From contig BK006936.2 in assembly GCA_000146045.2 (NCBI GenBank), forward strand, positions 416,001 to 480,000: 64,000 bases of DNA, in the 5' to 3' direction. Below the pieces are notes generated by a model. That model was not told the DNA's origin, made no database searches, and saw only the letters and a program-made list of their open reading frames with translations. Shown piece by piece: positions 1 through 64,000 of this stretch; positions within the stretch are counted from its first letter, which is position 1; every line of letters starts with the position of its first letter. Source of the stretch: TPA_inf: Saccharomyces (lineage: Eukaryota). Made by a program: the position numbers and the translations under genes.

Positions 1-906
1 CAACAAGAAACAAACTTTGCCATTAATTTCTTAATGGGTGGTGTGAGTGCGGCCATCGCTAAAACTGCTGCCTCACCAATCGAAAGAGTCAAGATCTTGA
101 TCCAAAATCAAGATGAAATGATCAAGCAAGGAACTTTAGATAAAAAGTATTCCGGTATCGTGGATTGTTTCAAGAGAACTGCAAAGCAAGAGGGACTAAT
201 ATCCTTTTGGCGAGGAAATACTGCCAATGTTATTCGTTATTTTCCCACTCAAGCTTTGAACTTCGCCTTCAAAGATAAGATTAAGTTGATGTTTGGTTTC
301 AAGAAAGAGGAAGGCTATGGTAAATGGTTTGCAGGTAATCTGGCTTCTGGTGGTGCAGCTGGTGCTCTTTCGTTATTATTTGTTTATTCTTTAGATTTTG
401 CCAGAACCAGACTTGCTGCTGATGCAAAATCGTCGAAAAAGGGTGGCGCTCGCCAATTCAATGGGTTGACTGATGTTTATAAAAAGACCTTGAAATCGGA
501 TGGTATCGCAGGATTATACAGAGGATTCATGCCATCAGTAGTGGGTATCGTGGTTTATAGAGGACTATATTTCGGTATGTTTGATTCTCTCAAGCCACTG
601 GTGCTAACTGGTTCATTAGATGGTTCATTCTTGGCTTCATTTTTATTGGGATGGGTGGTCACTACAGGTGCCTCAACATGTTCTTATCCATTAGACACAG
701 TGAGAAGAAGAATGATGATGACTTCAGGTCAAGCAGTAAAGTACAACGGTGCTATAGATTGTCTCAAAAAAATCGTAGCTTCTGAAGGTGTAGGGTCATT
801 GTTCAAAGGCTGCGGGGCAAATATCTTGAGAAGTGTTGCTGGAGCTGGTGTTATTTCCATGTATGACCAGTTGCAAATGATATTGTTCGGTAAAAAATTC
901 AAATGA
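1..906 (+). CDS. AAC3: ADP/ATP carrier (mitochondrial inner-membrane carrier family), 5'-truncated at window edge; frame 1 from nt 1 reads [21 protein letters not shown]...
   Basis: The translation is an unmistakable ADP/ATP translocase with three carrier repeats, including the RRRMMM signature. Its position upstream of IST2, RFC5 and POL30 matches YBR085W. The ORF continues in frame to nt 1 with no start codon, so the N-terminus lies outside the window. Confidence 0.9.
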
Positions 907-2906
907 TCAGTTGGATGAAGAAAAAAGTCATTTTCTCGACTTCTCTTCACCTTTCGATCGATTTGATTTTGGCCGCCAACTTGTTTATAGAAAAAAAATA
1001 GTAGGAAGGTTATGTATCGCTTTCTTTTATTTTTTATTATAGAGTATAACTGAATAAATTTGTAAATCAGCCACTGTTGTTCGATTGCTTTTTGGGGAAG
1101 TGAACTTGAGACCTTTAACTTTCGGCTTTCAGATGGTTGGATAGCAATTTTCACACAATTTGGACATTGTCTCCAAGTTTTCCACAATGATGAAGGTTCT
1201 TTGTTAAGTGCATTCCCCCCCTTTTAAGTACCTTGGCTATCAATTTTATACCCATTTTTCGTATTTACCATTTAATTAACGATCCAATTATTAGCGTTAA
1301 TTACGGAAGCGCCAATGAATTTTTAGAAATCAGAACCATAGTTTTGAGCTCAACGGAACTATCCAGGATAATTTCTCAAAGCTTTATCAAGATGAGCATA
1401 ATTTTCCTTTCGGGGTGTAGACCTTATAAGAGCTTCCGCGTTTTTGTTCTACATTCCATTGAGAAATTTGTTGCCAAAGTTTGCCAATGATCAATGGTAA
1501 ACATAACGGTTCTAAGACTCAACCTTCACTATTTGGAGAGTGATGCTTCAAGATAAGCATCCTGATCCATTTTATAATATTTGTTAGGGTTTTCGAGAAC
1601 TTAGATAAGAATCAATTATTGTCAGTATTATTACATTTTGGTTTTTAATTTTAACATTTTATTTTTATTTTTTTGACAATTCTCAAATAAATTTCATAGC
1701 AAAAAGGGAGAAAGATTTCAGAAGAATACAAACTTAGGACCTTCTTATGACTATTTCCAACATTCTCATCGTCCTCTCAACGGGATAAAAGTTCAGTTCC
1801 TGTTAAAAAAGAATAATTCTTACTGAGAATGAAGTATTCAAAGAAATTTAATATTTTTGAAATATTTTTTGGGATTGCGCAAACATATGCCCTCTCAAAA
1901 GCAAGACAAAAATTTAGCAAACTTTATAACGATTACACCATTATTTTCTCATAATTTTCGCTAGACATTTCTACAGTACTTGTGGACGTTGGAAATGAAA
2001 GACATAGTATGAAAAAGATGATCAATTTTTCGCAATTGGTTGAGTAAATTTCAGGTCTTTTTTGGGGATATTTTTCAACTGAGAAATTCAAAACTGACAA
2101 GAATTAAAAATGAGAAAAGATTGCGAGCTTTTCTATTCATGTGATACATCGCCTTTTAATTATATATAGTCATGTTTAAGGGATTTTAGAGGGTAAAACA
2201 AGTTATTGAAAGGGTCCGTAGTCGGCTGCGCAGGAAATGCCCTTTCATAGAGCGGACGTACCACAACGCGCATGTAGTTGAGCGCCGTTCCTGCTCTGAT
2301 CATACTATACTAGACAGGGAAAAATCCATTTTTAAAACGTGTGACTGTTTTCCCTGTCGGTCCCGAAGTAAGATGAGGTTGCCTAATGAATAGCAGCAAA
2401 CGATACTTTCAGTATTCGTCCTTTAAAGAATTTTGCACTTTTGACCAAGACCTCTGATTTGCGAGACCTCCCAGTTCGGATGCTTTAAGACACCTCCAAA
2501 TCTCTAGAAAACTCAACTACAATGCGTCCAGGTATAGAGACGAAATTAATTAAATGAAAAACTTATACGTATACGAACTATCTACCAGCCTGTAATTCAC
2601 TTATTTAGAATATTTATTTAAATTTTTTTTAAAAACATCAAAAGCAGACGGACAAACGTTTTAAACCAATGACAGGGTCATGGTAATAATAATAGCTTTA
2701 TCTTTTTTTATTTCTTTCACTTTCGGTTGGTGAAATCAAGTACTTAAAAGACCTAACAAACTCTACAATTTGCGCCTTTCTTTCCCCTAATAGAACATGT
2801 TAGATTTATAAGCGAAAACGGAAAAGAAAACTACAGCCCAGCAATAAGAGTGCAAATCAAAGTGTGCATGAAGTGACTCGTATCGAACAAATATTTAGCC
2901 ACTCGT

Positions 2907-3164
2907 TCAAGCCTGGCCGGCCAAATCCAAAAGATAATCTTTGGCCTCACCAATGATATTAGCGATGACTTCGCCGTCCTTTAGCACATAACCATGTGAT
3001 TTATCCTCGCTTAAAACTGTTTGAATTTCATAGTTCTTTTTCTCTTGCTTCTTCAAAAACTCCTGGTACCCACTGACTGTCGTCAGTTCAACAGGTGCGC
3101 TTTGCAAGAAAGAACCGGTAGAATGAGTAAAATTTGTGCTTTGTTTGTATAGAGCAGATGACAT
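2907..3164 (-). CDS. YBR085C-A: Small 85-aa protein of unknown function
   Basis: An 85-aa ORF sits alone in otherwise ORF-poor DNA. Its position and length match the small chrII gene between AAC3 and IST2. The systematic name is assigned by position only. Confidence 0.55.
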   Translation of the reverse strand: MSSALYKQSTNFTHSTGSFLQSAPVELTTVSGYQEFLKKQEKKNYEIQTVLSEDKSHGYVLKDGEVIANIIGEAKDYLLDLAGQA

Positions 3165-4200
3165 GTTATAGTATAATGTAATTTATTGTAGTTGGTAACT
3201 TGAGCCCCTATCGAATGAAGAGTGCGCCGCTTTCCCTTATACAAACTGGAGCCGCAAGTCCTTTGTCCCTTTTATAATAATGAGATGATCCGGTGATAAC
3301 TACTTATTGCCAGAAAAAGCCCAGATCAGATAATTAATGGGGGCAAACCAAAACAAGAAAAAAAACCGCGAAATGAAGTGCGGGTCAAAAAGAGGAAAAA
3401 GGAATATGGATAACATGTATGCGCGCACTGACGTAACTGCACGTACTTCAGAAGCAACATATATTCAACAAAACTAAGCAAGAAGATATTATTAGCTGTA
3501 ACTATATCACATTTAGACTTACCCCTATCGTTCATACTTCCCACTGCAACCCTAGTTGTAGTTCTGCTAATAGTCGGCCAATCTTGAACATGTACTGTAA
3601 GGCCCAAAAGGGCTCCAGGGATGCCCTTCTACAAAGCATTTCACATGCTAATAAAAGCCCCGTTACATAATAACATCTCCCGCCCACAAAAGCGTTTGAT
3701 CCTGTTTTTCTATTTGCTTCCATAAAAAATCGGATCACATTTCCTTTTCTTCCGCCTTAGATCTGCACCGAGATCTTTTGCGCTCTATTTTACCCCTAGA
3801 AACTGGACCCGGCCTAGAATCTTTCACTGCCACCAGAGAGTTTTAGCCTCGCTCTCTTTTAATTTGCTGAAAAAGGGTTTCCTGATAGAAGCCGCGGTTA
3901 ATAGAAAAACGGCAAAAAAGTTATGGTCGGTATGTTCTACCCCCCTGGATATAATCGTGTGACTAACATACGTAATGAATCCTAGCTGTGACTCCTCTCG
4001 AACGAAGAAGAAAGAGGCAATGCATGCGTAGAAACTAAATCTTGAGATTTCTGTTTGATGAAAACACTGCACAAGGTAAAATGAATTATTCTTTTAAAAT
4101 TAGAGATACATAAAACATACACTTGATAGAAAGAAGAATACATATTAATTTAATGTCACCATATTATAAAAATAAAATTTGTTATCGTCCTAGCTTTTTT

Positions 4201-7041
4201 TTAAAGCTTCTTTTTCAGCTTATGCAATAGCCCCTTTTTATGTTTTGGTTTTTCCTTTGCCGCCGATGAAGAGGAAGAGGATTCGGTTGTCTTAGAATTG
4301 TTCGTGACATTCTTCACTCCAGCATCACGATGGCGGTGGTGGTGATGATGATGGTGGGGCTGAGTAGCATCTGTAGTAGTAGTAGTAGTAGTATTGTTAT
4401 TAGATGGTCTCGCAGAATCCTTAGTTTCCTTCGTGGAAATAGATCTTGATGGGCCATTTTTCGTGCTTACTTCAGTCTTTTTTGTTTGTTCAGTAGCCAC
4501 TGAAACCTTCGATTGGTTATCGTTAACAGCTGCGTTGACAACAGGCTTAATATTTGCATCTTTAATGAGTGGAGTCTTAGTGGCAGCATCGTCTTTGGCC
4601 TGGGTATTTTCGTTATTTTCGCCACCAGTAACAGCAATTTTGGGTATTTGATCAATTTTTCTACTTAGTGCATCAACGGCGTCACCATCTGGCAAAAGCT
4701 TACTTTCCGTGCCTAAGGTGTTGTTATTGGTGGCGTTGGAAGATTCTGCACTGGATTTCGCATCCCTAATGGATTTACCGTCCTCATCAAACCTTAAGTA
4801 GTAATTTTTAGATGTTGGAATTGTTTCTGGTAAAGTGGCGCCCGCAACACCATATGAGCCAACGGTAGGCACCTTCACCAAAGAATTTCTTTTTTCAGTA
4901 CTTTCTGTGGCCAATGGCTTTTTACCAGCAGATCCGGCTGTATCGTTATCAACAGCTTTGACTACACCGGTTTTGCTGCTAGAAGAAGAAGAAGATAATG
5001 AAGGCGAGGAGGCTGAGGATAAAGAAGACGGATCATTGTTGGCATGAGTGGCAGCATGTGCCTCATATCCATTGGCAGAAGAGGCAGGCTGTTTCTCACC
5101 GAGTTCTTGGTGCAACTTCTCATTCGCAGACCCTTTTCTTTGAACTAGTTCTTTTTCGTTATTCGAATTAAATTCAGGGGAGGGAATTTTTTCAAAGACT
5201 TCTTGTTTTGGTGGGTTTTGCACGTTAACTACATGCTTTGGCACAATGCCATTTGCAACGTCATCATGGGAAGATTTCAAAATACTAGAGAAAAGGAAGA
5301 AAATAGCAACACTAACATGCTCAATAAAAACAGCATATAGTACAATATTTATCCACGAGTGGTTTATTGGATTTGCTAGGTACCAAGCTTTATTCGTATG
5401 GATGGAAGTATGAGCGCCGACACCTGGTATATTACAGCTCTGGTACATATAGGTCAAAGTAGCAGTGATAACACAACCTAAGATGGAGAACATAACTAAG
5501 ACAGAGTTCCATAGACCAACCGTCAGTTTTTGGGTATTAGACACAGAGGATGGCTTATCGTAGATTGGAAATGGAAAATACTCAGGTTTACTATAAAGCA
5601 CAGCTTTCCTCAAATCGACTTGGTAAACAATCAAATTGACTATCAAACAGATAAATGGAGCTAGTGGCCAAATTGTAGAAAACATAACAAGATACCCGAA
5701 TTGTAGAAGAAGCTTTTTGAAGTTGGCGTCCAAATCAAATGTTGCTCCCCAGGGGTCTGTTTGGTACGACTTAACCTTTGACCAAATTTTCATATCTGAT
5801 GAGCTGAGTTGAGCTTTACCGATTTCACTCTCAGCTTTGACAAAGTTAGGATTTGGTCCATTAATTTTCTGCTGAGCAATGCTAACAAGGCTTGGAACAA
5901 AGTTTTCCATGCTAAATTGAATCAGTTGGTTGATAACAATAAAGTAGAAAAATTGATCTTCATAGCGCTTTGTATCAATAATAAAATCTGAATCATGGGT
6001 AGGTAAACGGGCCAATATTGAAAAGGCATTGAAAACCTTAGTTCTTATTTCTGCGGTCAACAAATGCCCCATTGGCAGATAAAGAAATAGTGTAATTAAT
6101 AGGGGAACGTAACTGGATAGAAAAATAATAACAAAGTTCTTAGCTTCTTTAGATTTCTTTGCATTCACAACACTGCTATGATTTTCCCACTTTGTCATTG
6201 GTTCTACGAAATATTTGTTGTAAATCACAGTTAAAACCGGAGTAAACGTGCAAATAAGTATAGTAGGCAAAAAAGACAAGATGGAAATCATTGGGCCGTT
6301 ATAAATTTGCTTGATGAAAATTTCCAACGCAAAACAATATAGCTGGAATGATAGTAATATTGCGCCAAACAACAAAGCCACAGGAATAAAACAACATTTC
6401 TTCAACATGATAACCGAACTAGCTTTTTTTTGGGCTTTCTGTTTATCTTGAAGAAACTCAATGGTAGAAAATGATGAGTATTTACTCAGTCTATCAGACC
6501 AAAATGGTTCATATTTATAAAGCCAAAAGGCTGTAAATGACAATGTCCATAGGATGGCGAACAGCGAGTATGTGGAATTGAATTCATACGTAAAATTAGA
6601 TAAAAATCTAATTGATAATCCAAAAAAGGAGAAGGGAATCAACCATTTTATATAGTTCTGTAAGAATGCAAAATATAAGGATTGTTTGGGATTATTGGTC
6701 AAATTCGATAGGTTGTACAACTCATACTGTTTTGGAGCCTCCAGTATTTTTGATTTGCTGATAGAAATCAGTTTATGCAAATCATCGGACAATTCAGTAT
6801 CATGATATGGTATGATGGATTCAATGAAGTCCAGATTCTGCAAAAATGAAAAAAGCGGTTTCGCATTATCCTGATGGATTCTAATAAACGCATAGCTTGT
6901 TTGCAGATCATGGCCAGGTTCGATAATAGAATGTATATTCAAACGTTTGAATTCGACATTCAAACTCTTCTCGTTTGCACTCGAAGTTTTATTGAATACA
7001 ATAACACAATTCGGATCTAGAGATGTAATTGTCTGCGACAT
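4201..7041 (-). CDS. IST2: Cortical ER-plasma membrane tether, TMEM16/anoctamin-like multi-pass membrane protein with long disordered C-terminal tail ending in a polybasic lipid-binding segment (946 aa)
   Basis: The 946-aa ORF has many hydrophobic helices in its N-terminal two thirds. The C-terminal third is Ser/Thr/Asn-rich and low-complexity, with a His7 run and a poly-Thr run. It ends in the lysine-rich tail KKGLLHKLKKKL. The ATG at 7041 was verified on the minus strand. Confidence 0.9.
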   Translation of the reverse strand: MSQTITSLDPNCVIVFNKTSSANEKSLNVEFKRLNIHSIIEPGHDLQTSYAFIRIHQDNAKPLFSFLQNLDFIESIIPYHDTELSDDLHKLISISKSKILEAPKQYELYNLSNLTNNPKQSLYFAFLQNYIKWLIPFSFFGLSIRFLSNFTYEFNSTYSLFAILWTLSFTAFWLYKYEPFWSDRLSKYSSFSTIEFLQDKQKAQKKASSVIMLKKCCFIPVALLFGAILLSFQLYCFALEIFIKQIYNGPMISILSFLPTILICTFTPVLTVIYNKYFVEPMTKWENHSSVVNAKKSKEAKNFVIIFLSSYVPLLITLFLYLPMGHLLTAEIRTKVFNAFSILARLPTHDSDFIIDTKRYEDQFFYFIVINQLIQFSMENFVPSLVSIAQQKINGPNPNFVKAESEIGKAQLSSSDMKIWSKVKSYQTDPWGATFDLDANFKKLLLQFGYLVMFSTIWPLAPFICLIVNLIVYQVDLRKAVLYSKPEYFPFPIYDKPSSVSNTQKLTVGLWNSVLVMFSILGCVITATLTYMYQSCNIPGVGAHTSIHTNKAWYLANPINHSWINIVLYAVFIEHVSVAIFFLFSSILKSSHDDVANGIVPKHVVNVQNPPKQEVFEKIPSPEFNSNNEKELVQRKGSANEKLHQELGEKQPASSANGYEAHAATHANNDPSSLSSASSPSLSSSSSSSKTGVVKAVDNDTAGSAGKKPLATESTEKRNSLVKVPTVGSYGVAGATLPETIPTSKNYYLRFDEDGKSIRDAKSSAESSNATNNNTLGTESKLLPDGDAVDALSRKIDQIPKIAVTGGENNENTQAKDDAATKTPLIKDANIKPVVNAAVNDNQSKVSVATEQTKKTEVSTKNGPSRSISTKETKDSARPSNNNTTTTTTTDATQPHHHHHHHRHRDAGVKNVTNNSKTTESSSSSSAAKEKPKHKKGLLHKLKKKL

Positions 7042-7678
7042 AGTATGCTCAACCGCTTGTGCTTGTTTTAATCTTTTTCAAATGTATTTGACAAATTAGC
7101 CATAAATCGACCGAAACAGTATTCACCTTCAAAAATGTTAATGATGGTGAGAACGGTTATTGGAGCGACTGTTCAAATATCTTTTCCAGCCCCCTATTTC
7201 CAGCTTCCCTTATAGAAATAATTGCAACGGGGAAAAAAGGGATATTTCTTAATGAAGTCAATAATAGCTGCAAAAAGAAAACTATTTTTCAGTTGAAAAA
7301 TATGGAAAGTGCTTATTTATCAGAAAGCTTTTACAGTCTTTCACACTGATGTAGTGGTGGAATCTTTTTGTTTTGAAAACAACAGAGAAAAAAAAAAGAT
7401 AAAAAAAAGTGCCCTTGTTTGTTTTCGTCCCTAGAAGGAAAAAAAAAGAGAAGTTTCTCGCAGAGTGAAAAAAAATGTCAAGAAAAGATCCTACAAGAAC
7501 AAATTATGCGCAATAATATGCTTCGTGCTGTTTTAGGATCTTGGAGTCAGAAATAAAATAGTTTTGTAAATTTATGTAAGATGCTGTAGTCAAATTTATG
7601 TATCGAGTCTATGCATATGTACACCGTGTTGAGGAATCTTTTCTAGAAGCACTGCGGTGTCGCCTCTTGAATATTTTA

Positions 7679-7684
7679 ACGCGA
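7679..7684. promoter_or_regulatory. MCB-like core (ACGCGA) about 85 bp upstream of RFC5 ATG
   Basis: The sequence aacgcgatttt lies in the IST2/RFC5 divergent promoter. G1/S replication genes typically carry MluI cell-cycle box (MCB) elements. Confidence 0.35.
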
Positions 7685-7764
7685 TTTTTTATTCCTTGGA
7701 ACATAAAATAGACTTTTCATTTGTATGATGGTTCATGGAAATTATAGATTAGTACAGCACAAAC

Positions 7765-8829
7765 ATGTCATTGTGGGTAGATAAATACAGACCTAAGTCC
7801 TTGAATGCTCTTTCACATAATGAAGAGTTGACAAATTTTCTAAAATCGTTATCTGATCAGCCTCGTGATTTACCTCATCTTTTACTGTATGGACCAAATG
7901 GTACAGGTAAGAAAACGCGTTGTATGGCATTATTGGAGTCCATATTTGGACCTGGAGTCTATAGATTGAAAATTGATGTCAGACAATTTGTCACTGCTTC
8001 GAACAGAAAACTAGAACTGAATGTGGTCAGCTCGCCATACCATTTAGAGATCACGCCAAGTGATATGGGTAACAATGATAGAATTGTCATCCAAGAACTA
8101 TTGAAAGAAGTGGCTCAAATGGAACAAGTGGACTTTCAAGATTCTAAGGATGGACTTGCCCATAGATATAAGTGTGTTATTATCAACGAGGCGAACTCGT
8201 TAACAAAAGATGCTCAAGCTGCTTTAAGACGTACCATGGAAAAATACTCCAAAAACATTAGGTTGATAATGGTCTGCGATTCGATGTCGCCTATAATTGC
8301 TCCTATCAAATCCCGTTGTCTGTTGATTCGTTGTCCTGCACCAAGCGATAGCGAAATTTCAACTATCTTGTCTGATGTGGTGACAAATGAAAGAATACAA
8401 CTAGAAACAAAGGATATTTTAAAAAGAATTGCTCAGGCATCGAATGGAAACTTGCGAGTCTCCCTATTAATGCTTGAATCTATGGCACTGAACAACGAAT
8501 TAGCATTGAAAAGCAGTAGCCCTATAATAAAACCAGATTGGATTATAGTGATCCATAAATTAACGAGGAAAATCGTTAAAGAGAGATCTGTCAATTCTTT
8601 AATCGAATGCAGAGCTGTCCTATACGATTTACTAGCTCATTGTATACCTGCCAATATCATCTTAAAGGAACTAACGTTTTCTTTGTTGGATGTGGAAACC
8701 CTGAATACCACGAATAAATCGTCCATAATTGAATACTCAAGTGTTTTTGACGAAAGATTATCACTTGGAAACAAAGCAATATTCCATTTGGAAGGGTTCA
8801 TAGCAAAAGTTATGTGCTGTCTAGATTAA
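7765..8829 (+). CDS. RFC5: Replication factor C small subunit 5 (AAA+ clamp loader)
   Basis: The 354-aa ORF begins MSLWVDKYRP. It has the Walker A motif GPNGTGKKT, an RFC box and a SRC motif. Confidence 0.93.
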   Translation: MSLWVDKYRPKSLNALSHNEELTNFLKSLSDQPRDLPHLLLYGPNGTGKKTRCMALLESIFGPGVYRLKIDVRQFVTASNRKLELNVVSSPYHLEITPSDMGNNDRIVIQELLKEVAQMEQVDFQDSKDGLAHRYKCVIINEANSLTKDAQAALRRTMEKYSKNIRLIMVCDSMSPIIAPIKSRCLLIRCPAPSDSEISTILSDVVTNERIQLETKDILKRIAQASNGNLRVSLLMLESMALNNELALKSSSPIIKPDWIIVIHKLTRKIVKERSVNSLIECRAVLYDLLAHCIPANIILKELTFSLLDVETLNTTNKSSIIEYSSVFDERLSLGNKAIFHLEGFIAKVMCCLD

Positions 8830-8989
8830 TGTAAGATATGTCATAAATACTGTATAAGTCACACAAAAAGCTGATATTTAACGCATCTTAGTCTTTATTT
8901 TCTTTGTTATTTATTTTCATTTAAAACAAACTTTACTGTTTTTTTTTTGTTTATTATTTTTAGTATACAACTATATAGATAATTTACAT

Positions 8990-9766
8990 TTATTCTTCGT
9001 CATTAAATTTAGGAGCCAAGAAAAACTGTAGGAACCCACTCTTCAAATCAAATTGGAATAAAGCAGGAGCTTCGCTGGAGAGCCTGATACCAACTCTATC
9101 AGAAAGGGAGGAGCCCTTAATGATGTCCAATAAATATTTAGCTCCGAACGTCAAGTCGACAGGTTGATCCATTTCAAGTTTGATGCTTGTTTCAGGATGT
9201 TCCATATCCACGAATGGTTTTATTATGACTGAACCTGATCCGATATCACCGTCAGCTACAAACTTTATTGTTTCTTTGGTGATCATGATATTAATAGAAT
9301 CACTCAATTGGGACAAGTCACGAACAATTTTAGAGAATTCGGAAGATGGCAATGACAGGGTGGAGTCGTACTGTAATTCTTCAATCTTTAAGAAATCAGC
9401 ATCGATATCCATCAATTTCAGAGAGTATTCGGCTATACGGTCTTTCTTGGTATCCTCAAATAATAAGATGATGGAATCCGGTGTGTTGTCAGCAATTAGT
9501 GTTAATGTATCGGTGTTGTTACCACAACGTAGGATTTTACTTAGTGAGGTTAGATCCATACCTAACGTAACAGGATGGTCACATCTATATTCTTGGAAGG
9601 CTTCGACACCTATTTCCAAGGAGACCAATAGAACTCTTGAGTCATCGACAGCTTGTGCAATGATACCATCTTCTTTACATTGGAAATTGACCAACTGGAC
9701 ACAATCTTTGAAACCATCAATTATTCTCTTGAAAAGGGATGCTTCTTCAAATTTTGCTTCTAACAT
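8990..9766 (-). CDS. POL30: Proliferating cell nuclear antigen (DNA sliding clamp)
   Basis: The 258-aa ORF begins MLEAKFEEASLFKRIIDGFKDCVQLVNFQCKEDGIIAQAVDDSRVLLVSLEIG and is PCNA. The ATG at 9766 was verified. Confidence 0.95.
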   Translation of the reverse strand: MLEAKFEEASLFKRIIDGFKDCVQLVNFQCKEDGIIAQAVDDSRVLLVSLEIGVEAFQEYRCDHPVTLGMDLTSLSKILRCGNNTDTLTLIADNTPDSIILLFEDTKKDRIAEYSLKLMDIDADFLKIEELQYDSTLSLPSSEFSKIVRDLSQLSDSINIMITKETIKFVADGDIGSGSVIIKPFVDMEHPETSIKLEMDQPVDLTFGAKYLLDIIKGSSLSDRVGIRLSSEAPALFQFDLKSGFLQFFLAPKFNDEE

Positions 9767-9955
9767 TTTTTCTCTCTTTTGACTGCGTACTTAGTGCTTG
9801 CTGCTTGTTGCTGTGAGTGAAAAAGGACGGCGAAAGTGAAAGGTGCAAGTGGAAAGAAAGGAAGGCTAAAGCAAAAGTGTTTCTTATATATAATTTTATG
9901 TACCAGAGGAAGCAAAGTACGAAAACTATCAGTTGAAATCCAAAAAAAAAAAGTT

Positions 9956-9969
9956 ACGCGTTTCGCGTT
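9956..9969. promoter_or_regulatory. Two adjacent MCB elements (ACGCGT and ACGCGA on the opposite strand) about 190-200 bp upstream of POL30
   Basis: The sequence reads gttACGCGTttCGCGTtt. A perfect MluI site plus a second ACGCGN core is typical of MBF-regulated G1/S genes. Confidence 0.6.
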
Positions 9970-10189
9970 TTGGTGCGTCGGATGGAGAAGAAAAATGCTA
10001 AATAATTAGATATTGAAGAATCAGCATAAGTTGTGCGAAAAAGGAAGAGAATACATAAAAGAAAAGAAGGATATATAAGTAAAATAATGATAATAGTAAT
10101 AATAATAACACATAATGCAACCTACTCAACTTCTTTCTGAAGTTTCAAAAGTACGTTGTATGGGAGGTAGAGAACATTGAGTTGTTAGA

Positions 10190-10489
10190 TCAAGCACGTG
10201 TAGCATTGTACAATTCCTTTTCAGATTCGTATCTCTTCTTGTCTGCTTGAGCCTTAGATTCATAGGGTTGCTTTTCTTCAGCAGTTAAGGCCTTCCACCT
10301 CTCACCCAATATTCTGCCTACTTGGCCAAAAGTTACGTCAGGATTCTCGGAACGGACAATGTCTCTGTTTTCATTAGCAAAGAACATATAAGCTGACAAG
10401 CCCCTCTTAGGGGCGTTAGGATCCTTCTTTCTCCTGGTGGTCCTCTTCTTTGGTTCCTTTGGTTGCTTTGCTTCTTTAGTTGCGGCCAT
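10190..10489 (-). CDS. NHP6B: HMG-box non-histone chromatin protein (HMGB family, 99 aa)
   Basis: The ORF begins [69 protein letters not shown], which is an HMG box. The ATG at 10489 was verified. Confidence 0.93.
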
Positions 10490-11058
10490 AGCGCTAGTTT
10501 TATATATGTTAATGTTCTAAGTTAATTAGTTAGTACTCTTGTCGTGCGCTATGATAAACAAAGGAAGGGGGTGCACAGAACAGCAGTCCTTTAGAGGATA
10601 CTACAGTAGAAAGCTAGAGTCCTGACTTACAACTTGAGCATGCCGTTATGGGCGGCTATTTCATTTCACCTGAACCGTATTAAAATATCATCTTCCTTGC
10701 TGCTACAACCTTCATTGTAGCCGGTTTATAAGATTACCATCATTGTCTACCCCTCTTTAACTTCTCCCGAAAAGCAGAGTTGCCCTTAGCTGTATCCTGT
10801 TCTAGCTGTGCTAAACTGTACGTTCTTATTAAGCCCATCCTCGTCCGCTGGGCTCACCCAGCGCCTTACATACTTTGCGAAAAAGTCGTTTTTCTGCTTG
10901 GTGTTAGGAGCTGTCTCCCATAGTGTAAACTCCCAGTATTGCCTCAACCTCACTTGCTGTACTTTATAGTTGCCGCGCCACCTAAAAAAAAAAACAAAAA
11001 AGACACCACCTAAAAAAACGGGTGAGGGGAATGCACGTGACCCAGGTGCGGGTACCAT
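10333..11058 (-). CDS. YBR090C: Spliced small ORF, join(11058..10874,10516..10333) on minus strand, 122 aa; exon 2 overlaps the NHP6B CDS in a different reading frame
   Basis: Exon 1 runs from the ATG at 11058 to 10874 (61 codons plus 2 nt), ending AA|GTATGT. The 5' splice site GTATGT is at 10873..10868. The branchpoint TACTAAC is at 10535..10529. The 3' splice site TTAG ends at 10517. The joined reading frame continues for 60 codons to a TAA ending at 10333, for 122 aa in total. All signals were read directly from the sequence. Confidence 0.6.
10517..10873 (-). other. Spliceosomal intron (357 nt) with consensus GTATGT...TACTAAC...TAG, ending 27 nt upstream of the NHP6B ATG
   Basis: The consensus yeast splice signals were read on the minus strand. 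The intron lies in the NHP6B 5' leader region and, at the same time, inside the YBR090C coding region. Confidence 0.6.
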
Positions 11059-11154
11059 ATAAATGTACTTCTAAAATTGTCTACACAGCTTATAATGCTA
11101 TATATGCAGGTTACTATTATATACAAACAGCACAGACAGTCCTCATATTTACAG

Positions 11155-11484
11155 CTATTTTTTGGAATCATCAGCTATTTCTTTGGCCACAAATCGCGAA
11201 TAATGTCGTAGCTGATTCTCTGGCCCGAAACCTCGTGTTTGTACAAATCCTCCAATGAGGCGATTGCTGTAATGCATCTTTGCCACACATCTGTCTATGC
11301 AGCATTGCTCACCTTTCGTTAGATCAGGCTCACCAAAGCCCTCATGCGGAATACATTTCTCAAGACACGTACTGAGAATATTGTTGAAAGTCGAGCACAT
11401 CGCATCGAATTGCACTCCTGCAACGTCTAGCTTCTCTTGCGAGACCTCCTGGTTGCCCCTTAGACTATTTAAAAAGAACGACAT
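11155..11484 (-). CDS. TIM12: Small Tim protein of the mitochondrial inner-membrane carrier import (TIM22) pathway, twin CX3C motifs
   Basis: The 109-aa ORF carries the small-Tim spacing CxxxC...CxxxC (CSTFNNILSTCLEKC...CCIDRC). Its position between NHP6B and PHO3 fits TIM12. Confidence 0.8.
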   Translation of the reverse strand: MSFFLNSLRGNQEVSQEKLDVAGVQFDAMCSTFNNILSTCLEKCIPHEGFGEPDLTKGEQCCIDRCVAKMHYSNRLIGGFVQTRGFGPENQLRHYSRFVAKEIADDSKK

Positions 11485-11697
11485 CCTTTTCTTGGTGCAC
11501 TTTAATATTATACGGGAGCTCCGATATCTATTTCAGCAATATAGACTACAATCAACTTTGCTGTTCTTACTTTTTAGTTAACTTTTTTCTTTTCATTCTG
11601 CCGCTAATCTACAAACTCGTTACCCTACTAGTACATAAAAGAAGATCAGAATCGATGGGTATTTATTTATATTTGCAATATTATTTATTTATACAAT

Positions 11698-13101
11698 TTA
11701 TTGTTTTAATAGGGTATCGTTGTAGTGAGTAGTATTCCAGTCCCAGTAGAAGGTCAATTCGGTGACGTTACTGACACTGCTGACGTTACAGACCTTTAGG
11801 AAGTCAGTACCAGCTACTCTCTTTTCAGCATAGTCGTAGAAATCATTGATTTCACAAGAGAACCCTGGGCCGGTGGAACAGGTTTCAATTGGAACGACAG
11901 CATCGTTAATGACGTATCTGACGTAGGTGTCGTTAGAACATTGGAATTTTTCGGTGTAGACACGAGCACCTTGAGGAACGTACCAGGACTTATGGAAGGT
12001 GTTGCCCATGAATGGAACGTATTCGGCAGTTAAGTTGTTTTTGTCGTCAATTATACCAGCGGTGGTCAAATAGTTTAGGATATCGGTATCGTGGGTAAAA
12101 CTCAACCAGACTTTTAAGTCTTGAGTTTCACTTTGCTTTAACAACTTCAAAGTAGCGTTAAACAAGTTGGCACCGACGGATCTGATCATATCATAACCTG
12201 GTCCATCCTGGTAAAACGATACCAGGTCCTGGCCGTATGAGTAACGTACCAATTCATCTTCGGTGAAGATATCACAAACATCACTGTAGCCTCTAGCGTT
12301 CAATTCGTATGCACACCATGCAAACAAAGTGTTGGCGTCCTTTGAGGTCAAATTCAAACCCTTGTTTTCTTTGTTTAATCTCTTGGCAATGTCATCCAAG
12401 TATGTGGTATCGTATTTGTCCAAAATGTCATCGTTAGCATCTTCATCCCATCCTGGGCACGCATTACCAGCACTCAAAGTGTTTGCGCCGGCGGACATGG
12501 CTTCACTGACAGTCTGCAAGGAGATGTTGAATTGGTCACCTAAACCATCAATGAAATATTGAGCAGTGTCATGAACCCTTTCAGAACTAGCGGCGAAAAT
12601 TGGGAAACTGGTTTGATTTTCGAACATGTAGCCATATTGCGCTAAAAACTCACGAGCATGTCTCTTAGCATCCATCTCACCAGTGTATGGATTCAAAACA
12701 TTGTCTGAGTTGGCAAAAGTGGTTTCCATTTCCAAATCATCGTCATCACGGATGAAAAACTCGTAATCATCGTTCAAGAATGACAATGAGCCGTTGAATT
12801 GACGTGTGTAATTGCTCAACTTATACCATGTTTTCATGATGGTAGCACCTTTACTGTAAGTTGGGTATCTTTCACCATGTCTGGCAAGCATTTGCAATTG
12901 TTTCATTTCACAACCTTCAGGCAAGTCACGAGAAATACCATAGTCGCCAGGGAAAGAGAAGTATGGCCCGGCACCACCCAGGAATGGGAATATGTCTTCC
13001 TGAGTGCCAATTTTGGCAACATCGGCTAACTCTCCGAGGGGAATTGTACCTGCATTAACTAAAGCAGCGGCTAGAACCGAATAAACAACAGACTTAAACA
13101 T
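11698..13101 (-). CDS. PHO3: Secreted acid phosphatase (histidine acid phosphatase family), constitutive/thiamine-repressible isozyme
   Basis: The 467-aa ORF has a signal peptide (MFKSVVYSVLAAALVNA) and the histidine acid phosphatase motif RHGERYP. It is many times N-glycosylated. It forms a near-identical tandem pair with the downstream ORF. Confidence 0.92.
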   Translation of the reverse strand: MFKSVVYSVLAAALVNAGTIPLGELADVAKIGTQEDIFPFLGGAGPYFSFPGDYGISRDLPEGCEMKQLQMLARHGERYPTYSKGATIMKTWYKLSNYTRQFNGSLSFLNDDYEFFIRDDDDLEMETTFANSDNVLNPYTGEMDAKRHAREFLAQYGYMFENQTSFPIFAASSERVHDTAQYFIDGLGDQFNISLQTVSEAMSAGANTLSAGNACPGWDEDANDDILDKYDTTYLDDIAKRLNKENKGLNLTSKDANTLFAWCAYELNARGYSDVCDIFTEDELVRYSYGQDLVSFYQDGPGYDMIRSVGANLFNATLKLLKQSETQDLKVWLSFTHDTDILNYLTTAGIIDDKNNLTAEYVPFMGNTFHKSWYVPQGARVYTEKFQCSNDTYVRYVINDAVVPIETCSTGPGFSCEINDFYDYAEKRVAGTDFLKVCNVSSVSNVTELTFYWDWNTTHYNDTLLKQ

Positions 13102-13547
13102 AGGTAATTTGGAATGGCCCTTTCTTTACTGTAGTATTTTTTTTATGATAATCAAGGCATAATTGACTTCCATCCAGCAAATTTAAGCACTTATATATGT
13201 TGCATAGGACTACTCAAAGCTGTTTACTATTTCCCAAACTGGTATTATTTAGTAAATTTCTTTTGAATTTTTTTTTTTTCACTCTTCCTTTTTTTCATTT
13301 TTGCGATGCCAGTTCTTTGAGTTTCCCTTATACGGCATATGCACTTAAGGTTTGATTTTGCTAATTAAAGGCGTGCCTAAGCGGCGACTAATACTGTAAT
13401 ATAATATGGGTTCCTGACTGACTACAGGGATTGAAACATCCATTTACCTGTTTCGGATATCTCTGCAGATTTTAATCTTTCGGCAAAATTTAGATAAAAA
13501 ATTTGGGTATTCGTATTTAGTTTCCAATATTATTTAGTTATACAAAA

Positions 13548-14951
13548 CTATTGTCTCAATAGACTGGCGTTGTAATGAGTAGTGTTCCAGTCCCAGTAGA
13601 AGGTCAATTCAGTAGAGTTACTGACGCTGCTGACGTTACAGACCTTTAGGAAGTCAGTACCGGCTACTCTCTTTTCAGCATAGTCGTAGAAGTCATTGAT
13701 TTCACAAGAGAACCCTGGACCAGTGGAACAGGTTTCAATTGGAACAACAGCATCGTTAATGACGTATCTGACGTAGGTGTCGTTAGAACATTGGAATTTT
13801 TCGGTGTAGACACGAGCACCTTGAGGAACGTACCAGGATCTGTGGAAAGTGTTGCCCATGAATGGAACGTATTCGGCAGTTAAGTTGTTTTTGTCGTCAA
13901 TTATACCAGCGGTGGTCAAAAAGTTTAGGATATCGGTATCGTGGGTAAAACTCAACCAAACCTTTTGGTCTTGAATCTCACTTTGCTTTAATAATTTGAC
14001 TGAGGCATTGAACAAGTTGGAACCGACAGACTTGATAATGTCGTAACCTGGACCCTCATGGTAATAAGTGTGCAAGTCTTGGTAGTAGGAGTAATGGACT
14101 AATTCATCCTTGGTGAAAATATCACAGACATCACTGTAACCTTTAGCGTTCACTTCAAATGCACACCACGAGAATAAAGTACTAGCGTCAGTTGAGGTCA
14201 AGTTCAAACCCTTGTTTTCCTTGTTCAATCTCTTGGCAATGTCATCCAAGTAGGTTGTGTCGTATTCATTTACAATGTCATCATTGGCATCGTAGTCCCA
14301 AGCAGGACATGAGTTACAAGCACTCAAAGTGTTGGCACCAGCGGATTCAGCTTCACTGACAGTCTGCAAGGTGATGTTGAATTGGTCACCTAAACCATCA
14401 ATGAAATATTGAGCAGTGTCATGACATCTCTTAGAATTAGAGGTAAAAACGGCGAAACTGGTTTGGTTTTCGACCATGTAACCGTATTGAGCCAAGAAGT
14501 CACGAGCATGTCTCTTGGCGTTCATTTCACCAGTGTATGGGTTCAAAACATCGTCCGAGTTGGCAAAAGTGGTTTCCATTTCCAAATCATCGTCATCACG
14601 GATGAAAAACTCGTAATCATCGTTCAAGAATGACAATGAGCCGTTGAATTGACGAGTGTAATTGCTCAACTTATACCATGTACTCTTGATAGTCTTAGCC
14701 AGACTGACAGTAGGGTATCTTTCACCATGTCTACCAACCATTTGCAGTTGCTTCATTTCACAACCTTCAGGCAAATCACGAGAAATACCATAGTCGCCAG
14801 GGAAAGAGTAGTATGGTCCGGCACCACCCAAAAATGGGAAGATATCTTTTTGGGTACCAATCTTGTCGACATCGGCTAGTTTGCCTAAGGGAATGGTACC
14901 TGCATTGGCCAAAGAAGCGGCTAAAATTGAATAAACAACAGATTTAAACAT
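13548..14951 (-). CDS. PHO5: Repressible secreted acid phosphatase (histidine acid phosphatase family)
   Basis: The 467-aa paralogue of PHO3 carries the RHGERYP motif. Its promoter carries Pho4 E-boxes. Confidence 0.92.
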   Translation of the reverse strand: MFKSVVYSILAASLANAGTIPLGKLADVDKIGTQKDIFPFLGGAGPYYSFPGDYGISRDLPEGCEMKQLQMVGRHGERYPTVSLAKTIKSTWYKLSNYTRQFNGSLSFLNDDYEFFIRDDDDLEMETTFANSDDVLNPYTGEMNAKRHARDFLAQYGYMVENQTSFAVFTSNSKRCHDTAQYFIDGLGDQFNITLQTVSEAESAGANTLSACNSCPAWDYDANDDIVNEYDTTYLDDIAKRLNKENKGLNLTSTDASTLFSWCAFEVNAKGYSDVCDIFTKDELVHYSYYQDLHTYYHEGPGYDIIKSVGSNLFNASVKLLKQSEIQDQKVWLSFTHDTDILNFLTTAGIIDDKNNLTAEYVPFMGNTFHRSWYVPQGARVYTEKFQCSNDTYVRYVINDAVVPIETCSTGPGFSCEINDFYDYAEKRVAGTDFLKVCNVSSVSNSTELTFYWDWNTTHYNASLLRQ

Positions 14952-15044
14952 TGGTAATCTCGAATTTGCTTGCTCTATTTGTTGTTGTTCTTATTCTCAT
15001 GAGAGATGAAGCCATACTAACCTCGACTTAGCAAAACATCAGCG

Positions 15045-15053
15045 CTTATATAC
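15045..15053 (-). promoter_or_regulatory. PHO5 TATA box (TATATAAG on the minus strand), about 100 bp upstream of ATG
   Basis: The plus strand reads cttatata at 15045..15052. Confidence 0.6.
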
Positions 15054-15198
15054 GTTTCATTTCGACAATTCAAAGATGTTTACCCTTATCCCAAATGGGT
15101 ATATGCCTTGCCAAGTAAGGTGACCAATTTGATAATTTGGCATGTGCGATCTCTTCGAAAACAGGGACCAGAATCATAAATTTAGTCTGTGCTAGTCC

Positions 15199-15204
15199 CA
15201 CGTG
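15199..15204. promoter_or_regulatory. PHO5 UASp2: high-affinity Pho4 E-box CACGTG, about 250 bp upstream of ATG
   Basis: The sequence cccCACGTGtg lies at the documented distance from the PHO5 start. Confidence 0.75.
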
Positions 15205-15305
15205 TGAGTGCCAAGGTTGTATCGATTCATTTAGAGATTGCCTATTCAATTAACTCTTTTAATCACTTTTACTTTTTTTGGCATTGTGCAGTTGCGTTCT
15301 ATGCG

Positions 15306-15313
15306 AAAACGTG
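15306..15313 (-). promoter_or_regulatory. PHO5 UASp1: low-affinity Pho4 site CACGTTTT (minus strand), about 360 bp upstream of ATG
   Basis: The plus strand reads aaaacgtg, which is CACGTTTT on the gene strand. The spacing relative to UASp2 matches the classical PHO5 promoter. Confidence 0.7.
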
Positions 15314-16035
15314 CTAATTTAATATATATTTCTTTGTGCAGACAAAGAAAAAGCGCTATGAACCTTTTACCTTCGTTTGAAGTTTATAGACGACGTCCGC
15401 TTACATGAGAAAACATTAAAGCAGCGCACATAAGATGACTTCCAAATACGTTGACATATTTGCGCATTCTTGTTGAATACAACTTTCGGATCCTTGTAAT
15501 GCCGGTCTCCGGCGTCCTGTAAAGAGAGCGTGCGACACGCCGCTATTAGCGTGGGGACTGACATCAGGTCAACATTATTATTGTAGCGAGCTACTTTCGG
15601 TCAGTAAATAGAACATATGTAGAGATACAAGCGATTATTAGAAGGAGCGGACCTACAACAAAGTTGGGTCACGTTTCTCGCAATTATTACTTGGATGCCC
15701 TCCTAGCTAATGCCAATGTGCAGTAGTAACTTATCAGTCCGATGTGTAAAAAATAGAACTAATTTTTTGCGAAAAGATGGACAAAAACCATCTCTGGTCA
15801 ATTTTCTCACTAAAGAGGGACGGAGTCTCTTGTTTTCTTCTATTAGTGCACAGGGAATGTTTTGATTTTCCCTTTTTTTTTCTTTCGCTTCTTCAACAGT
15901 GGTAAAAATAAAAATTATTGGCGATGGGATAACCAAGGAACATTGTATTTAGCAATTGAAAATTACGGTAAAGGCAGCCGCTCTGACTTGATCTCTGACA
16001 TTAAAAATTCGGAAACAATAAATATTTCTTTTAAG

Positions 16036-18297
16036 ATGCGGGTTTTAATAACTAACGATGATGGTCCCTTAAGTGATCAGTTTTCACCATACATTAGACC
16101 TTTTATTCAGCACATTAAAAGAAATTATCCTGAATGGAAAATCACGGTTTGTGTACCTCATGTCCAGAAATCATGGGTGGGTAAGGCTCATCTTGCTGGT
16201 AAAAATTTGACAGCTCAATTCATATATTCTAAAGTTGACGCTGAAGACAATACTTTTTGGGGCCCATTTATCCAGCCACAAATTAGGTCAGAAAACTCTA
16301 AATTACCTTATGTTCTCAATGCTGAAATTCCGAAAGATACAATTGAGTGGATATTAATCGATGGAACTCCAGCATCGTGCGCAAACATCGGGCTGCACCT
16401 ATTGTCTAATGAACCGTTTGATCTAGTACTGTCGGGTCCAAATGTTGGTAGAAATACATCTGCTGCTTATATTACCTCTTCTGGTACCGTAGGAGGCGCA
16501 ATGGAATCTGTTATTACTGGAAATACAAAGGCCATTGCTATTTCTTGGGCCTATTTTAATGGATTGAAAAACGTCTCCCCACTTTTAATGGAGAAGGCCT
16601 CTAAGAGATCTTTAGATGTTATCAAACATCTTGTTAAGAATTGGGACCCAAAAACAGATCTATATAGTATCAATATTCCTTTAGTGGAGAGTTTAAGTGA
16701 TGATACAAAGGTTTACTATGCACCAATTTGGGAAAATAGATGGATTCCAATATTCAACGGCCCTCACATTAACCTAGAGAATAGCTTTGCTGAGATCGAA
16801 GACGGTAATGAATCATCATCGATTTCCTTTAATTGGGCTCCAAAATTTGGGGCACATAAGGATTCTATTCACTATATGGACGAATACAAGGACAGGACTG
16901 TTTTAACTGATGCTGAAGTTATTGAATCCGAAATGATCAGTGTCACTCCCATGAAAGCCACTTTCAAGGGTGTGAACCACCTTCTTGGAGAGTTGAAACT
17001 GACTGAGGAAGAAAATAATTTATCAAAAACAAATAACCTCATCGTGGTAAGTATAGACCCAATGGAATATATATACAAACCTCTAACCCACGCCCTGAAA
17101 AAATATCTGCCACAAGTGGAGATTGTATCAAACTTGCCAGAATTTGACAATGGAGGGTGTGAAAAAGAAATGAAGGTTTTTCATTACGGTGATTACGAAC
17201 AGCTAGATATGGACAAACTAATGGAACTGCCCAATAATTACTTCACAAACTCTTATATATATAGGAAGGCATTGATAAGAAAACACTTTCTTTCGCATAC
17301 CATACAGACTTATACTGCGAAGAACCCAGAGTCCATTTTAAAGAAGGCATATTTGGAATCATTCACTATTGATTTAGATTATGCTGAATTTCTAGACGAC
17401 GCATTAGATGAAAATTGGGAATTACGCCAAGAGTTGGAGAATGAAAGCCAAGATAAATGGTGGATCGTGAAACCGAGTATGAGCGATAAAGGTCAAGGTA
17501 TCAGGGTATTTAAGACTATTGAAGATTTACAGGCTATTTTCGATTCCTTTGACGATGAAGACAGCGAAGCAGAAGAGAGTGGAAATGACGACGATGCTGA
17601 TGATGTAAATGGCGAATTCATGGATAATAACAAGGTTAACATTTCCCAATTGCGCCACTTTATTATACAAGAATATTTAACCAATCCGTTACTATTGGCA
17701 TCTATGGATAATAGAAAGTTCCACATAAGATGTTACGTCGTCTGTAGGGGAGATTTGCAAGTTTTTGTTTATGATAGAATGCTAGCGCTCTTTGCTGCCA
17801 AGCCATTTGTTCCTCTAGATCCATATGCGTATTCCGTAACTGATTTGAAAGATTTGGAATGCCACTTGACTAACACATGTCTGCAGAGCAAAAAGAAGGA
17901 TAAAGATTCTTCTGTTTTGGAGTTTGACTCCATAGAGGAAATTCCAAATGAGAGAAAGTCCAATATTAAGGAGCAAATCCATAGCATAACGAACGACGTT
18001 TTCTTAGCTGCTGTAAATGTAAATAGATTAAACTTCCAACCGTTACCAAACGCATTTGAAACATATGGCGTAGACTTTTTGATTGATTCGAATTACGAAG
18101 TTAAATTACTAGAGATCAACGCTTTCCCAGACTTCAAACAAACTGGGAAAGATTTGAAGAACCTCATTGATGAATTATTTGATGACACTGTCAAATACTG
18201 TGTTACCCCCATCTTTAACGAGAATAGAAATAAGACAGATGATGAAACAGACCCGAACTTCGTAAAAGTCATTGATTACACTTCAAACGGTTGGTGA
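16036..18297 (+). CDS. PBY1: Tubulin-tyrosine-ligase-like protein with N-terminal SurE-like phosphatase domain (P-body associated), 753 aa
   Basis: The supplied ORF is 811 aa. The annotated product starts at the internal Met59 (MRVLITNDDGPLSD), which is the SurE-type N-terminus. The C-terminal half is TTL-like. Confidence 0.8.
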   Translation: MRVLITNDDGPLSDQFSPYIRPFIQHIKRNYPEWKITVCVPHVQKSWVGKAHLAGKNLTAQFIYSKVDAEDNTFWGPFIQPQIRSENSKLPYVLNAEIPKDTIEWILIDGTPASCANIGLHLLSNEPFDLVLSGPNVGRNTSAAYITSSGTVGGAMESVITGNTKAIAISWAYFNGLKNVSPLLMEKASKRSLDVIKHLVKNWDPKTDLYSINIPLVESLSDDTKVYYAPIWENRWIPIFNGPHINLENSFAEIEDGNESSSISFNWAPKFGAHKDSIHYMDEYKDRTVLTDAEVIESEMISVTPMKATFKGVNHLLGELKLTEEENNLSKTNNLIVVSIDPMEYIYKPLTHALKKYLPQVEIVSNLPEFDNGGCEKEMKVFHYGDYEQLDMDKLMELPNNYFTNSYIYRKALIRKHFLSHTIQTYTAKNPESILKKAYLESFTIDLDYAEFLDDALDENWELRQELENESQDKWWIVKPSMSDKGQGIRVFKTIEDLQAIFDSFDDEDSEAEESGNDDDADDVNGEFMDNNKVNISQLRHFIIQEYLTNPLLLASMDNRKFHIRCYVVCRGDLQVFVYDRMLALFAAKPFVPLDPYAYSVTDLKDLECHLTNTCLQSKKKDKDSSVLEFDSIEEIPNERKSNIKEQIHSITNDVFLAAVNVNRLNFQPLPNAFETYGVDFLIDSNYEVKLLEINAFPDFKQTGKDLKNLIDELFDDTVKYCVTPIFNENRNKTDDETDPNFVKVIDYTSNGW

Positions 18298-18405
18298 AAC
18301 AAAAAAAAAAAAAGAACCCATCCTAAAATACTGTTATTATTACTAAATAGTGCTAAATAATACATATGCCTTGATTTTATTTCCGAAATTTTTTGTTTTG
18401 TCAAT

Positions 18406-19698
18406 TTAGGCTCTATTAGCTTCTTCATCAGGTTCATTATCGTCTACAACACCGTCTTCCATGGTATTTTCAATTTCTTCCTCAAAATTTGTTGTCTTAT
18501 TTGTTGTAGCACTGATCAGACCTCTCTTCACAACACGTAGAGCCACCGGGATAGTAATATCATCGTCAGATATACCCAAATATTCCCGACTCCAATTTAA
18601 AATCCTACCTCTTATTCTATTGGCTTTTATTACAGACTTTCTGATTTTTTGTAAGTTTCTTATGAATTCTTTATTCCTCTGTAGTGCAATCTGCGACAGC
18701 TGTCGGGCAGACTCAATTTCCTCATTTAACTGTTGTTGTTCGGCCGCTGTTAATGTTGATATAGAAGCAGAACCGGAAGAAGATGGCAGCAACGATAACA
18801 GCGCATTAGATTGTTCCAACCTTGGCAATGCAAAAAAAGGATCTTCCTCTCCAAATTCTTCCATGCCATTATTGATATGACCAGCTTCAGTAGACAAACT
18901 ATTCGAGTTAACCTCGTTGATATTGTTTTTGTTGTTAATGTCATCCTCGTCGCTTGCCCCTCTATCCTCTGGAAGGGTCAAATTGTGATTATAAGATGGT
19001 AGGTTCAAGTTAGATTCATAAATTGGTTCAGGATGATCTCCTAAAAAAACCTCCAAAAACTGGGAATATCTAACAACTGACATCTGTTCTTTTTCAATCA
19101 TTAGAATTATTTGCAAGGCTAAATTTTTCAAAATTGGGCTTGAAAATGTCCTTGAGATAGTTTTATGATTTATTATATCCCCTAGGGAAAGAATGGGAGT
19201 CAAAATCTCCTTTACATTCACTAGTTTTGATAGGTCGTCATCGTCTTCTTCGCCGTAATACTCATCAGTGATATTTTCGTCTTCCTTCTCACTACCATCG
19301 ATGTCGTTTTCATCACCGACTAAAACAGGCTCGACGTTGATGTCAGGTGTGAATTTTATTCTTTTGCGTCTACTATCAGTGACAATATTTGTTTGCAGAA
19401 GGCGATGCTCCGAACCGTTATAGAACACAGTTTGCTCAATCATTGGCTTAGAATTGTTCAAGTCTCTTCTTGTTACTACTTCGCTTCTCTGCAAAAGTTT
19501 GTTACCTCTGTTAGAGGATATGCCAGTGGCCTCAGGATAGATTAGTTTTCCATCAAGGGATCTTTTCAGTACCTGATAGTTACCGCTTTTTTCCTTTATT
19601 ATCCTTCTAGTAAATGTGCTAATTATATTCGATTCATTAGCTAACACACTCTTGCTTTCCAATTCTGCGTTGTTTTTCATACTGCTCCTAATAGTCAT
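18406..19698 (-). CDS. RXT2: Rpd3L histone deacetylase complex subunit (430 aa)
   Basis: The supplied ORF is 454 aa. It was trimmed to the internal ATG at 19698 (MTIRSSMKNN), which I verified on the minus strand. The protein is acidic and low-complexity. Confidence 0.75.
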   Translation of the reverse strand: MTIRSSMKNNAELESKSVLANESNIISTFTRRIIKEKSGNYQVLKRSLDGKLIYPEATGISSNRGNKLLQRSEVVTRRDLNNSKPMIEQTVFYNGSEHRLLQTNIVTDSRRKRIKFTPDINVEPVLVGDENDIDGSEKEDENITDEYYGEEDDDDLSKLVNVKEILTPILSLGDIINHKTISRTFSSPILKNLALQIILMIEKEQMSVVRYSQFLEVFLGDHPEPIYESNLNLPSYNHNLTLPEDRGASDEDDINNKNNINEVNSNSLSTEAGHINNGMEEFGEEDPFFALPRLEQSNALLSLLPSSSGSASISTLTAAEQQQLNEEIESARQLSQIALQRNKEFIRNLQKIRKSVIKANRIRGRILNWSREYLGISDDDITIPVALRVVKRGLISATTNKTTNFEEEIENTMEDGVVDDNEPDEEANRA

Positions 19699-20020
19699 CT
19701 CGATCAACAAGAAGCAACAGCTGAGATATTTGTTTCTCAACCTCTTTTTTGCAGGAGATGCTGTCATCAAGCAACGTTTCTTCTATTTGAAAGCGATTGT
19801 TTTACCAGAACAAAGTTCGCTACCCGGCTTCGGTCCTCTTGGGTATAGGAGACAATAATGATCTTCGAATAACGCCGTTATAAAGTGAACATTATAATTA
19901 TCCGCTTAAAGGCTTTTTAGTAATTTTGTAAAACAATTGCTTCTAATTTCAAGACTTCCAAAAGGTTTCTCGAGTAACTAGTGCTTTCCAATATCTACAA
20001 CAAAATAAAATAATAGAATA

Positions 20021-20713
20021 ATGGGTGTTTGCACTATTTTTAGGTGGCTCTTTGCTGCTTACTTGCTCTCTTCATATAAGTCGCTTCCTGGGGCATATTT
20101 TGTTAGGTTTTATTATTATGTTATTCAAAACTTGTTCTTGCCTATGTTTACAGGGTTTGAAACCGAGAATATTAAGAAACTTGAGAAAAATGAATATGGC
20201 TGTTTCTCGTACACCAGCCTAGATACCTATGCCTCTCCATTCGAATGTGACTTCTACTTTCATAAGAGCAATAGCACCTATTTTGCGGAATTGGACATTT
20301 CAAGAGGTAATCTCATGTGCAAGATTTTTCAAAAATTGATGCTGAATTCCAAGCATTATCCATATATTCCAGTTGCGAACGTTTTCACTAATTTCTTGAA
20401 GGAAATCAAGCCTTTTCAAAAGTACTCGGTTTCATCAAGGATTATCTGTTGGGATGAGAAATGGATTTACGTCATGAGTAGATTCACAATTAAAAAGGGC
20501 ACCGTCTTATGCTCATTATCATTGACCAAATACGTCCTTAAGGACGGTAGAAAGACCATCAAACCAAAGGATGCTCTTGAATACTGTGGTTTATATAATG
20601 AGAAGGTCGCCAAAATTTCTGAGGACAATCTAAAGCTTTTAACCGAGCGTTGTGGTTTCCACGAGACAGTACCATTGGAAAACTTGAGCCAAGAGTACTG
20701 TTCAGAAATCTAA
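20021..20713 (+). CDS. YBR096W: Uncharacterised 230-aa protein
   Basis: A 230-aa ORF in the expected position between RXT2 and VPS15, with an N-terminal hydrophobic segment. The name is positional. Confidence 0.6.
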   Translation: MGVCTIFRWLFAAYLLSSYKSLPGAYFVRFYYYVIQNLFLPMFTGFETENIKKLEKNEYGCFSYTSLDTYASPFECDFYFHKSNSTYFAELDISRGNLMCKIFQKLMLNSKHYPYIPVANVFTNFLKEIKPFQKYSVSSRIICWDEKWIYVMSRFTIKKGTVLCSLSLTKYVLKDGRKTIKPKDALEYCGLYNEKVAKISEDNLKLLTERCGFHETVPLENLSQEYCSEI

Positions 20714-20950
20714 CTTCTATACACATATAGCCGGTATTATAAAATATATAAATCTATCTTCTTTCAAAAGTTTCTCTGTGCAGTCTGCGTTATATTTTAT
20801 CTTCGGTAGAAAACAAGGTAAATTTCCCTTATTTTTCAACATCATAAAAATGAAAAACAGATATATCTTAAGTAAGATACTTAAGCAGACAAGTTGAATT
20901 GGAGAAATACAAAAGCTGTAAGGTTATCAAAAAGGAAGGCATACAGTATA

Positions 20951-23900
20951 ATGGGGGCACAATTATCACTAGTGGTCCAAGCATCACCTTCCATAGCCAT
21001 TTTTTCATATATCGATGTCTTAGAGGAAGTACACTACGTTTCACAGTTAAACTCATCAAGATTCTTAAAAACATGCAAGGCACTGGACCCTAACGGCGAA
21101 ATTGTTATCAAAGTGTTTATTAAACCAAAAGACCAATATAGCTTACGACCTTTTCTCCAACGTATAAGGGCTCAATCGTTTAAGTTGGGACAACTACCGC
21201 ACGTTTTAAACTACAGTAAATTGATCGAGACAAATAGAGCCGGCTACATGATACGGCAGCACTTAAAAAATAATTTATATGACAGATTGAGTTTGAGACC
21301 TTACTTACAAGACATTGAACTGAAATTCATTGCTTTCCAGTTGTTAAATGCATTAAAGGACATTCATAATCTGAATATTGTCCATGGTGATATAAAGACA
21401 GAAAATATCCTAGTAACAAGTTGGAATTGGTGTATATTGACAGATTTTGCTGCATTTATCAAACCCGTATATTTGCCTGAAGATAATCCAGGTGAATTTT
21501 TATTCTACTTCGACACCTCGAAGAGAAGAACCTGTTATCTAGCCCCGGAGAGGTTTAACTCTAAACTTTACCAAGATGGAAAATCTAACAATGGTAGGCT
21601 AACTAAAGAAATGGACATATTTAGTCTTGGATGTGTTATTGCAGAAATATTTGCTGAAGGAAGACCCATCTTCAACTTATCACAGCTATTCAAATATAAA
21701 AGTAATTCATATGACGTAAACAGGGAATTTCTCATGGAGGAAATGAATTCTACCGATTTAAGGAACTTGGTTCTAGACATGATTCAACTAGATCCATCCA
21801 AAAGACTTTCATGTGATGAACTACTGAATAAATATCGTGGCATTTTCTTCCCCGATTATTTCTACACTTTCATTTATGATTATTTCAGAAATTTGGTTAC
21901 TATGACAACAAGCACACCGATATCAGATAACACTTGCACCAATAGTACCTTGGAAGACAATGTAAAACTTTTAGATGAAACTACGGAAAAAATATACAGA
22001 GATTTTTCCCAAATATGTCATTGTTTGGACTTTCCTTTAATAAAAGACGGGGGTGAGATTGGTTCAGACCCCCCAATTTTGGAATCTTACAAAATAGAGA
22101 TAGAAATTAGTCGGTTTTTAAACACAAACTTATATTTCCCCCAAAATTACCATTTAGTCTTACAGCAGTTTACCAAAGTATCCGAAAAGATAAAATCAGT
22201 TAAAGAGGAATGTGCCTTACTCTTTATCTCTTATTTGTCTCATAGTATAAGAAGTATTGTTTCGACTGCTACGAAACTTAAAAATTTAGAACTATTAGCA
22301 GTATTTGCACAATTCGTTTCTGATGAAAATAAAATTGATCGAGTCGTACCTTATTTCGTATGTTGTTTTGAAGATAGTGACCAGGACGTCCAGGCCCTAT
22401 CTTTGTTAACATTAATCCAGGTACTCACCTCTGTAAGAAAATTGAATCAATTGAACGAGAATATATTTGTGGACTACTTACTTCCGAGACTGAAAAGATT
22501 ACTTATTTCCAATAGGCAGAATACCAATTATTTAAGGATTGTGTTTGCTAATTGTTTGAGCGACTTGGCCATTATCATTAATAGATTTCAAGAATTTACA
22601 TTTGCTCAGCACTGCAATGATAACTCAATGGATAACAACACGGAAATCATGGAAAGCAGTACCAAGTATTCAGCAAAATTGATCCAAAGTGTCGAAGATT
22701 TAACTGTCTCTTTTTTAACAGATAATGATACTTATGTAAAGATGGCACTTTTGCAAAACATTCTTCCACTTTGTAAATTTTTTGGTAGGGAAAGAACAAA
22801 CGATATTATACTGAGTCATTTAATAACCTACCTTAATGATAAGGACCCAGCATTGCGAGTTTCCTTAATTCAAACAATATCCGGAATATCAATTCTTTTG
22901 GGTACCGTTACATTAGAACAGTATATTTTACCATTGTTAATCCAGACCATCACTGATTCGGAAGAATTAGTAGTGATCAGTGTTTTACAAAGCTTAAAAT
23001 CTTTGTTCAAGACTGGGTTGATTAGGAAAAAATATTATATTGATATATCAAAAACAACATCTCCCTTGTTGTTGCATCCTAATAATTGGATAAGACAGTT
23101 TACTTTGATGATAATTATAGAAATTATTAATAAGTTATCAAAAGCCGAAGTGTACTGCATTCTCTATCCAATAATAAGGCCTTTCTTCGAATTTGACGTT
23201 GAGTTCAACTTCAAATCAATGATAAGCTGTTGCAAGCAACCAGTGTCAAGATCGGTTTACAATCTATTGTGTAGTTGGTCTGTTAGAGCGTCAAAATCTT
23301 TATTTTGGAAAAAAATCATCACAAATCATGTAGATTCATTCGGAAATAATAGAATCGAATTTATAACAAAAAATTACTCAAGTAAAAATTATGGATTTAA
23401 TAAAAGAGATACGAAATCAAGTTCCTCGCTGAAGGGTATTAAAACATCATCCACCGTCTATTCACATGACAACAAGGAAATTCCCTTAACTGCTGAAGAC
23501 AGAAATTGGATTGATAAGTTCCACATTATTGGGCTAACAGAAAAAGATATTTGGAAAATTGTGGCTTTGAGGGGTTATGTAATAAGGACAGCGAGAGTTA
23601 TGGCAGCGAACCCTGATTTTCCATATAATAATAGTAATTACCGTCCATTAGTACAGAACTCACCACCTAACCTAAACCTTACGAATATTATGCCAAGAAA
23701 CATTTTCTTTGATGTAGAGTTTGCTGAAGAGTCGACAAGTGAGGGACAAGATTCTAACTTAGAGAACCAACAGATATATAAATATGATGAAAGTGAGAAA
23801 GATAGCAATAAGCTAAATATTAACGGTAGCAAACAGCTATCTACCGTCATGGACATAAATGGATCACTAATATTCAAAAATAAGTCCATTGCCACTACTA

Positions 23901-25315
23901 CTTCTAATTTGAAGAACGTTTTTGTTCAGTTAGAACCAACGTCCTATCACATGCATTCTCCAAATCATGGCTTGAAAGATAATGCAAATGTTAAACCAGA
24001 AAGGAAGGTAGTCGTCAGCAACAGCTATGAAGGCGACGTTGAAAGCATAGAAAAATTCCTATCGACTTTCAAAATTTTACCTCCTCTGAGAGATTATAAG
24101 GAGTTTGGGCCTATTCAAGAGATTGTACGGAGTCCAAACATGGGTAATTTGAGGGGCAAGTTGATAGCTACTTTGATGGAAAACGAACCCAATTCTATTA
24201 CGTCTTCTGCTGTTTCTCCAGGAGAAACACCCTATTTAATAACAGGTTCAGATCAAGGTGTAATCAAGATTTGGAACCTGAAAGAGATTATCGTGGGCGA
24301 GGTTTACTCTTCTTCTTTAACTTATGACTGCTCCTCTACCGTAACTCAGATAACCATGATTCCTAACTTTGACGCGTTTGCCGTTTCCAGTAAAGATGGA
24401 CAAATAATTGTATTAAAGGTTAATCATTACCAACAAGAAAGTGAAGTCAAATTTTTGAATTGCGAATGCATCAGGAAAATTAACTTGAAGAATTTTGGTA
24501 AAAATGAATACGCAGTGAGAATGAGAGCATTTGTGAATGAGGAAAAATCTCTACTAGTAGCATTGACGAATTTGTCAAGGGTTATTATATTTGATATTAG
24601 AACCCTGGAGAGGTTACAAATTATAGAGAATTCTCCAAGGCATGGTGCCGTTTCAAGCATCTGTATCGATGAAGAGTGTTGTGTCCTAATTTTGGGGACG
24701 ACTAGAGGTATTATTGATATATGGGATATCCGTTTCAACGTGCTGATAAGGAGTTGGTCCTTTGGGGACCACGCACCAATCACGCATGTGGAGGTTTGTC
24801 AGTTTTATGGAAAGAATTCTGTAATTGTTGTAGGAGGTAGTTCAAAAACATTTCTAACAATATGGAATTTTGTTAAGGGGCATTGTCAGTATGCTTTCAT
24901 AAATTCTGATGAACAGCCATCTATGGAGCACTTTTTACCAATTGAGAAAGGCTTAGAAGAATTAAATTTTTGTGGAATCAGGTCTTTAAACGCACTAAGC
25001 ACTATCTCAGTATCTAATGATAAAATTCTTCTTACCGATGAAGCAACAAGTTCCATTGTTATGTTTAGCCTAAATGAGCTTTCTTCTTCTAAAGCAGTAA
25101 TAAGTCCTTCAAGATTCAGTGACGTTTTTATTCCTACACAAGTTACGGCAAATCTCACAATGTTATTGAGAAAAATGAAACGTACTAGCACTCATTCAGT
25201 AGATGATTCTCTATATCATCATGATATTATAAATTCTATATCTACATGTGAAGTTGATGAGACACCTTTGCTGGTTGCTTGTGATAACTCAGGGCTTATT
25301 GGAATCTTCCAATAA
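20951..25315 (+). CDS. VPS15: Vps34 PI3-kinase regulatory subunit: N-myristoylated Ser/Thr protein kinase, HEAT repeats, C-terminal WD40 (1454 aa)
   Basis: The supplied ORF was trimmed to the ATG at 20951, giving MGAQLSLV with a myristoylation Gly2. It carries the kinase motifs HGDIKTENILV and DFA, and the C-terminus has WD repeats. Confidence 0.9.
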   Translation: MGAQLSLVVQASPSIAIFSYIDVLEEVHYVSQLNSSRFLKTCKALDPNGEIVIKVFIKPKDQYSLRPFLQRIRAQSFKLGQLPHVLNYSKLIETNRAGYMIRQHLKNNLYDRLSLRPYLQDIELKFIAFQLLNALKDIHNLNIVHGDIKTENILVTSWNWCILTDFAAFIKPVYLPEDNPGEFLFYFDTSKRRTCYLAPERFNSKLYQDGKSNNGRLTKEMDIFSLGCVIAEIFAEGRPIFNLSQLFKYKSNSYDVNREFLMEEMNSTDLRNLVLDMIQLDPSKRLSCDELLNKYRGIFFPDYFYTFIYDYFRNLVTMTTSTPISDNTCTNSTLEDNVKLLDETTEKIYRDFSQICHCLDFPLIKDGGEIGSDPPILESYKIEIEISRFLNTNLYFPQNYHLVLQQFTKVSEKIKSVKEECALLFISYLSHSIRSIVSTATKLKNLELLAVFAQFVSDENKIDRVVPYFVCCFEDSDQDVQALSLLTLIQVLTSVRKLNQLNENIFVDYLLPRLKRLLISNRQNTNYLRIVFANCLSDLAIIINRFQEFTFAQHCNDNSMDNNTEIMESSTKYSAKLIQSVEDLTVSFLTDNDTYVKMALLQNILPLCKFFGRERTNDIILSHLITYLNDKDPALRVSLIQTISGISILLGTVTLEQYILPLLIQTITDSEELVVISVLQSLKSLFKTGLIRKKYYIDISKTTSPLLLHPNNWIRQFTLMIIIEIINKLSKAEVYCILYPIIRPFFEFDVEFNFKSMISCCKQPVSRSVYNLLCSWSVRASKSLFWKKIITNHVDSFGNNRIEFITKNYSSKNYGFNKRDTKSSSSLKGIKTSSTVYSHDNKEIPLTAEDRNWIDKFHIIGLTEKDIWKIVALRGYVIRTARVMAANPDFPYNNSNYRPLVQNSPPNLNLTNIMPRNIFFDVEFAEESTSEGQDSNLENQQIYKYDESEKDSNKLNINGSKQLSTVMDINGSLIFKNKSIATTTSNLKNVFVQLEPTSYHMHSPNHGLKDNANVKPERKVVVSNSYEGDVESIEKFLSTFKILPPLRDYKEFGPIQEIVRSPNMGNLRGKLIATLMENEPNSITSSAVSPGETPYLITGSDQGVIKIWNLKEIIVGEVYSSSLTYDCSSTVTQITMIPNFDAFAVSSKDGQIIVLKVNHYQQESEVKFLNCECIRKINLKNFGKNEYAVRMRAFVNEEKSLLVALTNLSRVIIFDIRTLERLQIIENSPRHGAVSSICIDEECCVLILGTTRGIIDIWDIRFNVLIRSWSFGDHAPITHVEVCQFYGKNSVIVVGGSSKTFLTIWNFVKGHCQYAFINSDEQPSMEHFLPIEKGLEELNFCGIRSLNALSTISVSNDKILLTDEATSSIVMFSLNELSSSKAVISPSRFSDVFIPTQVTANLTMLLRKMKRTSTHSVDDSLYHHDIINSISTCEVDETPLLVACDNSGLIGIFQ

Positions 25316-25514
25316 TTTTTTTTATTTTATTCAGCTTCTTTATTCTAAATGCGTATAAATTTGTATTCACCTTAAACATTTTCGATCATTTAGGAAAGGG
25401 CTTGCAACGCGTTGAAGTACCCTTTTCACGAAAAAAATGGTTGTATACGTAAATAAAGAACAATGTATGGATTATGGTATAGAATAATAGTAGTCACATA
25501 TTGCAGCTAGTTAA

Positions 25515-27590
25515 ATGAGCCAGATCGTTGATTTTGTTGAGGACAAAGATTCAAGAAACGATGCCAGTATTCAGATCATCGATGGACCCTCAAATGTTGA
25601 AATTATCGCTCTCTCGGAATCAATGGATCAAGATGAGTGCAAAAGGGCACATGTAAGCTCTGCAGAGATGATTCCATCATCACCGCAAAGAAAATCTGTT
25701 TCGAATGATGTTGAGAATGTTGACCTAAACAAATCTATCGAACTTTCTGCGCCGTTCTTCCAAGATATCAGTATAAGCAAGCTAGATGACTTTTCTACAA
25801 CAGTAAATTCCATCATAGATTCGTCTCTCAGAAATGAGAATAATGCAAAAGGAAACGCGAAAAAACTTTTGGATGATCTAATAAGTGATGAATGGTCAGC
25901 TGATCTTGAGTCGAGTGGAAAGAAGCACAACAAATCACAATACAATTTGAGGGACATCGCAGAGAAATGGGGAGTACAGTCTTTAAAAAATCCAGAGCCT
26001 ATTGCTGTTGACTGCGAATATAAGACACAAGGAATCGGAAAAACCAATAGTGACATTAGTGATAGTCCGAAATCACAGATAGGAGCAGCTGATATACTGT
26101 TCGATTTTCCACTGTCTCCAGTAAAACATGAGAACCCAACTGAAGAAAAGCACAATTCGATTGCTAATGAAAATTCTTCACCAGATAATAGCCTGAAACC
26201 AGCAGGAAAACAAAATCATGGTGAAGATGGGACATCCATGGCAAAAAGGGTATACAATAAAGGTGAAGACGAGCAAGAACACCTTCCGAAAGGAAAGAAG
26301 AGAACCATAGCGTTATCAAGAACACTAATCAACAGCACCAAACTACCTGATACAGTAGAACTAAATCTTTCTAAATTTCTCGATTCCTCAGATAGTATTA
26401 CTACTGATGTACTTTCAACCCCTGCAAAGGGGTCTAACATAGTAAGGACAGGTAGTCAACCAATCTTTAGCAACGCTAATTGTTTTCAGGAAGCAAAACG
26501 CTCGAAAACATTAACGGCTGAGGATCCCAAATGTACTAAAAATACTGCCAGAGAGGTATCACAACTAGAGAATTATATTGCCTATGGGCAATACTATACT
26601 AGAGAAGACTCAAAAAACAAAATACGACACTTGTTAAAAGAAAACAAAAATGCTTTTAAGCGAGTTAACCAGATATATCGAGATAATATAAAAGCACGCT
26701 CTCAAATGATTATAGAGTTTTCGCCTAGCCTTCTCCAGTTATTTAAAAAAGGAGACAGTGATCTGCAACAACAATTGGCACCAGCAGTTGTGCAATCAAG
26801 CTATAACGATTCTATGCCGCTTTTAAGATTTCTTCGAAAATGTGACAGTATTTACGACTTTAGTAACGATTTCTATTACCCCTGTGATCCCAAAATAGTT
26901 GAAGAAAACGTTTTGATTCTATATTATGATGCGCAAGAATTTTTTGAACAATACACTTCACAAAAGAAAGAATTATATAGGAAGATACGATTTTTCTCAA
27001 AGAATGGAAAACATGTGATTCTTATACTAAGCGATATAAATAAACTCAAAAGAGCTATTTTCCAATTAGAAAATGAAAAGTACAAAGCTAGGGTAGAACA
27101 ACGATTGTCAGGAACAGAAGAAGCTTTAAGACCGAGAAGTAAAAAATCAAGCCAAGTTGGAAAATTAGGGATAAAAAAATTTGATTTAGAGCAACGATTG
27201 CGCTTCATTGATAGAGAATGGCATGTCAAAATACATACTGTAAATTCACATATGGAGTTTATTAATTCTCTGCCGAACCTAGTGTCATTAATTGGAAAAC
27301 AGCGCATGGATCCCGCAATTCGGTATATGAAATATGCTCATTTGAATGTAAAATCCGCTCAGGATAGTACAGAAACGCTAAAGAAAACCTTTCATCAGAT
27401 AGGGAGAATGCCTGAAATGAAGGCGAATAATGTCGTGAGCCTATACCCCAGTTTTCAATCATTACTTGAAGATATTGAAAAGGGAAGACTGCAATCAGAC
27501 AACGAAGGTAAATACTTGATGACTGAGGCAGTAGAAAAAAGATTGTACAAACTGTTTACTTGTACTGATCCAAATGATACTATTGAATGA
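25515..27590 (+). CDS. MMS4: Structure-specific endonuclease subunit (Mus81 partner), 691 aa
   Basis: The length and position after VPS15 fit MMS4. It has an acidic/Ser-rich N-terminal half and a conserved C-terminal ERCC4-like, Eme1-type region. Confidence 0.8.
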   Translation: MSQIVDFVEDKDSRNDASIQIIDGPSNVEIIALSESMDQDECKRAHVSSAEMIPSSPQRKSVSNDVENVDLNKSIELSAPFFQDISISKLDDFSTTVNSIIDSSLRNENNAKGNAKKLLDDLISDEWSADLESSGKKHNKSQYNLRDIAEKWGVQSLKNPEPIAVDCEYKTQGIGKTNSDISDSPKSQIGAADILFDFPLSPVKHENPTEEKHNSIANENSSPDNSLKPAGKQNHGEDGTSMAKRVYNKGEDEQEHLPKGKKRTIALSRTLINSTKLPDTVELNLSKFLDSSDSITTDVLSTPAKGSNIVRTGSQPIFSNANCFQEAKRSKTLTAEDPKCTKNTAREVSQLENYIAYGQYYTREDSKNKIRHLLKENKNAFKRVNQIYRDNIKARSQMIIEFSPSLLQLFKKGDSDLQQQLAPAVVQSSYNDSMPLLRFLRKCDSIYDFSNDFYYPCDPKIVEENVLILYYDAQEFFEQYTSQKKELYRKIRFFSKNGKHVILILSDINKLKRAIFQLENEKYKARVEQRLSGTEEALRPRSKKSSQVGKLGIKKFDLEQRLRFIDREWHVKIHTVNSHMEFINSLPNLVSLIGKQRMDPAIRYMKYAHLNVKSAQDSTETLKKTFHQIGRMPEMKANNVVSLYPSFQSLLEDIEKGRLQSDNEGKYLMTEAVEKRLYKLFTCTDPNDTIE

Positions 27591-27820
27591 TGATCGAACG
27601 AAACTTTGTATATAAGAACATACCTTAAGGCAGTCGTTTTGAAAATCACTGCAGCTCTATTTCCCCCTCCTTACCTTTTTAATGAATTCCATTTTACAGA
27701 AAGTACTATTGATAAATATTCGTAATAAAATAAAACAGTGTTAATAATAAATGTTCGAGATTCCGGTTAAAGATAATATGAAATGGTGAATGTAATATCA
27801 TTTTATTTCTACGGACGTAA

Positions 27821-28693
27821 TCATAATACATACTTTACGGCTAAATAATCGTCTTCATTAAGTCTGTCCTTTAGAGGCTCGATATGTTTGTAACCTTCGT
27901 TCAATTTGTGCAATTCCTGTTCATTAAATTTTATTCCGGAAGATATCAGGTGAGAGAGAAAAGACAGAACTCTATCTATGATGTTCAAGTTACTCTCGTC
28001 AGACAAGCACTCAATCGTACTTTCAATTACTCCATCCTTTCTCAGCACACTGATTATATTTTCATCAATCTTAACAGATGACAAATATGCGGTCAATAAG
28101 GCAATGGCTCTCATTTTCAGTTTTGGTTTGGCGGTGTTATCACTTAATACAGGTGCTATGCAGTCGAGCCCATTTAATTTGAAAAACTTTTCTGAGATAT
28201 CTTTGTGGTTTCTTATTAGATTAGATAGTGCGTAAAAAGCTTTTGTTCTCACGTCGAGTGGCTTTGTCTTGTCACTAGCTATTTCGATAAGGCTTCGCAG
28301 ACCATTGTCGTATTTCATGAAATTATTTTGCGAATCCAAGTTGTTTTGCACAGCCGTTCCAATAATGGATAAAGCAGCAGCACGTAGTTCTTCATCCTTC
28401 GTCTGAACAAGAACATCCAACAATGGCTCCCACAGTTTTAAATTTTCGATATTATTAGCATTATCTAAGTTCTCAATCAACATTTCAAAGTTGTCAAATG
28501 CAACGAGTTTTGTTTCTAAGTCAACCTCCGGATTCATAATAACAGCCATGGATTCTTTCATTAAGGTTGGATCGTCAGGACCACCACCACCGAATAACTG
28601 CTGTAGCAATTTAGGATCAGGTTGGCCGGCCCTAGCCATAGCTTCTTTGTCCCCTTGAGAATTCGCAATAGACCACTGTAATAGCTTTTCCAT
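27821..28693 (-). CDS. FES1: Hsp70 nucleotide exchange factor, armadillo-repeat protein (290 aa)
   Basis: The 290-aa ORF begins MEKLLQWSIANSQGDKEAMARAG and has ARM-like helical repeats. Confidence 0.85.
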   Translation of the reverse strand: MEKLLQWSIANSQGDKEAMARAGQPDPKLLQQLFGGGGPDDPTLMKESMAVIMNPEVDLETKLVAFDNFEMLIENLDNANNIENLKLWEPLLDVLVQTKDEELRAAALSIIGTAVQNNLDSQNNFMKYDNGLRSLIEIASDKTKPLDVRTKAFYALSNLIRNHKDISEKFFKLNGLDCIAPVLSDNTAKPKLKMRAIALLTAYLSSVKIDENIISVLRKDGVIESTIECLSDESNLNIIDRVLSFLSHLISSGIKFNEQELHKLNEGYKHIEPLKDRLNEDDYLAVKYVL

Positions 28694-29061
28694 AGTTATG
28701 TATGTGTTTTTTTTTCTATTTTACTCTTTCGTTGAAAGGTAATGGCTTTCTGACTGACGATGAGTGCTCTTTTAGATATAGCCAATCGCTGGTTTATAAG
28801 CAAATTTCTGTCAGCGCGAGATGCCTTCCTCTTTTCTAACCTCCAAAAAACTTCCAGAAGATTCCAGTCCAAGAGGTATATCATTTCAAACGAATAAGCT
28901 GATTACAACCTTAATAGGGCCCAACTTGACCAACCAGTAGCTGAAAAGCTTACCTACAAAATAGGAAATAGGTTAGTACACTGTCGACAGCAGTGGTATA
29001 AGTATATACCCTACCTACACATCATATATATTGAAGTGAGGTTTATTTTCTGTGATCTTGT

Positions 29062-31323
29062 TTAGCGAATTTTATCACTGTTCTTTTTGATAAACTCGTC
29101 CAATTTGTAGACAAAATCCAAACCTACGGCCTTCAATCCATCTATCTGTTTTCTGGATGACTTAATGGACCCTGGGGATAACATTTCATCATTCAGTAAT
29201 TGCTTGTCTATCAATTTGAAGTGATTATCCACTTCGTCGCTACACCAATCTACTAGGATGGAAGAAATCTTAGCCCCGAGTTCTTTGAAAATATCCTGGA
29301 AGTCCTCCACTGTTTTTTTAATGGTTTGGAACCTGATAACAGCCAATTGAGTCAAATAGTTCGTAGGATTGTCCACTGATCCAATCTGTAGAATCAAATC
29401 TTGAATGAAATTAGATCTATTCTGTAAGAATAGGTCAAGAGCTTGCTCTGGTAATCCTAACTTAATCATATTTTCAGTACCGCTTTTCAAATGCACTATT
29501 TCATTCGATGATAAAATGCTCTGAGAAAGTTTGCTAGAAATGGCCTCTCTTCTTTGTTCGATTTTTAAAGATATCAGGTTAAGTAACATTAACTCTTCAT
29601 CAGAAATTCTTTCAGAAAGATCCTCCAATTGTGATTCAATATCCAATAATGTTTCCACGGCACTTTCAAACCTAAGCCTAGCTAATTCAATATCTATCTC
29701 TTCCACGCCTTCATCCAGGAATTTAAGCCTCTGGGCGGTTGAACTCATATCTCTGGACCTTGGCCTCGAATGCATTGATAGAGTTAGGTTCTGCAAAAGA
29801 TATTGATCCATTGCGCCTGTTACATTTCGGCCAGGAGTGATTGAACCCCCCATACTACGTCTTTTGTTTTTGTTAGGGCTTCTGTTGTTTTCTCTACCTG
29901 GGGTTTGTTGCGTAGATTGCAAATATCTAAAGGACTCTCTAATACGTTTAGAGTTCTCCTCTTCTACATGGAATATGTCGCACAAATCATCCTTAGCCTT
30001 TCTTATAACGTCCAACAACCTAGAGCATTCGTCTGCGTCTCTACATTCATACAAACTTGAATTCGAATTGCTAAACTTGAAAAGTAGCCTCTTAGTGGAA
30101 AATTCCTCTTGCGTGACAGTGACATCCTTTAAAGGATAGCACTGGCTTACTATAAAGTCATTTTGCTTATCTCTTGATTTATCGGCGATAAGTACCAAAT
30201 CATTCAAAATGAAAATCTGTACCATCTGCAAGGGTTTACCAGTGGTAGTATTTAATTCCATCCAATTGGCACTATTCATTAAAATATGTCTTCCTTTCGT
30301 AGAATTGATAAACTTCTGAGCACCTTCAACGTTCTTAAACAGCTGATCCAGTTCCGTATCCCAAAATTTCTCTAATATCAAGACGCTCGATCTGTCCCTC
30401 CTCATGAGATTCCCATTTTGTCCTGCTTTCAAAGGCGGAAGTAACGCTGGACTATTAGAATGACTTTCAACATTGTTAAAATTGCCTTGTCTCTCTTGAT
30501 CTATTTGATCCTGCAATTGTAACCTTTTTTCAGCTATTTTGGTGCACTGATCCAAAACCTCGTTTAAATCATTTATATTTGCTCTAACCCTTTTAAGCTC
30601 CAACATAGCAACATTTAGGTCGTTGTTTACCGTCATGATTTCGTTATATGATTTATTGATATTTAACTTTACTTCTTCTTGGACCTGTATCGATAAATCT
30701 GTTAAATTTGAGGTAAATTTATCAATAGTAATGGCACTCGCATTGCCTAGTTTATCATGAACAAAATCTTTAGCATTAAAATGCGGGTTTGCCAACATCT
30801 TTCTTAGCGACGTGCTATTATTGAAAGGATCATTACTGCCGGAAGGATTGACAGTATTTCGCATTGCTGATCTAGCAGGCACCTTATTATAGGAGCTGTC
30901 GTTCAGGGAGAGATCGGCAGTTGAAAGATTTAAACTGTTGGAAGGGCCTTTAGAGCTTACCGATTCGTTCTCAGTGGTGAAACTACTATTATTATGACTA
31001 CTATCCACATTATCATTGGGAACTATCATGTTTGGCATATCAGGTAGGGGCATTGAGTAATCTAGTGTAGGTGGAGCATAATTTGTATTATGAATTGATA
31101 GTCTTCTCTGCATTGAAGTTGCTACCCTACTTCTCTCCCTTGCATTGATTGTTGGTAGCGTATAACTGGTAGCCGGATCCTTGAGATCACTATAAGGGTT
31201 CTTTTTTGTTTTTTGTTTAGGCTTAGCAGGCGATGGAGGTGTCTTTTGCTTAGCAGGAGAGCTTGCAGACTTCTTTACATGCTTCCAATTGTTTCTGGCC
31301 TTCTTCAAAGAAAACTCAACCAT
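29062..31323 (-). CDS. EXO84: Exocyst complex subunit (753 aa)
   Basis: The supplied ORF begins at a GTG. The true ATG at 31323 gives [14 protein letters not shown]. Coiled-coil regions and the position fit EXO84. Confidence 0.85.
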
Positions 31324-31708
31324 TTTCACAGTACAAATATTTCAACTTTCAGTCTCTTACCTGGTCTAATATGAAGGCTTTTTGTTCATTCGGCTTTGCT
31401 CAAGGTCTTACAAATATACTATTAACTGCAGTCTCTAGTCTCTTTTTCCAGTCATCTATTTTCATGGAGCGGAACTTAGCAAACGAGAAATAAACAAAAA
31501 TGATTAGGAATGTATTCATGTTGAAAAGGTTATGAGATATGCAAGACCATTCGTTTTGATTTGCAATTAGTGAGAACAATTTAAACACCTTGGTGCGAAA
31601 TTGAAGGTTTTTTTTTCCAAAGAAGTGTACAGCCCACACTAACAACTGCTAACTCAGATAAAAATAACAGAAACAAAAAAAAGGTAGGGAAGGCCCATCA
31701 CACGGAAA

Positions 31709-33316
31709 ATGAGTATAACAAGTGAAGAACTAAACTACTTGATATGGAGGTATTGTCAAGAGATGGGACACGAGGTGAGTGCATTAGCATTGCAGGATGA
31801 AACAAGAGTATTGGAATTTGATGAGAAGTATAAAGAACACATTCCTTTGGGTACACTGGTGAATCTAGTACAAAGGGGAATCTTGTATACAGAAAGTGAG
31901 TTAATGGTTGATAGTAAAGGTGATATCAGCGCTTTAAATGAACATCATCTTTCTGAAGATTTCAATTTGGTTCAGGCGCTGCAAATAGATAAAGAAAAAT
32001 TTCCTGAGATCTCTTCTGAAGGAAGGTTCACTTTGGAAACCAATTCCGAGAGTAATAAAGCAGGTGAAGATGGCGCTAGTACTGTTGAAAGAGAAACCCA
32101 AGAGGACGATACTAATTCTATTGACAGTAGTGATGACCTAGACGGATTTGTCAAAATACTGAAGGAGATAGTAAAATTAGATAATATTGTTTCCTCCACT
32201 TGGAATCCATTGGATGAATCTATACTCGCATACGGTGAAAAAAATTCTGTTGCAAGACTAGCGAGGATAGTAGAAACCGATCAAGAAGGGAAAAAATACT
32301 GGAAACTCACGATAATAGCGGAGTTGAGACATCCTTTTGCTCTGAGTGCAAGTAGTGGTAAAACGACGAATCAAGTCACATGTCTTGCTTGGTCACACGA
32401 TGGTAATTCAATTGTCACGGGTGTAGAAAATGGTGAGCTAAGACTATGGAATAAGACGGGGGCACTTCTGAATGTTTTAAATTTTCATAGAGCACCTATA
32501 GTATCCGTTAAATGGAACAAAGATGGAACACATATCATATCCATGGACGTGGAAAATGTCACTATACTCTGGAATGTTATAAGCGGGACCGTCATGCAGC
32601 ACTTTGAATTAAAAGAAACCGGTGGCTCATCCATCAACGCAGAGAACCATAGTGGCGATGGTTCACTTGGGGTTGACGTTGAATGGGTAGACGATGACAA
32701 ATTTGTCATTCCTGGCCCTAAAGGTGCTATATTTGTATACCAAATTACAGAAAAAACGCCCACTGGTAAACTTATTGGACACCATGGACCTATCAGCGTT
32801 TTGGAGTTCAATGACACCAATAAACTTCTACTTAGTGCCTCAGACGATGGTACTCTAAGAATATGGCATGGCGGTAACGGCAATTCTCAGAATTGCTTCT
32901 ACGGACACTCACAAAGCATAGTATCGGCATCATGGGTCGGTGATGATAAGGTAATATCCTGCTCGATGGATGGCTCCGTTCGCCTATGGTCGCTGAAGCA
33001 GAATACGCTATTGGCTCTATCAATCGTGGATGGTGTCCCAATTTTTGCTGGAAGAATATCACAAGATGGACAGAAGTACGCAGTTGCTTTCATGGATGGG
33101 CAGGTAAACGTCTACGATTTAAAAAAACTGAACAGCAAGTCACGAAGTCTTTATGGTAACCGTGATGGGATTTTGAATCCATTACCAATTCCCCTCTACG
33201 CTAGCTACCAAAGCAGCCAAGACAATGATTATATATTTGATCTGTCATGGAACTGTGCGGGAAACAAGATTTCTGTAGCATACTCGCTTCAAGAAGGTTC
33301 AGTTGTAGCCATATAA
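31709..33316 (+). CDS. SIF2: Set3C histone deacetylase complex subunit; LisH N-terminus and WD40 repeats (535 aa)
   Basis: The N-terminal LisH-like motif is SEELNYLIWRYCQEMG. The C-terminus has WD repeats, for example LRLWN and LRIWHG. Confidence 0.88.
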   Translation: MSITSEELNYLIWRYCQEMGHEVSALALQDETRVLEFDEKYKEHIPLGTLVNLVQRGILYTESELMVDSKGDISALNEHHLSEDFNLVQALQIDKEKFPEISSEGRFTLETNSESNKAGEDGASTVERETQEDDTNSIDSSDDLDGFVKILKEIVKLDNIVSSTWNPLDESILAYGEKNSVARLARIVETDQEGKKYWKLTIIAELRHPFALSASSGKTTNQVTCLAWSHDGNSIVTGVENGELRLWNKTGALLNVLNFHRAPIVSVKWNKDGTHIISMDVENVTILWNVISGTVMQHFELKETGGSSINAENHSGDGSLGVDVEWVDDDKFVIPGPKGAIFVYQITEKTPTGKLIGHHGPISVLEFNDTNKLLLSASDDGTLRIWHGGNGNSQNCFYGHSQSIVSASWVGDDKVISCSMDGSVRLWSLKQNTLLALSIVDGVPIFAGRISQDGQKYAVAFMDGQVNVYDLKKLNSKSRSLYGNRDGILNPLPIPLYASYQSSQDNDYIFDLSWNCAGNKISVAYSLQEGSVVAI

Positions 33317-33666
33317 TAACTAGGTACAGTACATAAACAGATGAATTTTATCATTCTTATTGTTATTTCTTTGTTTACAAAAGGTGAAAAGTGAAAAATT
33401 TCGCAATGGAAAACGTCGCGGGCCGCCTTTGAGTGACGTTGTGCAGGAATCTCGAAGAGTCATCACTTTGAAGATAACGGCCGCTCGCGATGAGAGAAGA
33501 CAATGAGCATTGCTTTTTTATAATTTTTTATACCTTGTGTTAAAATAAGTTTCTTTAATTAGTTTTCACCTCTTGGATGATACAACTGTAATTGATAAAT
33601 AGGGGTAGCCATAAAGAACAGAAAAAAGCGGCGCAATAATTTCGTGTATTACAATTACAGTTAGTC

Positions 33667-34656
33667 ATGAGTGAAGAATTTCCTACGCCGCAGCTTTTGG
33701 ATGAATTGGAAGATCAACAGAAAGTTACCACGCCGAATGAGAAGAGAGAGTTAAGTTCTAATCGTGTGTTGAAGGATATTTTTGCGGGTACCATCGGTGG
33801 TATTGCACAAGTTCTTGTAGGGCAACCGTTTGATACAACAAAAGTTAGGCTTCAAACAGCCACCACAAGAACAACAACGTTGGAGGTATTGCGTAACTTG
33901 GTAAAGAATGAGGGTGTGTTTGCATTCTACAAAGGTGCGTTAACACCGTTATTGGGTGTTGGTATATGTGTCTCAGTACAATTTGGTGTGAATGAGGCGA
34001 TGAAAAGATTTTTCCAAAATTACAACGCTTCTAAGAACCCGAATATGAGCTCACAGGACGTAGATCTTTCACGTTCAAATACTCTGCCACTATCCCAGTA
34101 CTACGTTTGTGGGTTGACAGGTGGTGTAGTCAATTCATTCTTGGCATCGCCCATTGAACAAATAAGAATTCGTTTGCAGACGCAAACATCTAATGGTGGA
34201 GACAGAGAATTCAAAGGTCCTTGGGACTGTATTAAAAAATTGAAAGCTCAAGGTGGATTGATGAGGGGTTTATTTCCCACAATGATAAGAGCCGGACATG
34301 GGCTTGGTACATATTTTCTTGTCTACGAAGCATTGGTTGCCAGAGAAATTGGTACGGGACTAACAAGAAACGAAATTCCTCCTTGGAAATTATGCTTATT
34401 TGGTGCATTTTCCGGGACAATGTTGTGGTTGACAGTATACCCATTGGACGTTGTGAAATCCATTATACAAAACGATGATTTACGAAAACCTAAATACAAG
34501 AATTCCATTTCTTACGTAGCAAAGACCATTTATGCAAAAGAAGGTATCAGAGCCTTTTTCAAAGGGTTTGGGCCAACAATGGTTAGGTCCGCGCCCGTTA
34601 ATGGTGCGACATTCCTGACGTTTGAATTAGTCATGAGATTTCTGGGGGAAGAGTAG
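33667..34656 (+). CDS. YMC2: Mitochondrial carrier family protein (329 aa)
   Basis: It has three carrier signature repeats, for example PFDTTKVRLQ, and six transmembrane segments. Confidence 0.85.
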   Translation: MSEEFPTPQLLDELEDQQKVTTPNEKRELSSNRVLKDIFAGTIGGIAQVLVGQPFDTTKVRLQTATTRTTTLEVLRNLVKNEGVFAFYKGALTPLLGVGICVSVQFGVNEAMKRFFQNYNASKNPNMSSQDVDLSRSNTLPLSQYYVCGLTGGVVNSFLASPIEQIRIRLQTQTSNGGDREFKGPWDCIKKLKAQGGLMRGLFPTMIRAGHGLGTYFLVYEALVAREIGTGLTRNEIPPWKLCLFGAFSGTMLWLTVYPLDVVKSIIQNDDLRKPKYKNSISYVAKTIYAKEGIRAFFKGFGPTMVRSAPVNGATFLTFELVMRFLGEE

Positions 34657-34880
34657 GAGAGTATATATGAAAACATCGTTTTATAGATATAGACATAGAC
34701 ATGCTGTTATCATACCAAATAGAAAAGTGTACAGTCTTTTAGTGATTATCATCTATGTGGTGTCAAACTAAGAAATTATATCGATCGTTACAGAATATAT
34801 GATGAGGGAATATGCATAAAAAAAAATCTAAAGTTAGTGAAGAGAAAAGGGTATGCAGGTAAAAACGAATATATCACACA

Positions 34881-35969
34881 TCAAGCAAACTCAAAAGAAC
34901 AATCACTGGACTCGACTTTATTTTTCAAAGATGGTACTAATTCCAGCTGTTGGAACTTTTCAGCATCTTGATGATAGTAAAACCCTTGAATGTTCCCGGT
35001 AACTTGATCATGGACAATGTAATAAAACCCATCATAAGATGCGCCGTCTACACCTTCCATTAATAGGGCATCTGGTACCAAAAATTTTTCCTTCCATTTC
35101 ATAAATATAAACCGTTCGTTCAAGTAGTTGTCAAATTGTTTCTCTTGGCTAAAAATTCTTGATATGTTACCAGCGTCTGCGCTTGGTGTAGTAGGAAGCT
35201 GCTGTGGAGGCAACTTCTTGGCTGCATTTGTAGTGCCATTGTCGTCAGTTGAGTTGAGACCGTTTTTTTGGCTCATCAGGAAAAGCTGTCTAAAGGAGGG
35301 GAAATTTATCCAGTGTTCTAAGTCTGTTTGGTCTGTGGCTTTGAATTCGTTTAAAACAGGTTCATCTTTCCAGCTAGAGGACAAGAACCCTAATTCCTTG
35401 TGGTTTACCGCGTAGGCTTCAAAATATGTACTGATTTCCGGGTGTTGGTTCGTGAGTCCTCTTATCGACAAAAATCCAGATAAATGAGGGGACAGCGACG
35501 TGCAATCTTTCTTTGGCAAATCTACAGTCTTTAAGTTAACTGTTACCTGATAGCGTTTGTATCCTGATATCTGGTACCCTGTAAACTGCATTCTTGGTCT
35601 TAAGTAGTTTGTGCAAACCGTATGGTTATAGGAAGAGGTCACAATGACTGGATTTTCCGAACTATAGGGAGATTGGTCCTCAACAATATATTTCTTCCTT
35701 GTCGACCCATTAGGTGTATGGGCGAGTTGCTGCAGGGAAGACAACGAATCCCTAGAAGCGCACTTGTAAAGATCTTGCTCTTGTAAGTAGCGATGACGGT
35801 CATGAAGATGAAAGGGTGCGGTTGAAGTCAAGTTGAACGTGATCGGATACTGATTTCTAGAAACAGGGGGGGCTGGTGTTGGTTCTGGCGAAGCCGCTTG
35901 CTCCGACTGCTTTGATGTCACAGCTTTGGGTTTCTCCGCTACACTGTCTACCTTAGGATTATTGATCAT
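34881..35969 (-). CDS. VID24: GID ubiquitin-ligase substrate receptor (peripheral vesicle protein for FBPase degradation), 362 aa
   Basis: The 362-aa ORF sits in the correct genomic position. The C-terminal beta-barrel region is conserved. Confidence 0.8.
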   Translation of the reverse strand: MINNPKVDSVAEKPKAVTSKQSEQAASPEPTPAPPVSRNQYPITFNLTSTAPFHLHDRHRYLQEQDLYKCASRDSLSSLQQLAHTPNGSTRKKYIVEDQSPYSSENPVIVTSSYNHTVCTNYLRPRMQFTGYQISGYKRYQVTVNLKTVDLPKKDCTSLSPHLSGFLSIRGLTNQHPEISTYFEAYAVNHKELGFLSSSWKDEPVLNEFKATDQTDLEHWINFPSFRQLFLMSQKNGLNSTDDNGTTNAAKKLPPQQLPTTPSADAGNISRIFSQEKQFDNYLNERFIFMKWKEKFLVPDALLMEGVDGASYDGFYYIVHDQVTGNIQGFYYHQDAEKFQQLELVPSLKNKVESSDCSFEFA

Positions 35970-36425
35970 GACTCAAGCTTGCGATATGTGTTGGTGTCAT
36001 GCACAAGACGCCACAAATGATAGAACAGAAAAGAAAGTGAACTAATCTTCCAAGACGAAGAAAACCAAAATCCGGGATGAGTTGAAAGTCAAAAAGACTG
36101 TATATATAAATTTCAACTTTTGTAGAAGATGCAGAAAAAGAAAATGATATGGTATGCAGAAAAAGAAATAAACCGCTATTATCCTCGCGGTTTGTCATTA
36201 TAACAGGCAATTACACTAGAGAAAGCCGCACACCTCCCTCCGTTTCTTTTGCCCTGCGAGTTTTTCCGGAAAAGAAAAAAAAAACGAAAATTAAAACCCG
36301 CCTGCCCCGCGGGGTGGGGGAGGGGTCACCGGAACAAATCGGATAATCCCTCGCCTGCCTTAGATATCGTTCTGAACGGCTGAAATTATGAAAGAAGAAG
36401 AACATCACTTTACACGGATCGCACG

Positions 36426-36441
36426 CCCATAATTCTTTTTT
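36426..36441. repeat. Poly(dT) tract (T16) about 215 bp upstream of PHO88 ATG
   Basis: A homopolymer run read directly. Poly(dA:dT) tracts exclude nucleosomes in yeast promoters. Confidence 0.8.
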
Positions 36442-36657
36442 TTTTTTTTTTCATATCTTCGACGTTTGCCACTGCCTTCTCTTTTTCTTTCTTTTTTGGC
36501 GGCCGGTGGCCAAACGCGCCAAAACCGAAACGCTTATAAAATGTAGTTGCCTTGCTCTTTCATTCGATATACATATAAGAACGCTCACTGTTATCTTACA
36601 TTAGAAGCTAGAAACTATAACAGTATAACACAGCACAAGAGAACCGAGCAGCCCGCC

Positions 36658-37224
36658 ATGAATCCTCAAGTCAGTAACATCATCATCATGTTGGTCATGA
36701 TGCAACTCTCCCGTCGCATTGACATGGAGGACCCAACCATCATCATGTACATTAGAATTTTATACTGTTCTTCCATCGGTATCTCTTGGATCATCTACCA
36801 AATGGCCAGAAAGAGAATTGTTGCTAAAAACGACATGACTACCATGAAGTACGTCGAACCTGGTAATGCTATGTCCGGCGAAGGTGAGAAGCTGCAAGTT
36901 ACTACCGTCAGAGACTACGATTTGAAGGAAATAGACAGTGCTATCAAGTCTATCTACACTGGTATGGCTATGATGGGTTTCATGCATTTGTACTTGAAAT
37001 ACACCAACCCATTGTTCATGCAATCCATTTCTCCAGTGAAAAGCGCTTTGGAACACAACGAAGTGAAAATTCACCTCTTCGGTAAGCCTGCAACCGGCGA
37101 TTTGAAGAGACCATTCAAGGCTCCATCTTTGTTTGGTGGTATGGGTCAAACTGGTCCAAAGACCGACAAGAAATCTATCGAAGAAGCTGAAAGAGCCGGT
37201 AACGCTGGTGTTAAGGCTGAATGA
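36658..37224 (+). CDS. PHO88: ER membrane protein of the SND (SRP-independent targeting) pathway / phosphate-transporter maturation (188 aa)
   Basis: The supplied ORF is 225 aa. The annotated start is the internal ATG at 36658 (MNPQVSNIIIMLVMMQL), giving 188 aa with an N-terminal transmembrane helix. Confidence 0.85.
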   Translation: MNPQVSNIIIMLVMMQLSRRIDMEDPTIIMYIRILYCSSIGISWIIYQMARKRIVAKNDMTTMKYVEPGNAMSGEGEKLQVTTVRDYDLKEIDSAIKSIYTGMAMMGFMHLYLKYTNPLFMQSISPVKSALEHNEVKIHLFGKPATGDLKRPFKAPSLFGGMGQTGPKTDKKSIEEAERAGNAGVKAE

Positions 37225-37792
37225 TTCGATCAAAAGCGAAGTATTTTTTTTTCCTAGTTTTTATGTAAAAATATATTCATTTTTTTCTCTACGCAGTTGC
37301 TGCAGTGTTATAAGAAAAATAGAATGAAATAAGATAAAGCTAGACGAATTGTGTCTATTTTCCTACATCGCCATAGAATTGCTTTTTTTTTCTTGATTAG
37401 ATGAAATGAAAACAAGGAACTCTATTTGTTTTCATTTTGTTGGGCTTATCATGTAAAGAAAAATGAGTCGTGTCCTCTTTTTCCTCGTGCTTGTATGACT
37501 GCCGCACTTTCCGCTAAGTGCGCTCGTCTATATGATTTTATGCAAATATATACTGAAAGTTCAACAAAATTAAACTATGTGAACATTAGTTCATAGCAGC
37601 CATTGGCCCGTTGTGTCGGGATCTCTACACTAAATTGTAATGTCTCTGGGATTTTGTGGGGTGTCATTGCAGATATGACGAACCGGATATTACTGATAAT
37701 GACGATGATTCATGAAGGTCTTCAGGTTCATATGTACAAAAAAGGTAGAGCTGTGGTTTTTTATTGTATCTTGGTGAATATTCTTTATAGTG

Positions 37793-38530
37793 TTACTCGC
37801 TGGTAAACTGAATCGATTGGAGTACAACTGCTAGAACTCTGTTCCTGAGACTTCGTGTTGAAGTGACAATGGATTCTCTCATTATTTTCGTGTGCCCTGC
37901 CAATATGACGGAAGTCAACGGTAATCTTTCCACCGCCATCCCCGTTTCATTATAAATGTAGGGTACAATTGCATCGTTATACGGGTGCATAGTATTACCA
38001 TAGCCAAGAGCCAAACCCTCACAGCTTTCTCTCGGTATTTCTATACTGAATTGCCGCAAGTTTTTGTCTTGTGTTTCTGGTTCAAAATATAACTTTGAGC
38101 TAAACCAGGTAATTTGTTCGATGTTCTCTTTCGTTACGTGCACAATGCTGGCGTCAGCTAACTTTATCATGGTCTTCTGTTCAAATTTTATCGGCCACAT
38201 AATGACACCGTACTCTGCCTTCAGCCACTGCAATACCACTTCATTGCGGTTATCTGTCCCGCAATAGCACAAAAACATCGGCACCTCCATTTTTGAGTTC
38301 CCCAAGAAAATGAACTTAGAGTAAGTGCCCTCATCTAAATTAGAGATGTCCAACCTCATTTCGTAACGGATATACTCGTCAGCGGCGGTACCACCATCAG
38401 GATCACTGGGTACTCGAATGGTTTGAATGTCTAAATCTACTTCCAGGTTTAGCAATTGGTTCAACTTTGCTATACCATTTTCCAGTGAAAGTTGCTTGCT
38501 GATTCCTAAAAACTTCCAAGTATAAGGCAT
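37793..38530 (-). CDS. IML3: Kinetochore COMA/Ctf19-complex associated protein (245 aa)
   Basis: The supplied ORF was trimmed to the ATG at 38530 (MPYTWKFLGISKQ), verified on the minus strand. Confidence 0.8.
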   Translation of the reverse strand: MPYTWKFLGISKQLSLENGIAKLNQLLNLEVDLDIQTIRVPSDPDGGTAADEYIRYEMRLDISNLDEGTYSKFIFLGNSKMEVPMFLCYCGTDNRNEVVLQWLKAEYGVIMWPIKFEQKTMIKLADASIVHVTKENIEQITWFSSKLYFEPETQDKNLRQFSIEIPRESCEGLALGYGNTMHPYNDAIVPYIYNETGMAVERLPLTSVILAGHTKIMRESIVTSTRSLRNRVLAVVLQSIQFTSE

Positions 38531-38821
38531 TCCATCCAAAGGAAGTACGTTGATACCTATAGACAATCAAATCAACCATGCAGTCGACCAGATCATCCCA
38601 CTATGGTTGTTGTCTATTTCATATCGGTGTCGGCATTTTTTTTTCCCGTAGTACCACTGGATCTGCCTAAATCGCGCTTCAGGAAAACCAGGGACCACCC
38701 TATTTTTTTATATTTCATCATCTAAATTAAGTGTATACATATATGGATAAAGTCATTTTGAGTTTACATAATCGTATGTTCGAGAGAGGTCTTTCATAAA
38801 AAAATCAAGTTATCAACCAGC

Positions 38822-39756
38822 ATGGGATTTTGGGAGAACAACAAAGATTCCATCACTTCAGGGCTGAAGAGCGCCGGTAAATATGGTTACCAAGGAACAA
38901 AGTACGTTGCCAAGACAGGGTATAAGGCAAGTAAGAAGCACTATAACAACAGCAAAGCGCGTAGGGAAAGGAAGAGTGGTAAGAAAAATTCAAGTGATGA
39001 GGAGTATGATAGCGAAGATGAGATGGAGTACGAAAGAAAGCCGACCGATATAAGAAGTTTAAAAGACCCAAAGTCCTTTCCTCCCCCACCTTTGAAACCT
39101 GGACAAAAAACTTATACAGGACAACAGCAACAGCAAATGCCAAATGGTCAGGCCAGTTATGCTTTTCAGGGTGCATACCAAGGCCAACCTGGCGCAGGAT
39201 CGACGGAACAGTCACAATACGCACAACCACAGTATAATCAGTATCCACAACAGCAGCTGCAACAAGGTGTAATGCCACAGCAACAGCAGCTGCAACAAGG
39301 TGTAGTGCCACAGCAGCCGCCTATATATGGAGAGCAAGTACCACCGTATGGGTCAAATTCTAATGCAACCAGCTACCAGTCGCTGCCGCAACAAAATCAA
39401 CCCCAAAATGCAATTCCAAGTCAGGTATCTCTGAACTCTGCTTCTCAGCAAAGCACAGGGTTTGTCTCGCAAAATCTGCAATATGGTACCCAATCAAGTA
39501 ATCCGGCACCATCACCGTCTTTCCAGAACGGTCTTCAGTGTCATCAGCAGCCGCAATACGTATCACATGGCTCAACCAATCTCGGACAATCCCAATTTCC
39601 ATCGGGCCAACAGCAGCAGCCCACGACACAGTTTGGCCAGCAAGTTTTACCATCACCTGCACAACCACAACAGCAACAACAAGGGCAACCATTACCGCCC
39701 CCGCGCGGTCAAGTGATCTTGCCAGCGCCCGGAGAGCCTCTGTCAAATGGCTTTGG

Positions 39757-39791
<35 letters not shown>

Positions 39792-41665
39792 CTCTGAACC
39801 AAAACAACGCTTTGTTGCCACAAATGAACGTGGAAGGAGTTTCTGGGATGGCTGCGGTTCAGCCTGTCTATGGCCAAGCCATGTCAAGTACTACAAACAT
39901 GCAAGATTCGAACCCCAGCTATGGAGCTTCACCCATGCAAGGTCAGCCTCCAGTCGGTGGACAACCGCCTGTGCCTGTAAGAATGCAGCCACAGCCACCG
40001 CAACCAATGCAACAGGGAAACATCTATCCGATTGAGCCTTCTCTTGATTCTACTGGCTCAACCCCACATTTTGAAGTTACTCCATTTGACCCAGACGCAC
40101 CTGCTCCGAAGCCCAAAATCGATATTCCCACTGTAGACGTTAGTAGCCTTCCACCACCTCCCACTCATAGGGATAGAGGAGCAGTTGTACACCAGGAACC
40201 TGCGCCAAGTGGGAAAATACAGCCTAACACAACCTCTTCGGCGGCTTCATTGCCAGCAAAGCATTCAAGAACTACTACTGCAGACAATGAAAGGAACTCT
40301 GGAAACAAAGAAAACGATGAAAGTACCTCCAAGTCGTCCATTTTAGGACATTATGATGTAGATGTCAACATCATGCCACCTCCAAAACCTTTCAGACATG
40401 GACTTGATTCTGTACCTTCTGAGCACACCACGAAGAACGCACCAGAACGGGCAGTGCCAATTCTACCTCCTCGGAACAATGTTGAGCCTCCTCCTCCCCC
40501 ATCACGAGGCAATTTTGAGAGGACAGAGTCGGTGCTGTCAACGAATGCCGCTAATGTACAGGAGGATCCCATTTCTAATTTTTTACCTCCACCGAAGCCA
40601 TTTAGACATACTGAAACTAAACAAAATCAGAATAGTAAAGCATCACCTGTAGAAATGAAGGGTGAAGTTTTGCCAGGGCACCCCTCTGAGGAAGATAGAA
40701 ACGTTGAACCATCGTTGGTACCTCAATCGAAACCGCAATCGCAATCTCAATTCAGAAGAGCTCATATGGAGACACAGCCTATTCAAAACTTCCAGCCACC
40801 ACCAAAACCATTTAGGCGTTCACAATCGTCCAATTCTAGTGATAGTTCTTATACTATCGACGGACCTGAGGCAAATCATGGGCGTGGGCGTGGGCGTATA
40901 GCTAAGCACCATGATGGTGATGAATACAACCCCAAGAGTGAGAATTCTACAGAAAACGGTCGTTTGGGTGATGCCCCCAACAGCTTTATTAGAAAAAGAG
41001 CGCCAACCCCTCCGGCCCCATCCAGATCTGAGAAGTTACATGAGGGTACTATAACATCCGAAGTTGATAGTTCAAAAGATGCTAATAAATATGAAAAGTC
41101 AATACCTCCTGTAACTTCGTCTATTCAAGCGCAACAGTCTACGAAGAAGGCGCCTCCTCCTGTTGTAAAGCCAAAACCTAGAAATTTTTCTTTAAAGGCC
41201 AATGAATATCCCAAGGAACTTACTAGGGAAGCAACTGGACAAGATGAAGTTTTAAACTCCATTACCAATGAGTTGTCGCATATCAAATTAAGAAAAACAA
41301 ACGTTAATTTGGAAAAGTTAGGCGGTTCGAAAAAAGTGAAGGACTCTAGCCCTGTTCCCTCAGATCTAGATGAAAAATATGTGTCTGCATCGGGGTCTAT
41401 TACTCCACCAAGGCCTCCACCTTCTAGGTCTAGTCCAAAGAAAGTGCCGCCTGTTGTCCCAAAAAAGAATGATAACCTGAAGAAAAAGCCACCAGTGGTC
41501 CCAAAGAAAAAGCCATTACTAAAATCGCTCGAACCAAGACCTATTGAAATGGAGAGGGCCTATTCGGGAGATATTTCTGCTGCTGACGATAACTTAAATC
41601 CTTTTGAAAGATACAAACGAAATGTTGTTCCTCAAGAAGATGACAGACTGCATAAATTAAAATAA
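38822..41665 (+). CDS. AIM3: Actin-patch protein, Gln/Pro-rich with repeated PPPKPFR SH3-ligand motifs (947 aa)
   Basis: The 947-aa ORF has an N-terminal Q/N-rich low-complexity region with polyQ runs. Three PPPKPFR(H/R) repeats are followed by a C-terminal proline/lysine-rich region. Confidence 0.85.
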
Positions 41666-41918
41666 TGAAATAGCTACGCAACATTGAACTTAATACTGGC
41701 TAAATTTAGTTATCCGCCTTGGTAAACAATCCGTATCCTTTATTTAAACTGTCTTCTCAGGAACATTACTTATCTACATAAATAACATTAACCCTGTCTA
41801 CGTACAGTATATATTTGCGTGTGGTTGTCAAACTTTAGATGAAACGATACTCAACGAATACTATAAAACCAGAATGGTAAGGGTAAGATAGCGGGAGCAA
41901 AAAATCACAAGGATGCAC

Positions 41919-42362
41919 CTATTTAGATAACAAAGCAGCGAATTGTTGAATGTTGATCTCGCCTGATCCATCACTAACCTCTCTTAGCATATCATCTACT
42001 TCGGCATCAGTCAATTTTTCACCAATGGATGTTAGCACGTGTTTCAACTCAGCGGCGGAGATTAAACCATCACCGTTCTTATCGAATACTTTAAAAGCTT
42101 CTAGTAGTTCTTGTTCAGAGTCATTTGATTTGAGTTGACGAGACATCAGAGCCAAAAATTCACTAAATTCGATTTGATGGTTACCATCAACATCTATTTC
42201 GTTCATCAAATCATTTACTTCTGCTTCACTGGGCGAAAGACCCAATGACCTCATCACAGTGGCCAATTCACTTGATGAGATAGAGCCATTGTTATCTTTA
42301 TCAAAGAGGGCAAAGGCTTCTTTGAATTCAGCAATTTGTTCTTCGGTAAGATTGGAGGACAT
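41919..42362 (-). CDS. CMD1: Calmodulin (four EF-hands, 147 aa)
   Basis: The ORF begins [41 protein letters not shown], which is yeast calmodulin. Confidence 0.95.
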
Positions 42363-42871
42363 TGTACTTTTTTATTTGTATTAACTAAGCTCTTTCTTTG
42401 TAGTTCGATAGTTTCCGGTCAAGAATAAGATTTCTATCCAGTCAGAGTACCCTTGTGAGTTAACAAGATCTCTTGTTAAACACCTTCTTACGCGGGCAAT
42501 AAAAAATTCTAAGAATAAAGTCATATCACAGTACACGAAAATATAAATACATCTTGAAAATGTCTCAAATTGGGTGGAAAAGAGGGTGCTTGAATTCATT
42601 AGGACATATGGTTGATGTTCTCAGGTTCTACTTATGTTTGCTTTGTCGATTTTTGCATGCTTTGACTGTGACTTTCCTGTCTGATATCTTTGTATGGCTT
42701 GTTGCTAAAACAAGGTCAATCCAAGCAGTGATCATCTTGCACGTTGCTTCAATAGAACGCGCATATAGCAATCATCAAGTTAATTGGTCATATATCTTTC
42801 AATCAGCAATTAGCAAAGCCATTAGAGGGTAATTGTAACGGCATTTTAGGGGCTATAGTCAATTGGTGAAA

Positions 42872-44221
42872 ATGTTTTTGGAAATTCCTCGGTGGTTACT
42901 TGCCTTAATAATATTATACCTTTCCATACCGTTAGTGGTTTATTATGTTATACCCTACTTGTTTTATGGCAACAAGTCGACCAAAAAAAGGATCATCATA
43001 TTTGTGCTGGGTGATGTAGGACACTCTCCAAGGATATGCTATCACGCTATAAGTTTCAGTAAGTTAGGTTGGCAAGTCGAGCTATGCGGTTATGTGGAGG
43101 ACACTCTACCCAAAATTATTTCCAGTGATCCAAATATCACCGTCCATCATATGTCAAACTTGAAAAGAAAGGGAGGCGGAACATCAGTTATATTTATGGT
43201 AAAGAAGGTGCTTTTTCAAGTTTTAAGTATTTTCAAATTACTTTGGGAATTGAGAGGAAGCGATTACATACTAGTTCAAAATCCACCGAGCATACCCATT
43301 CTTCCGATTGCTGTGCTATACAAGTTGACCGGTTGTAAACTAATTATTGATTGGCACAATCTAGCATATTCGATATTGCAACTAAAATTTAAAGGAAACT
43401 TTTACCATCCTTTAGTGTTGATATCTTACATGGTAGAGATGATATTCAGCAAATTTGCTGATTATAACTTGACTGTTACTGAAGCAATGAGGAAATATTT
43501 AATTCAAAGCTTTCACTTGAATCCAAAGAGATGTGCTGTTCTCTACGACCGCCCGGCTTCCCAATTTCAACCTTTGGCAGGTGACATTTCTCGTCAAAAA
43601 GCCCTAACTACCAAAGCCTTTATAAAGAATTATATTCGCGATGATTTTGATACAGAAAAAGGCGATAAAATTATTGTGACTTCAACATCATTCACCCCTG
43701 ATGAAGATATTGGTATTTTATTAGGTGCCCTAAAGATTTACGAAAACTCTTATGTCAAATTTGATTCAAGTTTGCCTAAGATCTTGTGTTTTATAACGGG
43801 TAAAGGACCACTAAAGGAGAAATATATGAAGCAAGTAGAAGAATATGACTGGAAGCGCTGTCAAATCGAATTTGTGTGGTTGTCAGCAGAGGATTACCCA
43901 AAGTTATTACAATTATGCGATTACGGAGTTTCCCTGCATACTTCAAGTTCAGGGTTGGACCTGCCAATGAAAATTTTAGATATGTTTGGCTCAGGTCTTC
44001 CTGTTATTGCAATGAACTATCCAGTGCTTGACGAATTAGTACAACACAATGTAAATGGGTTAAAATTTGTTGATAGAAGGGAGCTTCATGAATCTCTGAT
44101 TTTTGCTATGAAAGATGCTGATTTATACCAAAAATTGAAGAAAAATGTAACGCAGGAAGCTGAGAACAGATGGCAATCAAATTGGGAACGAACAATGAGA
44201 GATTTGAAGCTAATTCATTGA
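42872..44221 (+). CDS. ALG1: Chitobiosyldiphosphodolichol beta-1,4-mannosyltransferase (GT1/GT33), 449 aa
   Basis: The supplied ORF starts at a TTG (42863). The first ATG is at 42872 (MFLEIPRWLLALIILY), which gives an N-terminal signal anchor. A glycosyltransferase group-1 C-terminus follows. Confidence 0.88.
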   Translation: MFLEIPRWLLALIILYLSIPLVVYYVIPYLFYGNKSTKKRIIIFVLGDVGHSPRICYHAISFSKLGWQVELCGYVEDTLPKIISSDPNITVHHMSNLKRKGGGTSVIFMVKKVLFQVLSIFKLLWELRGSDYILVQNPPSIPILPIAVLYKLTGCKLIIDWHNLAYSILQLKFKGNFYHPLVLISYMVEMIFSKFADYNLTVTEAMRKYLIQSFHLNPKRCAVLYDRPASQFQPLAGDISRQKALTTKAFIKNYIRDDFDTEKGDKIIVTSTSFTPDEDIGILLGALKIYENSYVKFDSSLPKILCFITGKGPLKEKYMKQVEEYDWKRCQIEFVWLSAEDYPKLLQLCDYGVSLHTSSSGLDLPMKILDMFGSGLPVIAMNYPVLDELVQHNVNGLKFVDRRELHESLIFAMKDADLYQKLKKNVTQEAENRWQSNWERTMRDLKLIH

Positions 44222-45177
44222 GTCAATGGTAACTCAGCCTTTCTTTTTTGAAAATTACTATTTTCGACTCTTTTTTTATACAGTTACATAGTACTACCTC
44301 TAATACACATTCATGATTAACAATGTTTCAAACAATATAAAGTCCCGATAACGACCTTTTGAAGTGGTGACGTTACCGCTCTTCGTTGACAAGATTCAAG
44401 AGGGCTGTCAGAATAACAGCTATCATGGTGGAAAGTAGGTGACCCTTTGAACAAGGCAGCATATATCCATCGACTATCATGTTCCTAAAATGTTATCATA
44501 GCCGGCGTTAGAAGATGGCGCATATTATTATTTTATTAGAATGAGTTATAACAGTCATCAAACTTAGCGAAAGCCGAAGTGTAAGAACTAAAAAGTCCAC
44601 TATAAAAAAATGAATCACAGCGTACAAAAGGAAATAACGATAACTGTGATGCTATGTAAAACTATCGTCTTTCCTTTGTTGATAAATATATCCTCAAGGA
44701 CTACTTCTTTTATATTTCTTGTAGGTGATGTTGTGCCCTCATCGTTAATTTGAATCCCAGCAATTATCAGACAGTTCTGCCGCCCTTCGGCAATGTCCAA
44801 GCTGTAGCCAAATACTTAAATCAAGGAACACTAACCATGTATGACATACAAGGAGCACTACCACTGATTTCAACAGATATTAATGGTAGTTTTTTGCAGA
44901 ATCGTAAGGTAGATCAGTGGAAATAGTAGAAAAGGGCTAGTTTAGATTCAAAATTTGGTAACACGTAACGTCGCGCTTTGGAAAATATACCTCAATGCTG
45001 ACTACTTAAGATGGCAAATAGCCTTGTCAAATTTCCTACGGAATGTTATTTTCATTACGTCCTTCTTTTTCAATGTACTTATTCATAAATGGGACACTAT
45101 CTTGTTGCAAAAGGTACTTTGTATTTTGGTATTAACATCTCGCCTATTTTTCATACAGAAACACTACTTATCGCTAT

Positions 45178-45873
45178 CTATTTGATGTGGTATTGCTTGG
45201 CCATGAGGATACCTTGAGCTACGTTTTGAACACGTGCATCCAACTTGTAGCCTTGTTGATCCAACTTAACCATTTCATCAGGAAACTTGTGCAACTCAAC
45301 GCTAAAGCATTCGATAAATTCATTATCTTCCAATTGAGTAACTGGTTTTTGGTTTTCAGGTAAACTCATATCAACTTCGACAGTAACCAGACAGAGGTTG
45401 GTGTTTGTGAAACCAGGATCGTTAAAAACTGTTGGGCTTTTAGAAATTATTTTACCACTGTAACCAGTCTCTTCTTTTAATTCTCTTAAGGCAGCAGTGT
45501 CAATATCTTCACCCGCATCTATCAAACCGGCTGGCATCTCAATGCATACGCCCTCAACGGGAGGGCGAAACTGCTTTTGTAGCAAAATTTCATCAGGTTT
45601 TCCATCTTTGTATTTTAGAATGGTTAAGATACCAATGCCGTCTACACCACCGGAACTTCTAGTGGTGCGGACTGCGCTATCCCATTCCCTTTCCTTCCCG
45701 TTGGGATCTTTGTAGATGATTTTTTGTAAACCGATCCACTTGCAGTCAGATGTTTCTTTAACGTGACGGGCTTCAATTATTTTAGCATCTTCTGGTTTAC
45801 CCTTGACGGTGCTCATAGTTCTAAATAGTCTCCTTGAATTGAGGGAAATAACTCTTACGTTTCTCAAAAACAT
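45178..45873 (-). CDS. YSA1: Nudix hydrolase, ADP-ribose pyrophosphatase (231 aa)
   Basis: The Nudix box is GLIDAGEDIDTAALRELKEETGY. Confidence 0.88.
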   Translation of the reverse strand: MFLRNVRVISLNSRRLFRTMSTVKGKPEDAKIIEARHVKETSDCKWIGLQKIIYKDPNGKEREWDSAVRTTRSSGGVDGIGILTILKYKDGKPDEILLQKQFRPPVEGVCIEMPAGLIDAGEDIDTAALRELKEETGYSGKIISKSPTVFNDPGFTNTNLCLVTVEVDMSLPENQKPVTQLEDNEFIECFSVELHKFPDEMVKLDQQGYKLDARVQNVAQGILMAKQYHIK

Positions 45874-46138
45874 CTAAGTATGAGAAGGAAGGAAAATGCC
45901 GAAAGAATAATCATAAAAGCATATATACGTGATTCATATGAAGGCTGTCTGACGTTGTATTAAACCGCTAACGGCCGTACTTGCCATCCCTTACGGAAGT
46001 GTATTCGCTTGCCGGACCTCTTCCTCCATGAAGACCAAAATGAGGAATTATGAAAAATAAAAAATGAAAATTGCCATAGGCATGGCTTGACCAACACATG
46101 CGACAAAATCAGAAGTAACAATTCTGGCCTTCACTCCA

Positions 46139-46578
46139 ATGACTATGGATACTGCGCAATTAAAGAGTCAAATACAACAATATCTTGTAGAATCAGGAAA
46201 CTATGAACTGTATGATAAAATATTATAGGGGTTGTCTTTTTTAAAAAATCTACTTTACTGACTATTCAGATCACCGTCACATTTATTAGAATTTCAAACG
46301 AACTAAAAGCCAGACTACTTCAAGAAGGTTGGGTGGATAAAGTCAAAGATTTGACCAAATCAGAGATGAACATAAATGAATCTACGAACTTTACCCAAAT
46401 TTTATCCACCGTAGAACCCAAAGCATTAGGTATGTGAATATTTTATCACTAAATTTATTGAAAAGAGAACGTTACTAACAGTGGAATTTTTTTTTCTAGA
46501 AATGGTATCGGATTCAACAAGGGAAACCGTTTTAAAGCAAATAAGGGAATTTCTTGAAGAGATTGTAGATACACAATG
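46139..46578 (+). CDS. SUS1: SAGA DUB module / TREX-2 subunit, 96 aa, three exons: join(46139..46209,46290..46429,46500..46578)
   Basis: Exon 1 encodes MTMDTAQLKSQIQQYLVESGNYEL. Intron 1 runs 46210..46289 (80 nt) with a non-canonical 5' splice site GTATGA and branchpoint TACTGAC. Exon 2 is 140 nt. Intron 2 runs 46430..46499 (70 nt) with GTATGT, TACTAAC and CTAG. Exon 3 ends at the TGA at 46576..46578. The reading frame is continuous across both junctions. Confidence 0.85.
46210..46289 (+). other. SUS1 intron 1 (80 nt) with non-consensus 5' splice site GUAUGA and branchpoint UACUGAC (46256..46262)
   Basis: Read directly from the sequence. The frame is restored only with this intron. Confidence 0.8.
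46430..46499 (+). other. SUS1 intron 2 (70 nt), consensus GTATGT / TACTAAC (46473..46479) / TAG
   Basis: Read directly from the sequence. Confidence 0.8.
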
Positions 46579-46869
46579 AAGGATACGAAAATGCACCTTA
46601 ATTCCCAATATTATTACATATGCTCATCGGGAAAACCTTTTAAGCAATAATAGATTTTAAGTATGTAATGATACAAATAATAATATATTTATATACGCAT
46701 ATATTTACATGTGCATATATGAAAAATAACCTAATTCACGTTACCCACCTTTTTTTTTAGCCTTTTCTTTATTTATATATGTATCCACAACATAATGAAT
46801 GAATTGTGAGCTACACAACATTTCTCGTTGATTATAAATTAGTAGATTAATTTTTTGAATGCAAACTTT

Positions 46870-48019
46870 TTAGTCGTCGTAGTTTTCATCTTCTTCCACT
46901 TGCCTTACTACATTTTCTCTTGGAAGTGTGTTCTCCTGTGGGGATTTTTCTTGAGATGTTTGCTCTTCCTCACGCATTTTGGCCTCCTCTTTCACTGTTT
47001 CCATTGTTTCCAAAGTAGGTTTGATTACAGTTATCGTTGTAGCAGCGGTTTCATCTTGTTGTTTTTCAGCATCTCTGGAAGCTGCTGGCTCCGCCTCTTC
47101 AGTAGAAGGTGCAGATGCTTCAGTTGTGCCGTTTTCCTCTTTAGAATGCTGTCTTACTTCGTCTTCTACAGGGCTTGCTTCTGCAGGAACAGTAGCAGTA
47201 GAAAGTTCTATGGTCTCAGCAGTGCTTTGGTCATTTGCTTTTGTTGTTGAACTTTCTGATGATACAGTTGGTTGGACACTAGATGACTCTGGTTCCGTAT
47301 TAAGCGGTTTTGTAGAAGGAGAAACAGAAGCTGCTTTGGTAGCTTCTTCAGCAGGACTAGCTTCCTGTGGAGGTTCCTGTGCGCCAATTACTGAAGGTAT
47401 TGAGTTTGCTTTTACAGGTTTTTCTTCTTGTGAAGTATTATTGGTATTAGACTCCACTACTGCTGGCGATTGGTTGCTCACCTCAGATTTTGCATTTTCT
47501 TCAATGGAAGTAGCAGTATTTACTAATTTGTTGATGTTTGAATTTGGAGAGTTCAACTTTTGCTTCTTTACCTGTGGTTCAGCGTTCGTTATTCCTGTTG
47601 CGGGAGCTTGCGTTGGAATGGCATGGGTTGGTTGACGAGGAGACTTTGTGTTATTCTCTGTGTGGGTGCTACTGGATACGGCGGCATCTACTAAAGTGTG
47701 GATTGCACCTTCCATGTATCTCTTTTGAGGTAAAACGTTCTGTTCCACGTTATGCTGGATTAAAGGTTGGGGAGCTTGGGCTTGAGGCTGGCCTTGAAGT
47801 TGTTGTGGATGTTGAACAGATTGTAGTTGTTGCTGTTGAGGTGGCAGTTGAGAGCTTTGCGGATGTTCCATAGCTTGTGTAGAAAATGGTTGCAGTTGGT
47901 GAGCTTGTATGACTGTTGGCTGTGTGATATATGGTTGCCCTTGTTGAGGATTTAACATTTGCACAGAAACTCCCTTTTGCTGCAGCTGTTGTCTTGGTAG
48001 GGGCTGTAATTGCTGCTGC

Positions 48020-48080
<61 letters not shown>

Positions 48081-49680
48081 GCTGTTGTTGTTGTTGTTGT
48101 TGTGCCTGCGCCTGTGCTTGTGCTTGTGCCTGTGCTTGTGCTTGTGCTTGCGCTTGTGCATGTGCTTGTGCTTGTGCTTGTGCCTGTGCTTGCGCCTGTG
48201 CTTGTGCTTGTGCTTGCGCTTGTGCTTGTGCTTGTGCTTGAGCTTGTGCTTGTGCTTGAGCTTGTGCTTGAGCTTGAGCTTGAGCTTGAGCTTGTAATTG
48301 AGGGGAAGCTCCATTACTGTACATTGTTGCAGAAGAGTTAATAGGCGTTTGTTGAGCAGGATGCTGTTGTTGTACCATTGAAGCAGTAGCATTGGCAGAT
48401 TGGGCTGAAATTCTAGTGTTCAAAGGATTTCCTTGATCATTAGGTTGTAAGGTAGGTTGTAAAATCACAGGAGGTGGGGCAGGAGAGGCATTCGTTGGCG
48501 CACCGTTCGATTTGTTTATATTGCCTGGGTTTTCTAACTGCTTTGTTAAAGCTTCTAATCTTTCTCTTATGTGAACATTATTTACGTCCAGTCTTGCAGC
48601 TTGCTTATACGCATCAAGGGCGTCAGATAATTGGTTGTTACAAGTTTCGTAAAGAGTACCTAGATCGTACCAAACTTCACTAATATAAGGATTTAATCTT
48701 ATGGCTCTTGTGTACGCGTCTAAGGCGTCTCTGTATTGAGAAATTTGGTAATATAAAACACCGATTGAGCACCAAAAGATAGGGTTTCTTGAATCTCTAT
48801 TAACAGCTTGTTGGAAAGCATCATATGCGGCAGTATAATCTGTTCTAATCATATGCACTCTACCGAGATGGTACCATGTAGTGGCATCGGAGGGATCTGC
48901 TTCTAACGACTTTAGAAGATAATCCAATGCCTTTTGAGGGTCATAAAATTGTACGTTACTCATACCGTAAAGACAACCTAATTGTTGTAATACTTTGGCA
49001 TGATGTTGATTTTGAGCCAAGACATGCTCGTAGGCTTCCTTCGCACCTTGCCACTCTCCCATACTCTCCAAAACACTACCCAACTGAAACCATATGTCCC
49101 ACTCCTGCAAGGGAGCAGGAGGTTGAGGGAGAATGTATCTGAAGCATTCCAAAGCTTGAGACCATTTACCCTGATGTTTATAAATAATACCTAGTCTGAA
49201 GTAAATTTCGTTTGCCTTTTCAAAATGAGGGTCCAATTCCAAAACTTTGGCAAAAGCTTCTTCGGCATAGTCGAGCGAACCATATCTGTCATAAAGAATG
49301 CCGATTCCATGCCATAATTTCGGTACGTTGGGATTACTGAGGTGGTAGAGAGCCTGTTGATAGGCATTGTAAGCTCTTTGCAGATCATCCAGCATCAGAT
49401 AACAATGACCTAAAGTAGCCCACACATCTGATAGTTCGGGATTTACCAAAAGTGCTCTTTCATATAATTCTGCAGCTCTTTGGAACATGTCTCTGGAACG
49501 GTACAAGTGAGCCAAAGATGTTAAAGCCTTTGCAGATGAGGGATTGAACTGTAAAGTGGCGTCATATGCCATTGCGGCCCTGTCGCCATCACCAAGGGTT
49601 TCTGCCAAAGAAGCAATGGAGAGCCAAGTTTCCGCAGTTGATTGTGTTAATGGGTCGAGTGGCTGCTGAGGAACTGCTGC

Positions 49681-49713
<33 letters not shown>

Positions 49714-49770
49714 TTGTTGTTGCTGTTGAGCGGGTTGTTCCATTATTGTTTGTTCACCGCCCGGATTCAT
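46870..49770 (-). CDS. CYC8: General transcriptional co-repressor (Tup1 partner), TPR-repeat protein with polyQ and poly(QA) tracts (966 aa)
   Basis: An N-terminal Q16 run precedes 10 TPR repeats. A (QA)n tract of about 32 repeats is followed by a Q30-plus run. The C-terminus is Ser/Thr/Pro-rich. Confidence 0.93.
48011..48294 (-). repeat. In-frame coding microsatellites inside CYC8: (CAA/CAG)n polyglutamine followed by (CAAGCT/CAGGCA)n poly(Gln-Ala)
   Basis: The plus strand shows about 90 nt of (TTG)n followed by about 190 nt of a (GCTTGT/GCCTGT)n dinucleotide-codon repeat. The poly-L, poly-C and HK-repeat ORFs reported on both strands here are frame artefacts of this repeat. Confidence 0.9.
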
Positions 49771-51247
49771 TTTTCCTAATTTTTTTTTTCCAGTCGTGTT
49801 TTGTTTGTTGTTGTTGCTGTTGTAGTTGTAGTACTAGTCTAAAGGCTTATAGCAGTGAAAAAGAAAAACAGAAATATGGGAAAAGAGGTAACGGGAATAC
49901 GCCTCTGGTTCAAAGACTAGTGACGTTGTCGTATTTGGCTTTGTTGATTCTAGTTCTCTCAATTGAACTCCTGACGTGGTTTGTAAAAAAACAGAGAACA
50001 GGAAACAAAAAACAAAAAGACAAAGAAAAAAATGCGCTTTTGCTTTGATAATCGGAAGGGAAAAGAACGACCGACCGAAGAAAAGAAAAATAAAATAAAT
50101 TTAAACAAACCTTGTTCGAGTTGGATAGGGGAAAAACGCCAAAAAAAGATGGAGTACAGTACGCGGGAGACCAGTGGCTAGCGACGGGAGTAGCAACGAT
50201 CGAGAAAGGAGTAGCGCAGAGAAAAGAAAGAAAATAGAGAGATAAAATAATTAGAGCCGATACGGCACCCGTGCGATACGAGACAGGACGGAACAGTCCG
50301 GTACGTGTGGTAAGTTTTACGAAACGAGAGGACACGGCATGACATGGCCCACGTTATAAGGCAATTTCCATTTTAGCATTGGCAAACGCACAAGCACAAA
50401 AAAGATGTGGAACAACCACTAAGAACGGAGTGTGCACGAAAAAAATAAGCTTTTCTCGTGCCCTGAGTGGTGCACAAAAGAAGAAAAGGGAAAAAAAAAG
50501 CGAACGAGGAGTGACGTGGACGCGATGAAGGTGACTCAGCCAATCCGGGTGAGCCGCACCCTTCGTCCTCAGTGACCTCTCACGTGCCCTGTATCAGCCA
50601 GCCACTGACAGTTTTGTTTTTGCCGCCCAGCTCAAAACTCAGATCGGATGTGCTTTAGTTTTTATCTTCGTTATGTGGATGTTTCATTAGCTTAAAGCAT
50701 AGGATACCGAGAAACCGTAACGGTTTCATGTTGACCGGTTTTTGAGTTTATGGTTTTAAAGTTCGTCAGTTGTTCCGACGCTTAGATTTTAAGGAGCTTG
50801 TCAAAATGCCTAAACCACAATCCTTACAGCACTCAAAATCAACAAAAAGTGAGAAGGTTTGAAAGTAGTACATCCCCTCTTCCCTTTGATTTTTAGCCGC
50901 CAAAACTACCAACCCACACAGCACAAAATGTGTTACTCCTCGAAAAAATCTGTTACCCTTTTCCCGCCATGGTTGCCAGGGAAACAGTGGGGACTTCTGC
51001 GTTGCTTCTATTTTTCCCCCCTCCTTCCTCCTGCGCCTCCGTTTCTTTTTCTTCCCTTTTCATTTCCCTTTTCTTTTTTTTTTCAAGTTTCGGATTAACG
51101 CTATAAAAAAAATGCACAGATAGGACCTTAAGGACTAATAAAACCGACAGTATAACGACGTAATGCTGCGTGGTGTTTTCAAACCTTAGTAGTTTTGGTA
51201 ATTTTAGATACTCTTGGCCGTATAACTGGTGTACCAACTGAAAAATC

Positions 51248-53620
51248 ATGCAAGAAGGGGGCTTTATCCGTAGAAGGCGTACGAGAAGTACGAAAAAAAG
51301 TGTTAATTATAATGAACTAAGCGATGACGATACAGCTGTGAAAAACTCAAAAACTCTGCAGCTGAAAGGGAACAGCGAAAACGTAAATGACAGCCAAGAT
51401 GAAGAATACCGTGATGATGCTACGCTCGTGAAATCACCCGACGACGATGACAAAGATTTTATCATAGACCTAACAGGTTCAGATAAAGAGCGGACCGCCA
51501 CCGATGAGAATACTCATGCGATCAAGAATGATAATGACGAGATAATAGAAATCAAGGAGGAACGTGATGTTTCGGATGACGACGAACCGTTAACAAAGAA
51601 AAGGAAGACAACTGCTAGGAAGAAGAAGAAAAAAACGAGCACCAAGAAAAAGTCACCGAAGGTAACCCCATATGAAAGAAACACTTTGCGATTATATGAG
51701 CATCATCCTGAACTAAGGAATGTTTTCACGGATTTGAAAAATGCACCTCCCTATGTCCCCCAAAGATCCAAGCAGCCGGATGGTATGACCATCAAACTGC
51801 TACCTTTCCAGTTAGAAGGTCTTCATTGGCTAATATCTCAAGAGGAGAGCATTTATGCGGGCGGTGTTTTGGCAGACGAAATGGGTATGGGTAAGACCAT
51901 CCAAACTATTGCCCTATTAATGAACGATTTGACTAAGTCTCCGTCTTTAGTTGTTGCCCCTACCGTGGCGCTGATGCAGTGGAAAAACGAAATAGAACAA
52001 CATACAAAGGGACAACTGAAAATATACATTTATCACGGTGCTTCCAGAACCACGGATATCAAAGATTTGCAAGGCTACGATGTTGTACTAACCACTTACG
52101 CAGTGCTGGAATCGGTATTCAGAAAGCAAAACTACGGGTTTAGAAGGAAAAATGGACTTTTCAAGCAGCCTTCCGTATTGCATAATATTGACTTTTATAG
52201 AGTTATTCTGGATGAGGCACACAATATCAAGGATAGACAAAGCAATACTGCTAGGGCTGTAAACAACTTAAAAACGCAAAAGCGATGGTGCCTGTCGGGT
52301 ACTCCGCTGCAAAATAGAATTGGTGAGATGTATTCTTTGATCAGATTCTTAAATATCAATCCTTTCACAAAGTACTTTTGTACCAAGTGTGATTGCGCTT
52401 CGAAGGACTGGAAATTTACGGATCGCATGCATTGTGACCATTGTAGTCACGTCATTATGCAACACACGAATTTCTTCAACCATTTCATGTTGAAGAACAT
52501 TCAGAAATTTGGTGTGGAAGGTCCTGGTTTAGAGTCTTTTAATAACATTCAGACATTATTGAAAAACATCATGCTGCGAAGAACTAAAGTGGAAAGAGCG
52601 GATGACTTGGGTCTACCGCCCAGAATTGTTACCGTGAGGAGAGACTTCTTCAATGAAGAGGAAAAAGATCTTTACAGAAGTTTATACACAGATTCTAAAA
52701 GGAAGTATAATTCCTTTGTTGAGGAGGGTGTTGTTCTAAACAATTATGCAAACATTTTCACCCTAATCACAAGAATGAGGCAACTGGCAGATCATCCTGA
52801 TTTAGTTTTGAAAAGATTAAACAATTTTCCTGGCGATGATATCGGCGTCGTGATCTGCCAATTATGTAACGATGAAGCTGAGGAGCCCATTGAATCTAAA
52901 TGTCACCATAAGTTCTGTCGTTTATGCATCAAAGAATATGTGGAATCTTTCATGGAAAACAACAATAAACTTACTTGTCCTGTTTGTCATATCGGGCTAA
53001 GTATCGATTTGTCTCAACCTGCTTTGGAAGTGGACCTTGATTCCTTCAAAAAGCAAAGTATTGTTAGCCGTCTAAACATGAGTGGCAAGTGGCAATCATC
53101 AACGAAAATCGAAGCACTTGTGGAAGAACTATACAAACTGAGAAGCAACAAGAGAACGATTAAATCCATTGTGTTTTCCCAGTTTACCAGTATGCTGGAT
53201 CTGGTAGAGTGGAGATTGAAAAGAGCTGGATTTCAAACAGTGAAGCTTCAGGGTAGTATGTCACCGACGCAAAGAGATGAAACCATCAAGTATTTCATGA
53301 ACAACATTCAATGCGAGGTTTTCTTGGTCAGTTTAAAGGCGGGCGGTGTTGCTTTGAATCTTTGTGAAGCTTCGCAAGTATTCATTTTAGACCCATGGTG
53401 GAACCCTAGTGTTGAATGGCAAAGTGGTGATAGAGTTCATAGAATTGGTCAGTATCGACCTGTGAAGATCACAAGGTTTTGCATTGAGGATAGTATAGAA
53501 GCAAGAATCATTGAATTACAGGAAAAAAAGGCAAATATGATTCATGCTACAATAAACCAAGATGAAGCTGCCATTAGCAGACTAACGCCAGCTGATTTAC
53601 AGTTCTTATTCAATAACTAA
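51248..53620 (+). CDS. RAD16: Nucleotide-excision-repair (GG-NER) SNF2-family ATPase with embedded C3HC4 RING finger (790 aa)
   Basis: SNF2 motifs include DEMGMGKT (Walker A) and DEAH. The RING is [11 protein letters not shown]...[10 protein letters not shown]...CPVC. A helicase C-terminal domain follows. Confidence 0.92.
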
Positions 53621-53747
53621 TATTTTATTCTCTTATTATATATTATTCTCGGAGTTTTTAAGTGACATCACCCGAAAAGAAGCTAAGTCTTTCTCCTAAT
53701 TCATATTTAATTATTGTACATGGACATATCATACGTAATGCTCAACC

Positions 53748-56700
53748 TTAAGCTGCTGCGGAGCTTCCACGAGCACCAGCACCTGAAGCAACTAGACTTA
53801 TTTGCGCTTGAGTTAGTTCTATACTTGGCAGTGGAAGTTTGTCATTATGAGTTGGTGGAGGTAAAAATCCAACCTTGTTTAAAAATGCAATATATATACC
53901 AACCTCTTCTGGAGTAACACCTATTCCATTAGACCAATCAACACCTGTCCATGCGGTGTCTTTCTTTAAAGATGCCACGGCGTTCCTATCGTCTAGTTCC
54001 GGAGCTTTGGTACTTTCAGGTAAGTTGTCTAAGACCATGTGTAGCAAAGGATACAACGCATTTTCTTCATTCCTGTCAATAACAGACGCCTCCAATGATT
54101 TCTTCCATTTAGAATAGCTTTCGATTTCGACATCGTAACCATAATCGTGTAAAGTATACAAGTAGTCTTTGAATAATATTCTTGGGTGACCCGTTACTTG
54201 AGCAACGGCCAATTCATTTTCTTTGGGAGGATTCAAAGACGTAGCAACAACAACACGAGCAACATGATCTACTGGAACCATATTCACGGAATTTTCGATA
54301 TCTGGAATCTTACCTAATTGGACTGAACCTTTCAAAAATCTCAATAAGAAATCATCTGTGTTTGAAGAACCATTGGCAGAGGCACCTGTTACGTAACCTG
54401 GTCTGACAATACACCCACGTAGGCCCCTTTCACCTGCACGTCTAATGATGTACTCAGCAGCCCATTTGGACTGACCATATCCACCAGTGAGCCCGCTTGC
54501 AGAGTTCATTAAATCGTCTGATTCTAAAATGCCTGGCTTCCCTTCGCTAACAAGTTTATCTGACAAATTAAAGTAGTATTCAGTGTCAAGAGTAGAAGTG
54601 GAGGAAACAAAGTCAAAGAACTTTGGCTTGCCGACGGCGGCTAAGCTCATAACATTGATAGTTGAAATAACATTTGGATCCCTCAATTTGGCATATGGAT
54701 AAACCCAGTGAACTAACGCACCATTATGGATAATTATATCAACTGTGTTTGCCAAATCCATCCACTTCTCATCTGAAAGACCAAATTGGCTTTTAGATAA
54801 ATCGCCTAATACAACTTTAATATTTGAGGCAAATTTTTCGTTCCAAGTACCATAGGTGATACCTGCCTTTTGTAATCTTGCAAATGCAGCTTCTTCATCC
54901 TTGGCCCTGACGTGGGCAAACACTTTGAAACTGTAGTTCTTTGGAGAACGTCCTAACAAATCTGCAAGGATGTAGGAGCCCAGAAATCCTGTGACACCGG
55001 TAACAAACACATTAATTGTTGTTTTTCCTTCGGCACTATTAGGTTCAACAAAATATTCTCGAGAGGGGTACGAACTTGGTAGCGTCTCAACCAATTTCTT
55101 GGCGTCTTCCGCATAATTTGCAGTGACATTTTCGACGACCTCACCTTGAGATGATCCACCCGATGATTTAATTCTGTCAATTTCCGCGGCAAAGGCCTTT
55201 ATCGTTGGATACTTGAAAATTGTGCCCAATGGTAAATCAACTTGCAGCTTTTTCTTTAAGGTAAAAATCATTTTGGTAGCCAAGATAGAATGACCACCTA
55301 AATCGAAAAACGAATCATCTGGTGATACAGATGCTGGCTTGGTAGGTAATATACTTAACCATAAGTCTCTAACCTCGCGCTCAACATTGGTAAACTGAGA
55401 GTCGTCAGTTTCAGAAACTGTATTTTCAGCTACCAAATTTAATTGCTTGGGAGTTGGGAATTGAAGTTTAGGCTTATCAACTTTACCATTTGGATTCAAT
55501 GGTAGTTTATCCATAACCACAATCAAGGAAGGCATAGCATAGCTAGCCAATCTTTTCTTTAAGAAAGTCCTGATGTCCTTGGATAAAAGATGGTAACCGA
55601 TTAAGCCCTTAACTATAGGGTCAGTTTCAACCTCCTTTGGAACATCACTTTGGAACTTAGACAAGTCATCTGGCTTGTCAAATCTTGGGACCATAAATGT
55701 GATCAATGTTGGCTCATTGTCGGCATTTTTGCGAACTAAAGTAATGTTTTCTCTTACCAATGGATGTTGGGAAATGTGCGTATCTATTTCTCCTAATTCG
55801 ATTCTGAACCCACGAATTTTAACTTGATCATCAGCCCTACCGCAACATTCACAGTCACCGTTTGGTAGATAACGACCTAAATCACCCGTTCTGTACAATC
55901 TATCTCTTGGACCTAACCAGAATTGTCTCCAAGGTTCACCATTATCCTTATCCAAATAATTCCAGTGATCTTTTTCAACAAACCAGTTGTTCACAAATTT
56001 TTCTTTATTCAATTCTGGTAATCCTCTATAACCTTCGGCCAAACCACCTGCACGAACATAAATCTCACCTATTTCGCCAATACCACATATTTGAGTACGA
56101 TCGTTCCTGTTAACAACTAGTAGCTGAACGTTCAACATACCTTTACCAGCAGGCATGACATCTTTCAATTTTTTCAAAAAGTTTGGATCGTCATTTTTTG
56201 ATTTAACTTCGAAATAAGAAACTGCACGCTGTGTTTCAGTGGTACCGTACATATTAACAATACGGCAATTTTCTGCCAAGGTTTGTAACCTCAGACAATC
56301 ACGTTTTGTTAAAATGTCACCCACAAAGAACGCATGATGTAACTTAGGGAATGGTGTAGTAGCTTGGGCAGTAAGTAATTGACCCATGGCAGGTGTTAAA
56401 TGGGTAACTGTGCAACCATACTTACTCATCCATTCCGCTAAACGGCCCGGTGTACCAATATCATCTTGAGTAGGGACATACAATTGGGCACCTAAAAATA
56501 ATGGTGTAAACATATCTCTTTGAATTGGATCATGTGCAATACCGCTCAGCATTGTGAATTTATCATTTTCTGTTAAGTTGAACCTTTTGGACATCCAATT
56601 GAAATAATAAGCCAAGGAAAAATGTCTACCAAGAACACCCTTAGGAATACCTTCGGAACCAGATGTGAAAGATAGGGTTGGGTTGGAATCTGGTCCAACT

Positions 56701-57926
56701 ACAACACCTGTTCTGGTGTCTTTGTAGTGATCATATGGAGCCAAAACATCCTCGCCATTGTCCAATTTGCCACCTTCAATGGTACCATTTTCTTGAATAG
56801 CGATGGAATTGATTCTTGAAACAATCTCCAATTCATCATTGATGTAATCTTCTACTAGTTGATCCAATTGTCCAGCAGCTCTAATAACAATCAACCCACG
56901 TGGTTTAGCAACACCTAAGTAAATGGTTTGTCTGGCTGGGGGATATGCAGGGTCGATAACTGAAAAGGTTGCGCCGGCTTTCAAGACACCCATCACACAT
57001 ACCATCAAATCCACACCCCTAGAAGAATAGATCATCACTACATCACCTCTTTTGATACCTGTTTTAATCAAATAATGGGCAACTATGTTAGAAGTGCGGT
57101 TGATGTCGCGATAAGTGAAAGAACGGGACTTGTCGGAATTTAGTGTTGGAGTCTCCACAACACAGGTTCTCTCTGGGAAGGCTTCAGCATTGTCCTGGAA
57201 AATGTCGTGAATACACCCCACGAAATCGCACCAGCCCAAGTTCTTAGTTGGATCAGGTAAACTATCCTTGGATGATGCGGTGATCAGAGAGATTTTAGTT
57301 ATGCAATTGGATGGATCGCTTAGCGCAGCAGTCAAATATTGAGTAAATTGGTCCGCAACAATGGTTACTCTTTCATTCGAATACAGTAAGCTGTTATAAA
57401 TTAAGTTCAAAACATGCGCATTATTACTGGTATCCAAATTCAAAGCAAAGTCCACTAAATGATGCTTGAACTCGTCTAATTTGAAATCTTGGTTTTCCAA
57501 AAAGGCCAAACGGAACAACTGAGGGGTCCTTTCCAGATCTTGGCAACTTTGAATTTTTTCAGCTAGCTCGTCAAAGGAAAAATTGGCCTCAATAGAATTG
57601 AGCTTGTTCAACTCATTGTTAATTGTAGAATACAGCTCATTAAATGACCACGTTGGTTGAATATTGAATCTTAAGATTTTGTTATTCGCAATATAAAGAA
57701 CAATATCATCGTCACCGGTTACTCTATATATCAATGCAGCCCATACACTCAAAGCGACAGCGTATTTGTTAGAAAAACTATCATGAGGCACATCGAGCTG
57801 AGGTAGCTGTAACGAATATGTAGCTTGTTTCGTATAAGGTTCTTGTTGTGGGCGTAAAAAGTCATGTGGTAACACTGAAAGAGTTGGATTATCCAACTTC
57901 TCTATCCAGACCTTTTCGTTAGTCAT
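53748..57926 (-). CDS. LYS2: Alpha-aminoadipate reductase (lysine biosynthesis), NRPS-like adenylation-thiolation-reductase enzyme (1392 aa)
   Basis: The adenylation core reads FTSGSEGIPKGV. The phosphopantetheine site is DSFFDLGGHSILATK. The C-terminal NAD(P)H Rossmann motif is VFVTGVTGFLGSYIL. Confidence 0.95.
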   Translation of the reverse strand: MTNEKVWIEKLDNPTLSVLPHDFLRPQQEPYTKQATYSLQLPQLDVPHDSFSNKYAVALSVWAALIYRVTGDDDIVLYIANNKILRFNIQPTWSFNELYSTINNELNKLNSIEANFSFDELAEKIQSCQDLERTPQLFRLAFLENQDFKLDEFKHHLVDFALNLDTSNNAHVLNLIYNSLLYSNERVTIVADQFTQYLTAALSDPSNCITKISLITASSKDSLPDPTKNLGWCDFVGCIHDIFQDNAEAFPERTCVVETPTLNSDKSRSFTYRDINRTSNIVAHYLIKTGIKRGDVVMIYSSRGVDLMVCVMGVLKAGATFSVIDPAYPPARQTIYLGVAKPRGLIVIRAAGQLDQLVEDYINDELEIVSRINSIAIQENGTIEGGKLDNGEDVLAPYDHYKDTRTGVVVGPDSNPTLSFTSGSEGIPKGVLGRHFSLAYYFNWMSKRFNLTENDKFTMLSGIAHDPIQRDMFTPLFLGAQLYVPTQDDIGTPGRLAEWMSKYGCTVTHLTPAMGQLLTAQATTPFPKLHHAFFVGDILTKRDCLRLQTLAENCRIVNMYGTTETQRAVSYFEVKSKNDDPNFLKKLKDVMPAGKGMLNVQLLVVNRNDRTQICGIGEIGEIYVRAGGLAEGYRGLPELNKEKFVNNWFVEKDHWNYLDKDNGEPWRQFWLGPRDRLYRTGDLGRYLPNGDCECCGRADDQVKIRGFRIELGEIDTHISQHPLVRENITLVRKNADNEPTLITFMVPRFDKPDDLSKFQSDVPKEVETDPIVKGLIGYHLLSKDIRTFLKKRLASYAMPSLIVVMDKLPLNPNGKVDKPKLQFPTPKQLNLVAENTVSETDDSQFTNVEREVRDLWLSILPTKPASVSPDDSFFDLGGHSILATKMIFTLKKKLQVDLPLGTIFKYPTIKAFAAEIDRIKSSGGSSQGEVVENVTANYAEDAKKLVETLPSSYPSREYFVEPNSAEGKTTINVFVTGVTGFLGSYILADLLGRSPKNYSFKVFAHVRAKDEEAAFARLQKAGITYGTWNEKFASNIKVVLGDLSKSQFGLSDEKWMDLANTVDIIIHNGALVHWVYPYAKLRDPNVISTINVMSLAAVGKPKFFDFVSSTSTLDTEYYFNLSDKLVSEGKPGILESDDLMNSASGLTGGYGQSKWAAEYIIRRAGERGLRGCIVRPGYVTGASANGSSNTDDFLLRFLKGSVQLGKIPDIENSVNMVPVDHVARVVVATSLNPPKENELAVAQVTGHPRILFKDYLYTLHDYGYDVEIESYSKWKKSLEASVIDRNEENALYPLLHMVLDNLPESTKAPELDDRNAVASLKKDTAWTGVDWSNGIGVTPEEVGIYIAFLNKVGFLPPPTHNDKLPLPSIELTQAQISLVASGAGARGSSAAA

Positions 57927-58391
57927 TAGTGAGTAACTCTGTGATATCTCTCTATAATTAGCAGTTTTTCACTGAAATTCCAGGAAAGGTAATAAACTCA
58001 GATTTTTTTTTATACTATTGGCTGCTTGTTACTTATATATCTTGAACTTCTCCCAGCGGGTCTTCAAATACATTTGGGCGATGTTCATGTTCATTAGGCA
58101 GGTATTTCGACATTGAGTCACACGCGAAAAACCGCCGGAATTTTTTATGTAATTGCAAGTGGAATTCCGCTGGCAAAACTATTGAAGAGTTTTCCTCGCT
58201 AAAACTGTGCGATGCCTCTAGAAGCGGTCAGCAAGAAGAAAATCGAATAATCAGTTTCAATGAATATAGACGTAACAAAGGCACAAAAAAGAAAACAAGT
58301 ACATATGTCATACATATATATATATTTCAGGCAGCAAGTGACCATCAACCAGGAAGTGTGAAATAGCAAAGAACTGTTTACTTCTTCAGAC

Positions 58392-60437
58392 TTAGAAAGC
58401 TCTTCCCATAGGAGAAAGCAACTGCTTTCCTTTGTAGTAATTGATTGTCTTTTCAGCCCTTGACGCAACACCGTCCGCTGTGAAATCGAACAATTTGTAA
58501 ATTTCAGGCCCCTTGCCTGAACGACCAAATTCGTCGAGTCCGAACGATTGATGAGCATACTTACCCCAGCTTGAAGTAGCCAATACTTCAAAGGACATGA
58601 TCGGAACACCGTCTGGTAGAACAGAGAATCTGTATTCTTCACTTTGCCTGTCAAAAGTATAAAAGTCTGGCAGGGAAACAACTCTTGCTTTGATTTTTTT
58701 AGTATCGTACAATTTTTTGGCTGCATCTATAGAAATGGAGACTTCTGATCCTGTTGACACCAGGATAATATCAGGATTCTCCACGTCATGGATCACATAG
58801 CCACCCTTCAAGGCTTTTTCAAAAGAGGAATGCTCCAATTGAGGAAGATTCTGTCGTGATAAAGCCACAACAGATGGTGTTCGACCAGATTTGATAGCAG
58901 AATAATACGCAGCAGAAGTTTCGTTACCATCAGCAGGTCTCCATACATGCATGTTTGGAATAGCCCTCAAGTGAGCCAGAGTTTCAATAGGTTGGTGCGT
59001 TGGACCATCCTCACCAAGCCCGATAGAGTCATGTGTTGCAACCCAAATGACTGGATTACCAGACAAGGCGGCTAACCTAACGGCTCCTGCAGCATAAGAG
59101 ACGAAGTTCAAAAAGGTACCACCGTAAGGCTTGTAGTTTGCACCAAAGGCAGAGATACCGTTCATAATGGCACCCATTCCGTGTTCCCTCACACCGTATC
59201 TAATGTACCTTCCTGCATAGTTACCTAGTTGGGTAATGGGAGGTTGGAAATCTACCGCGCCTTCCCACCTTGTCAGATTCGAAGGTGTCAAATCGGCAGA
59301 ACCACCGATCAATTCAGGCAAAACTTGGACCATGTTCGTCAGCACCTGCTGGGATGTCTTTCTTGTTGCCAGAGCATCGTCGTCCGGAGTAAACTTCGGT
59401 AAATGCTTTTCCCAACCTTCCGGTAACTCACCATTCAATCTTCTTTGCAATTCTTTACCCTTCTCGGGAAATTTGGTTTTGTATTCTTCAAACATCCTAT
59501 CCCATTCCTCATTAAGTTTTTGACCGGGTTCCACAACAGTCTTCTTATAATAATCGTACACCTCTTGAGGTACTACAAATGATTTATTTGGGTCAAACCC
59601 CCACCTCTTCTTCAACTGTTTAACATCATCTGCCTTCAAAGCGGACCCATGAACACCAGCAGTACCCTGTTGTAGGGACCCAAATCCAATTGTAGTAGTT
59701 ACCTTGATTATGGTTGGCTTGTCCTTCGATAGTTTTGCCTTTTCCAAAGCGCTAGAAATGGATTCCATATCGTCGTCTCCTTTATCGACTTCCATGACTT
59801 CCCAACCATATGCCTCGTATCGCTTCAAAACATCTTCGTCGAACGAGTACGAGGTTTTACCGTCAATGGAAATGCTATTACTGTCATAAAACGTAATCAA
59901 GTTACCCAATTGCAGATGTCCCGCTAAGGAAGAGGTCTCCGAAGAAACACCCTCTTGTAAGCAACCATCCCCTACAATAGCAAACGTATATGAGTCGGAA
60001 ATGGGAAAGCCATCCTCGTTATAAGTGGCGGCAAAGTTGGCCTGCGCTATTGCCATACCAACAGCATTTGAGATACCCTGGCCTAGCGGACCGGAAGTGA
60101 TTTCCACTCCCGCTGAGTGGAATTCTGGATGACCCGGTGTCCTTGAGTTTACTTGTCTAAATTGTCTCAAGTCCTCGATAGAGTAATCGTATCCTAATAG
60201 ATGGAGCATTGAGTACAGAAGAGCGCATGAGTGACCGTTCGACAGAACAAACCTGTCTCTATTGATCCAATGTTCATTGTTAGGGTTACAGCGCAGTTGC
60301 TTGAAAATTACATGGGCAACTGGTGCCAATCCTAGTGGTGCACCTGGGTGGCCAGATTGTGCGCTTTCCACCTGGTCAACGGAAAGTAATCTTAAAGTGG
60401 AAACCGCAAGTTTATCAATGTCGGAGAACTGTGCCAT
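58392..60437 (-). CDS. TKL2: Transketolase (minor isozyme), 681 aa
   Basis: A TPP-dependent transketolase. It begins MAQFSDIDKLAVSTLRLLSVDQVESAQSGHPGAPLG and carries the transketolase signatures. The position next to TEF2 indicates TKL2 rather than TKL1. Confidence 0.9.
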   Translation of the reverse strand: MAQFSDIDKLAVSTLRLLSVDQVESAQSGHPGAPLGLAPVAHVIFKQLRCNPNNEHWINRDRFVLSNGHSCALLYSMLHLLGYDYSIEDLRQFRQVNSRTPGHPEFHSAGVEITSGPLGQGISNAVGMAIAQANFAATYNEDGFPISDSYTFAIVGDGCLQEGVSSETSSLAGHLQLGNLITFYDSNSISIDGKTSYSFDEDVLKRYEAYGWEVMEVDKGDDDMESISSALEKAKLSKDKPTIIKVTTTIGFGSLQQGTAGVHGSALKADDVKQLKKRWGFDPNKSFVVPQEVYDYYKKTVVEPGQKLNEEWDRMFEEYKTKFPEKGKELQRRLNGELPEGWEKHLPKFTPDDDALATRKTSQQVLTNMVQVLPELIGGSADLTPSNLTRWEGAVDFQPPITQLGNYAGRYIRYGVREHGMGAIMNGISAFGANYKPYGGTFLNFVSYAAGAVRLAALSGNPVIWVATHDSIGLGEDGPTHQPIETLAHLRAIPNMHVWRPADGNETSAAYYSAIKSGRTPSVVALSRQNLPQLEHSSFEKALKGGYVIHDVENPDIILVSTGSEVSISIDAAKKLYDTKKIKARVVSLPDFYTFDRQSEEYRFSVLPDGVPIMSFEVLATSSWGKYAHQSFGLDEFGRSGKGPEIYKLFDFTADGVASRAEKTINYYKGKQLLSPMGRAF

Positions 60438-61089
60438 TTTTTTGTTCTTTTTTTGATTAGTAAGGTATAATCGTCTACGTAGAGGTTACAAATCGAAGAC
60501 TACAGTAAGAGGGGACAAGCCAATTGAATATACGACTGAAATAAATGGAATAATTCTGCATTATTACACTCGTTTATATATCCAAACAGGTGATCTGGTA
60601 TTCTCTTGACAACGAATGAAGCTCCCTATATTCGACACTCCTTATTCAGGACTCCTCCCAACAAGGAGAAGTAGGTGTTCCTTGAGCTACCCTTTAAAGC
60701 TGGGGAGATGAGCTTGCCCTTCCTGTCATCGCCATTATGACGAGAAAAGTAAAACATGTAGAATAAGGTCCACCCAAACATGTCCGAGCAATGACGTTAT
60801 ATATCGTGTTCCCTGTTCAAAGCATGGCATATGTGCCATTAAAGGCGAATTTTTGTCCCTAGCAAAGGAGAGACAGCGAGCCACCATTAAGAAGTGACTT
60901 GAAAGCAAGCGAAAATAGCTACACATATATATCAATATATTGACCTATAAACCCAAAATGTGAAAGAAATTTGATAGGTCAAGATCAATGTAAACAATTA
61001 CTTTGTTATGTAGAGTTTTTTTAGCTACCTATATTCCACCATAACATCAATCATGCGGTTGCTGGTGTATTTACCAATAATGTTTAATG

Positions 61090-61110
61090 TATATATATAT
61101 ATATATATAT
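61090..61110. repeat. (TA)10 dinucleotide microsatellite in the TKL2/TEF2 intergenic region
   Basis: The sequence tatatatatatatatatatat was read directly. Confidence 0.85.
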
Positions 61111-61233
61111 GGGGCCGTATACTTACATATAGTAGATGTCAAGCGTAGGCGCTTCCCCTGCCGGCTGTGAGGGCGCCATAACCAAGGTATCTATAGACCG
61201 CCAATCAGCAAACTACCTCCGTACATTCATGTT

Positions 61234-61247
61234 GCACCCACACATTT
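61234..61247 (+). promoter_or_regulatory. Rap1-binding site (gCACCCACACATTT) about 430 bp upstream of TEF2; a second ACACCCAGAC half-match follows immediately
   Basis: It matches the Rap1 UASrpg consensus ACACCCRYACAYM. Translation-factor and ribosomal genes are Rap1-driven. Confidence 0.6.
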
Positions 61248-61670
61248 ATACACCCAGACCGCGACAAATTACCCATAAGGTTGTTTGTGACGGCGTCGTA
61301 CAAGAGAACGTGGGAACTTTTTAGGCTCACCAAAAAAGAAAGAAAAAATACGAGTTGCTGACAGAAGCCTCAAGAAAAAAAAAATTCTTCTTCGACTATG
61401 CTGGAGGCAGAGATGATCGAGCCGGTAGTTAACTATATATAGCTAAATTGGTTCCATCACCTTCTTTTCTGGTGTCGCTCCTTCTAGTGCTATTTCTGGC
61501 TTTTCCTATTTTTTTTTTTCCATTTTTCTTTCTCTCTTTCTAATATATAAATTCTCTTGCATTTTCTATTTTTCTCTCTATCTATTCTACTTGTTTATTC
61601 CCTTCAAGGTTTTTTTTTAAGGAGTACTTGTTTTTAGAATATACGGTCAACGAACTATAATTAACTAAAC

Positions 61671-63047
61671 ATGGGTAAAGAGAAGTCTCACATTAACGTT
61701 GTCGTTATCGGTCATGTCGATTCTGGTAAGTCTACCACTACCGGTCATTTGATTTACAAGTGTGGTGGTATTGACAAGAGAACCATCGAAAAGTTCGAAA
61801 AGGAAGCCGCTGAATTAGGTAAGGGTTCTTTCAAGTACGCTTGGGTTTTGGACAAGTTAAAGGCTGAAAGAGAAAGAGGTATCACTATCGATATTGCTTT
61901 GTGGAAGTTCGAAACTCCAAAGTACCAAGTTACCGTTATTGATGCTCCAGGTCACAGAGATTTCATCAAGAACATGATTACTGGTACTTCTCAAGCTGAC
62001 TGTGCTATCTTGATTATTGCTGGTGGTGTCGGTGAATTCGAAGCCGGTATCTCTAAGGATGGTCAAACCAGAGAACACGCTTTGTTGGCTTTCACCTTGG
62101 GTGTTAGACAATTGATTGTTGCTGTCAACAAGATGGACTCCGTCAAATGGGACGAATCCAGATTCCAAGAAATTGTCAAGGAAACCTCCAACTTTATCAA
62201 GAAGGTTGGTTACAACCCAAAGACTGTTCCATTCGTCCCAATCTCTGGTTGGAACGGTGACAACATGATTGAAGCTACCACCAACGCTCCATGGTACAAG
62301 GGTTGGGAAAAGGAAACCAAGGCCGGTGTCGTCAAGGGTAAGACTTTGTTGGAAGCCATTGACGCCATTGAACAACCATCTAGACCAACTGACAAGCCAT
62401 TGAGATTGCCATTGCAAGATGTTTACAAGATCGGTGGTATTGGTACTGTGCCAGTCGGTAGAGTTGAAACCGGTGTCATCAAGCCAGGTATGGTTGTTAC
62501 TTTCGCCCCAGCTGGTGTTACCACTGAAGTCAAGTCCGTTGAAATGCATCACGAACAATTGGAACAAGGTGTTCCAGGTGACAACGTTGGTTTCAACGTC
62601 AAGAACGTTTCCGTTAAGGAAATCAGAAGAGGTAACGTCTGTGGTGACGCTAAGAACGATCCACCAAAGGGTTGCGCTTCTTTCAACGCTACCGTCATTG
62701 TTTTGAACCATCCAGGTCAAATCTCTGCTGGTTACTCTCCAGTTTTGGATTGTCACACTGCTCACATTGCTTGTAGATTCGACGAATTGTTGGAAAAGAA
62801 CGACAGAAGATCTGGTAAGAAGTTGGAAGACCATCCAAAGTTCTTGAAGTCCGGTGACGCTGCTTTGGTCAAGTTCGTTCCATCTAAGCCAATGTGTGTT
62901 GAAGCTTTCAGTGAATACCCACCATTAGGTAGATTCGCTGTCAGAGACATGAGACAAACTGTCGCTGTCGGTGTTATCAAGTCTGTTGACAAGACTGAAA
63001 AGGCCGCTAAGGTTACCAAGGCTGCTCAAAAGGCTGCTAAGAAATAA
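61671..63047 (+). CDS. TEF2: Translation elongation factor 1-alpha (458 aa)
   Basis: The ORF begins [82 protein letters not shown]. It shows extreme codon bias. The position next to TKL2 and MUD1 indicates the TEF2 copy. Confidence 0.95.
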
Positions 63048-63337
63048 GAGTAATAATTATTGCTTCCATATAATATTTTTATATACCTCTTATTTTTATG
63101 TATTAGTTAATTAAGTATTTTTATCTATCTGCTTATCATTTTCTTTTCATATAGGGGGGGTTGGTGTTTTCTTGCCCATCAGATTGATGTCCTCCAACTC
63201 GGCACTATTTTACAAAGGGTTTTTTTGTAAGAGAAGGAGAAGACAGATACTAAACCATACGTTACTCGAAACAAAAAAAAAAAAAATGGAAAAAGCTGCT
63301 ATCAACAAAAGACGGCCTCATCAAACCTAAAGAAACC

Positions 63338-64000
63338 ATGTCAGCGTATGTATATACCTTGTAATTTACGTTTCCTTAAATCTTCTTTCTACTAACGTTT
63401 TCATTATTCTATACTCTATGACCAATAAAAACAGACTGTACTTTCAAAATTTACCCAGTAGGCCAGCAAATAAAGAAAATTATACCAGATTACTTCTGAA
63501 ACACATTAATCCCAACAACAAGTATGCCATTAATCCGTCGCTACCCCTTCCCCACAATAAATTACAAATATCATCACAACCGCTGATGTTACTAGATGAT
63601 CAAATGGGCCTTCTTGAAGTTTCTATTTCAAGATCATCAAAGATGACTAACCAAGCATTTTTAACGTTTGTCACTCAAGAAGAAGCAGACCGGTTTCTAG
63701 AAAAATACACGACAACAGCATTAAAAGTTCAAGGTCGTAAAGTGAGAATGGGAAAGGCTCGAACAAATTCGTTATTGGGTCTTTCAATAGAAATGCAAAA
63801 AAAAAAAGGTAATGACGAAACGTACAACCTTGATATAAAGAAGGTGCTTAAAGCAAGGAAACTTAAACGCAAGTTACGTAGTGATGATATATGCGCCAAA
63901 AAGTTCAGGCTTAAAAGGCAAATAAGACGCCTGAAGCATAAGCTGAGATCAAGAAAGGTAGAGGAGGCTGAGATTGATAGGATTGTAAAAGAATTTGAAA
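63338..64000 (+). CDS. MUD1: U1 snRNP protein A (U1A homologue), spliced, 3'-truncated at window edge: join(63338..63345,63435..>64000)
   Basis: Exon 1 is only 8 nt (ATGTCAGC). The 5' splice site GTATGT is at 63346. The branchpoint TACTAAC is at 63390..63396. The 3' splice site ACAG ends at 63434. Exon 2 continues in frame as (S)ALYFQNLPSRPANKENYTRLL. Confidence 0.8.
63346..63434 (+). other. MUD1 intron (89 nt) immediately after an 8-nt first exon
   Basis: GTATGT, TACTAAC and CAG were read directly. The frame is restored across the junction. Confidence 0.8.

What the first reader, a model, noticed from the sequence alone, without database searches (positions are those of the whole stretch)
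10190..11058. Nested spliced gene: the YBR090C exon-2 overlaps the NHP6B coding sequence out of frame, and its intron lies in the NHP6B leader
Exon 1 runs from the ATG at 11058 to 10874. Splicing GTATGT (10873) to the AG at 10517, with a perfect TACTAAC branchpoint at 10535-10529, joins it to exon 2 at 10516-10333. The result is an uninterrupted 122-codon ORF. Exon 2 runs through the first 157 nt of the NHP6B CDS (ATG at 10489) in the +1 frame, on the same strand. The same intron therefore sits 27 nt upstream of the NHP6B ATG, so it can act as a 5'-UTR intron for NHP6B. Two proteins may be encoded by overlapping frames of one transcription unit, or NHP6B may be expressed from an internal promoter. 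This arrangement is uncommon in yeast. The supplied ORF track shows only a 90-aa ORF that reads through into the intron.
Basis: seen in the sequence. Interest (0 to 1): 0.6.

Follow-up and report, generated by a model that had tools for sequence, protein, structure and literature searches.

The report
NHP6B leader intron, spurious YBR090C ORF
The intron is real, ancient and already annotated as an intron in the untranslated leader of the yeast chromatin gene NHP6B, while the 122-codon "YBR090C" reading frame across it is an accident of the reference strain, broken in sister species and in most other S. cerevisiae strains sampled.

Summary
On the minus strand, 11058-10874 plus 10516-10333, joined by removing a 357-nt GTATGT...TACTAAC...TAG intron, gives an open 122-codon frame. 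It overlaps the first 157 nt of NHP6B out of frame. The window is S. cerevisiae chrII (offset 416000). These are the SGD coordinates of YBR090C and of the annotated NHP6B 5'-UTR intron, so nothing is new.

- All three splice signals are kept in S. paradoxus, S. mikatae and S. kudriavzevii. A 5'-UTR intron also sits before the A. gossypii and L. thermotolerans orthologues.
- The 122-aa frame loses its ATG or gains stops and frameshifts in every sister species, and in 6 of 7 other S. cerevisiae strain loci sampled.
- Substitutions in the overlap are almost all synonymous for NHP6B and nonsynonymous for YBR090C.
- Most of "exon 1" looks like the NHP6B promoter (Reb1-like, Cbf1-like, poly-dT and TATA-like elements). 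The YBR090C ATG lies about 90 nt upstream of the TATA-like box.

A 2025 preprint reaches the same conclusion and reports RNA-seq evidence that the intron is spliced. Verdict: ordinary, already known, low interest.

The parts
10190..10489 (-). NHP6B (YBR089C-A) coding sequence, 99 aa, an HMG-box chromatin protein. This is the only conserved ORF of the transcription unit.
   Evidence: ORF and translation. HMG-box Pfam domains PF00505 and PF09011, with orthologues across the yeasts; at most two amino-acid changes against Spar, Smik and Skud.
10490..10516 (-). The 27-nt part of the NHP6B 5' leader that lies downstream of the 3' splice site. It is annotated as the start of YBR090C exon 2.
   Evidence: it is 25 nt in Spar, Smik and Skud, and this 2-nt indel alone changes the frame relation. 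The strict TATATAAA at 10506-10499 is specific to S. cerevisiae.
10517..10873 (-). Spliceosomal intron of 357 nt in the NHP6B 5' UTR. It has GTATGT at the 5' splice site, TACTAAC at the branchpoint and TAG at the 3' splice site.
   Evidence: signals invariant and length 352-359 nt in Spar, Smik and Skud. SGD-annotated 5'-UTR intron at chrII 426873..426517; spliced in RNA-seq according to the preprint. NMD substrate (Celik 2017); eight uATGs within the intron; no Rfam family match, so no known snoRNA.
10529..10535 (-). Branchpoint TACTAAC. The branch A is 13 nt upstream of the 3' splice site.
   Evidence: It is invariant in all four sister-species genomes, at 13-14 nt.
10874..10958 (-). Non-coding first exon of NHP6B. 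Its 5' end is not mapped here and is inferred to lie downstream of the TATA-like box. This is the best conserved stretch of the locus.
   Evidence: 82.8% invariant columns in four species, against 76-79% for the NHP6B CDS; it holds one short uORF (10921-10904) and no ATG in the YBR090C frame.
10959..10969 (-). Conserved TATA-like box CTATAAAGTAC (TATAAAG, one mismatch from TATAWAWR).
   Evidence: TATAAAG is invariant in all species. It lies about 90 nt downstream of the YBR090C ATG.
10984..11018 (-). Poly(dT) tracts of T7, T6 and T11. This is a typical yeast promoter element. It encodes the Phe-rich stretch of YBR090C and is the site of frameshifting length variation.
   Evidence: tracts; indels of 1, 2, 3, 4 and 6 nt between species; the T11 run is T9 or T10 in strains L015, L016 and L021.
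11034..11041 (-). Cbf1-like site GTCACGTG.
   Evidence: TCACGTG is invariant in all four sister-species genomes. The motif identity rests on the known consensus RTCACRTG and binding was not tested.
11049..11055 (-). Reb1-like site (GTACCCG here, TTACCCG in the sister species). It begins directly after the YBR090C start codon.
   Evidence: TTACCCG-type sites also lie upstream of the 5' splice site in A. gossypii (three copies) and L. thermotolerans (two copies, one of them GTTACCCT).
10874..11058 (-). Annotated YBR090C exon 1 (185 nt). It is an accidental ORF lying over the NHP6B promoter and leader.
   Evidence: The ATG is absent in Smik (GTG) and Skud (CTG). There are stops at aligned codons 16, 40 and 63 in Spar.
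10333..10516 (-). Annotated YBR090C exon 2 (184 nt). It covers the leader plus the +1 frame of NHP6B codons 1-52.
   Evidence: 9, 15 and 19 substitutions are synonymous in NHP6B and nonsynonymous in this frame; the frame is open by chance in 22-23% of recodings.
10936..10936 (-). The polymorphic base that opens the ORF. The reference has C (TAC, Tyr41). Five other S. cerevisiae strain loci have G (TAG stop).
   Evidence: Outgroups have TAA (Spar) and TAG (Smik, Skud) at the aligned triplet, so the stop is ancestral by parsimony.

Best explanation
This is a single transcription unit for one protein, NHP6B.

A compact promoter sits directly behind the TIM12 3' end. It carries a Reb1-like site, a Cbf1-like site, poly(dT) tracts and a TATA-like box. 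Transcription from it is inferred to start between about 10930 and 10885. The first exon is short and non-coding. It is joined to the 27-nt leader by removal of a 357-nt intron with consensus signals. NHP6B is then translated from the ATG at 10489. Unspliced transcripts carry eight intronic uATGs and are reported to be degraded by NMD.

The intron predates the whole-genome duplication. The NHP6B copy kept it and the NHP6A copy has none.

YBR090C is an annotation artefact. In the S288C lineage a stop-removing base change (10936), a particular T-run length and a 2-nt insertion in the leader happen to line up. Together they link an ATG in the promoter to the compositionally open +1 frame of the Lys/Arg-rich NHP6B N-terminus.

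Shown here: the coordinates, conservation of the signals, decay of the ORF and the substitution pattern. Taken from the literature: splicing, NMD and the annotation. Inferred: the position of the transcription start and binding of the named factors.
For: 1. Coordinates and signals are as described. They equal the SGD NHP6B 5'-UTR intron at 426873..426517.
2. GTATGT, TACTAAC and TAG are invariant in S. paradoxus (L008), S. mikatae (L010) and two S. kudriavzevii genomes (L001, L002), with syntenic neighbours. A 5'-UTR intron is also present before the A. gossypii and L. thermotolerans orthologues. It is absent from NHP6A.
3. In the sister species no ATG-initiated ORF in any frame crosses the splice junction. 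The start codon is lost in Smik and Skud, and stops and non-triplet indels occur in all of them.
4. Within S. cerevisiae only 1 of 7 other strain loci keeps 122 codons. Three carry TAG at codon 41 and three are frameshifted in the T-run. The outgroups show that the stop is ancestral.
5. Between-species substitutions in the overlap are synonymous for NHP6B and nonsynonymous for YBR090C at 9, 15 and 19 sites. At most 1 is synonymous in the YBR090C frame. Synonymous divergence in the overlap (9, 17, 19 of 52 codons) matches the rest of the gene (13, 20, 18 of 47).
6. A search of 5.8 billion proteins finds YBR090C-like sequences only in S. cerevisiae, and the automatic gene models disagree with one another.
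7. The YBR090C ATG abuts the Reb1-like site, about 90 nt upstream of the conserved TATA-like box and 97 nt downstream of the TIM12 stop. The only other in-frame Met is residue 110.
8. [quoted passage not shown] Celik 2017 treat NHP6B as a 5'-UTR-intron gene and classify its pre-mRNA as NMD-regulated, validated by Northern blot with a CDS probe.
Against: - No transcription-start or ribosome-profiling data could be reached with these tools. The claim that the ATG at 11058 lies outside the main mRNA is therefore inferred from motif positions only.
- Exon 1 being open for 61 codons is uncommon by chance, about 1% per locus.
- From memory, not verified here: SGD records a GFP fusion of YBR090C in cytoplasm and nucleus. 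That would need some translation in this frame. Leaky scanning to the in-frame ATG at 10374 (Met110) would give a near-free GFP with that diffuse pattern, but this is speculation.
- Two of the three T-run frameshift alleles (L015, L016) come from assemblies whose sequencing platform was not checked, so homopolymer length error cannot be excluded. The TAG allele is a base substitution, not a homopolymer-length difference, so it is not open to that kind of error.
Confidence: 0.9

Rival explanations
1. YBR090C is a very young de novo gene, specific to some S. cerevisiae strains. A minor transcript starts upstream of 11058, either from TIM12 read-through or from an upstream start site. It uses the same intron and is translated into a 122-aa protein that overlaps NHP6B in the +1 frame.
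For: The ORF is intact in the reference and in L017. A derived base change at 10936 removed an ancestral stop. A 61-codon open exon 1 is rare by chance, about 1%. A GFP-fusion signal is recalled from the SGD description, from memory and unverified.
Against: There is no conservation, no purifying selection in its frame, and it is broken in 6 of 7 other strain loci. The start codon sits at a Reb1-like site upstream of the TATA-like box. The predicted protein is a translation of poly-T promoter sequence and out-of-frame Lys/Arg codons. There are no homologues.
Confidence: 0.06
2. NHP6B is mainly transcribed from a promoter inside the intron. On this view the upstream exon and the splice belong to a separate, non-coding or YBR090C, transcript.
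For: The middle of the intron holds one sharply conserved 12-nt block, ATAGCCGCCCAT, at 10659-10648. In L. thermotolerans the intron itself contains a TTACCC-type motif (GTTACCCCC), two CACGTG motifs and a TATAAGAG motif.
Against: The conserved Reb1-like, Cbf1-like, poly(dT) and TATA-like set lies upstream of the 5' splice site. The exon-1 segment next to the splice site is the most conserved stretch of the locus. No TATA-like element is conserved inside the Saccharomyces intron. The literature treats NHP6B as having a 5'-UTR intron, reports splicing in RNA-seq, and classifies the NHP6B pre-mRNA as an NMD substrate using a CDS-probe Northern.
Confidence: 0.03

Closest known systems
SGD-annotated 5'-UTR intron of NHP6B (YBR089C-A), one of 24 S. 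cerevisiae genes listed with introns in the 5' UTR (PMC3226532, Table 1)
   Same: It is the same object. The annotated coordinates chrII 426873..426517 equal window 10873..10517, on the same strand, at position -384..-28 relative to the ATG.
   Different: Nothing differs. This work only adds an independent comparative check.
YBR090C as a 'proposed dubious gene' (Core gene set of the species S. cerevisiae, bioRxiv 10.1101/2023.09.07.545205 / PMC12157680)
   Same: The conclusion is the same. Only the splice sites, the branch site and the position upstream of NHP6B are conserved. The coding sequence is not. The intron is spliced in RNA-seq and is shared with A. gossypii ADL310W.
   Different: Details added here: the promoter-like motifs inside 'exon 1', the two-frame classification of substitutions, the ancestral stop at 10936 and T-run frameshifts within S. 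cerevisiae, and chance estimates for the open frames.
Other spurious or dubious yeast ORFs that overlap conserved genes, such as BUD25/YER014C-A overlapping HEM14 (discussed in the same preprint)
   Same: It is an ORF from the original 1996 annotation that overlaps a conserved gene, and the frame is not conserved in other species.
   Different: In BUD25 the proposed intron is not spliced at all. Here the intron is real and belongs to the neighbouring gene.
Genuine same-strand dual-coding or overlapping genes
   Same: Two long ORFs share 157 nt on one strand in different frames.
   Different: Dual-coding regions show depressed synonymous rates and conservation of both frames. Here synonymous divergence is normal and only the NHP6B frame is conserved.

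Membership tests
Canonical S. cerevisiae spliceosomal intron | 5' splice site GTATGT | tested here: met
   GTATGT at 10873-10868. Invariant in Spar, Smik and Skud.
Canonical S. cerevisiae spliceosomal intron | Branchpoint TACTAAC a short distance upstream of a YAG 3' splice site | tested here: met
   TACTAAC at 10535-10529. The branch A is 13 nt from the 3' splice site (TAG at 10519-10517). The distance is 13-14 nt in the sister species.
Canonical S. cerevisiae spliceosomal intron | Actually removed from RNA | not testable with these tools
   No RNA data could be reached. The literature reports splicing in RNA-seq run SRR488142 and classifies the NHP6B pre-mRNA as an NMD substrate.
5'-UTR intron of a protein-coding gene | The intron lies wholly upstream of the start codon of a conserved CDS, on the same strand | tested here: met
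   The 3' splice site is 27 nt (S. cerevisiae) or 25 nt (sister species) upstream of the NHP6B ATG. The same arrangement is seen in A. gossypii and L. thermotolerans.
5'-UTR intron of a protein-coding gene | No conserved coding frame crosses the splice junction | tested here: met
   No ATG-initiated ORF spans the junction in Spar, Smik or Skud.
5'-UTR intron of a protein-coding gene | The transcription start lies upstream of the 5' splice site and belongs to the downstream gene | not testable with these tools
   Inferred from the conserved TATA-like box at 10969-10959 and the upstream Reb1-like, Cbf1-like and poly-dT elements. No TSS data were found.
Functional protein-coding gene (YBR090C), or an overlapping dual-coding locus | The reading frame is intact in closely related species | tested here: not met
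   Spar has stops at aligned codons 16, 40 and 63. Smik starts with GTG and has stops. Skud starts with CTG and has stops or frameshifts.
Functional protein-coding gene (YBR090C), or an overlapping dual-coding locus | The reading frame is intact across conspecific strains | tested here: not met
   Only 1 of 7 other S. cerevisiae strain loci has 122 codons. The rest stop at codons 24, 35, 35, 40, 40 and 40. The sample is small and was chosen by the look-up tool.
Functional protein-coding gene (YBR090C), or an overlapping dual-coding locus | Purifying selection in its own frame, or reduced synonymous rate in the overlapped gene | tested here: not met
   9, 15 and 19 substitutions are synonymous in NHP6B and nonsynonymous in YBR090C. 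The proportion of synonymously changed codons is similar in the overlap and in the rest of the gene.
Functional protein-coding gene (YBR090C), or an overlapping dual-coding locus | Homologues in other organisms | tested here: not met
   All 8 hits are from the same S. cerevisiae locus (those that carry a source name say S. cerevisiae). Several are conflicting gene models.
Functional protein-coding gene (YBR090C), or an overlapping dual-coding locus | Evidence of translation (ribosome footprints or peptides) | not tested
   No such data are accessible here.
NHP6 / HMGB family (for the downstream CDS) | A single HMG box with a basic N-terminal tail, and orthologues in syntenic positions | tested here: met
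   Precomputed Pfam domains PF00505 and PF09011 on the hits, and 958 relatives with E <= 1e-20. TIM12-NHP6-POL30 synteny holds in Saccharomyces, A. gossypii and L. thermotolerans.

The most novel reading that the evidence does not exclude
The S288C-lineage allele of YBR090C is a newly opened, strain-polymorphic de novo ORF. It was created by loss of an ancestral stop (TAG to TAC at 10936) together with a permissive T-run length and a 2-nt leader insertion. It would be translated at a low level from rare upstream-initiated or TIM12 read-through transcripts that borrow the NHP6B leader intron. This would be a snapshot of gene birth on top of a promoter and an overlapping CDS.
Probability: 0.06. 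Interest if true: 0.4.

Novelty: already known. Interest (0 to 1): 0.1.

Why it matters
The value is practical, not conceptual.
- YBR090C still appears in gene lists (for example as a "gene of unknown function" in a 2023 transcriptome paper) and in deletion and GFP collections.
- Its annotated extent covers the inferred NHP6B promoter, the leader intron and the first 52 NHP6B codons. Any ybr090c deletion or tag is therefore in effect an nhp6b allele. Expression values assigned to YBR090C are probably NHP6B leader and pre-mRNA signal.
- The locus is a clean teaching example of a real intron giving false credibility to a spurious ORF.
- It also shows how Lys/Arg-rich coding sequence keeps an alternative frame open by composition alone.

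Tried and rejected
1. Direct transcription-start evidence. Three literature searches (and, which failed on syntax), two look-ups by DOI of older intron and TSS papers (not held) and a supplement search of the preprint (none held) gave no TSS coordinates. The start site remains inferred.
2. A non-coding RNA hosted in the intron, such as a snoRNA. An Rfam scan of 9800-11700 at E <= 1 gave no match. Rejected.
3. Conserved intron secondary structure. RNAalifold on four introns predicts a long-range helix next to the branchpoint, but most pairs are invariant and there are too few sequences. Inconclusive and not pursued.
4. An internal promoter. The strict TATA at 10506-10499 is specific to S. cerevisiae and lies 10 nt from the ATG. 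No TATA-like element is conserved within the intron. Rejected as the main route.
5. The third homology search, which could have fetched S. uvarum, S. eubayanus or S. arboricola loci through TIM12, was not spent. Three sister species, two pre-duplication species and seven strains already give a consistent answer.
6. An N-terminally extended NHP6B. In Spar and Skud IFO1802 the aligned exon-1 frame happens to be in phase with NHP6B. It has stops in Spar and no ATG in Skud, so it was rejected. Automatic gene models that fuse exon 1 to NHP6B (P0002, P0005, P0007, P0008) use ad hoc junctions.

Full report
**What is there**

Reading the minus strand of window 9900-11500 and the mechanical ORF list shows four genes in order: an acid phosphatase (11698-13101), a small Tim10/DDP-type protein (11155-11484), the 99-aa HMG-box protein NHP6B (10190-10489) and PCNA (8990-9766). 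This is S. cerevisiae chromosome II. The published coordinates of the NHP6B 5'-UTR intron are chrII 426873..426517 (PMC3226532 Table 1). They map to window 10873..10517 with an offset of exactly 416000.

**Check of the observation**

- Exon 1 is 11058-10874 (185 nt).
- The intron is 10873-10517 (357 nt). It starts GTATGT, has TACTAAC at 10535-10529 with the branch A 13 nt before the 3' splice site, and ends TAG.
- Exon 2 is 10516-10333 (184 nt).
- The spliced product is 369 nt, which is 122 codons plus a stop.
- The NHP6B ATG lies 27 nt downstream of the 3' splice site, the overlap is 157 nt and the frame is +1.

It reproduces the existing annotation of YBR090C and of the NHP6B leader intron.

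**Comparative test**

A search with the 122-aa product against 5.8 billion proteins returned eight clusters. All come from this same S. cerevisiae locus. Several are mutually inconsistent automatic gene models of 129, 135, 140, 162 and 187 aa.

Through NHP6B orthologues I fetched the syntenic loci of S. kudriavzevii (L001, L002), S. paradoxus (L008) and S. mikatae (L010). I aligned the region from the TIM12 stop to the NHP6B stop.

The intron signals are invariant. All have GTATGT, TACTAAC 13-14 nt from the 3' splice site, and TAG. Intron length is 352-359 nt.

The YBR090C frame is not kept.
- The ATG is GTG in S. mikatae and CTG in S. kudriavzevii.
- S. paradoxus keeps the ATG but has stops at aligned codons 16, 40 and 63.
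- The poly-T tracts carry indels of 1, 2, 3, 4 and 6 nt.
- The leader downstream of the 3' splice site is 25 nt instead of 27, which alone shifts the frame relation.
- In none of the sister species does any ATG-initiated ORF in any frame cross the splice junction.

**Selection in the overlap**

| Comparison with S. cerevisiae | Single-nt differences in the overlap: synonymous in NHP6B, nonsynonymous in YBR090C | Synonymous in the YBR090C frame | Synonymously changed codons, overlap (of 52) | Synonymously changed codons, rest (of 47) |
|---|---|---|---|---|
| S. paradoxus | 9 | 0 | 9 | 13 |
| S. mikatae | 15 | at most 1 | 17 | 20 |
| S. kudriavzevii | 19 | 0 | 19 | 18 |

There is no synonymous constraint in the overlap. 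The +1 frame does stay open in all species. That is a composition effect of the Lys/Arg/Glu-rich N-terminus: 22-23% of random synonymous recodings of NHP6B keep it open for at least 61 codons.

**Within the species**

Seven other S. cerevisiae strain loci were sampled (analysed).
- Only L017 keeps 122 codons.
- L018, L019 and L020 carry G instead of C at window 10936 (TAC to TAG, stop at codon 41).
- L015, L016 and L021 have a T-run that is 1-2 nt shorter and stop after 24 or 35 codons. L015 and L016 also carry the G allele at 10936.

The outgroups have TAA or TAG at the aligned triplet. By parsimony the stop is ancestral and the reference allele is a recent stop loss.

Caveats: the sample is small and was chosen by the look-up tool. 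The sequencing platform of the L015 and L016 assemblies was not checked, so their homopolymer lengths could be in error. The base substitution at 10936 is not open to that kind of error.

**What "exon 1" really is**

The alignment and a motif scan show conserved blocks typical of a yeast promoter:
- a Reb1-like site (TTACCCG in the sister species, GTACCCG at 11055-11049 here), which begins directly after the YBR090C ATG;
- a Cbf1-like GTCACGTG at 11041-11034;
- poly(dT) tracts at 11018-10984;
- GGTGGCGCGGC at 10982-10972;
- a TATA-like CTATAAAGTAC at 10969-10959.

The 95 nt between this box and the 5' splice site are the best conserved part of the locus, at 82.8% invariant columns against 76-79% for the NHP6B CDS.

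The YBR090C ATG therefore lies about 90 nt upstream of the TATA-like box and only 97 nt downstream of the TIM12 stop codon. The only other in-frame Met is residue 110. By established knowledge, yeast initiation occurs roughly 40-120 nt downstream of a TATA element. That places the start at about 10930-10885, downstream of the YBR090C ATG. This step is inferred. I could not reach TSS data.

**Age of the intron**

The pre-duplication orthologues keep a leader intron just before the ATG.
- A. gossypii (L011): GTATGT at 2347, CACTAAC at 2480, CAG, ATG at 2501.
- L. thermotolerans (L012): GTATGT at 2036, TACTAAC at 2470, TAG, ATG at 2501.

TTACCCG-type sites lie upstream of the 5' splice site in both. 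The paralogue NHP6A (L013) and the N. bracarensis gene (L014) have no such intron.

**Literature**

- PMC3226532 lists the NHP6B 5'-UTR intron among 24 such yeast genes.
- Celik et al. 2017 (PMC5393182) state that NHP6B has an intron in its 5' UTR. They classify the intron-containing NHP6B pre-mRNA as an NMD substrate and validated this by Northern blot with a CDS probe. That fits the eight uATGs I count in the intron.
- PMC2839277 records a TAG/CAG polymorphism at its 3' splice site.
[quoted passage not shown] It reports splicing in SRR488142 and conservation in A. gossypii ADL310W.

**Other checks**

There is no Rfam family in 9800-11700. The RNAalifold structure of the intron is inconclusive.

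**Verdict**

The sequence observation is right. The intron is real and belongs to NHP6B. The nested 122-aa gene is an accidental ORF, polymorphic among strains, lying over a promoter, a leader and the +1 frame of a basic N-terminus. All of this is already annotated or published, so interest is low.

The residual novel reading is a nascent de novo ORF translated at low level. It has perhaps a 6% chance and would be of moderate interest.

Noticed in passing
window 10659-10648 (-): A 12-nt block, ATAGCCGCCCAT, is invariant in S. cerevisiae, S. paradoxus and S. mikatae and in one of two S. kudriavzevii genomes (the other has one mismatch). The middle of the intron is otherwise poorly conserved (38.8% invariant). 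From memory it resembles the GCCGCC core of URS1/Ume6 sites. It could be a regulatory DNA site or an RNA element.
   Followed up: partly
window 10921-10904 (-): A five-codon uORF, ATGGGAGACAGCTCCTAA (MGDSS*), lies between the TATA-like box and the 5' splice site. The uATG is kept in all sister species and the uORF is seven codons in S. kudriavzevii. It is part of the mRNA only if transcription starts upstream of 10921.
   Followed up: partly
window 10863-10846 (-): A perfect 7-bp hairpin, CGCTGGG-TGAG-CCCAGCG, starts 5 nt after the GTATGT. It is only partly kept in the other species. RNAalifold also predicts a long-range helix joining intron positions of about 83-98 to the branchpoint region, but most of its pairs never vary.
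   Followed up: partly
window 10506-10499 (-): A strict TATA consensus, TATATAAA, sits in the 27-nt leader only 10 nt upstream of the NHP6B ATG. It arises from a 2-nt insertion specific to S. cerevisiae and is too close to the ATG to serve NHP6B.
   Followed up: yes
L012 about 2036-2490 (L. thermotolerans leader intron): The 5'-UTR intron of about 455 nt itself contains GTTACCCCC, two CACGTG motifs and TATAAGAG. It may hold a second, intronic promoter in that species.
   Followed up: no
proteins P0133 and P0134 (NHP6B variants, Logan/ENA assemblies): These are 163-aa NHP6B variants in which a Trp replaces the stop (...ATRAWSNNS...), consistent with TGA to TGG. They add a 64-aa tail translated from the 3' UTR. 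Each was seen on 9 contigs, which suggests a stop-loss allele circulating in some strains.
   Followed up: no
window 10190-11160 against L013 (NHP6A locus): Synteny shows how the ancestral block PBY1-TIM12-NHP6-POL30-acetyltransferase-ATG11 (seen in A. gossypii and L. thermotolerans) was divided after genome duplication. TIM12-NHP6B-POL30 lies here, and NHP6A-acetyltransferase-ATG11 lies on the other copy. Only the NHP6B copy kept the leader intron.
   Followed up: partly
proteins P0002, P0003, P0005, P0007, P0008: Automatic annotations of S. cerevisiae assemblies give at least five different fused or alternatively spliced gene models for this locus (129-187 aa). This propagates the spurious exon 1 into NHP6B protein entries in public databases.
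   Followed up: partly

Follow-up and report, generated by a model that had tools for sequence, protein, structure and literature searches.

The two-intron gene on the plus strand at 46139-46579 is, with high confidence, SUS1 (YBR111W-A) of Saccharomyces cerevisiae, coding for the 96-amino-acid Sus1/ENY2 subunit, with a weak first intron that acts as a throttle. It was found in a stretch of 64,000 nucleotides (the window; position 1 is its first letter). The two introns and the weak signals of intron 1 are real, had been read correctly, and have been described previously. Gene anatomy, protein identity, isoform consequences, conservation of the signals and the predicted hairpin of intron 2 come from the present analysis; retention levels, nonsense-mediated decay (NMD), factor dependence and protein-level effects were taken from the literature.

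Exons, introns and protein product of SUS1

Exon 1 (46139-46209) starts with the ATG at 46139 and has a length of 71 nt, which makes 23 full codons and two further nucleotides; joined to exon 2, its translation is that of Sus1 in the PDB. Intron 1 (46210-46289, 80 nt), exon 2 (46290-46429, 140 nt), intron 2 (46430-46499, 70 nt) and the coding part of exon 3 (46500-46579, 80 nt including the TGA at 46577-46579) follow on the plus strand. Scripted splicing gave a coding sequence of 71 + 140 + 80 = 291 nt, corresponding to 96 codons and a stop, and reproduced the exons of 71 and 140 nt and the introns of 80 and 70 nt that had been proposed in a preliminary description made from the sequence alone. 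The third exon was given there as 79 nt with its end at 46578. This is off by one, as the stop codon ends at 46579 and 71 + 140 + 79 = 290 does not yield whole codons.

The signals of intron 1 are weak. Its 5' splice site (46210-46215) reads GTATGA instead of the consensus GTATGT and its branch site (46256-46262, branch A at 46261) reads TACTGAC instead of TACTAAC, so that both deviating signals lie exactly at the positions where they had been reported, 46210 and 46256. The normal 3' splice site of intron 1, TAG at 46287-46289, is located 28 nt downstream of the branch A, and a splice-signal scan revealed a cryptic, branch-proximal CAG at 46267-46269, only 8 nt after the branch A. Intron 2 carries the consensus signals GTATGT, TACTAAC (46473-46479) and TAG, with the 3' splice site 21 nt after the branch A. 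Both introns show the budding-yeast signature of GUAUGN, a UACUAAC-like branch site with its branch A, and a YAG about 10-60 nt downstream.

The earlier assignment of this 96-codon gene to SUS1 was corroborated at the protein level. PDB chain 3fwb_C ('Protein SUS1') is 100% identical to the spliced product over residues 1-96 (E 2e-56), and so are the chains of that name in another 16 PDB entries (17 in total). The product fully covers the Pfam profile PF10163 EnY2 (1-83 of 83, E 1.2e-26, 93.3 bits at a curated cutoff of 27 bits), and this match runs across both exon junctions. A database search returned 100%-identical S. cerevisiae proteins named Sus1p or SAGA and TREX-2 component. According to PDB entry names and published abstracts, Sus1 is common to the deubiquitination (DUB) module of SAGA and the TREX-2 mRNA-export complex. 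Metazoan ENY2 or e(y)2 (PDB 4dhx_B, E 3.7e-09) belongs to the same family and contains the same Pfam domain. In metazoan and ancestral genes a larger number of introns has been reported, and only the yeast gene is regulated through weak signals.

SUS1 was already known from the work of Rodriguez-Navarro, Johnson and co-workers (PMC3201862, PMC3201863). Their accounts agree with the present gene, without any difference of substance, in the sizes of exons and introns, in GUAUGA, UACUGAC and UAG, in the consensus signals of intron 2, in the product of 96 amino acids and in the neighbouring genes. The GUAUGA 5' splice site is also given in Table 1 of Cuenca-Bono et al. UACUGAC has been reported in only one S. 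cerevisiae intron, namely SUS1 intron 1, and its pairing with GUAUGA is likewise unique. RPL7A, RPL7B, TAD3 and AML1 resemble SUS1 in that each carries a pair of short introns, the upstream one having the weaker signals (PMC3201863), but SUS1 is reported to be the only one in which the branch site is non-canonical together with the 5' splice site.

Splice isoforms and the proposed throttle

Each departure from complete splicing truncates the protein. Retention of intron 1 leads to a stop after 29 amino acids (exon 1 plus six intron-encoded residues; open reading frame 46139-46228) and retention of intron 2 to a stop after 72 amino acids, while skipping of exon 2 shifts the frame and terminates translation after 42. 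When the cryptic CAG at 46267-46269 is used, the last 20 nt of intron 1 are kept and the product ends after 35 amino acids. The computed products of 29 and 35 amino acids agree exactly with the figures published in PMC3201862 and by Lipinski et al. 2023, respectively. Lipinski et al. 2023 identified position 60 of SUS1 intron 1, which corresponds to this CAG, as a 3' splice site used in fyv6-delta cells; Fyv6 is a splicing factor for the second step, and the choice of the SUS1 3' splice site has been found to depend on it. The preliminary description does not contain the cryptic site at 46269.

All evidence on SUS1 expression was collected from published papers, in which the RT-PCR bands were sequenced. 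Intron 1 is retained in about 10% of wild-type SUS1 transcripts and in more of them under heat stress (PMC3201863); at 37-42 degrees C, unspliced and partially spliced forms were reported to increase and the mRNA to decrease. The RNA retaining intron 1 was identified as an NMD substrate that is stabilised in upf1-delta cells, and skipping of exon 2 was confirmed by sequencing in about 5% of the SUS1 product. It has been published that loss of the cap-binding complex acts chiefly on intron 1, that both introns are affected and skipping increases in the absence of Mud2 or of U2 snRNP components, and that otherwise benign mutations of Msl5 in RNA binding selectively impair the splicing of SUS1. 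When the 5' splice site as well as the branch site was made consensus, significantly more spliced product was obtained, with an equal contribution of each signal. Sus1 protein reached the level obtained from the cDNA with a consensus branch site, with intron 1 removed, or with intron 1 swapped for intron 2 (PMC3201862).

These reports support two expectations that had been derived from the sequence. The proposal that weak signals render expression sensitive to splicing efficiency is borne out by the consensus mutants and the heat response, and the suggested possibility of intron retention and exon-2 skipping by the published frequencies of about 10% and about 5%. All predictions of the preliminary description, including the experiments it proposed, had in fact been published between 2009 and 2024.

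Recognition of intron 1 involves the U1 snRNP with the cap-binding complex, as well as Msl5-Mud2 and, after it, U2. A 5' splice site ending in A instead of U, together with a branch site that has G instead of A just before the branch adenosine, makes this recognition inefficient. The U-to-A exchange at position +6 of the 5' splice site would cost one base pair to U1 and later to U6 snRNA, and A-to-G beside the branch A, at position 5 of the branch site, would weaken recognition by Msl5 and U2. As a consequence of inefficient recognition, part of the SUS1 transcripts keep intron 1, and since the retained intron has a stop six codons in, giving the 29-amino-acid product, these transcripts are removed by nonsense-mediated decay. 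The weak signals very probably form in this way a built-in throttle by which Sus1 output follows splicing capacity and drops under heat stress. Exon-2 skipping and, when second-step factors are defective, use of the cryptic CAG are minor outcomes. Intron 2 has consensus signals, but would sit in a weak hairpin that also tunes splicing.

Folding predictions differed between the two introns. Nothing notable was found for intron 1, the fold of which (MFE -5 kcal/mol, z = +1.65) is less stable than that of shuffled sequences, and its weak splicing is thus left without a structural explanation. For intron 2, a stem-loop was predicted at 46460-46496 on the plus strand (-8.5 kcal/mol, z = -2.03; 6 of 200 shuffles equally stable; MFE fold of 46455-46499). 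This is the hairpin of AbuQattam et al. 2016, which is supported by NMR (PMC4691836). A run of T at 46483-46499 constitutes its 3' arm. Through this run the length of intron 2 differs among S. cerevisiae strains, with 70 nt in the window and 74 nt (L008, 1792-1865) and 73 nt (L009, 1792-1864) in two others, and its length could shift hairpin stability between strains.

A comparable outcome has been described for RPL30 and YRA1 (PMC3201862), where, as in SUS1, retention leads to a premature stop and decay cuts the output. However, these two genes are cited as autoregulatory loops, whereas in SUS1 the sensitivity sits in weak core signals. Autoregulation by the Sus1 protein was not reported in the SUS1 literature examined.

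Conservation of the signals and alternative explanations

SUS1 loci were compared in S. paradoxus, S. mikatae, S. kudriavzevii (two strains), S. uvarum, S. pastorianus (the non-cerevisiae copy), N. castellii, L. thermotolerans, Z. parabailii and two other S. cerevisiae strains. The search for gene models was unbiased and took the intron model whose product best resembled Sus1. A three-exon model with an exon 2 of 140 nt was obtained in every species compared except Z. parabailii, which has one intron, and the intron positions are conserved across all two-intron loci. GTATGA is invariant at the 5' splice site of intron 1 in 11 of 11 two-intron loci, from Saccharomyces to Lachancea. The branch site of intron 1 reads TACTGAC in S. 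cerevisiae, S. paradoxus, S. mikatae, S. uvarum and the non-cerevisiae copy of S. pastorianus, and TACTAAC in both S. kudriavzevii strains, N. castellii and L. thermotolerans. The single intron of Z. parabailii has consensus-type signals, as does, according to published data, the single intron of C. glabrata SUS1. Together, the consensus branch site of S. kudriavzevii and the single-intron relatives indicate that the non-consensus branch site is not indispensable. The comparative signals reproduce the published Table 1 of Cuenca-Bono et al. In a five-species Saccharomyces alignment, invariant columns amounted to 74-78% in the exons, 40-43% in the introns and 9% in the 30-nt 5' flank.

The comparison also touched on gene annotation. 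In S. mikatae (L002, 1495-1503) the first ATG is replaced by ATA, which implies a translation start at the codon equivalent to Met3 and a product of 94 amino acids. In public annotations SUS1 is either cut short or shifted in two assemblies: a protein of 93 amino acids covering 75% of the query is listed for S. paradoxus (L001, 1415-1855) and a partial one of 68 amino acids for S. pastorianus (L011, 601-970). The DNA supports full three-exon models in both, with 96 and 94 amino acids, respectively. Apparently, the shortness of exon 1 or the non-consensus nature of intron 1 misleads automated gene callers.

Tolerated drift might account for the weak signals of intron 1 as well; they would then have no regulatory role, and a slight leak would simply be cleared by NMD. 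The consensus TACTAAC in intron 1 of the two S. kudriavzevii strains, the consensus-type signals in single-intron relatives and the poor conservation of the introns outside their signals (40-43% invariant columns) are compatible with this explanation. It is nevertheless considered unlikely, as GTATGA is invariant in intron 1 of all two-intron species from Saccharomyces to Lachancea and the isoform ratios of SUS1 were reported to respond to temperature. In addition, the phenotypes of sus1-delta cells were reported to be only partly rescued by consensus and intron-less versions. The partial complementation by the cDNA alone, likewise published, could also be understood if retention of intron 1 were productive and served to make a separate 29-amino-acid peptide with a putative function of its own. 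The corresponding open reading frame is present (46139-46228), and a small tagged product of fitting size was detected and found enriched in mud2-delta upf1-delta cells (PMC3201862). However, conservation is poor in the part of intron 1 that supplies the six additional codons, and the retained transcript is an NMD target, which makes such a purpose very unlikely. A throttle built on weak signals remains the preferred interpretation of intron 1.

A permissive scan of both strands of the 64-kb window (GTATG[TAC], NACTRAC, first YAG/AAG) yielded 40 composite splice signals compared with 33 +/- 8 in composition-matched Markov-1 random sequences; this is not above chance, and splice signals alone thus cannot carry the case. 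The coding consequence of SUS1 splicing, by contrast, is far above chance. Between the ATG at 46139 and the TGA ending at 46579, an enumeration of all GT..AG sets gave 264 two-intron and 11 one-intron solutions that keep the frame open, and the former claim that no other junctions restore it was therefore too strong. If GTATG and ACTRAC are required in both introns, two of the two-intron sets are left, namely the annotated one and one using the AG at 46313, which would delete eight residues; protein identity decides for the annotated set. That the main SUS1 product uses other junctions, either the AG at 46313 (88-amino-acid protein) or the CAG at 46269, is hardly conceivable. The former does keep the frame open and pass the signal filter, and the latter is the first YAG past the branch site. 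However, crystallised Sus1 and the orthologous proteins are reproduced only by the junction at 46289, use of 46269 shifts the frame with a stop at 35 amino acids and is seen mainly without Fyv6, and the sequenced RT-PCR products in published work refute both. An intron-like candidate on the minus strand of the window (40611-40131) had no open frame and was treated as chance.

Neighbourhood, the conserved 3' block and implications

Upstream of SUS1 lie a NUDIX gene on the minus strand (45178-45873, 231 amino acids) and, further upstream, a glycosyltransferase gene (42872-44221). Downstream, a convergent gene on the minus strand (46870-49770) encodes a TPR protein of 966 amino acids with long Q and QA runs. 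Repeat arrays at 48020-48295 (plus strand, 28 copies of TGT and 33 of TTGTGC) encode these poly-Q and Q-A runs. The stretch of glycosyltransferase, NUDIX, SUS1 and TPR genes is presumably ALG1, YSA1, SUS1 and CYC8 of S. cerevisiae chromosome II. The adjacency of the NUDIX gene and SUS1 is kept in every orthologous locus compared (eight other species), and the downstream TPR gene in all loci compared except that of N. castellii, where a gene for an SNF2-type helicase is found instead.

Between SUS1 and the convergent TPR/polyQ gene, a conserved intergenic block of 240 nt (46630-46869, strand not assigned) was found. With 65% invariant columns among five Saccharomyces species, compared with 40-43% in the SUS1 introns and 9% in the 5' flank, it is conserved nearly like coding sequence. 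A conserved SUS1 3' UTR of about 300 nt had been noted in PMC3201862, and the block was proposed to have co-evolved with the non-consensus branch site UACUGAC. S. kudriavzevii, with its consensus branch site, carries the block as well (84% over 238 nt), and this co-evolution is therefore not strict. A similarity search did not detect the block at the loci of N. castellii, L. thermotolerans and Z. parabailii. Compensatory pairs were found in none of the 46 and 48 pairs predicted on the two strands, which is a weak test for sequences as much alike as these. The block may be a SUS1 3' UTR element or may instead belong to the convergent CYC8 gene. A role as a candidate cis-element coupling 3'-end formation of SUS1 to the splicing of intron 1, a speculation put forward by the authors in 2011, is rather doubtful.

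Scans of the whole 64-kb window gave no Rfam matches at gathering thresholds and no tRNA genes. A second intron-containing gene was observed on the plus strand (63338-63434), with an ATG at 63338, an 8-nt exon 1 and an 89-nt intron with the consensus signals GTATGT, TACTAAC and CAG, after which the open frame (MSALYFQNLPSRPANKENY...) continues to the window end. This gene is taken to be MUD1, the U1A homologue. On the minus strand, the region 10517-11058 contains a consensus intron of 357 nt (10873-10517) and a spliced open reading frame of 122 amino acids from the ATG at 11058. An HMG-box-like open reading frame starts just downstream of this intron, which may also be part of the 5' leader of the HMG-box-like gene; the region presumably corresponds to YBR090C / NHP6B. 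Two adjacent open reading frames of 467 amino acids each (11698-13101 and 13548-14951, minus strand) are 87% identical without gaps and thus represent a tandem gene duplicate, which is assumed to consist of the acid phosphatase genes PHO3 and PHO5.

The recognition of SUS1 from raw sequence is to be regarded as a sanity check that adds no new biology. The gene itself serves as a standard reporter for splicing-factor defects, such as those of the cap-binding complex, Msl5, Mud2 and Fyv6, and shows, as a textbook case, that gene regulation by alternative splicing is possible in budding yeast even with its streamlined splicing machinery.
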